Positions 1 to 24,000 of a stretch of 24,000 bases of DNA are shown here, piece by piece. The stretch comes from Providencia alcalifaciens (GTDB taxonomy: Bacteria; Pseudomonadota; Gammaproteobacteria; Enterobacterales; Enterobacteriaceae), in contig JAOQNJ010000001.1 of NCBI GenBank assembly GCA_025961275.1, forward strand, positions 59,353 through 83,352, read 5' to 3'. How positions within the stretch are numbered: the first letter of the stretch is position 1; each line of letters begins with the position of its first letter. The notes below the pieces were generated by a model. The model was not told the DNA's origin, ran no database searches, and was given only the letters and a program-made list of their open reading frames with translations. Made by a program: the position numbers and the translations under genes.

Positions 1-289
1 TTTGTACGATGTTATATTAAACACTTACATAATGATTCAAATGGTTTATGGCGGCTTACCCCGAGCGTTTAAATTATCGATAATTTGAATTAGCCATCTA
101 CGGAGCTACCGTTGATTATGCATATAATCGAGTCCAGCTATTCAAGTCAGGCTGTTTATCAATGTTCCTCTAAATAGTTCAGCTTATTGGTCCTTATAAC
201 GTATATATTTTGTTGATTCATTAAACGTAAATTTAGATTGTTTTTTATACAAAACAATCAATCTAGCGCTACATCCATATCAGAGAAAG

Positions 290-335
290 TTATCCACAGA
301 TTGATGGGGGAATTACCCACAGAAAATGTGGATGG
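290..335. promoter_or_regulatory. Cluster of three DnaA-box-like 9-mers
   Basis: TTATCCACA at 290-298 is a perfect match to the DnaA box consensus. TTACCCACA at 313-321 matches 8/9 in the same orientation. TGTGGATGG at 327-335 matches 7/9 in the opposite orientation. No ORF is adjacent. Confidence 0.4.
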
Positions 336-1306
336 TGTGAGTATTAATATGATATGCGTCCTTCATTCATCAAGACATCTGTAATAGTACGTGCAAGTAA
401 AACCCGTTGTTCAAGTCATGATTACTTTTTGTTGGAGGAAGTTTTTCGTAGGTTGCACATTTTATTTCAAATTATTTTAGTTAAAGATAATAAACGTTCT
501 ATTTTTATGTAATAGATGTTTCTATCGGTTGCGTGAATAAAATAGGTGATGGCTAATTTGTTAAAATTACAACATAGAAGGATTATCACTCTAAGCTATT
601 AAATATATATAACTAATTATTGTAAATAAAAAAAGGAGATGTCATAAAAGCCAATATAAATATAATTTTTGCTATAAAATATAACTAGTTTGCATATAAT
701 AAAAAATAAATTCATAGCTTAAATTTAGCAATAAGTGTAAATAATTGTTTACGATTTTGGCTAAGTGGCGGTTTATCGCCTATTTTGAAAATTATTTACT
801 ATGTAACAAATAGTTAAATTTTGGTTATGTTAAGTGAGTTGCATCACATTTTTACTATTTTAACTCATATTAAGCTATGAGGCTGATTTTTAAATCAAAT
901 TTTTATTGAATGAAGTTATGTTTATCAGGTAAAGTCTGTGTCCTAGCGGTTGGTATAGTTGGTGTCACATTATATTTTACGCTGTTTTAAATCGAATAGA
1001 AGTCAATAAATGAATGGTTTATTAGGTTGACGCTAAATGAAATTAGTAACAAACTCTAGTCTTCGCAGAAATTCGCCAAAGAGTGATAGACGCGATAGAA
1101 TGCTGTCTACAGAGGGAAAGTAGTTCTTACAATGTATTATTAGTATTAACTAACCCCTTAAGCGAAAGCAAAAGCGCTTGATACAGATGTTCCTGTATCG
1201 TTATGCAACATAGCTACTAATAATAATGCTATGGGCAAACCCAGTATGTAACGTGACATGTTGCGTTATAATTTTAATTTTAGACTTACACACAGGGCTT
1301 ATCATC

Positions 1307-1819
1307 ATGTCTGCTTCTATTGTTAAGAAACGGCCGTTGAGTCGTTATATTAAAGATTTTAAACACAGCCAAACGCATTGCGCGCATTGCCATAAAACAC
1401 TGGATCGCATATCGCTTGTCTTTAACGATGCTATCTTAAATAAAGAAGCCATTGCTGAGATGACTCAACTTGTTGATGAAAGTGAATGGCTAGAGTTACA
1501 AGATAAATTTACTGCACTTTGTCGTTTTTGTAGCGAAATTTACTGCAATAGTAATACTGACTATTTTGACATCATGTCATTCAAACAGTACCTATTTTTA
1601 CAGACTGAAATGAGCCATAGCACAGTTCGTGAATATGTTGTCCGCTTGCGTCGCCTTGATGAGCTTTTATCTTCATCTAATTTCTCAATGAAAGAGTTTA
1701 CGCCAGCTAAAATTCAAGAACAGTTAAGTGACAAAATGACTGAATCTGCATTCAGTAATTATAATATTGCCCTGCGTAAATATGAGCAATATTTGTCTTG
1801 GGAATTAGAACAAAATTAA
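1307..1819 (+). CDS. fliZ: FliZ-family regulator (flagellar/RpoS-antagonist type, integrase core-binding-like DNA-binding protein), 170 aa
   Basis: The protein is colinear with E. coli FliZ as I recall it. Matching stretches are KKRPLSRYIKDFKHSQTHCAHC, ALCRFC, FKQYLFLQTEMSHSTVREYVVRLRRL and NYNIALRKYEQY. The start is moved from the track ORF start (1226) to the ATG at 1307, which corresponds to the FliZ N-terminus. The SD there is weak (CAGGG). Confidence 0.85.
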   Translation: MSASIVKKRPLSRYIKDFKHSQTHCAHCHKTLDRISLVFNDAILNKEAIAEMTQLVDESEWLELQDKFTALCRFCSEIYCNSNTDYFDIMSFKQYLFLQTEMSHSTVREYVVRLRRLDELLSSSNFSMKEFTPAKIQEQLSDKMTESAFSNYNIALRKYEQYLSWELEQN

Positions 1820-1879
1820 TCATCGTTAGCTTCGAATACAAACGTGACTTATTCAAAGTAGAACGATTGAACTTATATC

Positions 1880-1910
1880 AGGTGTCCTTTTGGGGCACCT
1901 ATTTGTTTTT
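1880..1910 (+). terminator. Rho-independent terminator of fliZ
   Basis: AGGTGTCC / GGGGCACCT form an 8-bp stem (one G-U pair) with loop TTTTG. The stem is followed by ATTTGTTTTT. Confidence 0.7.
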
Positions 1911-2103
1911 ATATCCTGCCATATTTTAAATTACTGTTCACAGTAAAGCCTACCACCTGTTCTATACAATTATCTATATTGCTCAGCTAGTTTTGCAGCT
2001 TGTCTCTATACAATTCAAATTATTTTGGGAATAGCTTTGCTTGCAGCTTGCATTGTTCTTAGATCATAACGGTTATTTTTATAAGGAAGGATATAAATTA
2101 CCT

Positions 2104-2126
2104 GAGCCCAAGATAGGATTGGGCCC
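2104..2126 (-). terminator. Possible putA terminator hairpin
   Basis: GCCCAA (2106-2111) pairs with TTGGGC (2119-2124), 13 nt beyond the putA stop. On the minus strand the tail is only moderately T-rich. Confidence 0.4.
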
Positions 2127-2138
2127 AGATATGTTTAA

Positions 2139-5100
2139 TTAACCAATCGTCATAAGACTAGCATTTCCACCTGCAGCAGCAGTGTTAATACTTAATGATC
2201 TTTCATGTACTAATCTTTCTAGTAGTAAGTTAGTTTCACTACGCTCGAACCCTTGAACCGAAATAATAGGGCCCTTGCGGTTAGCCACTATTTCACAAAC
2301 CGATTTTAATTGGTCACTGTCTCCATGATGGATCACCGCTTCAATATGTCCAGTATGTTCTTGCCAATTTTTTGTCACGGAGATTACATTACGTACTTTC
2401 TCCGGTAATGCTTTGTATAGTCTTTGATGCATGTCACTTTCAGGCCACAATGCATGGCATCCACTTGAAAGAACACCAGCGAGTTGTACTAAACAATCTT
2501 TTTCATTGTCACTAATACATAAAATAGTGCCACGAGGATAGAGTGTATAAGTATTTTTCTCACCCGTAGGTCCCGGTAATAAGCGAGAAGTCCCTGCCTG
2601 AGCATGGTGAGCAAATTTTTCTAGTATCATCGGTTCCACTTGTTCATTTTGCTTTTCCAACCATGAAGTAAAGGCATCAAAAGGTTCAAGTAAGGCTGGG
2701 CGAGCGCTAGCATCCATTGGCAATTCATTGTCTTGTCTTTCAAGAGTGCGGCATACTGCATTATCAGGACGTTCACTCAGCAGTCGGTATAAATAAAGTG
2801 GCCCACCCGCTTTAGGACCAGTACCAGAAAGGCCTTCTCCACCAAATGGTTGAACACCCACAACAGCACCAACCATATTCCGATTCACATACAAGTTACC
2901 CACTTTTGCTTTAGCAATAACTTGATTAATGGTTTCATCAATGCGGGTATGAACACCAAGAGTAAGCCCATATCCTGCTGCGTTAATTTGATCGACAAGT
3001 CCAGCCAACTCCTCGCGTTTATAACGTACAACGTGCAGTACAGGCCCAAAGATTTCTTTTTTTAGTTCATTAATATTGCTCAATTCTATCAGTGTTGGTT
3101 TAACGTATGTGCCTTCGGATTGTTCACTTAGGTCTTCAATATTATTGAAGACCGCTTGAAACACGTCTTTACCCTTGCTGCGCATTTGCTGAATATGCTG
3201 TTCAATATTCTCTTTAGCTTCGTTATCGATAACAGGACCAATATCAGTTGATAGGTGTTCTGGATTCGCCATTCGACATTCTTCCATTGCACCTTTTAAC
3301 ATGCGAATAGTTCGATCAGCAACATCATCCTGAATACAAAGAATACGTAAAGCAGAGCAACGTTGACCCGCGCTATCGAATGCGGAGGCGACGACATCAG
3401 TTACAACTTGTTCTGTCAACGCGGAGGAATCCACTATCATGGCATTCAATCCACCTGTTTCAGCGATTAATGGTGTCGGCCGACCCTGAGCATCTAATCT
3501 TCCTGCGATATTACGCTGCAGTAATCCCGCAACTTCAGTAGAGCCCGTGAACATCACACCACGAACTATTGGATCTCCGACTAACTTCGCGCCAATAGTT
3601 TCACCTTTACCCGGAAGTAGCTGTAAAGCTTCACGAGGAATACCGGCCTGATGTAGCATTGATACTGCAACCGCCGCTATTAATGGGGTTTGCTCCGCAG
3701 GTTTAGCAAGAACTGTGTTACCTGCTGCAAGTGCAGCGGCAATTTGCCCAGTAAAAATTGCTAGTGGGAAGTTCCATGGACTAATACAAACCACGGGACC
3801 TAATGGGCGATGAGTATTGTTATCAAAATCATCACGAACTTGGGTCGCATAGTAATTAAGGAAATCCACTGCCTCACGAACTTCTGCAATCGCATTTGCA
3901 TATGTTTTTCCAGCTTCGCGTACCAATACATCAAGCAAAGGTTGTAATTGTTGTTCCATAATATCGGCTGCGCGTAATAATATAGAGGCACGTTCTGATG
4001 GCGGGGTAGCAAACCAAATAGCACCTGCGTCATTAGCGACATTTAATGCGTGGTCAGCTTCATCTAATGTAGCTTCACGAAGATGTCCGACAATATCTTT
4101 ATGACAAGCTGGATTGAAAACAGGTGTTATGGTATTGGGGGCAACCTCTGTTGCTTGGTAATGGCCACCGAGTAGTGGCTGAGCTAATTTTTCTTGCATA
4201 GACGCAGTCAGAAGAGCACTAGAAAGTGAAGCTAAACGATGCTCGTTTGACATATCAAGTCCTATTGAATTCACTCGACGCTTCCCGTAAAGGTCGCGAG
4301 GTAATCCAATTTTAGGATGAGGTAATCCGATTTGACCTTCAGTTTTAGATAGCTCTAGTACATCTTTAACGGGATCAGCAACAAGTTCATCGAGTGGAAT
4401 AGTCGCATCGCCAATTCGGTTAACAAATGAAGTATTCGCACCATTCTCTAATAAACGTCGAACTAAGTATGCGAGTAACGTTTCATGAGTACCAACAGGT
4501 GCATAGATACGACAAGGACGGTTGAGTTTGCCATCAGCCACTTTTCCAACAACCTGTTCATACAGAGGTTCACCCATACCATGTAAACATTGGAACTCAT
4601 ATTGACCAGGGTAGTAATTTTTACCTGCAATTTGGTAAATAGCAGCTAATGTATGTGCATTATGAGTCGCAAATTGAGGGTAAATAAGATTTGGTACTGA
4701 CAATAATTTGCGAGCACAGGCGATGTATGAAACGTCGGTATATACCTTACGAGTATAGACCGGGTAACCTTCGAGTCCGTCCATTTGCGCACGTTTTATC
4801 TCACTATCCCAATAAGCACCTTTTACTAGGCGGATCATCAGTCGACGCTTGCTGCGTTCGGCAAGTTCAATAATAGAATCGATCACAAACGGGCAGCGTT
4901 TTTGATAGGCTTGGATAACAAAGCCAATACCATTCCAGCCTGCAAGTTTTGGTTCAAAGCAAAGTCTTTCGAGCAAGTCGAGTGAAATTTCTAAACGATC
5001 AGCTTCTTCAGCATCAATATTTATACCCACATCATACTGGTGAGCTTGTAAAACTAACGATAATAGACGTGGATACAGCTCATCCATTACTCGGGAATAT

Positions 5101-6125
5101 TGTGCTCGACTATAACGTGGATGCAAAGCAGATAGCTTGATAGAAATACCCGGACCTTCATAGATACCTCTACCATTGGATGCTTTACCAATAGCATGAA
5201 TAGCCTGTTGATAAGAGATCATATAATCTTGAGCATCTTTTTCAGTTAGTGCTGCTTCACCCAGCATATCGTAAGAGTAACGGAAGCCTTTTTCTTCGAG
5301 TTTACGTGCGTTGGCTAACGCTTGTGCGATAGTTTCACCGGTGACGAACTGCTCACCCATCAAGCGCATTGCCATATCGACGCCTTTACGAACCAAAGGC
5401 TCCCCACTTTTACTTAAAATGCGGTTTAATGAGCTGGATAGCTTCGCTTCGTTATGAGTAGAAACCAGTTTTCCGGTGAAAAGTAATCCCCATGTTGCTG
5501 CATTGACAAACATTGAGCTACTTTGACCCAAATGAGATTGCCAGTTACCACTGCTGATTTTGTCACGAATAAGGGCATCTCGGGTCGCTTTGTCAGGAAT
5601 ACGTAATAGCGCTTCGGCAAGGCACATTAGCGCGACGCCCTCTTGAGAAGAAAGGGAGAACTCTTGTAGTAAACCTTGAACTAGACCTGCACGGCCAATT
5701 CCATTTTTTTGATTGCGTAATTTTTCAGCAATTGAATAGGCTAACTTGTGCGCAGCATCCGCTTGCTCGGTAGGAAGTAGAGCTTGCTGTAATAGCATTG
5801 GTAGTGCTTGTGTTTCAGGGATACGGTAAGCAGAAGTAATCGCGGAACGTTTAACTGATTGAGGTAAAATATGCTCTGCGAAATCCAAGAATGGTTGATA
5901 ATTCGATTCAGTTAATGATTCTTCTTCTGATATTTGGCCATCTTTGCTATCTTGTCCTGCGGAAAATTCAGGGATGAACTGCTCATTATCAAGCTGCTCA
6001 AGATAATTAAATATGGCTTGCTTAATTAACCAATGCGACGTGCGGTCGAGACGTTGAGCAGCAGCTTTAATGCGTTCACGAGTCGCTTCATCAAGTCTCA
6101 CACCCATAGTTGTAGTACTACTCAT
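2139..6125 (-). CDS. putA: Trifunctional PutA: ribbon-helix-helix repressor, proline dehydrogenase and 1-pyrroline-5-carboxylate dehydrogenase
   Basis: The 1328-aa ORF is colinear with E. coli PutA. The N-terminal RHH is [39 protein letters not shown]. It also has the [23 protein letters not shown] and aldehyde dehydrogenase FTGSTEVA motifs and the C-terminus [15 protein letters not shown]. Confidence 0.97.
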
Positions 6126-6618
6126 CCCATTTCCTCTAAATAATTAGGACCAAAAACAAAAAAGTGACACATCAATAGCATGATGTTGCAACTTTGTGCA
6201 ACATAGTTAAGACAATTCTATATGAATTGTGAATGATATCTTACTTTTATTTGTTAATTAGTATAATTAGAAAGGAAATTGATTTTTTATCTTTATTATT
6301 CAATTTCTTAACTGGTTTTTTTTGCGTATTAGTAACTTAATCAAATTATTGAATCTATATATCAATAGTTCAATATTTGTGATAGGGGTATCGTTTATGA
6401 AATTAAATAGAGTTAATTTCTTGTTAAATTCAAATAGGGTTAGCTAGCATACAAACCGCTATCTTTAAATAAGTGCAACACAACATAATTAAAATACACA
6501 AAGTATTTATTATTTAATTTGCGAGTGTGCAATTAATTGCAACAAATCTGAGTGTGCAAATTTTTAATGAATTAAAAATAACTATTCAATAAATATAACT
6601 ATTTTATGGAGAAGGTGT
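6126..6618. promoter_or_regulatory. Divergent putA-putP control region with PutA operator motifs (GTTGCA)
   Basis: GTTGCA at 6185-6190 and its complement TGCAAC at 6197-6202 form GTTGCAACTTTGTGCAAC. Further TGCAAC motifs lie at 6474-6479 and 6538-6543. GAGTGTGCAA is repeated directly at 6523-6532 and 6550-6559. GTTGCA is the established PutA operator core in E. coli. Confidence 0.7.
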
Positions 6619-8103
6619 ATGACTGCAAGCACACCAATGATCATTACGTTCGTCATTTATATTACGGGTATGTTACTTATTGGCTATTTAGCATATCGCT
6701 CAACAAAAAACTTTGATGACTACATTCTTGGAGGACGAAGTTTAGGTAGTGTCGTGACTGCATTATCTGCAGGAGCTTCCGATATGAGTGGTTGGTTATT
6801 AATGGGACTACCGGGGGCGATTTTTATCGCGGGAATTTCAGAGAGCTGGATCGCGATAGGATTAACGTTAGGAGCCTACCTGAATTGGCTCTTCGTCGCA
6901 GGACGTCTACGAGTACAGACAGAAAAAAATAATAATGCGTTAACATTGCCTGATTATTTTACTAGTCGCTTTGAAGATAATAGTAAAATATTACGCATTA
7001 TCTCTGCTGTTGTTATTCTTGTGTTCTTTACTATTTATTGTGCTTCAGGGGTTGTTGCTGGAGGCTTACTATTTGAAAGCACCTTTAATATCAGCTATGA
7101 AAAAGCAATGTGGTTAGGTGCCCTTGCAACGATTGCATATACTTTCCTTGGGGGCTTTCTTGCAGTCAGCTGGACGGATACTGTGCAAGCATCATTGATG
7201 ATATTTGCACTGATATTAACACCTGTTGTGATTATTCTTTCACTCGGTGGTTTTGACACTGCAGTTGATGTGATCAAGGCCAAAAATCCTGAATATCTCG
7301 ACATGTTTAAGGGATTGAATTTTGTAGCAATTATTTCATTGCTCGGCTGGGGACTTGGATATTTTGGCCAACCGCATATCTTAGCGCGTTTTATGGCTGC
7401 TGATTCACATCATACTATTCGTTCAGCTCGACGCATTAGTATGACATGGATGATCCTTTGCCTTGGCGGAACCACCGCAGTTGGTTTCTTCGGTATCGCT
7501 TACTTTGAATTAAATCCTGCATTATCGGCTTCAGTCATGGCGAATAACGAGCGTATTTTTATGGAATTGGCGGGAATACTGTTTAATCCATGGATCGCAG
7601 GTATTCTTCTGTCAGCCATTTTAGCTGCGGTGATGAGTACACTGAGTTGCCAATTATTAGTGTGTGCAAGTGCCTTAACTGAAGACTTATATAAACCTTT
7701 TATTCGTAAAACTGCTAGCCAAAAAGAGTTAGTTTGGGTTGGTCGTTTCATGGTTCTATTAGTTGCGGCAATCGCTATCTATATTGCACGCGACCCGAAT
7801 AGCAAAGTTTTGGCTTTGGTCAGTAATGCTTGGGCTGGTTTTGGTGCCGCATTCGGTCCTGTTGTCTTGATGTCAGTCATGTGGAAGCGAATGACAAGAA
7901 CTGGGGCGCTCGCCGGCATGCTGGTTGGTGCGGTGACTGTACTTATTTGGATGAAATTCAAGTGGTTTGGTCTGTATGAAATCATCCCAGGCTTTATTTT
8001 GGCTGCTTTGGCTATCTTCATCGTGAGCTTAATAACCAAAGCACCAAGTGTGGCGGCACAGACTCGTTTTGAAGAAGCAGAAGCTGAATATAAAACGAAA
8101 TAA
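6619..8103 (+). CDS. putP: Sodium/proline symporter (SSS family)
   Basis: The 494-aa ORF is colinear with E. coli PutP. Matching stretches are RSTKNFDDYILGGRSLG, ALSAGASDMSGWLLMGLPGA, GYFGQPHILARFMAADSHH and AAVMSTLSCQLLVC. SD GGAG lies about 7 nt upstream of the ATG. Confidence 0.97.
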   Translation: MTASTPMIITFVIYITGMLLIGYLAYRSTKNFDDYILGGRSLGSVVTALSAGASDMSGWLLMGLPGAIFIAGISESWIAIGLTLGAYLNWLFVAGRLRVQTEKNNNALTLPDYFTSRFEDNSKILRIISAVVILVFFTIYCASGVVAGGLLFESTFNISYEKAMWLGALATIAYTFLGGFLAVSWTDTVQASLMIFALILTPVVIILSLGGFDTAVDVIKAKNPEYLDMFKGLNFVAIISLLGWGLGYFGQPHILARFMAADSHHTIRSARRISMTWMILCLGGTTAVGFFGIAYFELNPALSASVMANNERIFMELAGILFNPWIAGILLSAILAAVMSTLSCQLLVCASALTEDLYKPFIRKTASQKELVWVGRFMVLLVAAIAIYIARDPNSKVLALVSNAWAGFGAAFGPVVLMSVMWKRMTRTGALAGMLVGAVTVLIWMKFKWFGLYEIIPGFILAALAIFIVSLITKAPSVAAQTRFEEAEAEYKTK

Positions 8104-8121
8104 TGACTCGCAGTAAAAATG

Positions 8122-8157
8122 ATAAAGGCCGAATAGTGATACGTATTCGGCCTTTAT
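8122..8157. terminator. Bidirectional terminator between convergent putP and cycA
   Basis: ATAAAGGCCGAATA (8122-8135) and TATTCGGCCTTTAT (8144-8157) form a perfect 14-bp stem with an 8-nt loop. A/T runs flank it on both sides. Confidence 0.8.
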
Positions 8158-8177
8158 TATATGTAAAATTTATACGT

Positions 8178-9596
8178 TTATTGCTGTTGTTTACGACGTT
8201 TCACGACGTTATATCCAATTAATAAGATAATAAACCAGATAGGTGTGGCGATCAGTGCTTGCCTAGTGTCATGTTGGAATGCCAATATAACAATCATAAA
8301 GGCAAAGAATGCGAGGCAAATCCATGACATCACAATACCTGCTGGCATTTTATAGTGAGATGCCTTATGCAGTTGGGGTCGATTTTTCCTGAATTTCAGA
8401 TAACTACATAAGATCATGCTCCAGATGAACATGAACAGGATTGCCGATACTGTAGTGACAAGCGTAAATGCATGCATGATATCTGGGATAAAGTAGATAA
8501 GAACGATACCAAAACTGAGACAGATACAGGTAAATATCAACCCAGTCGCAGGTACAGCTTTCTTTGATAAACGACTAAACTGTTTTGGTGCATCGCCTTC
8601 TTTTGATAAACCGAACAACATACGGCTTGTTGAAAATACGCCACTATTAGCAGAAGAGGCAGCGGACGTTAACACCACGAAGTTAACAATACTGGCTGCT
8701 GCAGGAAGGCTGATTAAGACAAACATCTCTACGAATGGGCTTTTATCTGCCAAAATAGTTCGCCATGGTGTGACCGCCATAATCACGATCAATGACAATA
8801 CATAAAAGGTGATGATCCGAAAAGGAATGGCATTAATCGCTTTCGGGAGTGATTTCTCTGGATCACGTGTTTCAGCCGCAGCTGTTCCCACAAGTTCAAT
8901 ACCGACAAAAGCAAAGATAGCGATTTGAAAGCCAGCAAAGAAACCACTAATTCCCATCGGGAACATACCGCCATCATTCCAAATATTGCTCAAAGATGCA
9001 GTATGGCCTGCTGGTGATTGGAAATTCATCGCGATGAGTGTGCCACCGACTGCAATTAATGCAATAATGGCAACAATTTTTATCATGGCAAACCAAAATT
9101 CCATTTCACCAAAAAGTTTCACCGAGACTAAGTTTAGTGCTAATAGAGTCACAACACAGATGAATGAGGTTATCCATTCAGGGTAACCTGGCGCCCAAAA
9201 ACTAACATAGGAAGTGATCGCGACTATATCGGCAATCCCTGTAATAACCCAACAAAACCAATAAGTCCAGCCGACAAAAAAACCTGCCCATGGACCAATA
9301 AGGTCAGCAGAAAAATCACTGAACGATTTATAATTAAGGTTAGAAAGTAGCAGTTCTCCCATTGCGCGCATGACAAAGAACAGCATGAACCCAATGATCA
9401 TATAAACAAAGATGATAGAGGGACCCGCAAGGGAGATAGTTTTACCTGAGCCCATAAATAGGCCTGTACCGATAGCACCACCAATAGCAATAAGTTGAAT
9501 ATGGCGGTTGCTAAGGCTACGTTTTAGCTGATTTTTGTCAGCAGAAGAATTAATCTGCGCTGAGGGTTGGTTTTCTTCCATATCATATCTATCCAA
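8178..9596 (-). CDS. cycA: D-serine/D-alanine/glycine (APC family) transporter
   Basis: The 472-aa ORF has long identical runs to E. coli CycA. Examples are NRHIQLIAIGGAIGTGLFMGSGKTISLAGPSIIFVYMIIGFMLFFVMRAMGELLLSNL, FGEMEFWFAMIKIVAI and VLTSAASSANSGVFSTSRMLFGL. The track start at 9596 is a TTG. The ATG at 9581 (Met6) is an alternative, and neither has a strong SD. Confidence 0.9.
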   Translation of the reverse strand: MDRYDMEENQPSAQINSSADKNQLKRSLSNRHIQLIAIGGAIGTGLFMGSGKTISLAGPSIIFVYMIIGFMLFFVMRAMGELLLSNLNYKSFSDFSADLIGPWAGFFVGWTYWFCWVITGIADIVAITSYVSFWAPGYPEWITSFICVVTLLALNLVSVKLFGEMEFWFAMIKIVAIIALIAVGGTLIAMNFQSPAGHTASLSNIWNDGGMFPMGISGFFAGFQIAIFAFVGIELVGTAAAETRDPEKSLPKAINAIPFRIITFYVLSLIVIMAVTPWRTILADKSPFVEMFVLISLPAAASIVNFVVLTSAASSANSGVFSTSRMLFGLSKEGDAPKQFSRLSKKAVPATGLIFTCICLSFGIVLIYFIPDIMHAFTLVTTVSAILFMFIWSMILCSYLKFRKNRPQLHKASHYKMPAGIVMSWICLAFFAFMIVILAFQHDTRQALIATPIWFIILLIGYNVVKRRKQQQ

Positions 9597-10042
9597 GGAG
9601 GTTGGTAATGTGCAGTCACAGTGTATTTTTAATTGTGTGACAGTGTTTGCGTGAAATATTGTGACATAAATATCAATCAGAGTAAGTAAAACTTAACTTA
9701 CTATCATCGAAGTGGCGATTACTTAATCTATTAGTGACATTCCGTTAACATTGGTAACTAAATTTTAATTATCTTAGTAAAAATAGCAGAATAATATTGA
9801 TTGCGCTAAATCTTAGGCGTTAAATAAATTCATTAGGTTATTAACCTAATTGATAGAGGCGATGACTTAAAAATCTAATTAACATAGCGTAACTATGGCT
9901 TATATTAAATAATTTTAGTCACTTAGAAATAATCCAAGTACCTTAGGTAAGTAGCGAATTCAATCATGCTGATTTTTTCAAAATGGCTTTCCGCCATTTG
10001 GTACTCCAAGTCTACAACAGGTATTTTTAATCGATTTTGAGT

Positions 10043-10065
10043 AAAAAAACATCGGCAATCGATGT
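10043..10065 (-). terminator. Orphan intrinsic-terminator-like hairpin on the minus strand
   Basis: Read on the minus strand the sequence is ACATCG-ATTGC-CGATGT followed by TTTTTT. That is a 6-bp stem, a 5-nt loop and a T6 run. It sits about 450 nt upstream of cycA, with no annotated gene ending here. Confidence 0.4.
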
Positions 10066-10774
10066 GATAATCAAATAGCATACGTAATTCTCACTAGATC
10101 ACGTTTTTTCATAATACTTAAAATCAGAAAATATCGAAAAGAACAGCAAGTATATTGATTCTTATTTAGGTATGACCTCAATAGAATTTAGCTTTCTATG
10201 AGGCCTTAAATTCATTTATAATCAATGGATTGCACCTTAATCAAAATCATAACGAGTATTGTTTTCAGAACAGATCTCAATTCATTTTAATCCTATTAAA
10301 TAAACTAATAAGATAATGAAAATCTGCAGAGTTATTCTAATTGTATTATTAGACATCAATGTGACTGATTTAAATCCATTCGATGATAGGTAATCATCAT
10401 TCTGGTGACTAAATATAATTTTTTTATACATTAATTTGAGTGGTTAAGGATAAATAAGGCTGTAGATTGAATAAAAATAGGACGCTATATCATAATTTTT
10501 TGATAAAACAGCTAAAAATCATGGTCTATCTTAATTCTTTACCTTAAAAGAACAACTGCTTTGTGTTTGAACGGCCTATCAATAGACTTCTATCATTTAA
10601 TTATCGATAAACTAAGTGCAAATATTCATCAAGATAAAGTATTGGTTATTACCGGCTGCTAGTCATTCAGTAATAATATTTTTATGAGATACTCAGGATA
10701 ATGCAAGAGTATTGAGCGAATTTGTTATGTGAATGTCACAAAATTGTTAGCTTCAATTGGCTTATATAGCTTGA

Positions 10775-10790
10775 TGTGAGTTTGATCACG
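10775..10790. promoter_or_regulatory. Candidate CRP binding site of the sgc promoter
   Basis: TGTGA-GTTTGA-TCACG matches TGTGA-N6-TCACA at 9/10 positions. Its centre (10782.5) lies 41.5 bp upstream of the start site implied by the TATAAA -10 element at 10812-10817, which is class II geometry. Confidence 0.55.
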
Positions 10791-10811
10791 ATTACCCCAC
10801 CTTTTTTTGCT

Positions 10812-10817
10812 TATAAA
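10812..10817 (+). promoter_or_regulatory. Candidate -10 element (TATAAA) of the sgc operon promoter
   Basis: The hexamer matches TATAAT at 5/6. It lies about 43 nt upstream of the sgcX ATG and is correctly spaced from the CRP site. Confidence 0.4.
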
Positions 10818-10859
10818 TCGCTCACCTTTATGTCGTTTTATCAAAAGGAGCTTCTCCTT

Positions 10860-11981
10860 ATGGTTTTTTCTCTTCGAGATACGCTTTTTTCTTTATTGAC
10901 CTTAGATGGCATTTCTGGCCATGAATTACCTATCGCAAATGTAATGCAGTCGCATCTTAAACATAGTGCGAAGGATATTTGGCAAGACAGGTTAGGTAAT
11001 GTGGTTGCTTGTTACGGAAGTGATGCTCCAGATGCACTACGTTTGATGGTATTTGCTCATATGGATGAAGTGGGATTTATGGTTCGTAAAATTGAACCGT
11101 CAGGCTTTATCCGTTTCGAACGAGTGGGAGGCCCCGCACAAATAACAATGCCTGGTTCTGTCGTTCGGCTTGCGGGCGAGCATGGATCAATATCTGGATG
11201 TATTGGTATTAAATCCTATCATTTTGCTAAAGGAGAAGAGAGAACTCAAGCCCCTTCAGTTGACCAACTTTGGATTGATATTGGCGCAAAAGATAAAGCG
11301 GATGCTGAAAGAATGGGGGTTCAGGTTGGTACACCAATCACGCTTTATAATCCACCACAAGAGCTAGGCAATGACATGATTTGTAGTAAAGCGTTGGATG
11401 ATCGGCTTGGTTGCACAGCATTACTAGGTTTAGCTGATGCTGTAAAAGATAAAACCTTAGATATTGCCTTGTTTATTGTTGCTTCGGTACAAGAAGAATT
11501 TAATATCCGAGGTATCCTCCCTGTATTACGCCGTGTTAAGCCCGATCTCGCTGTGGGAATCGACATCACTCCCTCATGTGATACACCTGATTTAAAAGAT
11601 TATTCAGACCTAGTGATTAATAAAGGCGTCGGAATTACCTGTCTAAACTATCATGGTAGGGGAACGCTTGCTGGGCTAGTCACACCTGTTCGTCTGATTA
11701 ATCTGTTAGAAAAAACCGCATCTAAAAATCATATCCCTGTGCAACGAGAGGTTGCACCGGGGGTAATCACTGAAACTGGTTATATACAAGTTGAGCTGGA
11801 TGGCATTCCTTGCGCTAGCTTATCTATTCCTTGCCGTTACACGCATTCACCTGCTGAAGTTGCGAGTTTACGTGATCTCAACGACTGCATTCGGTTGCTT
11901 TCTGCATTAGCAACAATGCCTGCTAGTCAGTTCCCTATCGAGTTTAATTCAGATAACTATCAAGAGGTAACATCAAAATGA
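10860..11981 (+). CDS. sgcX: M42-family metallo-aminopeptidase/endoglucanase-like protein (SgcX/FrvX/YpdE family), 373 aa
   Basis: The protein is colinear with E. coli SgcX. Matching stretches are LRLMVFAHMDEVGFMVRKIEPSGFIRFERVGGPAQ, SKALDDRLGC, ASVQEEFNIRG and CRYTHSPAEVASLRDL. The start is moved to the ATG at 10860, preceded by AAGGAG at 10845-10850. The track start at 10776 (GTG) would lie inside the CRP site. Confidence 0.9.
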   Translation: MVFSLRDTLFSLLTLDGISGHELPIANVMQSHLKHSAKDIWQDRLGNVVACYGSDAPDALRLMVFAHMDEVGFMVRKIEPSGFIRFERVGGPAQITMPGSVVRLAGEHGSISGCIGIKSYHFAKGEERTQAPSVDQLWIDIGAKDKADAERMGVQVGTPITLYNPPQELGNDMICSKALDDRLGCTALLGLADAVKDKTLDIALFIVASVQEEFNIRGILPVLRRVKPDLAVGIDITPSCDTPDLKDYSDLVINKGVGITCLNYHGRGTLAGLVTPVRLINLLEKTASKNHIPVQREVAPGVITETGYIQVELDGIPCASLSIPCRYTHSPAEVASLRDLNDCIRLLSALATMPASQFPIEFNSDNYQEVTSK

Positions 11982-12256
11982 AAAAAATCCTCGTCGCTTG
12001 TGGCACAGGAATGTCGACATCAACAATGATTGCTCAAAAATTACAAAATTATTTATCCGATGAAGGATTTAGCGTGTCCACCTCACAATGTTGCTTAAGT
12101 GAGATCCCTTTAAACTGCCGAGGCGTTGATTTGATTATAACGGCTATGAAAACAGATACCGACTATGGCATACCTGTATTAAATGGAGCGGCTTTACTCA
12201 CAGGAATTAATGACGATGTATTAAAAGAAAAAATTAAAACGCTGTTATCCCAATAA
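11978..12256 (+). CDS. sgcB: PTS galactitol-family EIIB component
   Basis: The 92-aa ORF begins MKKILVACGTGMSTSTMIA, which carries the active-site Cys, and contains GIPVLNGAALLTGINDD. Its start overlaps the sgcX stop in an ATGA overlap. Confidence 0.9.
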   Translation: MKKILVACGTGMSTSTMIAQKLQNYLSDEGFSVSTSQCCLSEIPLNCRGVDLIITAMKTDTDYGIPVLNGAALLTGINDDVLKEKIKTLLSQ

Positions 12257-12277
12257 ACCTAACTAAAAGGTGGCGTT

Positions 12278-13591
12278 ATGTTTGACTATATACTTTCTTT
12301 AGGCGGTACTGTTTTTGTTCCAATAGTCATGATCATCATTGGGTTGATATTCCGCATTCCTTTATTACAAGCTATCAAAGCAGGTGTTACGGTCGGTATT
12401 GGTTTTGTCGGTATGGGTTTGGTTATCGTCATGGCGATTGACAGTCTGAGTTCCCCAATCAAAATTATGATTGAACGTTTCGGTTTATCTCTACATGTAC
12501 TTGACGTAGGTGCGGGGCCAGCATCTGGGGTGGGATATGCAACAGCAATTGGTGCGATGATTATTCCAACCATATTTCTACTCAATATTGCACTATTGTT
12601 TACGCGTTTAACGAAAACGATGAATGTCGATATTTATAACTATTGGCATTACGCGATCACTGGAACCGTAGTGCAACTTGCTACAGGTAGCATAAGCTAT
12701 GGTATAGCAGCCGCAATGTGTCATGCCATACTTTCGTTTAAAATGGCTGATTGGACAGCAAAGCGTGTACAAGCTATCGTCGGTTTGGAAGGCATCTCAA
12801 TTCCACAAGGGTATGGTTCTAGCTCTGTCCCCCTTTTTGTATTGCTCGATTCAATCTATGAAAAAATTCCATTCATGAAAGGAAAAAATGTTGATGCTCA
12901 AGCTATCCAAAAACGCTATGGCATGATTGGCGATCCGGTCATTATTGGGGTTGTACTTGGTTTATTATTTGGGTTAGCCGCAGGAGAAGATTTTAAAGGC
13001 TGTTCGACACTCGTGATCACGGTTGCGGCGATTATGGTGTTGTTTCCTCGAATGATCCGTTTGATTGTTGAAGGGTTATTGCCTATCTCTGAAGGTGCAC
13101 GAAAATTTTTCCAGAAACATTTTCGTGATCGCGAAGTATACATAGGCTTAGATACAGCGGTGACATTGGGACATCCAACTACGATAGCCGTTGGTTTAAT
13201 CCTCATTCCAATCATGCTAGTACTTGCGAGTATTCTTCCATTAAATAATGTGTTACCGCTGGCGGACTTGCCAGTTGCACCTTTCTTTATTTGTATGGCT
13301 ACTGTAATCCATCGAGGTGATTTACTGCGCACATTGCTTAGCGGTGTGATTGTGCTGAGTACGGTTTTGCTTATCGCAAGTGAGTTCGCGCCTTTCTTCA
13401 CCGAAATGGCTCGCAGTGGAGGATTCAATTTTGCCGAAGATGGGGCACAAATTAGTGCATTGTCCGTAGGTAATATGTTTGGTTGGTCTATCTACGAATT
13501 AATGTCATTTGGTTTTATTGGCGTAATAGTGACAGTGGGAATTGTCGCTTGTGTTGTTATCTTCTTACGCAATTGTGAACTATCAGAATAG
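12278..13591 (+). CDS. sgcC: PTS galactitol-family EIIC permease
   Basis: The 437-aa polytopic membrane protein is nearly identical in its N-terminus to E. coli SgcC (MFDYILSLGGTVFVPI...GVTVGIGFVGMGLVIVMAIDSLS). The match continues through NVDIYNYWHYAITGTVVQL. Confidence 0.92.
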   Translation: MFDYILSLGGTVFVPIVMIIIGLIFRIPLLQAIKAGVTVGIGFVGMGLVIVMAIDSLSSPIKIMIERFGLSLHVLDVGAGPASGVGYATAIGAMIIPTIFLLNIALLFTRLTKTMNVDIYNYWHYAITGTVVQLATGSISYGIAAAMCHAILSFKMADWTAKRVQAIVGLEGISIPQGYGSSSVPLFVLLDSIYEKIPFMKGKNVDAQAIQKRYGMIGDPVIIGVVLGLLFGLAAGEDFKGCSTLVITVAAIMVLFPRMIRLIVEGLLPISEGARKFFQKHFRDREVYIGLDTAVTLGHPTTIAVGLILIPIMLVLASILPLNNVLPLADLPVAPFFICMATVIHRGDLLRTLLSGVIVLSTVLLIASEFAPFFTEMARSGGFNFAEDGAQISALSVGNMFGWSIYELMSFGFIGVIVTVGIVACVVIFLRNCELSE

Positions 13592-13601
13592 GAGTATGGA
13601 A

Positions 13602-14408
13602 ATGAGTTGGTTAAAGGAAGTTATTGGAACAGAAAAAGCAGTCATTGCCATGTGTCATTTGAGAGCGCTGCCGGGGGATCCTGATTTTAATCGGCATCAT
13701 AACATGCAATGGGTACTTGATAGAGCATATGACGACCTAATGGCGTTACAAAATGGGGGGGTGGATGCGGTTATGTTTTCCAATGAGTTCAGTTTACCTT
13801 ATCTCACTAAAGTCAAACCTGAAACCACTGCTGCAATGGCGCGGGTTATTGGCCAATTAATGGGAGAAATACGTGTACCTTTTGGTGTGAACGTACTTTG
13901 GGATCCCGTTGCCTCCTTTGATTTAGCCATGGCAACGGGTGCTAAATTTATCCGAGAAATATTTACGGGTGCTTATGCAAGTGATTTTGGTGTATGGGAT
14001 ACCAATGTAGGTGAAACAATTCGCCATCAACACCGAATTGGGGCTAGTGATGTAAAAACACTGTTTAATATTGTACCTGAAGCCGCTATTTATTTAGGTG
14101 GACGTGATATTTGTTCCATAGCGAAATCGACCGTTTTTAATAATAAACCTGATGCTTTATGTGTTTCTGGGTTAACTGCAGGAGCAAAAACAGATAGTGC
14201 TATTTTAAAGCAAGTGAAAGATACGGTGCCGGATACTGTCGTTTTCGCGAATACGGGAGTTTGTCTTGAAAACGTTGAAGAACAACTCAGTATTGCTGAT
14301 GGATGTGTGACGGCTACCACGTTCAAAAAAGACGGTGTTTTCGCCAATTTTGTTGATCAGTCACGAGTTGAAAGATTTATGGAGAAAGTGCAGGGCATAA
14401 GACAATAA
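13602..14408 (+). CDS. sgcQ: BtpA/SgcQ-family TIM-barrel protein of unknown function, 268 aa
   Basis: MSWLKEVIGTEKAVIAMCHLRALPGDP and GGVDAVMFSNEFSLPYLTKVKPETTAAMARVIGQL match E. coli SgcQ. The start is set at the ATG at 13602, 7 nt after AGGAG (13590-13594). The track start at 13542 lies inside sgcC. Confidence 0.9.
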   Translation: MSWLKEVIGTEKAVIAMCHLRALPGDPDFNRHHNMQWVLDRAYDDLMALQNGGVDAVMFSNEFSLPYLTKVKPETTAAMARVIGQLMGEIRVPFGVNVLWDPVASFDLAMATGAKFIREIFTGAYASDFGVWDTNVGETIRHQHRIGASDVKTLFNIVPEAAIYLGGRDICSIAKSTVFNNKPDALCVSGLTAGAKTDSAILKQVKDTVPDTVVFANTGVCLENVEEQLSIADGCVTATTFKKDGVFANFVDQSRVERFMEKVQGIRQ

Positions 14409-14409
14409 A

Positions 14410-14436
14410 AAGAGATAAGTCAAAAACTTATCTCTT
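14410..14436. other. Perfect 11-bp hairpin directly after the sgcQ stop codon
   Basis: AAGAGATAAGT-CAAAA-ACTTATCTCTT. A T-run follows the stem only when it is read on the minus strand (TTTATTG). On the plus strand an A-run precedes it. Confidence 0.5.
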
Positions 14437-14450
14437 GGAATAATGAATCA

Positions 14451-14494
14451 ATAGAGACCCCGCAATCTTCGCCAAAAGGTAGGCGGGGCTCTAT
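14451..14494. other. GC-rich interrupted hairpin in the sgcQ-sgcA spacer
   Basis: ATAGAG(A)CCCCGC pairs with GCGGGGCTCTAT. That gives 12 bp with one bulged A and a 19-nt loop. No T-run follows on either strand. Confidence 0.45.
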
Positions 14495-14533
14495 AAACAA
14501 GCATATACAGAACTCCAAAGGAGTCAATATACA

Positions 14534-14968
14534 ATGATTGATGATGTAAAATGGATCCAAATAAACCAAGTGGCTAAGGATTGGAAAGATGCTATCGCTA
14601 TTGCCTGTACACCTTTAATTACCCATGGTGCAGCTGAGCCACGTTATTTACAAGGTATCATTGAAAACACCAAAAATTGGGGGCCGTATTACTTAATTGC
14701 TCCAGGTATTGCAATGCCTCATGCAAGACCCGAGCAAGGTGCGATTCATAATCAAGTCGCGGTAACTATACTCAAACATCCCGTTGTTTTTGGTCATGAA
14801 GATTGTGATCCTGTGTGGTTATTAATTGGTGTTTGCGCCACACAGAGTGATGACCATATTCGATTAATCCAGCACATTACCCAGTTTATTGATAATTCAG
14901 TATTACTTGATGAAATTCGTGTTGCTCATACAGCAAGTGACGTTTTTACATTAATAAATGCACAGTGA
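14534..14968 (+). CDS. sgcA: PTS EIIA component (EIIA-2, mannitol/fructose/ascorbate type)
   Basis: The 144-aa ORF contains GPYYLIAPGIAMPHARPEQG with the phosphorylatable His, and DPVWLLIGV. It is colinear with E. coli SgcA. Confidence 0.9.
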   Translation: MIDDVKWIQINQVAKDWKDAIAIACTPLITHGAAEPRYLQGIIENTKNWGPYYLIAPGIAMPHARPEQGAIHNQVAVTILKHPVVFGHEDCDPVWLLIGVCATQSDDHIRLIQHITQFIDNSVLLDEIRVAHTASDVFTLINAQ

Positions 14969-14990
14969 TATAGATATGAGGGGAATTGCG

Positions 14991-15620
14991 ATGATCATAC
15001 ATCCATCTTTGGCTTCAGCTGACCCTCTGCGTCTGGGGGACATTATGGATAATTTTGCTAATGAAGAGATTGGTTCACTCCATTTAGATATCGAAGATGG
15101 TAATTTTATCAGTAATATTACTTTTGGGCTCAAAGTGGTGAAGGCTGTTTCACAAGTGACAAAGCACGCATTATCAATCCATTTAATGGTTGTACAGCCT
15201 GCTTTTTGGATACGAGAACTCGCTCCTTTTAGTCCTAAATGGATTTTCTTTCATCCTGAAGTTGTTCAAAATCCTTCAGAAATTATTGCCGAGATAAAAA
15301 AGATAGGCGTCAAAGCCGGTTTAGCATTGAACCCCGCAACACAGTTTGAGCCTTACCAGTATTTAATTGAACAGTTTGATGCTGTAATGGTGATGACGAG
15401 TGAGCCTGATGGGCACCATCAACAATTTATTTCTAATATGAAAGATAAGATTCAAAAAATTACACAAATGTCACCAAAATTAGCGTGTTGGGTCGATGGT
15501 GATGTCAATCTGGATAACATCACAATATTAAAAAAAGCCGGTGCAACGCACTGTGTAGTGGGTAGATCGCTTTTTTCAAACGATAATTACGCTATAACGC
15601 TTGAAAAATTAAGACATTAA
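14991..15620 (+). CDS. sgcE: Ribulose-phosphate 3-epimerase paralogue, 209 aa
   Basis: MIIHPSLASADPL, GSLHLDIEDGNFI, FHPE, LNPAT and VMVMTSEPDG are Rpe-family motifs, and the protein is colinear with E. coli SgcE. The start is set at the ATG at 14991, with a GAGGGG SD upstream. Confidence 0.9.
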   Translation: MIIHPSLASADPLRLGDIMDNFANEEIGSLHLDIEDGNFISNITFGLKVVKAVSQVTKHALSIHLMVVQPAFWIRELAPFSPKWIFFHPEVVQNPSEIIAEIKKIGVKAGLALNPATQFEPYQYLIEQFDAVMVMTSEPDGHHQQFISNMKDKIQKITQMSPKLACWVDGDVNLDNITILKKAGATHCVVGRSLFSNDNYAITLEKLRH

Positions 15621-15638
15621 ATTCGGAAGGAGACAGCG

Positions 15639-16412
15639 ATGAGTTTGTATAAATCTGATCGGATCCAGCAGATGTTACATTATCTTTGGAAATGTCGAGA
15701 GCTTTCAACGCAGCAAGCTATTGAACTATTTGGATGTGCAGAAGCTACTATCCGGCGCGATTTTCAATATATTGCCGAGCATTATCCAGGAATGAAGCGA
15801 ACGCATGGGCGTCTTGATTTTGATGATAGCACCACAGATAAAGAGTCCCAATTTGATGTTAGGCGTTCCTTAAATTGTAAATTTAAACGTGAAATTGCCT
15901 TAATTGCTCGTGAATTAATTCATGAAGGAGATTGTTTTTTTCTTGATTCAGGCTCTACATGCCTTGAATTAGCAAAATGCCTAAATGATATTAAAGTGAA
16001 AGTGATTTGTAATGACATAAAAATAGCCAATCAATTAGGTGCGTTTCCAAATGTGGAAAGCTACATTATTGGAGGTCTAATAAGACCGGGCTACTTCACG
16101 GTTGGGGAAAGTTTAGCACTAGAAATGTTAAATTCATTTGCGGTTGATCGCGTATTTATGTCTTGCGATGCACTTTCTATCGAAATGGGAATCACTAATG
16201 CCACGATGTTTGAAGTTGGGGTAAAGCGAAAATTGATTACACGTTCTCAGGAGGCCATTTTACTTGCAGACCATACTAAGTTCGATATGTTTGAGCCACA
16301 TGCAGTTGCAACCTTGTCATGTATTAAGACCATTGTAACTGATAGCGGTTTATCGAGTGAAATCCAACAGCGTTATCGGCAGGCTGGATATGAATTAAAA
16401 TGTGGTTATTAA
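15639..16412 (+). CDS. sgcR: DeoR-family transcriptional regulator (HTH plus DeoR-C sugar-phosphate sensor domain)
   Basis: The 257-aa ORF has an N-terminal HTH (LSTQQAIELFGCAEATIRRDF) and C-terminal DeoR-type motifs (FLDSGSTCLELAK, DRVFMSCDAL, LLADHTKF). It occupies the last position of the sgc operon, as in E. coli. The symbol is assigned from context. Confidence 0.8.
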   Translation: MSLYKSDRIQQMLHYLWKCRELSTQQAIELFGCAEATIRRDFQYIAEHYPGMKRTHGRLDFDDSTTDKESQFDVRRSLNCKFKREIALIARELIHEGDCFFLDSGSTCLELAKCLNDIKVKVICNDIKIANQLGAFPNVESYIIGGLIRPGYFTVGESLALEMLNSFAVDRVFMSCDALSIEMGITNATMFEVGVKRKLITRSQEAILLADHTKFDMFEPHAVATLSCIKTIVTDSGLSSEIQQRYRQAGYELKCGY

Positions 16413-17343
16413 TTTTTTTTATAACTTCTAAAGAAATAAAAAATTGCGTTGGATAAAAGATGTGAACCCAAATACTCTGTCTTATTAGATGAAATCTATA
16501 GCCTATTTCTTCACTCAGCCTAAGTACATCTAAACTGTAAATTCACTGAATAAAGCAGATCAAAGAATAATACGAAATCATCACATCAGTAGGGTTGTCC
16601 GATTGATTGAGGATTTCTGATAAGTAAATTCCGCAAGTAATAATTAAAAATGTAGCATATTATCTGGTTTCAACATAACGTGACTGTCCCGCGAGTTTTT
16701 AGACTAATTAAATATTCAATAGCGAGATAATGGAAATAAATAACGCCAATATAGTGCTTTTAGTTCATTGATAGAGCCTTGTGGCTATTTATCTTTGCCG
16801 CTGATTTTTACTGACTAATCGGTTTAAATAACAGCAATAAACTCATATCACGTAATTGAGTGTCTAAAAAAACATCACCCTAAACCCTAAATGAAAAGCG
16901 CCCTTCGGGTTCGATTAAACGCGATTTTTCGCTGTATTGAGCGACTCTCGCCTTGCTTGAAATACGTGCAATTAGAATCAAAATTGACCTTCAAAGATAA
17001 ACAGCGCCTAGTGCTTAAAATTAAATTTTTTAAATGCGAGCTATTAAGGCTAAACAAATATCATGTTTAATTGCTAAATTAGCAATATATTATACTTATA
17101 TTTTTGAGTTGGAATAAAGCCAAATTAAAATAAAATATAAGTATTTAAAATAAAGATTAAAATTTAATATTATGTTTGGGGATTAATCTAAGCTTCTAAT
17201 TTTAAGCCTCTTTATTATTAAAAAAACGTAATCTGATGTTGAGAAAGTTAGTTATAACAATTTAATGTAATAAATGAGCGTGGAATCACAGTAATTAATT
17301 CTCCTTTAAGATTAGAATCTATTTAATCTTCAGGAGGAATTCT

Positions 17344-17793
17344 ATGATCTCAAGTTTTGCTTCATTTATAAAAATAAGCTTTCTATTTTTGCTCTCTTTT
17401 GATTGCAAATCTAGGGCTGTTTTGAGCAAAATTTGTTGGTTTATTCCTATCTCTTCTTTAGAAAAAGATGAGTCAATTTATAATCAGCAGTCAGAAAGTG
17501 ATATTTCGACTAATTGGTCTCAGTTATGGCTGAGTGCTCAGAAACTTTGTGTTTCTTTATGCTCAAATACGGCTGAAATTATTGAAAATAAAGTTTCTTC
17601 GAAACAATTAACGTCGCTTAAAGCGCGTAAGCGTTATGAACTACTGTTCTTATCCCTTGTTTCAAGCTTACGCCAATTGATGGTTTGCCGTCACTCAAGT
17701 GGTGCGCCTGGAAATATTAACGGTTCATCATTAAAGCTTTTAAAAGCACAATGCGCATTTTTGCCATTGTGCTTTTTTTATTATCTAAATTAA
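17344..17793 (+). CDS. Hypothetical 149-aa protein or leader ORF with no recognisable family
   Basis: This is the only long ORF in a 1.4-kb AT-rich gap. It has a strong SD (AGGAGG, 17332-17337) 6 nt before the ATG and a hydrophobic N-terminus (MISSFASFIKISFLFLLSF). It is Ser/Leu/Cys-rich and uses several rare codons. An intrinsic terminator lies inside its last 17 codons, so its coding status is uncertain. Confidence 0.4.
   Translation: MISSFASFIKISFLFLLSFDCKSRAVLSKICWFIPISSLEKDESIYNQQSESDISTNWSQLWLSAQKLCVSLCSNTAEIIENKVSSKQLTSLKARKRYELLFLSLVSSLRQLMVCRHSSGAPGNINGSSLKLLKAQCAFLPLCFFYYLN
17742..17779 (+). terminator. Strong intrinsic terminator or attenuator immediately upstream of the PTS IIB gene
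   Basis: AAAAGCACAATG (17742-17753) pairs with CATTGTGCTTTT (17765-17776) in a 12-bp stem. The loop is CGCATTTTTGC and the T-run spans 17773-17779 (T7). The structure ends 32 nt before the IIB ATG and 12 nt before the stop codon of the 149-aa ORF. Confidence 0.75.
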
Positions 17794-17811
17794 ATTTTTC
17801 AAGGAGTTGTT

Positions 17812-18132
17812 ATGTTTATAGTTTGTGTCGCGGCGTGCCCTACAGGAGTTGCTCATACTTATATGGCTGCGGAATCGCTCGATATTATTGGGAAAAAAAG
17901 AGGACATGAAATAAAAGTTGAAACCCAGGGAAGTATGGGGATTGAAAATGAAATTACAGATGAAGATTTAGCGCGTGCAGATGCGGTCGTGCTTGCAGCA
18001 GATGTTGCCATTATCAATAGAGAGCGCTTTGATGGGATGATTAAACTTGAATGCAGCGTTGCAGATCCCATTAAGCACGGAGATGCCATTTTTGATGCGA
18101 TAGAGCAGGAGATAAATAATGGTGAAGTTTAA
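17812..18132 (+). CDS. PTS fructose-family EIIB component (FrwB/FryB-like)
   Basis: The 106-aa ORF has VAACPTGVAHTYMAAESL with the active-site Cys in the CP(T/S)GVAHT motif, and KVETQGSMG. AAGGAG lies 5 nt upstream of the ATG. Confidence 0.9.
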   Translation: MFIVCVAACPTGVAHTYMAAESLDIIGKKRGHEIKVETQGSMGIENEITDEDLARADAVVLAADVAIINRERFDGMIKLECSVADPIKHGDAIFDAIEQEINNGEV

Positions 18133-19234
18133 AGGGGGCTCAACACCAGGTATTGGTACTGAGATTAAAAATGCCATTATGACCGGTGTATCATGGATGC
18201 TGCCATTCGTGATTGCAGGTGCAGTGATTATGGGTATTTCTCGTATCGGTGCATCGATGTATGGCATTGATAATATTTGGGATTCAAGCCATGCAGAAGC
18301 GACCAATGTCATCATTCAGATGCTACATAAATTTGATGGTTTTGGTGGATTAGCGCTGTCATTAATGCTGCCTATTGTCGCGGGCTATATCAGTTTTGCG
18401 ATAGCTAATAAGCCAGGTTTAGCACCCGGTATGGTGGGTGGATTACTGGCGAGCAATCTCGGAACTGGCTTTCTTGGCGCGCTTGCAGCTGGGTTTATTG
18501 CTGGATGTATGGTTCGATTATTGGCTAAATATATCAAACTACCAAAGTCACTTGCTTCAGCAGGGCCAATCTTTATCTTGCCAGTAGGTGGAATATTACT
18601 AACCTGTTGCATCATGGCATTTGTGATTGGCGCTCCTTTAGCTGCGCTTAACCATGGAATGGAAAATTGGTTATTATCCATGTCTGGTTCTAACAAGATT
18701 ATTTTAGCGATGGTTATTGGTGCGATGGTGGGCTTTGACCTTGGTGGACCGATAAATAAAGCCGCTGTCACCACCGCAATGGCATTGTTGGCATCGGGAA
18801 TTTATGAACCAAATACTGCGGCACAAGTTGCTATCATTATTCCACCGATTGGTATTGGTGTAGCAACCTTAATATGGGCAAAACGTTTTCCAGAATCTTT
18901 GCGTGAAGCAGGAAAAGCCTCCACATTAATGGGATTAATTGGGGTTTCAGAAGGTGCAATTCCATTTGCTTTAGCGAATCCAAAAATCATCATTATTAAT
19001 ATTATTGGCTCTGCAACGGGCGCGGCAATGGCTGTCGGCCTTGGTACGTTAAACCATGCACCTATTTCTGGATTTTATGGATGGTTAGCTGTGGATAAAT
19101 GGCCGATATATGTATTATCGGTAGCGGTGGGCTCCGCAATTATTACAGTTGGGTCATTATTAATTTTTCGTGGGGCTGAACCAGTAGAAAATAAAAAAAC
19201 AGAAGCTGCTCCTAAATTTAAAGTAGGTCGTTAA
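18119..19234 (+). CDS. PTS fructose-family EIIC permease (FrwC/FryC-like)
   Basis: The 371-aa polytopic membrane protein has MTGVSWMLPFVIAG, FDLGGPINKAA and GVSEGAIPFA, which are characteristic of fructose-type IIC. It overlaps the IIB gene by 14 nt, and AGGAG lies 8 nt upstream of its ATG. Confidence 0.9.
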   Translation: MVKFKGGSTPGIGTEIKNAIMTGVSWMLPFVIAGAVIMGISRIGASMYGIDNIWDSSHAEATNVIIQMLHKFDGFGGLALSLMLPIVAGYISFAIANKPGLAPGMVGGLLASNLGTGFLGALAAGFIAGCMVRLLAKYIKLPKSLASAGPIFILPVGGILLTCCIMAFVIGAPLAALNHGMENWLLSMSGSNKIILAMVIGAMVGFDLGGPINKAAVTTAMALLASGIYEPNTAAQVAIIIPPIGIGVATLIWAKRFPESLREAGKASTLMGLIGVSEGAIPFALANPKIIIINIIGSATGAAMAVGLGTLNHAPISGFYGWLAVDKWPIYVLSVAVGSAIITVGSLLIFRGAEPVENKKTEAAPKFKVGR

Positions 19235-19331
19235 TCGCATCGTTATATTATTAAAACAATAATATATTAATTAGCGTTTATAACGTTATGGATCCGTTCA
19301 CCCTAAAAAAGATTATTTAAAGGTTACATAA

Positions 19332-21917
19332 ATGAAAACCGTACATTTAATTCAACACACTCACTGGGATCGGGAATGGTATTTCACTGAAAATGATTCT
19401 AAAGTTATTCTTTATTATTTTATGAATGATTTAATGAATCATTTGGAAGAAGACCCGTCTCTAGGTCCTTTTATTCTTGATGGACAAACGGTGGTGTTGG
19501 AAGATTATTTACAAATTGCACCAGAGCAGCGTGAACGTTTACAACAATTAATTAAACAAGGCCGAATTCTTATTGGGCCTTGGTATACCCAAACAGATTT
19601 TTTAGTTGTCGGTGCCGAGTCTATTGTTCGTAATTTACTTTTAGGACGAGCAGATTGTGAAGCTTGGGGTAGCTATATGCCTGTTGGTTATGTGCCTGAC
19701 TCATTCGGGCAAAGTGCTCAGCTTCCTCTATTTTTAAATGAATTTGGTATTAAGCATGCCGTGGTGTGGCGTGGGTGGTGCGAACATGATGTAGCAAATA
19801 GTGAATTTATCTGGAAATCCCACTCAGGACATCATGTCACGGCAGCAGTGTTGCCTTGGGGATATGGTTGCGCCAAATGGTTGCCAGATAATACAGAGAA
19901 AGCACTAACCGTACTCCCGACGATCCTTGAAAAACAAGCTCGTTTTGCGCATTCAGACCAAGTTTTATTGCCGAACGGTAATGACCAATCGCCATTTGAA
20001 TACACGGTTCCTGCAATGTTAGAGCGCTTGAATACCGAGCAAAAAGAGTATTATTTTGTAAAAAGTAGCTTCAGTACCTTTTTCGAGGCTTTACAAGCGA
20101 AAAGCCAACAACTTACTGAATTTAGTGGTGAACTACTTAGCCCTAAATATATGCGTGTCCATCGTGGAATTTTCTCCACTCGCATGGATATAAAATTACT
20201 CAATGCTCAGCTTGAACAATTTGTGAGCCAGCAACTCGAACCATTATTATCGATCAATTGGCGATTAGGACTGCCTTATCCACACACTGCAGTGGAAAAT
20301 ATCTGGCGTGAAGCGATGCAATCCCATGCACATGACAGTATTGGTGGATGTAATTCAGATAGAGTCAACAGTATGGTTAAAGCGCGATTAAAAGATGGAT
20401 TAGAAAGTGCAAACCAATTGTATGATCTCAATATGAAAATGTTAGCGAGAGGGGTTGAAGCAACGCAGGAAGGTAAGAAAATAATTGTATTCAACTCACT
20501 CCCTCATAAACGTGACGCACAGGTTCGTATTACCTTATATACGCCAGAGACTGATTTTTGTATCAAGGATCACAATGGTAAAGCCTGTCGTTGGCAGTTA
20601 ATCCAAGAACAACCTCAAGATATGTCATTGATTGTTCAAGAACTAGCGAATAGTACAACAACAACGTGGTATCGCAAATGTGAAGTATTACTTGAAGTAA
20701 CGGATTTACCTTCTTGTGGTTATCGCACGCTTTACCTTCAAGAAGGACAAGCTGCGGGCTTTGAATTTGAACCTCAAATGCAAGAACAAAATGCATTAGA
20801 AAATGAATGGCTACGGCTTGAAATCAATCAAGGCGAATTAACATTAATTGATAAACGTAGTCAGCAACGTTATCCGCATGTTTTACGTTTAGTCGATGGT
20901 GGAGATTTTGGAGATAATTACAACTATTCCCCACCAGAAGAAGATTGGTTGATTAGTAGTGATGGACACTTACAGCAATTTGAATGTGTGAGAGCGCCAT
21001 TAATGGATAGTTTTATTTTGAATTGGAAAATGCCAGTTCCACAAAATGCACAAGCTCGCCAAGCACATCAATTAAACGCTGTTTTAGAAACGACCATGAA
21101 GGTTTCTTTACCTCATGATAACGCATGGTTAGATATTGAAGTTACGGTCAATAATACGATTCAAGATCACCGTTTACAGGTTGAGATACCAACCGAAATT
21201 CTACAAGAATTCCATTTTGCTGATCAACCATTTGGTTTAATTCAGAGAGAAAATCAGCCAGCAGCACTTGAGCTTTGGCAAAATGAAAACTGGTCCGAGG
21301 CTCCAACGGCTTTGTACCCAATGCAAAGTCTCGTTATGCAACATAATGATCATCAAGGAATATGTGTCGTTACAGAAGGTTTACGTGAATATGAAATTCC
21401 AGCATCTCGTACTGATGTGATTGGATTGACCTTATTCCGAAGTGTTGGTTGGTTAGGTCAAGCAAACCTAACTTGGCGTCCAGGGCGGGCCTCTGGCATG
21501 GTTTTACCTTCACCGGATTCACAAATTCAGGGTATTCATCATTTTCATTTTGCTGTGTTACCAATGCATCAAGGCCAAGATACCGATTTCTGGCGAAATG
21601 TGGAACATTGGCGCTTACCCGCGTTCGGTTATTTAGATTCAGGTTGGTCACAATTTAAAATGAATCCACATTATATTGTTTTTCCTGAAAATTATAGTCT
21701 TTTGACTTGGGATTGTAACTTGCATTTCAGTACGCTAAAAAAAGCGCAAAACGAGGATGCATTAGTGTTACGTAGCTGGAATCCTAGTTTCGAACCAATA
21801 ACGTACGAGTCGCCTAAGTCAAATACCAAGATCCAACAAGTTACTTTAGCTGAATCTGCGTGTACCAATACGGATAGTGCAGCGCCTTGTGCGCCAGTGT
21901 CTTGGTTAATTAGTTAA
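19332..21917 (+). CDS. Glycoside hydrolase family 38 alpha-mannosidase (MngB-like, cytoplasmic)
   Basis: The 861-aa ORF has HTHWDREWYFT, GPWYTQTD, ESIVRNLL, VPDSFGQS, LPNGNDQ, MRVHRGIFSTRMDIK and HAHDSIGGC. It is colinear with E. coli MngB and other GH38 enzymes and has no signal peptide. Confidence 0.92.
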   Translation: MKTVHLIQHTHWDREWYFTENDSKVILYYFMNDLMNHLEEDPSLGPFILDGQTVVLEDYLQIAPEQRERLQQLIKQGRILIGPWYTQTDFLVVGAESIVRNLLLGRADCEAWGSYMPVGYVPDSFGQSAQLPLFLNEFGIKHAVVWRGWCEHDVANSEFIWKSHSGHHVTAAVLPWGYGCAKWLPDNTEKALTVLPTILEKQARFAHSDQVLLPNGNDQSPFEYTVPAMLERLNTEQKEYYFVKSSFSTFFEALQAKSQQLTEFSGELLSPKYMRVHRGIFSTRMDIKLLNAQLEQFVSQQLEPLLSINWRLGLPYPHTAVENIWREAMQSHAHDSIGGCNSDRVNSMVKARLKDGLESANQLYDLNMKMLARGVEATQEGKKIIVFNSLPHKRDAQVRITLYTPETDFCIKDHNGKACRWQLIQEQPQDMSLIVQELANSTTTTWYRKCEVLLEVTDLPSCGYRTLYLQEGQAAGFEFEPQMQEQNALENEWLRLEINQGELTLIDKRSQQRYPHVLRLVDGGDFGDNYNYSPPEEDWLISSDGHLQQFECVRAPLMDSFILNWKMPVPQNAQARQAHQLNAVLETTMKVSLPHDNAWLDIEVTVNNTIQDHRLQVEIPTEILQEFHFADQPFGLIQRENQPAALELWQNENWSEAPTALYPMQSLVMQHNDHQGICVVTEGLREYEIPASRTDVIGLTLFRSVGWLGQANLTWRPGRASGMVLPSPDSQIQGIHHFHFAVLPMHQGQDTDFWRNVEHWRLPAFGYLDSGWSQFKMNPHYIVFPENYSLLTWDCNLHFSTLKKAQNEDALVLRSWNPSFEPITYESPKSNTKIQQVTLAESACTNTDSAAPCAPVSWLIS

Positions 21918-21935
21918 TTATTAAAGGTATCATTT

Positions 21936-23486
21936 ATGCAAACATTTTTTTTTCGTTGCGAACTTTCGAATGGTATCCATGCTAGGCCTGCCAATGCATT
22001 GGAGCAACAAACAGCGAATTTTCAATCAGAGATAACGCTATTCAATAAGAGTAAATCTCGTCAGGCAAATGCTAAAAGTGTTTTGGCATTAGTCGGAGCA
22101 GATGTCACCATGGGTGATGAATGCTATTTTCAAATTCAAGGAATTGATGAAAATATTGCTTATGAAAAGCTCAAATCATTTATTGAACAAGAGTTTATGC
22201 ATTGTGATGCTCCAATTGTTCATGAAGAGTCTACAGAGCAACAAGCACTGCCTGTTTTTATCAGTCGCACAACATCCTCTATTTTGCGTGGAAATGGTGT
22301 TAGCAAAGGGCTAGCAAAGGGTAAAATTGTTTTTATTCATTCGCCAGATTTGCAAAATTTGGCCCAAGAAGAATCTGATAGTTCATTAGCTCAGCAATCC
22401 GAAGCACTCAAAAATGCATTGCAAATTGCACGTGAAAAACTTCGCTTTGATATTCAACATGCTGAGGGCGAAATTGCCAATATATTAGAGGCACAAAGTC
22501 AGTTACTTGATGATGAAGATGTTGAAGCGTGTTTACTTGAGCAAAATCAGGCACGCAATGAGATAGACGCATTGGCAATGGCAATTGAAGAATTAAGCCT
22601 GCCATTCCGTGAAAGTAGCAGCGAATATTTACGCCAACGTGAGTTGGATATTAAAGATTTAGGATTGCGGATTGCCATCAATCTTAATATTAAGTCCAAG
22701 ATTCAATTACCTGAATTAAAACAAGATTCTATTATTGTATGCCATGGGTTGTTAACACCGGGACAGTTACTGACATTACAAAGTCCTTATTTGCAAGGTG
22801 TGGTAATGGCTCAAGGTGCGGAAACATCACATACTGTTATTATAGCTCGCGCTAATTCTATTCCACTTATGTGTGTGAGTAATGATGCAATTGAAGCATT
22901 AAAAAATGCACACTCTTTACTACTGGATTCACGCTATGACGCGTTAGTTGTTGAGCCAGATATTCGTGCAGAGGATTGGTTTACGTTTGAAAACGACAAA
23001 TTATCTCGCTTATCGTTATTCAATGAGCAAACTGACTCTGACATGCCTGTGTTAACACCACACTTAGTCTTGCTTGATAAGGTGATAACTAGCAAAGATG
23101 AAGTGATCAAGATACTGACTGATAACTTAGAGATCAAGGGTCGTACTGATTCAGGCTCTCAGGTTGAATTTGCTATTTGGCAGCGCGAACAAATTTTCAG
23201 TACTGCTTTAGGATTTTCAATTGCTATTCCACATTGTAAATCGTTGGCTGTTAAGCACAGCAGTATTTCCGTATTGAGATTGTCTGAAGAATTAGCTTGG
23301 GGAGATAATGTTGATGTTAAATTAATCATTATGTTGACGATTAATGAAAATGAAGAAAATCAACATATGCGAATTTTTTCTGTACTCGCACGAAAATTAA
23401 TGCATGAATCGTTCCGTGATCAAATAATGACTGCTAAACACCCAAGTGAGGTCGTTGCTTTATTAGAGAAGGAATTGGCATTATAA
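21936..23486 (+). CDS. Multiphosphoryl transfer protein: HPr domain, Enzyme I N-terminal (HPr-binding plus phosphohistidine) domains and EIIA(Fru/Mtl type). The PEP-binding C-terminal domain of EI is absent.
   Basis: Residues 1-90 form the HPr domain, with NGIHARPA (His15, nt 21978-21980) and KS at 47-48. Residues ~115-345 are colinear with E. coli EI residues 1 to ~250, including GAETSHTVIIARANSIPLM (His299, nt 22830-22832). Residues ~372-516 are an EIIA-2 domain with AIPHCKS (His433, nt 23232-23234). Only about 25 residues link the EI swivel domain to IIA, so there is no room for the ~300-aa PEP-utilizer TIM barrel. Confidence 0.88.
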   Translation: MQTFFFRCELSNGIHARPANALEQQTANFQSEITLFNKSKSRQANAKSVLALVGADVTMGDECYFQIQGIDENIAYEKLKSFIEQEFMHCDAPIVHEESTEQQALPVFISRTTSSILRGNGVSKGLAKGKIVFIHSPDLQNLAQEESDSSLAQQSEALKNALQIAREKLRFDIQHAEGEIANILEAQSQLLDDEDVEACLLEQNQARNEIDALAMAIEELSLPFRESSSEYLRQRELDIKDLGLRIAINLNIKSKIQLPELKQDSIIVCHGLLTPGQLLTLQSPYLQGVVMAQGAETSHTVIIARANSIPLMCVSNDAIEALKNAHSLLLDSRYDALVVEPDIRAEDWFTFENDKLSRLSLFNEQTDSDMPVLTPHLVLLDKVITSKDEVIKILTDNLEIKGRTDSGSQVEFAIWQREQIFSTALGFSIAIPHCKSLAVKHSSISVLRLSEELAWGDNVDVKLIIMLTINENEENQHMRIFSVLARKLMHESFRDQIMTAKHPSEVVALLEKELAL

Positions 23487-23772
23487 CAAATTAAAGTAAC
23501 ATTCATTTAAAATAAATATTAAGTATTGTTAAAAAAGTTTTTAATTTAAAAACGAAATAACAATCAATAATGTTGAGATAACTCATAATTCTTTTTAATT
23601 TTACAGTTAAAAGAATAGGGATGGCTTTGCCAAAAAATAGGTTTAGCCATCTATCAATAAATAAAAATACAGGAGGAGGTTTAATTTAATTAGCTAACCA
23701 CAGTTCAAGTATACAGAAATAAATATCATTATTAAAAACTACAAAATATAATTTTAGTATAGGAACAAATTG

Positions 23773-24000
23773 ATGAAACATTTAACTCTTGGTATCTCTA
23801 CACTGCTGATTTGCTCTGCTGCTAACGCAACTTATATTGATTATCGTCACGAATGGTTAGGTGATGAGCATCGTCATGAAGACCGCATTAAAATTGGTCA
23901 TAGCATGCAAAATGGCACCTATTTTAGCCTTGAAGGTAAGTGGAGAAGCAAAGATGGTGGCTTCATAGAAAATTTATCCTCAAAAGGTAATGAAGTCGAG
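23773..24000 (+). CDS. KdgM-family (oligogalacturonate/NanC-type) outer-membrane porin, 5' partial (76 codons, runs off the window)
   Basis: My own translation gives MKHLTLGISTLLICSAANA/TYIDYRHEWLGDEHRHEDRIKIGHSMQNGTYFSLEGKWRSKDG. That is a signal peptide ending ANA, followed by the IDYRHE...DR...H...G...EGKW beta-strand pattern I associate with KdgM-family porins. SD AGGAA lies 7 nt upstream of the ATG. Confidence 0.6.
   Translation, partial: MKHLTLGISTLLICSAANATYIDYRHEWLGDEHRHEDRIKIGHSMQNGTYFSLEGKWRSKDGGFIENLSSKGNEVE

Follow-up and report, generated by a model that had tools for sequence, protein, structure and literature searches.

A conserved gene that spans an intrinsic terminator stands first in a mannoside PTS operon of Gammaproteobacteria

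How the genes of a sugar PTS operon are transcribed when an intrinsic terminator lies immediately before the first of them, and what could make that transcription specific, is the question raised by a locus of Providencia alcalifaciens. The DNA analyzed, referred to here as the window, is a stretch of 24,000 nucleotides (assembly GCA_025961275.1, contig JAOQNJ010000001.1, positions 59,353-83,352, forward strand), and all coordinates are positions within it. The first gene past the terminator encodes a PTS EIIB of the fructose/lactose type (17812-18132, forward strand; Pfam PF02302, E = 5.8e-18), and its Shine-Dalgarno (SD) sequence AAGGAG (17801-17806) is conserved in alignment. It is followed on the same strand by genes for a PTS EIIC (18119-19234; PF02378), an MngB-like GH38 alpha-mannosidase (19332-21917; PF01074, PF09261, PF07748) and a multiphosphoryl transfer protein with HPr, EI N-terminal and mobile domains and EIIA(Fru/Mtl) (21936-23486; PF00381, PF05524, PF00391, PF00359), in which the EI C-terminal barrel PF02896 gave no match. 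The initial annotation of this DNA had seen no transcription factor gene in the operon, and indeed no dedicated one travels with it; a search for a regulator gene conserved beside the operon across loci found none, and the neighbors differ in every genus. The DeoR gene at 15639-16412 was considered as a regulator and set aside, as it is part of a neighboring sgc-like operon. E. coli lacks the operon and has only weak frwB similarity, so that its annotation is no guide, and a literature search found nothing specific on the mannoside PTS operon or its leader.

Upstream of the EIIB gene lies an open reading frame (ORF) of 149 codons (17344-17793, forward strand; ATG at 17344, TAA at 17791-17793). 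Its SD, AGGAGG (17332-17337), is located 6 nt ahead of the ATG, and a GGAG-type SD occupies the same position in most relatives. Describing this ORF as a leader, as was done initially, understates it. It is a real protein-coding gene under purifying selection, previously unannotated, with a conserved domain of approximately 124 amino acids. Its relatives lie directly 5' of the same IIB-IIC-GH38 operon in 30 or more loci (all that were examined), sampled from Providencia, Enterobacter, Cedecea, Buttiauxella, Rahnella, Superficieibacter, Chimaeribacter, Photobacterium, Psychromonas and metagenomes. A tblastn search, one of the checks proposed with the initial annotation, placed the ORF upstream of IIB in 24 of 24 genome loci recovered with IIC as well as in all Providencia loci. 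The association is strict, with each family member examined found directly 5' of IIB-IIC-...-GH38. The comparison of synonymous with nonsynonymous change, which had also been proposed, gave a dN/dS of 0.03-0.31 in 21 of 22 pairs (in the remaining pair dS is saturated), compared to 0.01-0.10 for IIB.

The conserved domain, supported by a dN/dS of 0.1-0.3, codon-position statistics and near indel-free alignments, comprises codons 1-124 (17344-17715, forward strand). Third-position changes are in excess in the pairwise comparison, and the family alignments A2 and A5 are nearly without indels. Entropy at third positions is high throughout the domain, invariant residues included; the constraint therefore acts on the protein and not on the RNA, and a non-coding reading of the ORF was rejected on this ground. 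Conserved residues include C31, W58, W62, L92, L100, F102, C115 and G120, of which Cys115 is near-invariant, with Phe in its place in one distant member (P0037). The first conserved Trp lies at a fixed distance of 57 amino acids from the ATG, or of 53-56 in four lineages (L003, Rahnella, Psychromonas). Near the C-terminus, codons 107-120 form a conserved block, SSLRQLMxCRHSSG, that bears no likeness to known arrest motifs. The remainder, codons 125-149 and the TAA (17716-17793, forward strand), is a variable tail whose frame differs between lineages while translation across the hairpin and T-run is kept.

At 50% identity the family amounts to only 31 clusters in a set of 1.84 billion representatives; those few members named in their source go by "hypothetical protein". 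PGAP passed over the gene in at least one complete plasmid, and a metagenomic gene call joins it to IIB. This conserved gene family has been overlooked and is often missing from annotation. The observation that its product matches nothing recognized held up in every search used, as there were no Pfam matches at E <= 0.01, nothing above noise in NCBIfam, and no sequence or fold match in a PDB profile search and Foldseek. A degenerate EIIA, which the size would suit, was rejected because the PF00359 signal is absent. An AlphaFold model built with 14 sequences was of no use (pLDDT 44); repeated with 31 sequences, it reached a pLDDT of 70.6 and a pTM of 0.29. Three long helices are predicted with confidence in the conserved domain, but their packing is not; the model thus singles out no sensor fold, and fold matches to it are not meaningful. 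The N-terminal segment is hydrophobic (best 19-residue Kyte-Doolittle score 1.0-3.0), and the Psychromonas subfamily has a second hydrophobic helix at residues 96-116. These segments hold charged residues and are borderline as membrane spans.

The terminator itself (17742-17779, forward strand) was assigned from fold energy and conservation and consists of a hairpin at 17742-17776 and a run of seven T at 17773-17779. The hairpin, AAAAGCACAATG-C-GCA-tttt-TGC-CATTGTGCTTTT, has a 12-bp stem, then one bulged C and then 3 further pairs. Its fold energy is -19.3 kcal/mol (z = -5.9), a value that 0 of 200 shuffles reached. As described in the initial annotation, it lies inside the last 17 codons of the ORF, beginning in codon 133, and this arrangement is conserved in every lineage; from the end of the T-run to the IIB ATG (17812) there are 32 nt. 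Among 17 diverse copies, 96.8% of cells pair and compensatory changes occur at 5 of 13 pairs, which 0 of 500 shuffles match. In most Enterobacterales both arms are base-for-base identical, and they remain exact in loci where IIB is approximately 80% identical and the ORF protein only 32-45%. The hairpin is a conserved, selected RNA structure in the 3' end of the ORF. Where only one side of a pair has changed, the change is always A to G in the 5' arm and yields a G-U pair, which fits an RNA on the forward strand. A DNA operator is disfavored as the role of the palindrome, since these changes are G-U compatible only in forward-strand RNA and since the A-run and T-run on its flanks are conserved.

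Directly 5' of the hairpin the sequence varies. In RNAalifold, applied to the last 130 nt of 15 loci, the terminator hairpin is the sole conserved structure, and no antiterminator or other alternative structure is predicted. The near-invariance of the stem exceeds the needs of a plain terminator and hints at a sequence-specific partner. A simple terminator scan of the window returned 0 sites, probably because the bulge and inner loop fall outside its rules, and is superseded by the direct fold. Rfam at E <= 1 gave only a sub-threshold match to a streptococcal sRNA, on the hairpin (27.8 bits vs a gathering score of 55). The invariant 35-nt hairpin (AAAGCACAATGNGC-N4-8-GCCATTGTGCTTTTT) can serve as a search key for locating the operon and correcting its annotation.

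The way in which the ORF crosses this hairpin differs between lineages in frame and agrees in outcome. Past codon ~124 each of the three frames serves in some lineage, and this holds within Providencia too. Between G120 and the last T of the run, the frame in use is interrupted by a stop codon in 0 of 27 loci, while the two unused frames over the same stretch contain stops in 14 and 19 of the 27. Stop codons interrupting the ORF in relatives, which had been named as an argument against coding, are absent from the frame in use over this stretch. In Psychromonas the ORF crosses two tandem hairpins, and CRP site, ORF and hairpin occur twice, once before a porin gene and again before IIB, with both ORF copies under purifying selection. 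Comparative evidence of stop avoidance in all three frames indicates that translation across the terminator is probably itself the selected trait. The locus is a natural case, maintained in evolution, of an intrinsic terminator that lies within the 3' portion of a real gene. To our knowledge, ribosome occlusion of terminators has been documented until now in pyrimidine operons and synthetic constructs.

The initial annotation argued that a full promoter is hard to fit between terminator and IIB, and this interval has no room for one, contains nothing promoter-like that is conserved across loci, and is empty in a promoter scan. Upstream of the ORF, conservation is limited to a predicted CRP-binding site, TGAGCgtggaaTCACA (17275-17290, forward strand), and a -10 hexamer, TAGAAT (17313-17318, forward strand); above approximately 17260 there is none. 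This pair had been offered initially as an alternative reading, and its members proved to be the only upstream elements conserved across genera. In every genus TGTGN-N6-TCACA keeps its spacing to both the -10 and the ATG; it precedes by 21-22 nt a -10-like hexamer whose position is kept in all loci as TAGAAT, TACACT, TATAAT, TATTAT or TACTAC. The significance of the CRP site lies only in this conservation across genera and not in window statistics, as the window alone contains 16 CRP-like matches at <=2 mismatches vs 12 expected, which is not above chance. Transcription would start near 17325, leaving a 5' UTR of ~19 nt; the CRP site would then be centered ~42 bp before the start, as expected of class II. 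The arrangement fits a class II CRP-dependent promoter that would drive the operon, with the CRP site near -41.5 in place of a -35 and a correctly spaced -10.

Considered together, these features are those of a translation-coupled attenuator, namely an intrinsic terminator between promoter and genes, an ORF apparently translated across it and no competing antiterminator. In the reading that we favor, with middling confidence, the operon is driven by CRP and translation of its first cistron gates the embedded terminator, much as in pyrBI and rph-pyrE. A single class II CRP-dependent promoter would transcribe the ORF together with IIB-IIC-GH38 mannosidase-phosphotransfer protein, and the ORF tail of ~25 amino acids, free to vary, would carry the ribosome across the terminator at 17742-17779. 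A lead ribosome close behind RNA polymerase at the end of the ORF would occupy the 5' arm and block the hairpin, allowing readthrough into IIB. Were translation of the ORF absent, slowed or paused, the hairpin would form and transcription would stop at ~17779, leaving a short mRNA without a stop codon. The likeliest pause point would be the block of codons 107-120, which would occupy the exit tunnel when the ribosome is positioned over the 40-80 nt preceding the T-run. Termination at the hairpin, its control by ribosome position and a sugar- or PTS-specific input from the conserved protein or the nascent chain are each proposed steps of this scheme. The ORF is always first in the operon and seemingly always translated through the terminator, which suggests that its own translation may decide transcription of the sugar genes. 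For an operon without its own transcription factor, ORF and terminator would offer a testable route to specific control of a sugar PTS.

Several known systems resemble this arrangement in part. Terminators late in a coding region, or a few bp past it, are repressed by the coupled ribosome to a degree set by translation dynamics, and transcripts terminated inside coding regions are non-stop mRNAs (PMC4824070). In the pyrBI leader, an ORF (pyrL) is likewise translated across a terminator and the coupled ribosome blocks the hairpin, as is well established (see also PMC4824070). A likeness to pyrBI had been proposed initially, and it stands in that the ORF stop is always past the T-run, in any frame, exactly as a pyrBI or rph-pyrE-type attenuator predicts, and in that no alternative hairpin was found; the coupling itself is what we infer. 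However, pyrL is a 44-codon peptide without conserved protein function, whereas the present ORF has ~124 conserved codons. Its hairpin also lies ~400 nt into the ORF, past the first ~100 bp of coding region over which the ribosome usually still lags behind polymerase (PMC4824070). In the rph-pyrE operon of E. coli, a full-length gene similarly precedes an intrinsic terminator ahead of the regulated gene and an alternative antiterminator hairpin is absent. The position of the upstream stop relative to the hairpin, which decides readthrough, can be listed as a further shared feature, and pyrE expression responds when the rph stop codon is shifted relative to the pyrE attenuator (PMC2784333). The two differ in that rph ends just before its attenuator while the present ORF runs through hairpin and T-run, and in that rph is a housekeeping enzyme while the present ORF belongs to a dedicated family seen only with the mannoside PTS operon. 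The present locus also has no evident UTP-sensitive pause logic, and its stem sequence is itself conserved across orders. Known relatives of translation-coupled attenuation sense UTP via polymerase pausing and do not need a conserved protein, so that coupling alone does not account for purifying selection acting on 124 codons.

The synthetic insertion of tR2 into an ORF shares with this locus a late terminator within the ORF and a stop past the U-tract, and that terminator is partly to fully repressed by translation and tuned by translational pausing (Li et al., 2016, PMC4824070). That construct is engineered, whereas the present arrangement is natural, and selection has maintained it in at least three orders of Gammaproteobacteria. 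Leader-peptide attenuation of the trp/his type differs in that the present ORF has 149 codons with conserved protein sequence and the 2:3 and 3:4 alternative hairpins are absent.

An antitermination system of the BglG/SacY/LicT type would also place the first gene of a PTS operon before a terminator and permease genes, with an operon-specific factor as the likely source of sugar specificity, and the initial annotation had drawn the analogy to bglG. This analogy did not hold, as the present ORF has no CAT or PRD domains, the locus has one terminator and no RAT-like element, and the terminator lies inside the gene and not after it. Similar logic without CAT/PRD could still operate if the ORF product were a new RNA-binding protein, possibly controlled by PTS phosphorylation, that prevents or stabilizes the AAA(G/A)CACA...UGUG(C/U)UUU hairpin. 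The stem sequence conserved far beyond structural need, the constant co-occurrence of protein and hairpin, the encoding of a phosphotransfer protein within the operon and the position of the ORF product as the sole operon-specific regulator candidate are consistent with such a trans-acting protein. We nevertheless consider it fairly unlikely. A hairpin that stays identical while the protein diverges to 26-45% identity points to a conserved host partner and not to the fast-evolving ORF protein, which has no RNA-binding or other known domain or fold in Pfam, NCBIfam, PDB or Foldseek; a RAT-like alternative structure is not predicted, and both the frame left open through the T-run in all three registers and the retention of both Psychromonas copies would be left unexplained. 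The same hydrophobic N-terminus and second Psychromonas helix, together with strict linkage to IIB-IIC, would suit a small membrane-associated subunit or chaperone of IIC, with a terminator that stops part of transcription constitutively, fixes how much first-gene relative to downstream transcript is made and is under no signal control. This is improbable in our judgment, since the hydrophobic segments are charged and borderline for membrane spans, one Psychromonas copy precedes a porin gene and not a permease, excess first-gene product from non-stop mRNA would be wasteful, and neither stop avoidance across the hairpin nor the invariant stem is explained.

Non-stop mRNA could also be the purpose of the design, with protein from terminated transcripts tagged by tmRNA and destroyed, so that stable protein arises from readthrough only. 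SsrA tagging of LacI is a comparable feedback device. The stop codon past the T-run in all loci agrees with this, as does the report that terminators within ORFs give non-stop mRNAs handled by trans-translation (PMC4824070). Its sequence predictions, however, equal those of translational gating, with which it can coexist, the protein would still need a regulatory role, and independent support is absent; as the main explanation it is highly unlikely. An independent IIB promoter in or just after the hairpin, with the hairpin ending a separate one-gene transcript, has a candidate -10 in the TATTAT at 17779-17784, and "TTTATT" after the T-run is common among relatives. This hexamer, named initially as a possible contrary case, is TATTGC, TATTGT or TATGTC, or missing, in other genera, often losing the essential final T; the candidate -35 would fall in the variable hairpin loop, the promoter scan is empty there, and the ORF spanning the hairpin would go unexplained, making such a promoter a very remote prospect. 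Almost no weight is given to a riboregulatory 5' leader, in which transcription would start upstream of 17296 and an anti-SD hairpin (17299-17338) would control ORF translation. The pairing proposed initially, of CTCCT (17301-17305) with the SD and of AAGATTA (17308-17314) with TAATCTT (17324-17330), is present as written, as were all the other sequence features first described (ORF, SD, hairpin, T7, CRP-like site and TAGAAT). The helix folds at -14.5 kcal/mol in the window, but with a z of only -1.9, a stability that 9 of 200 shuffles attain; it is weaker in the closest relative (L001), where CTCCT is lost, and absent from other Providencia species and all other genera, with CTCCT missing from L002, L025, L031 and every other genus as well. 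It was rejected as a regulator since it is not conserved, encloses the conserved -10 and is located before the inferred start, and sequence above ~17260 is not conserved.

Within the favored reading of translation gating the terminator, the source of the signal can be considered further. The first cistron might be a nascent-chain sensor, or "monitoring substrate", in which codons 107-120 would slow the ribosome from within the exit tunnel, the emerged N-terminal part would trigger relief, and the distance between ribosome and polymerase would set whether the terminator forms. Relief might come from binding of the mannoside, phosphorylated or not, from contact with IIB/IIC or with the operon's phosphotransfer protein, or from insertion into the membrane. 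We regard this version as speculative and rather improbable. Like SecM, VemP, MifM and TnaC, the ORF encodes ~150 amino acids with a hydrophobic N-terminus and its best-conserved block near the C-terminus, lies directly upstream of its would-be targets and, in Psychromonas, is duplicated in cis before each controlled unit. It differs from these in having no similarity to known arrest motifs, in that its conserved block ends at least 25 codons before the stop, and in that the downstream element is a transcription terminator and not an SD-masking helix or Rho site. If true, the sensor would be the first arrest-peptide-like device on the intrinsic terminator of a sugar PTS operon, and would also account for the cis duplication of the entire promoter-ORF-hairpin module in Psychromonas.

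The mannoside PTS operon opens with a 149-aa ORF on the forward strand (ATG at 17344, TAA at 17791-17793), which is preceded by the Shine-Dalgarno sequence AGGAGG (17332-17337) and runs across an intrinsic terminator. The terminator hairpin (17742-17776, forward strand) has its first base in codon 133 and consists of a 12-bp stem, a bulged C and three further pairs, followed by a T7 run (17773-17779). The PTS EIIB gene (IIB) starts on the same strand at 17812, 32 nt past the T-run, with a Shine-Dalgarno sequence of its own (17801-17806). Every feature listed by the initial annotation was found where it had been placed. Encoded 3' of IIB are the EIIC protein (IIC), a GH38 alpha-mannosidase and an HPr-EI(N)-EIIA fusion; judged by IIC (98% identity), the window comes from a Providencia close to P. 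burhodogranariea. The final gene (21936-23486) encodes a 516-aa fusion of HPr, EI N-terminal, EI mobile and EIIA(Fru/Mtl) domains without the PEP-utilizers_C catalytic barrel, which is present in its counterparts of 829-832+ aa in Psychromonas and in the metagenome locus L039. The barrel seems to have been lost in frame and, if so, the fusion protein would need general Enzyme I.

The ORF is almost certainly a real gene. A search of 5.8 billion proteins returned full-length relatives in Providencia (51-95% identity) and one 102-aa fragment, none of them with a Pfam domain; the few named in their source are labelled "hypothetical protein". Among 24 genome loci retrieved with the IIC protein as query, tblastn matched the ORF directly upstream of IIB in 22 (Providencia, Enterobacter, Cedecea, Superficieibacter, Buttiauxella and Rahnella), and the relative in the two Psychromonas loci was recognised by frame reading and profile search. 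A conserved ATG opens the same frame in 24/24 loci, at 57 aa from the first invariant Trp in most lineages and 53-56 aa in locus L003, Rahnella and Psychromonas. Indels are nearly absent from the first ~133 residues of a 17-sequence alignment, despite identities of 15-40%. Over codons 1-125, Nei-Gojobori dN/dS was 0.03-0.31 in 21 of 22 pairs, dS being saturated in the remaining one, and third-position changes are clearly in excess; IIB gave 0.01-0.10 in the same pairs. Third-position entropy is ~1-2 bits even where residues are invariant (L39, G120, L68), so it is the protein, not an RNA, that is constrained. Among 1.84 billion representatives, a profile search recovered no more than 31 clusters of the family, of ~140-185 aa apart from one IIB fusion and a few fragments. 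Every member with readable context lies immediately 5' of IIB-IIC-...-GH38, including very distant metagenome members, one on a Chimaeribacter plasmid and one on a Photobacterium replicon. In the complete record of Chimaeribacter arupi plasmid p251 (L036 3601-4140), PGAP left the ORF unannotated; in protein P0032, a metagenomic gene call joins the ORF in frame to IIB to give a 263-aa product.

The hairpin is very probably a selected RNA element. It folds at -19.3 kcal/mol against a shuffle mean of -7.3 (z = -5.9; equalled by 0/200 shuffles), and a consensus terminator scan did not report it, probably owing to its bulge and inner loop. When the 130 nt before IIB are aligned, the linker 5' and the spacer 3' of the hairpin are both highly variable, AAAGCACAATGCGC-loop-GCCATTGTGCTTTTTTT is nearly invariant throughout Enterobacterales, and the hairpin is the sole conserved structure; no alternative antiterminator structure was predicted in this stretch. 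Its arms are exact where IIB is ~80% and the ORF protein merely 32-45% identical to those of the window. Enterobacterales, Photobacterium and Psychromonas share, without change, the core CAC(A)/(U)GUG together with the A-run and T-run on either side of it. Over 17 diverse copies, pairing holds in 96.8% of cells and collapses once the partner columns are slid; compensatory double changes occur at 5/13 pairs, a covariation reached by 0/500 shuffles. One-sided changes are all A to G in the 5' arm and yield G-U pairs, which fits an RNA hairpin of the forward strand and argues against a DNA operator.

Beyond about codon 124, the residues of the ORF are set by which of the three frames reads the hairpin (KAQCAF.PLCFF, KHNA.F.HCAFF or STMR..AIVLFL). 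All three are in use, Providencia included, and some lineages change frame within the loop, so the tail is not under selection for its amino-acid sequence. The frame in use is stop-free from G120 through the end of the T-run (75-86 nt) in 27/27 loci, and the two unused frames carry at least one stop in 14/27 and 19/27, leaving ~39% of them open. Assuming at least 8 independent frame changes, stop avoidance has a chance expectation of ~5e-4, a rough figure without phylogenetic correction. One Psychromonas ORF passes through two tandem hairpins. The stop codon lies 4 to 127 nt beyond the T-run, often within IIB; the selected trait is thus the lack of a stop ahead of the terminator, not translational coupling to IIB.

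Conservation 5' of the ORF is limited to ~17260-17343, even among Providencia species. Conserved across all genera are a predicted CRP site (TGTGN-N6-TCACA; TGAGCgtggaaTCACA at 17275-17290) and, 21-22 nt downstream, a -10-like hexamer, TAGAAT in the window (17313-17318). The site is centred ~42 bp upstream of an inferred start near 17325, as in class II CRP promoters. Its match does not exceed chance within the window alone; its weight comes from conservation across genera. A class II CRP promoter with this start is likely, as in the alternative reading of the initial annotation. The anti-SD helix proposed there finds no support: it reaches only -14.5 kcal/mol (z = -1.9), contains the -10, lies 5' of the inferred start, and was seen only in the window and, weaker, in the closest relative. 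The alignment across genera shows no conserved promoter-like element in the interval from the hairpin to IIB; TATTAT after the T-run, considered as a -10 for IIB, decays to TATTGC or TATGTC in other lineages. Further upstream lies an AT-rich spacer of ~850 bp without a long ORF (16413-17260, GC 21-37%), unconserved in other Providencia species except that the closest relative matches it weakly and in patches from ~17066; other Providencia genomes have a comparable gap of ~930 bp ahead of the module.

Ribosome occlusion of the intrinsic terminator fits these facts. In E. coli, the tR2 terminator placed a few bp past a gene or late inside it is partly to fully repressed by a coupled lead ribosome, to a degree set by translational pausing, and the terminated transcripts are non-stop mRNAs dealt with by trans-translation (PMC4824070). 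At rph-pyrE, expression of pyrE depends on where the upstream stop codon lies with respect to the attenuator (PMC2784333). Within ~100 bp of the start of a coding sequence the ribosome usually still trails the polymerase (PMC4824070); the hairpin lies past this, ~400 nt into the ORF. CRP-cAMP would switch transcription on, and closely coupled, efficient translation of the first cistron would carry the polymerase past the terminator into the PTS genes, whereas ribosome delay of any kind would let the hairpin form. The obvious place for a delay would be the conserved block at codons 107-120, because it is inside the exit tunnel at the time when the ribosome occupies the final 40-80 nt ahead of the T-run. 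For gating of the terminator by ORF translation, we regard the case as evenly balanced.

Coupling alone leaves unaccounted for both the purifying selection on 124 codons and the near-invariant stem sequence, which leaves room for a further role of the product. It may be an RNA-binding regulator that acts in trans. A hairpin-specific protein that works purely in trans is less likely, given that the hairpin stays identical while the protein falls to 26-45% identity and that the ORF has to span the terminator. It may instead be a membrane accessory protein, the N-terminus being hydrophobic with interrupting charges, a borderline candidate for a membrane span. AlphaFold with 31 sequences predicted three long helices (2-30, 51-80, 86-119; pLDDT 70.6) whose packing is not confident (pTM 0.29), with no Foldseek match for the model and none for the family in Pfam, NCBIfam or PDB sequences. 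Finally, it may be a nascent-chain sensor; here the likeness to SecM-like monitoring substrates is only geometric. In the distant member P0037 (L039 1269-1721), Phe replaces the otherwise nearly invariant Cys115 and the hairpin arms are almost identical to those of the window, which speaks against a Cys with an essential role in catalysis or as phospho-acceptor.

The pyrBI and rph-pyrE attenuators would come closest in working, sharing, at the level of genes and sequence considered here, a terminator, an ORF that reaches it and no alternative hairpin. The defining features of trp-type attenuators and of BglG-type systems, the latter suggested by the initial annotation, were looked for in the operon and are absent. 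The observation of the initial annotation is confirmed and its interpretation partly supported: the attenuation geometry, with the ORF spanning hairpin and T-run in 27/27 loci, and the likely CRP promoter stand, the anti-SD hairpin and the assignment to the bglG type do not, and "leader" is too modest a word for a conserved gene under purifying selection. No description of this ORF family or arrangement was found in the literature. It may represent a translation-gated terminator with a dedicated, conserved protein-coding gene as "leader", gating itself being about an even prospect. Judged from sequence comparison, the ORF-hairpin arrangement has been kept in at least three gammaproteobacterial orders.

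Flanking genes change with every genus (BacA, LacY, an AraC-type gene, a gpmA-like gene; in the window, an sgc-like operon with DeoR), and no dedicated regulator gene travels with the operon in the flanks compared across genera. The unit of CRP promoter, ORF, hairpin, IIB, IIC, GH38 and phosphotransfer protein moves as one. The sgc-like neighbour (12278-16412) is a separate PTS operon encoding EIIC-GAT, a BtpA/SgcQ-like protein, EIIA_2, ribulose-phosphate 3-epimerase and the DeoR regulator, which is unlinked to the mannoside operon in other genera. Psychromonas ossibalaenae has two copies of the whole front module (CRP site, ORF, hairpin), one (L035 8001-8471) ahead of a porin gene and the other (9796-10308) ahead of IIB, the ORF of the latter being the one that contains tandem hairpins. 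Neither ORF copy is disrupted, and purifying selection acts on both (dN/dS 0.24 and 0.38). Accessory genes differ from lineage to lineage. Downstream of the operon, other Providencia species (L025-L034, ~12306-12447) carry a KdgM-family porin. One metagenomic lineage (L038 3864-5981) has a Metallophos phosphoesterase inserted between IIC and GH38, and a phosphoesterase of this type also adjoins the Psychromonas locus.

Follow-up and report, generated by a model that had tools for sequence, protein, structure and literature searches.

A sugar PTS operon of Providencia alcalifaciens encodes a conserved multiphosphoryl transfer protein that lacks the PEP-binding domain of Enzyme I

Multiphosphoryl transfer proteins (MTPs) of the HPr-EI-IIA(Fru) type, such as the FryA- and PtsA/FrwA-type proteins of E. 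coli, share their domain order and their three histidine motifs with the 516-residue protein described here. In Enzyme I (EI), the swivel domain reaches the C-terminal, PEP-binding domain (EIC) within one polypeptide, and the dimer is held together by EIC. Isolated N-terminal fragments of EI (EIN) exchange phosphate reversibly with HPr and are not phosphorylated by PEP. To our knowledge, DhaM (YcgC) is the only protein studied so far in which an EIN works without a PEP-binding partner, and why it has kept this module has never been explained. DhaM, which donates phosphoryl groups within the PTS-dependent dihydroxyacetone kinase of E. coli, is charged by the general EI and HPr, and phosphorylation from PEP on three of its histidines is reported to require both. 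DhaM was derived from an EI-containing MTP (PMC2405797). FPr (FruB), the diphosphoryl transfer protein of the enterobacterial fructose PTS, is also a reduced MTP, which comprises IIA(Fru) and HPr and relies on the general EI (PMC2405797). For both proteins, a reduction of enterobacterial MTPs was proposed in 2008, in which the general EI took over and the EI domains of the MTPs became dispensable (PMC2405797).

The window, which is the whole 24,000-nucleotide stretch of DNA that was analyzed, contains an ORF at positions 21936..23486 that starts with ATG and encodes 516 residues; this ORF and all other features given below lie on the plus strand. The translation revealed the motifs GIHARPA with His15 (codon at 21978-21980), ETSHT with His299 (codon at 22830-22832) and IPHCK with His433 (codon at 23232-23234). 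Four Pfam matches, all of which exceeded their curated cut-offs, were found along the protein: an HPr-like domain at residues 8-84 (21957..22187; PF00381, PTS-HPr, 61 bits), the helical, HPr-binding subdomain of EIN at residues 118-235 (22287..22640; PF05524, PEP-utilisers_N, 42.5 bits), the swivel phosphohistidine subdomain of EIN at residues 262-332 (22719..22931; PF00391, PEP-utilizers mobile domain, 36 bits) and a fructose/mannitol-type IIA domain at residues 372-512 (23049..23471; PF00359, PTS_EIIA_2, 126 bits). The IIA domain also matched TIGR00848 (fruA IIA) with 105.5 bits against a cut-off of 103.5. The ORF, the Pfam matches and the motifs together bear out the preliminary description, in which three phosphohistidine modules had been proposed within 516 residues.

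A phmmer search against the PDB aligned residues 123-343 with residues 8-233 of E. coli EI and residues 117-348 with residues 2-239 of the EIN of T. tengcongensis; from the alignment, we take His299 to be the equivalent of His189 in EI. The AlphaFold2 model of the protein (pLDDT 85.7, pTM 0.75) recovered the EIN, IIA and HPr folds. Foldseek comparisons with solved structures gave a TM score of 0.73 between the EIN part and 1zym and of about 0.9 for the HPr part, and the IIA part of the model resembled IIA-Ntr/IIA-Mtl with TM scores of 0.75-0.85. The stretch between ALVVEPD (residues 336-342) and IIA, first given as about 25 residues, is about 30 residues long, and about 19 of these form the C-terminal helix of EIN (343-361 in the model). 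Together with the deletion junction (about residues 364-366), this retained helix occupies 22962..23045, as delimited by the alignment gap and the model helix.

We found no match to PF02896 (PEP-utilizers_C, EIC) in the 516-aa ORF by Pfam search at E values of up to 1, and the Enzyme I model TIGR01417 scored 106.6 bits against a cut-off of 341.7 and covered only positions 1-287 of its 565. In a tblastn search with EIC segments from five long homologues, which covered the window and 10 kb around 11 orthologous short-form loci, no match was better than E = 0.038. Downstream of the stop codon, an AT-rich spacer is followed by a KdgM-family porin gene. The PEP-binding domain was missing from the ORF, as previously claimed, and also from its adjacent frames and its flanks. 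In the long homologues, 361 alignment columns that comprise EIC and the linker are inserted after residue 364. Whereas the long MTPs carry PF02896, which serves PEP binding and dimerisation, and the linker, the 516-aa protein has neither; judging from the domains, the long MTPs would in principle be able to charge themselves from PEP and the 516-aa protein would not.

Upstream of the MTP gene, we identified a fructose-type PTS IIB gene with an ACPTG cysteine motif (17812..18132; PF02302; TIGR00829, 103 bits against a cut-off of 77), which was syntenic in all short- and long-form loci and is presumed to encode the acceptor of the IIA phosphoryl group. It is followed by a syntenic IIC gene of the fructose family (18119..19234; PF02378; TIGR01427, 255 bits against a cut-off of 158) and a syntenic gene for a GH38 alpha-mannosidase (19332..21917) with N-terminal, middle and C-terminal GH38 Pfam domains. 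The mannosidase is a paralogue of MngB (mannosylglycerate hydrolase), and its score against NF007331 was 870 bits, under the cut-off of 1138. Neither ptsH nor ptsI is present in the window or in the homologous loci examined, and we assume from general knowledge of Enterobacterales that the source organism has a general EI and HPr. The neighbors do not include dhaK or dhaL; PTS IIB, PTS IIC and the GH38 mannosidase stand there instead.

At the head of the operon lies a conserved ORF of 149 residues whose function is unknown (17344..17793), with homologous ORFs in 33 loci. It had no Pfam or NCBIfam match, its substitutions favor the third codon position and its dN/dS is 0.16-0.43; in Providencia it is annotated as 'hypothetical protein'. 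A terminator-like hairpin with a T-run (17742..17782; -19.3 kcal/mol, z = -5.4) lies inside the 3' end of this ORF, with about 30 nt between it and the start codon of the IIB gene downstream. The hairpin is kept in 13 loci, and the stems in Vibrionaceae and Psychromonas differ in sequence yet still pair. Scanning 16300..24000 for promoter and terminator consensus sequences gave no more hits than in shuffled sequence, Rfam returned only sub-threshold chance matches in 16400..17900, and tblastn with two AraC regulators from Klebsiella-type loci revealed no remnants of them in the window.

The preliminary description had called the MTP gene the last of the operon. The gene does follow the mannosidase gene, but a KdgM-family porin gene (23774..24000, cut by the window end; tblastn and synteny) begins about 290 nt past it and is syntenic, so that the transcription unit may extend beyond the MTP gene. 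The porin shows 65% identity to a Klebsiella KdgM-family protein by tblastn, and PF06178 was found on the porin orthologues at two loci (L001 and L012). The consensus scan, which missed the hairpin at 17742..17782, predicted no terminator in the gap between the MTP and porin genes.

To describe how the short form is distributed, we compared it with its homologues. About 22 protein clusters of 508-529 residues, from Providencia, Cedecea, Chimaeribacter and some "Enterobacter sp.", have the same four domains at 49-96% identity, and one junction is common to all short forms of this clade. The closest full-length relatives, described beforehand as about 830 residues long with the same domain order and PF02896, proved to be orthologues of 823-852 residues that keep EIC and stand at the same position in the same IIB-IIC-GH38 mannosidase-MTP operon; they occur in Klebsiella, Kluyvera, Buttiauxella, Scandinavium, Superficieibacter, Vibrio, Photobacterium and Psychromonas. 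In HPr, EIN and IIA, which both forms possess, the 516-aa protein is 42-49% identical to the enterobacterial long forms and 33-37% identical to those of Vibrionaceae/Psychromonas. The gene order IIB-IIC-GH38-MTP was identical in 11 short-form loci and in 26 intact loci of the long form, some of which are from Vibrio, Photobacterium and Psychromonas.

In neighbor-joining bootstraps, the short forms of this clade were monophyletic in 100/100 replicates on the shared MTP columns and in 99/100 replicates on IIB, IIC and the mannosidase together, and the clade was nested among long forms with support of 98-100. The common junction and the single nested clade point to a single origin. By alignments and trees, the short form is shown to derive from one in-frame deletion in an HPr-EI-IIA(Fru) ancestor of about 830 residues at the same operon position, and this deletion took exactly EIC and the linker to IIA and left a complete EIN.

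Three extra short forms (P0122, P0166 and P0186) were found outside this clade. Each was sister to its own long form in 98-100 of 100 replicates, no replicate of 100 grouped all short forms together, and all three proteins keep the three histidines. The trees indicate at least four independent losses of EIC, with EIN kept each time. Two of the three extra lineages are singletons, and singleton short lineages could represent recent decay; P0122, which is one of them, is closest to a long form, with which it shares 75% identity. An apparent short form at a Planctomycetota locus (L050; query residues 12-511) was rejected, as it consists of separate rpoN-hpf-ptsN-ptsI genes. Matches of about 360-460 residues with HPr and EIN only (P0228, P0230, P0241, P0244 and others) were left uncounted because they may be contig-end fragments; several of them stop at or just inside the EIC start.

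The conservation of the remaining modules was then compared. Among Providencia species, whole-gene dN/dS was 0.13-0.23, with dS of 0.7-1.4 and thus near or at saturation. By module, dN/dS was 0.08-0.31 for the helical subdomain of EIN, 0.14-0.30 for the swivel subdomain, 0.08-0.32 for HPr and 0.10-0.17 for IIA; these ratios show that every remaining module, the EIN phosphohistidine included, is under purifying selection. His15 was invariant in 22/22 short forms and in an alignment of 27 short and long sequences. None of the 22 short forms, even at 49% identity, departs from His299 and the E-x-SHT core, and His433 was present in 21 of the 22. LLxDE (190-194) and YLRQRELDxxD (231-241), which align to the HPr-binding helices of EI, were also invariant in the short forms. 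The loss of EIC is clean and took place long ago, and the gene has been kept by selection since.

It is highly improbable that the gene is the crippled remnant of a full-length MTP, in an operon that is being lost or that uses another IIA. Signs of this kind do occur: C. coloradensis has an in-frame TAG at the junction (codon 355), one Cedecea cluster has His433Gln, the mannosidase gene is split on the plasmid of C. arupi DSM 115072, and P0122 stands alone beside its long-form relative. The frame is intact, however, the junction is common to about 22 clusters that span four or more genera, dN/dS is low despite near-saturated synonymous sites, the histidines are kept as described above, and the IIB, IIC and mannosidase genes are intact at all 11 short-form loci. 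On codon-level evidence, a reading as decay is contradicted by the selection data. The same distribution, junction and selection rule out an isolated in-frame deletion, the outcome that the preliminary description had named as fatal to its claim.

The MTP evolves faster than its operon neighbors; compared with P. burhodogranariea, the MTP is 84% identical, IIB and IIC are 97-98% identical and the mannosidase is 93% identical. The dN/dS of the short forms was slightly above that of most long-form pairs. Taking as conserved the positions with at least 90% conservation in 99 long forms, and as retained those with at least 90% in the short forms, we found that 8/10 positions were retained in the helical subdomain of EIN, 17/25 in the swivel and 20/23 in HPr. 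At equal mannosidase divergence, swivel identity was 0.49 between short forms and 0.65 between long forms, and the swivel positions G295, I309 and D331 are no longer conserved in the short forms. When short and long forms were compared for fixed residue differences, which could point to a re-tuned interface, L224F was the only one found. The somewhat faster evolution of the swivel fits a release from EIC docking only.

These swivel positions also bear on a charging route in trans, in which His299 would be phosphorylated from PEP by a foreign EIC (that of PtsI, PtsP or an MTP paralogue) without general HPr. EIN is intact, including its C-terminal helix, and a Pantoea-type short gene has the gene for a full-length 836-aa MTP with PF02896 about 3.4 kb away, as would suit such a partner. 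No EIC-bearing gene was found within 10 kb in the window or at the 11 orthologous short-form loci, however; a separated EIN would be expected to be a poor substrate, and the relaxation of swivel positions, for example the second Gly of GGxTSH, suggests that EIC docking is no longer selected. We regard charging in trans as quite unlikely.

The reading that we favor, and consider fairly probable on sequence data and by analogy, is that the protein is a functional EIC-less MTP that has lost the use of PEP and receives its phosphate from the general PTS, with EIN as the most likely point of entry. Points that weigh against this reading are the faster evolution of the MTP than of its neighbors, its slightly raised dN/dS, the damage in individual lineages and the singleton status of two extra short lineages. 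Without EIC, it would take up no phosphate from PEP and would depend on the general PTS. The general EI would make general HPr~P, which would phosphorylate His299 of EIN; the phosphoryl group would then pass to His15 of the fused HPr, to His433 of IIA and to the IIB cysteine, which would phosphorylate the incoming mannoside before the GH38 enzyme cleaves it. The transporter would thereby be governed by how far general HPr is phosphorylated, with no independent draw on PEP. A relay through EIN appears to be the likeliest route because of the DhaM precedent and the known reversibility between EIN and HPr, and it is further favored by the unvarying His299 and HPr-binding helices.

That EIN is under purifying selection means that it is needed; it does not prove a place for EIN on the main phosphoryl path. 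In a shorter route resembling that of FPr, general EI~P would phosphorylate His15 directly, followed by His433 and IIB, and EIN would be kept off the main path for some other purpose, perhaps as an aid to folding, as a spacer or docking site, as a phosphate buffer that equilibrates with His15, or for a regulatory contact. FPr receives phosphate from the general EI directly on its HPr domain, and this shortcut is also in line with an HPr domain that is equally conserved in short and long forms, with some relaxation of the swivel (G295, I309, D331) and with the published evolutionary scenario (PMC2405797). Against it stand the low dN/dS of the EIN subdomains, the unchanged HPr-binding helices and the His299 and E-x-SHT core, which is invariant in the 22 clusters and in the three extra independent short lineages; moreover, EIN was never lost with EIC in the four losses, which would be unexpected if it were dispensable for phosphotransfer. 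We consider direct charging of His15 rather unlikely.

A wider version of the favored relay is possible but tentative. EIN may be a portable, reversible phosphate adaptor that is kept whenever EIC is lost because it serves as the sole port by which general HPr~P can supply the fused HPr and IIA modules that evolved together with it. The loss would then be adaptive, and the same outcome would have been reached four or more times within the HPr-EI-IIA(Fru) family in addition to DhaM. If this were true, a self-powered transporter would have been placed under the phosphorylation state of general HPr, which would amount to a built-in sugar hierarchy. The orthologous long forms in the same operon offer matched pairs for the study of EIN's own role, and these pairs bear on the backward flow of phosphate in vivo, from HPr into an EI domain, and on whether the loss of EIC ties a transporter to the global sugar-status signal. 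The present annotations, "fructose PTS transporter subunit IIA", "HPr family phosphocarrier protein" and "Multiphosphoryl transfer protein 1", hide the EIC-less architecture, and domain-based metabolic models should not class EIC-less MTPs as PEP-using enzymes.

Among the described proteins, DhaM is similar to the 516-aa protein in that its HPr is fused to an EIN that ends at the same point; no other characterized protein is known to have such a fusion. The likeness to DhaM noted earlier was recovered as the best NCBIfam match, in which positions 165-471 of the 473 in the DhaM model, its HPr and EIN part, aligned with residues 11-338 at 108 bits against a cut-off of 520. The two proteins differ in the remaining module: DhaM has an N-terminal IIA of the mannose type, whereas the 516-aa protein has a C-terminal IIA of the fructose type and no match to an EIIA-man domain in Pfam or NCBIfam. 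The acceptor of DhaM is ADP on DhaL, without transport, while the presumed acceptor here is the IIB cysteine. The 516-aa protein and DhaM are of independent origin, from different groups of MTPs. FPr, in contrast, lost the whole EI including EIN and has the opposite order of IIA, a remnant domain and HPr; its curated model scored 74.5 bits against the 516-aa protein, with a cut-off of 302. Isolated EIN fragments in the PDB (1zym, 1eza, 3eza and 5woy) have the same boundaries as the retained module, but they are laboratory constructs, whereas in the 516-aa protein this module is natural and lies between HPr and IIA.

As to novelty, which the preliminary description had suggested, a full-text literature search revealed no account of an HPr-EIN-IIA(Fru) protein for a sugar PTS; the novelty does not extend to MTP reduction as such, which was already proposed in 2008 (PMC2405797). 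What appears to be new here is the EIC-less architecture in a sugar PTS, and what was already known is the loss of EI function from enterobacterial MTPs. Beside DhaM, the locus represents a natural, conserved and recurrent second case of EIN without EIC, inside a true sugar-transporting PTS.

The ORF at 21936..23486 (+) encoded a 516-aa protein, in which four Pfam domains were found above the curated cut-offs: PTS-HPr (residues 8-84), PEP-utilisers_N (residues 118-235), PEP-utilizers, the mobile phosphohistidine domain (residues 262-332), and PTS_EIIA_2 (residues 372-512). PF02896 (PEP-utilizers_C), the PEP-binding barrel of Enzyme I (EIC), gave no match in the protein even at E = 1, and neither the window nor the surroundings of 11 orthologous loci, out to 10 kb, yielded an EIC remnant in a tblastn search with the EIC segments of five long homologues. 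The phosphohistidines were residues 15, 299 and 433, each within the motif quoted for it in the preliminary description, whose account of the ORF, of a three-histidine domain order and of a missing PEP domain was thus confirmed. In phmmer searches of PDB sequences, residues 123-343 aligned with residues 8-233 of E. coli Enzyme I and residues 117-348 with residues 2-239 of the T. tengcongensis fragment of the Enzyme I N-terminal domain (EIN), indicating that the retained piece is a classical EIN; we take His299 to be the equivalent of EI His189. The AlphaFold2 model, with 22 homologues as input, was confident (pLDDT 85.7, pTM 0.75); disorder was limited to the HPr-EIN linker (residues 89-101), and a long helix (residues 343-361) extended to the deletion junction. 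Comparison of the model parts with solved structures in Foldseek gave TM values of 0.73 for EIN, 0.75-0.85 for IIA-Ntr/IIA-Mtl and about 0.9 for HPr.

A search of 5.8 billion proteins revealed about 22 clusters of 508-529 aa with the identical four Pfam domains and 49-96% identity to the window protein (short forms), from Providencia burhodogranariea, P. rettgeri, several Cedecea species, Chimaeribacter species and strains labelled Enterobacter sp. The next-best matches retained PF02896 (long forms); these were HPr-EI-IIA proteins of about 823-852 aa, which showed identities of 42-49% in enterobacteria and down to about 33% in Vibrionaceae. Alignment of 121 sequences showed a single gap of about 361 columns in every short form, always in the same position, from directly past the EIN C-terminal helix to directly ahead of the IIA domain. 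One genome per species was scanned, and 11 short-form and 26 intact long-form loci were recovered; the genes for IIB, IIC, the GH38 mannosidase and the multiphosphoryl transfer protein (MTP) were alike in order and spacing in all of them, indicating that the short and long MTP genes are orthologues in one operon. In neighbour-joining trees, the short forms made up a single clade inside the enterobacterial long forms, Buttiauxella and Vibrionaceae/Psychromonas branching outside, and this clade was supported in 100/100 replicates on shared MTP columns and in 99/100 on concatenated IIB+IIC+mannosidase. The 516-aa form, for which the preliminary description had considered an isolated deletion, therefore proved to be widely shared, with a common junction and a single clade. 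Judged from the sequences, the simplest history for this main clade would be one in-frame deletion followed by long persistence. The operon of C. arupi DSM 115072 was located on a 251-kb plasmid, which helps to account for its occurrence in three families of Enterobacterales.

Searching 1.84 billion cluster representatives with a profile gave three further single-stretch full-length matches of 520-531 aa (P0122, P0166 and P0186), each with the four domains without PF02896 and with the three histidines retained. The P0122 locus resembled frw, containing IIC, IIB, a pyruvate-formate-lyase-like enzyme and activase, a second IIB and an AraC regulator; its nearest relative was a long form (75% identity) and no other short relatives were found, so P0122 is a recent singleton. 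P0166 was present in two genomes (79% identity), one being Pantoea sp. At-9b plasmid pPAT9B04 (WP_013512692.1), in a different PTS cluster adjoining a full-length 836-aa MTP, and its nearest long relatives were on Klebsiella plasmids (62%). In the two Pantoea-type plasmid loci (L081, 13000-15510; L083, 12625-15135), the short HPr-EIN-IIA and 836-aa HPr-EI-IIA genes were separated by 3.4 kb, and each had IIB and IIC genes of its own; this natural pairing could reveal whether the full-length MTP charges the short one. P0186 was on a short metagenome contig, apparently of high GC as judged from the composition of the protein sequence. All short forms grouped together in 0/100 bootstrap replicates, and each was placed with its own long sister in 98-100 of 100. 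Excision of EIC has therefore occurred on at least four occasions in the family, always with EIN left in place, and two of these lineages were present in more than one species or genome.

The dN/dS values calculated by the Nei-Gojobori method for eight short-form pairs were 0.08-0.32 for HPr, 0.08-0.31 for the EIN helical subdomain, 0.14-0.30 for the swivel subdomain and 0.10-0.17 for IIA; long-form pairs gave 0.04-0.27, and synonymous divergence reached saturation among Providencia species. His15 and His299 were invariant in the short forms (22/22), as were the EIN helices aligning with the HPr-binding helices of EI (LLxDE, 190-194; YLRQRELDxxD, 231-241). His433 was kept in 21/22, the exception being one Cedecea cluster (P0015, C. 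davisae, two members), which had ILQCK instead of IPHCK at the IIA active site (His433Gln); the C. davisae DSM 4568 locus had the usual IPHCK. When positions with 90% or higher conservation among 99 long forms were scored in the short forms, 20/23 were still conserved in HPr, 8/10 in the helical subdomain, 17/25 in the swivel subdomain and 40/43 in IIA. Clear relaxation was confined to the swivel subdomain, where identity at equal mannosidase divergence was lower in short than in long pairs (0.49 vs 0.65; 0.60 vs 0.74) and G295 (the second glycine of GGxTSH), I309 and D331 were no longer fixed. This is the pattern expected if EIC docking was dropped while phosphoryl carriage and transfer were still required. 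Selection and conservation together indicated that EIN is needed and not vestigial, and we regard decay of the MTP gene as extremely improbable.

The one domain known to bind PEP in this enzyme family is missing from the window protein, whose phosphate would come from another PTS protein. Its three phosphohistidine modules were intact and under selection, and the partner IIB (ACPTG cysteine motif) and IIC were also intact; the GH38 enzyme was a paralogue of mannosylglycerate hydrolase MngB (870 bits, under the equivalog cut-off). The EIN/HPr reaction is reversible, isolated EIN being phosphorylated by HPr~P and not known to be phosphorylated by PEP, and DhaM takes up three phosphates in a reaction that depends on EI and HPr. 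The phosphate would probably enter from general HPr~P at His299, a route that accounts for the survival of His299, the HPr-binding helices and EIN through every independent EIC loss. Direct transfer from general EI~P to His15, as in FPr, would be simpler but gives no reason for the strict conservation of His299, and we consider it unlikely. Charging of His299 in trans by a foreign EIC seems quite improbable, as no EIC was nearby and the EIC-facing motif was relaxed in the short forms. We infer, rather than observe, the order of the relay; the earlier proposal of a relay fed by the housekeeping PTS was supported wherever it could be tested. If general HPr~P does charge His299, the transporter would run only with general HPr phosphorylated and hence, we speculate, below preferred PTS sugars.

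Directly upstream of IIB, at the head of the operon, we found a conserved 149-aa ORF (17344-17793, +) with a strong Shine-Dalgarno sequence and homologous ORFs in 33 loci. It matched no Pfam or NCBIfam family and was annotated just as 'hypothetical protein' in Providencia; its substitutions were biased to the third codon position with dN/dS of 0.16-0.43, which makes a genuine protein probable. The 3' end of the ORF contained a strong terminator-like hairpin with a T-run (17742-17782, +; -19.3 kcal/mol, z = -5.4), about 30 nt ahead of the IIB start, which was kept in 13 loci across Enterobacterales and Vibrionaceae (the window, L001, L002, L003, L006, L008, L012, L017, L020, L025, L032, L034 and L036). 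The stem had a different sequence in Psychromonas, Photobacterium and Vibrio and still paired. The reading frame at the hairpin varied among genera, indicating that what is conserved is the RNA structure, which resembles an attenuator for the mannosidase operon.

Further upstream were putA, putP, an amino-acid permease gene and, between the permease gene and the mannosidase operon, an sgc-like PTS cluster (10776-16412, +) comprising an M42 peptidase, EIIC-GAT, BtpA, IIA, a ribulose-phosphate 3-epimerase family protein and a DeoR regulator. In P. burhodogranariea, the operon was directly 3' of the permease gene without this cluster, which is therefore an insertion or deletion polymorphism. A 197-aa ORF beside putA (1226-1819, +) contained only the N-terminal SAM-like domain of phage integrases, without the catalytic domain, and may be a truncated integrase. 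Two AraC-type regulators occupied the position equivalent to 16413-17343 in Klebsiella, Kluyvera and Scandinavium loci; this stretch of about 930 bp had no ORF of at least 60 aa on either strand, and tblastn with the two regulators found no remnant in it. On the 3' side, the MTP stop codon was followed by a 290-nt AT-rich spacer and a gene for an outer-membrane porin of the KdgM family (23774-24000, +, truncated by the end of the window); the porin gene had this place in both Providencia and Klebsiella loci. In 19 loci, of both short and long form, there was also a protein of about 700 aa, usually downstream, whose sole domain match was Metallophos. The stretches corresponding to the window's 3' side were L001 11828-14691 and L012 12544-15470. 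The locus is thus larger than the four PTS/mannosidase genes. Some copies were damaged. The short MTP gene of Chimaeribacter coloradensis 2016-Iso4 (L005 10001-11545) had an in-frame TAG for Gln at codon 355, precisely at the EIN/IIA junction; translation could resume at an ATG five codons past it to give the IIA alone. The gene may be genuinely split or a pseudogene, or the TAG may be a sequencing error. The operon of Kluyvera genomosp. 3 YDC799 (L039) was pseudogenised: its IIC and mannosidase frames were truncated and its MTP match was in fragments. The mannosidase gene on the C. arupi plasmid (L084 4401-6933) was annotated as split in two. Some strains can evidently do without the operon.

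The window protein belongs by descent to the HPr-EI-IIA(Fru) MTP group, recognised as monophyletic by Comas et al. 2008 (PMC2405797), but lacks its defining EIC. By analogy, its mode of working would be closest to that of DhaM, yet it is not DhaM: its IIA differs in class and position, it has no dhaKL neighbours, it scored 108 bits against a cut-off of 520, and its origin is independent. According to the same paper, some MTPs are undergoing reduction in Vibrionaceae, Pasteurellaceae, Enterobacteriaceae and Shewanellaceae, and FPr and YcgC derive from EI-containing proteins whose EI domains became dispensable once general EI was acquired (PMC2405797); the window protein is a further case of this trend, in the third MTP group. 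Literature searches found no published description of an HPr-EIN-IIA(Fru) protein, and databases name the short forms 'fructose PTS transporter subunit IIA', 'HPr family phosphocarrier protein' or 'Multiphosphoryl transfer protein 1'; as far as we found in the literature, this is the first sugar-transporting example retaining EIN. The short-form MTP overturns nothing, and its matched long and short orthologues and recurrent origin provide a clean natural system for the role of EIN without its catalytic partner.
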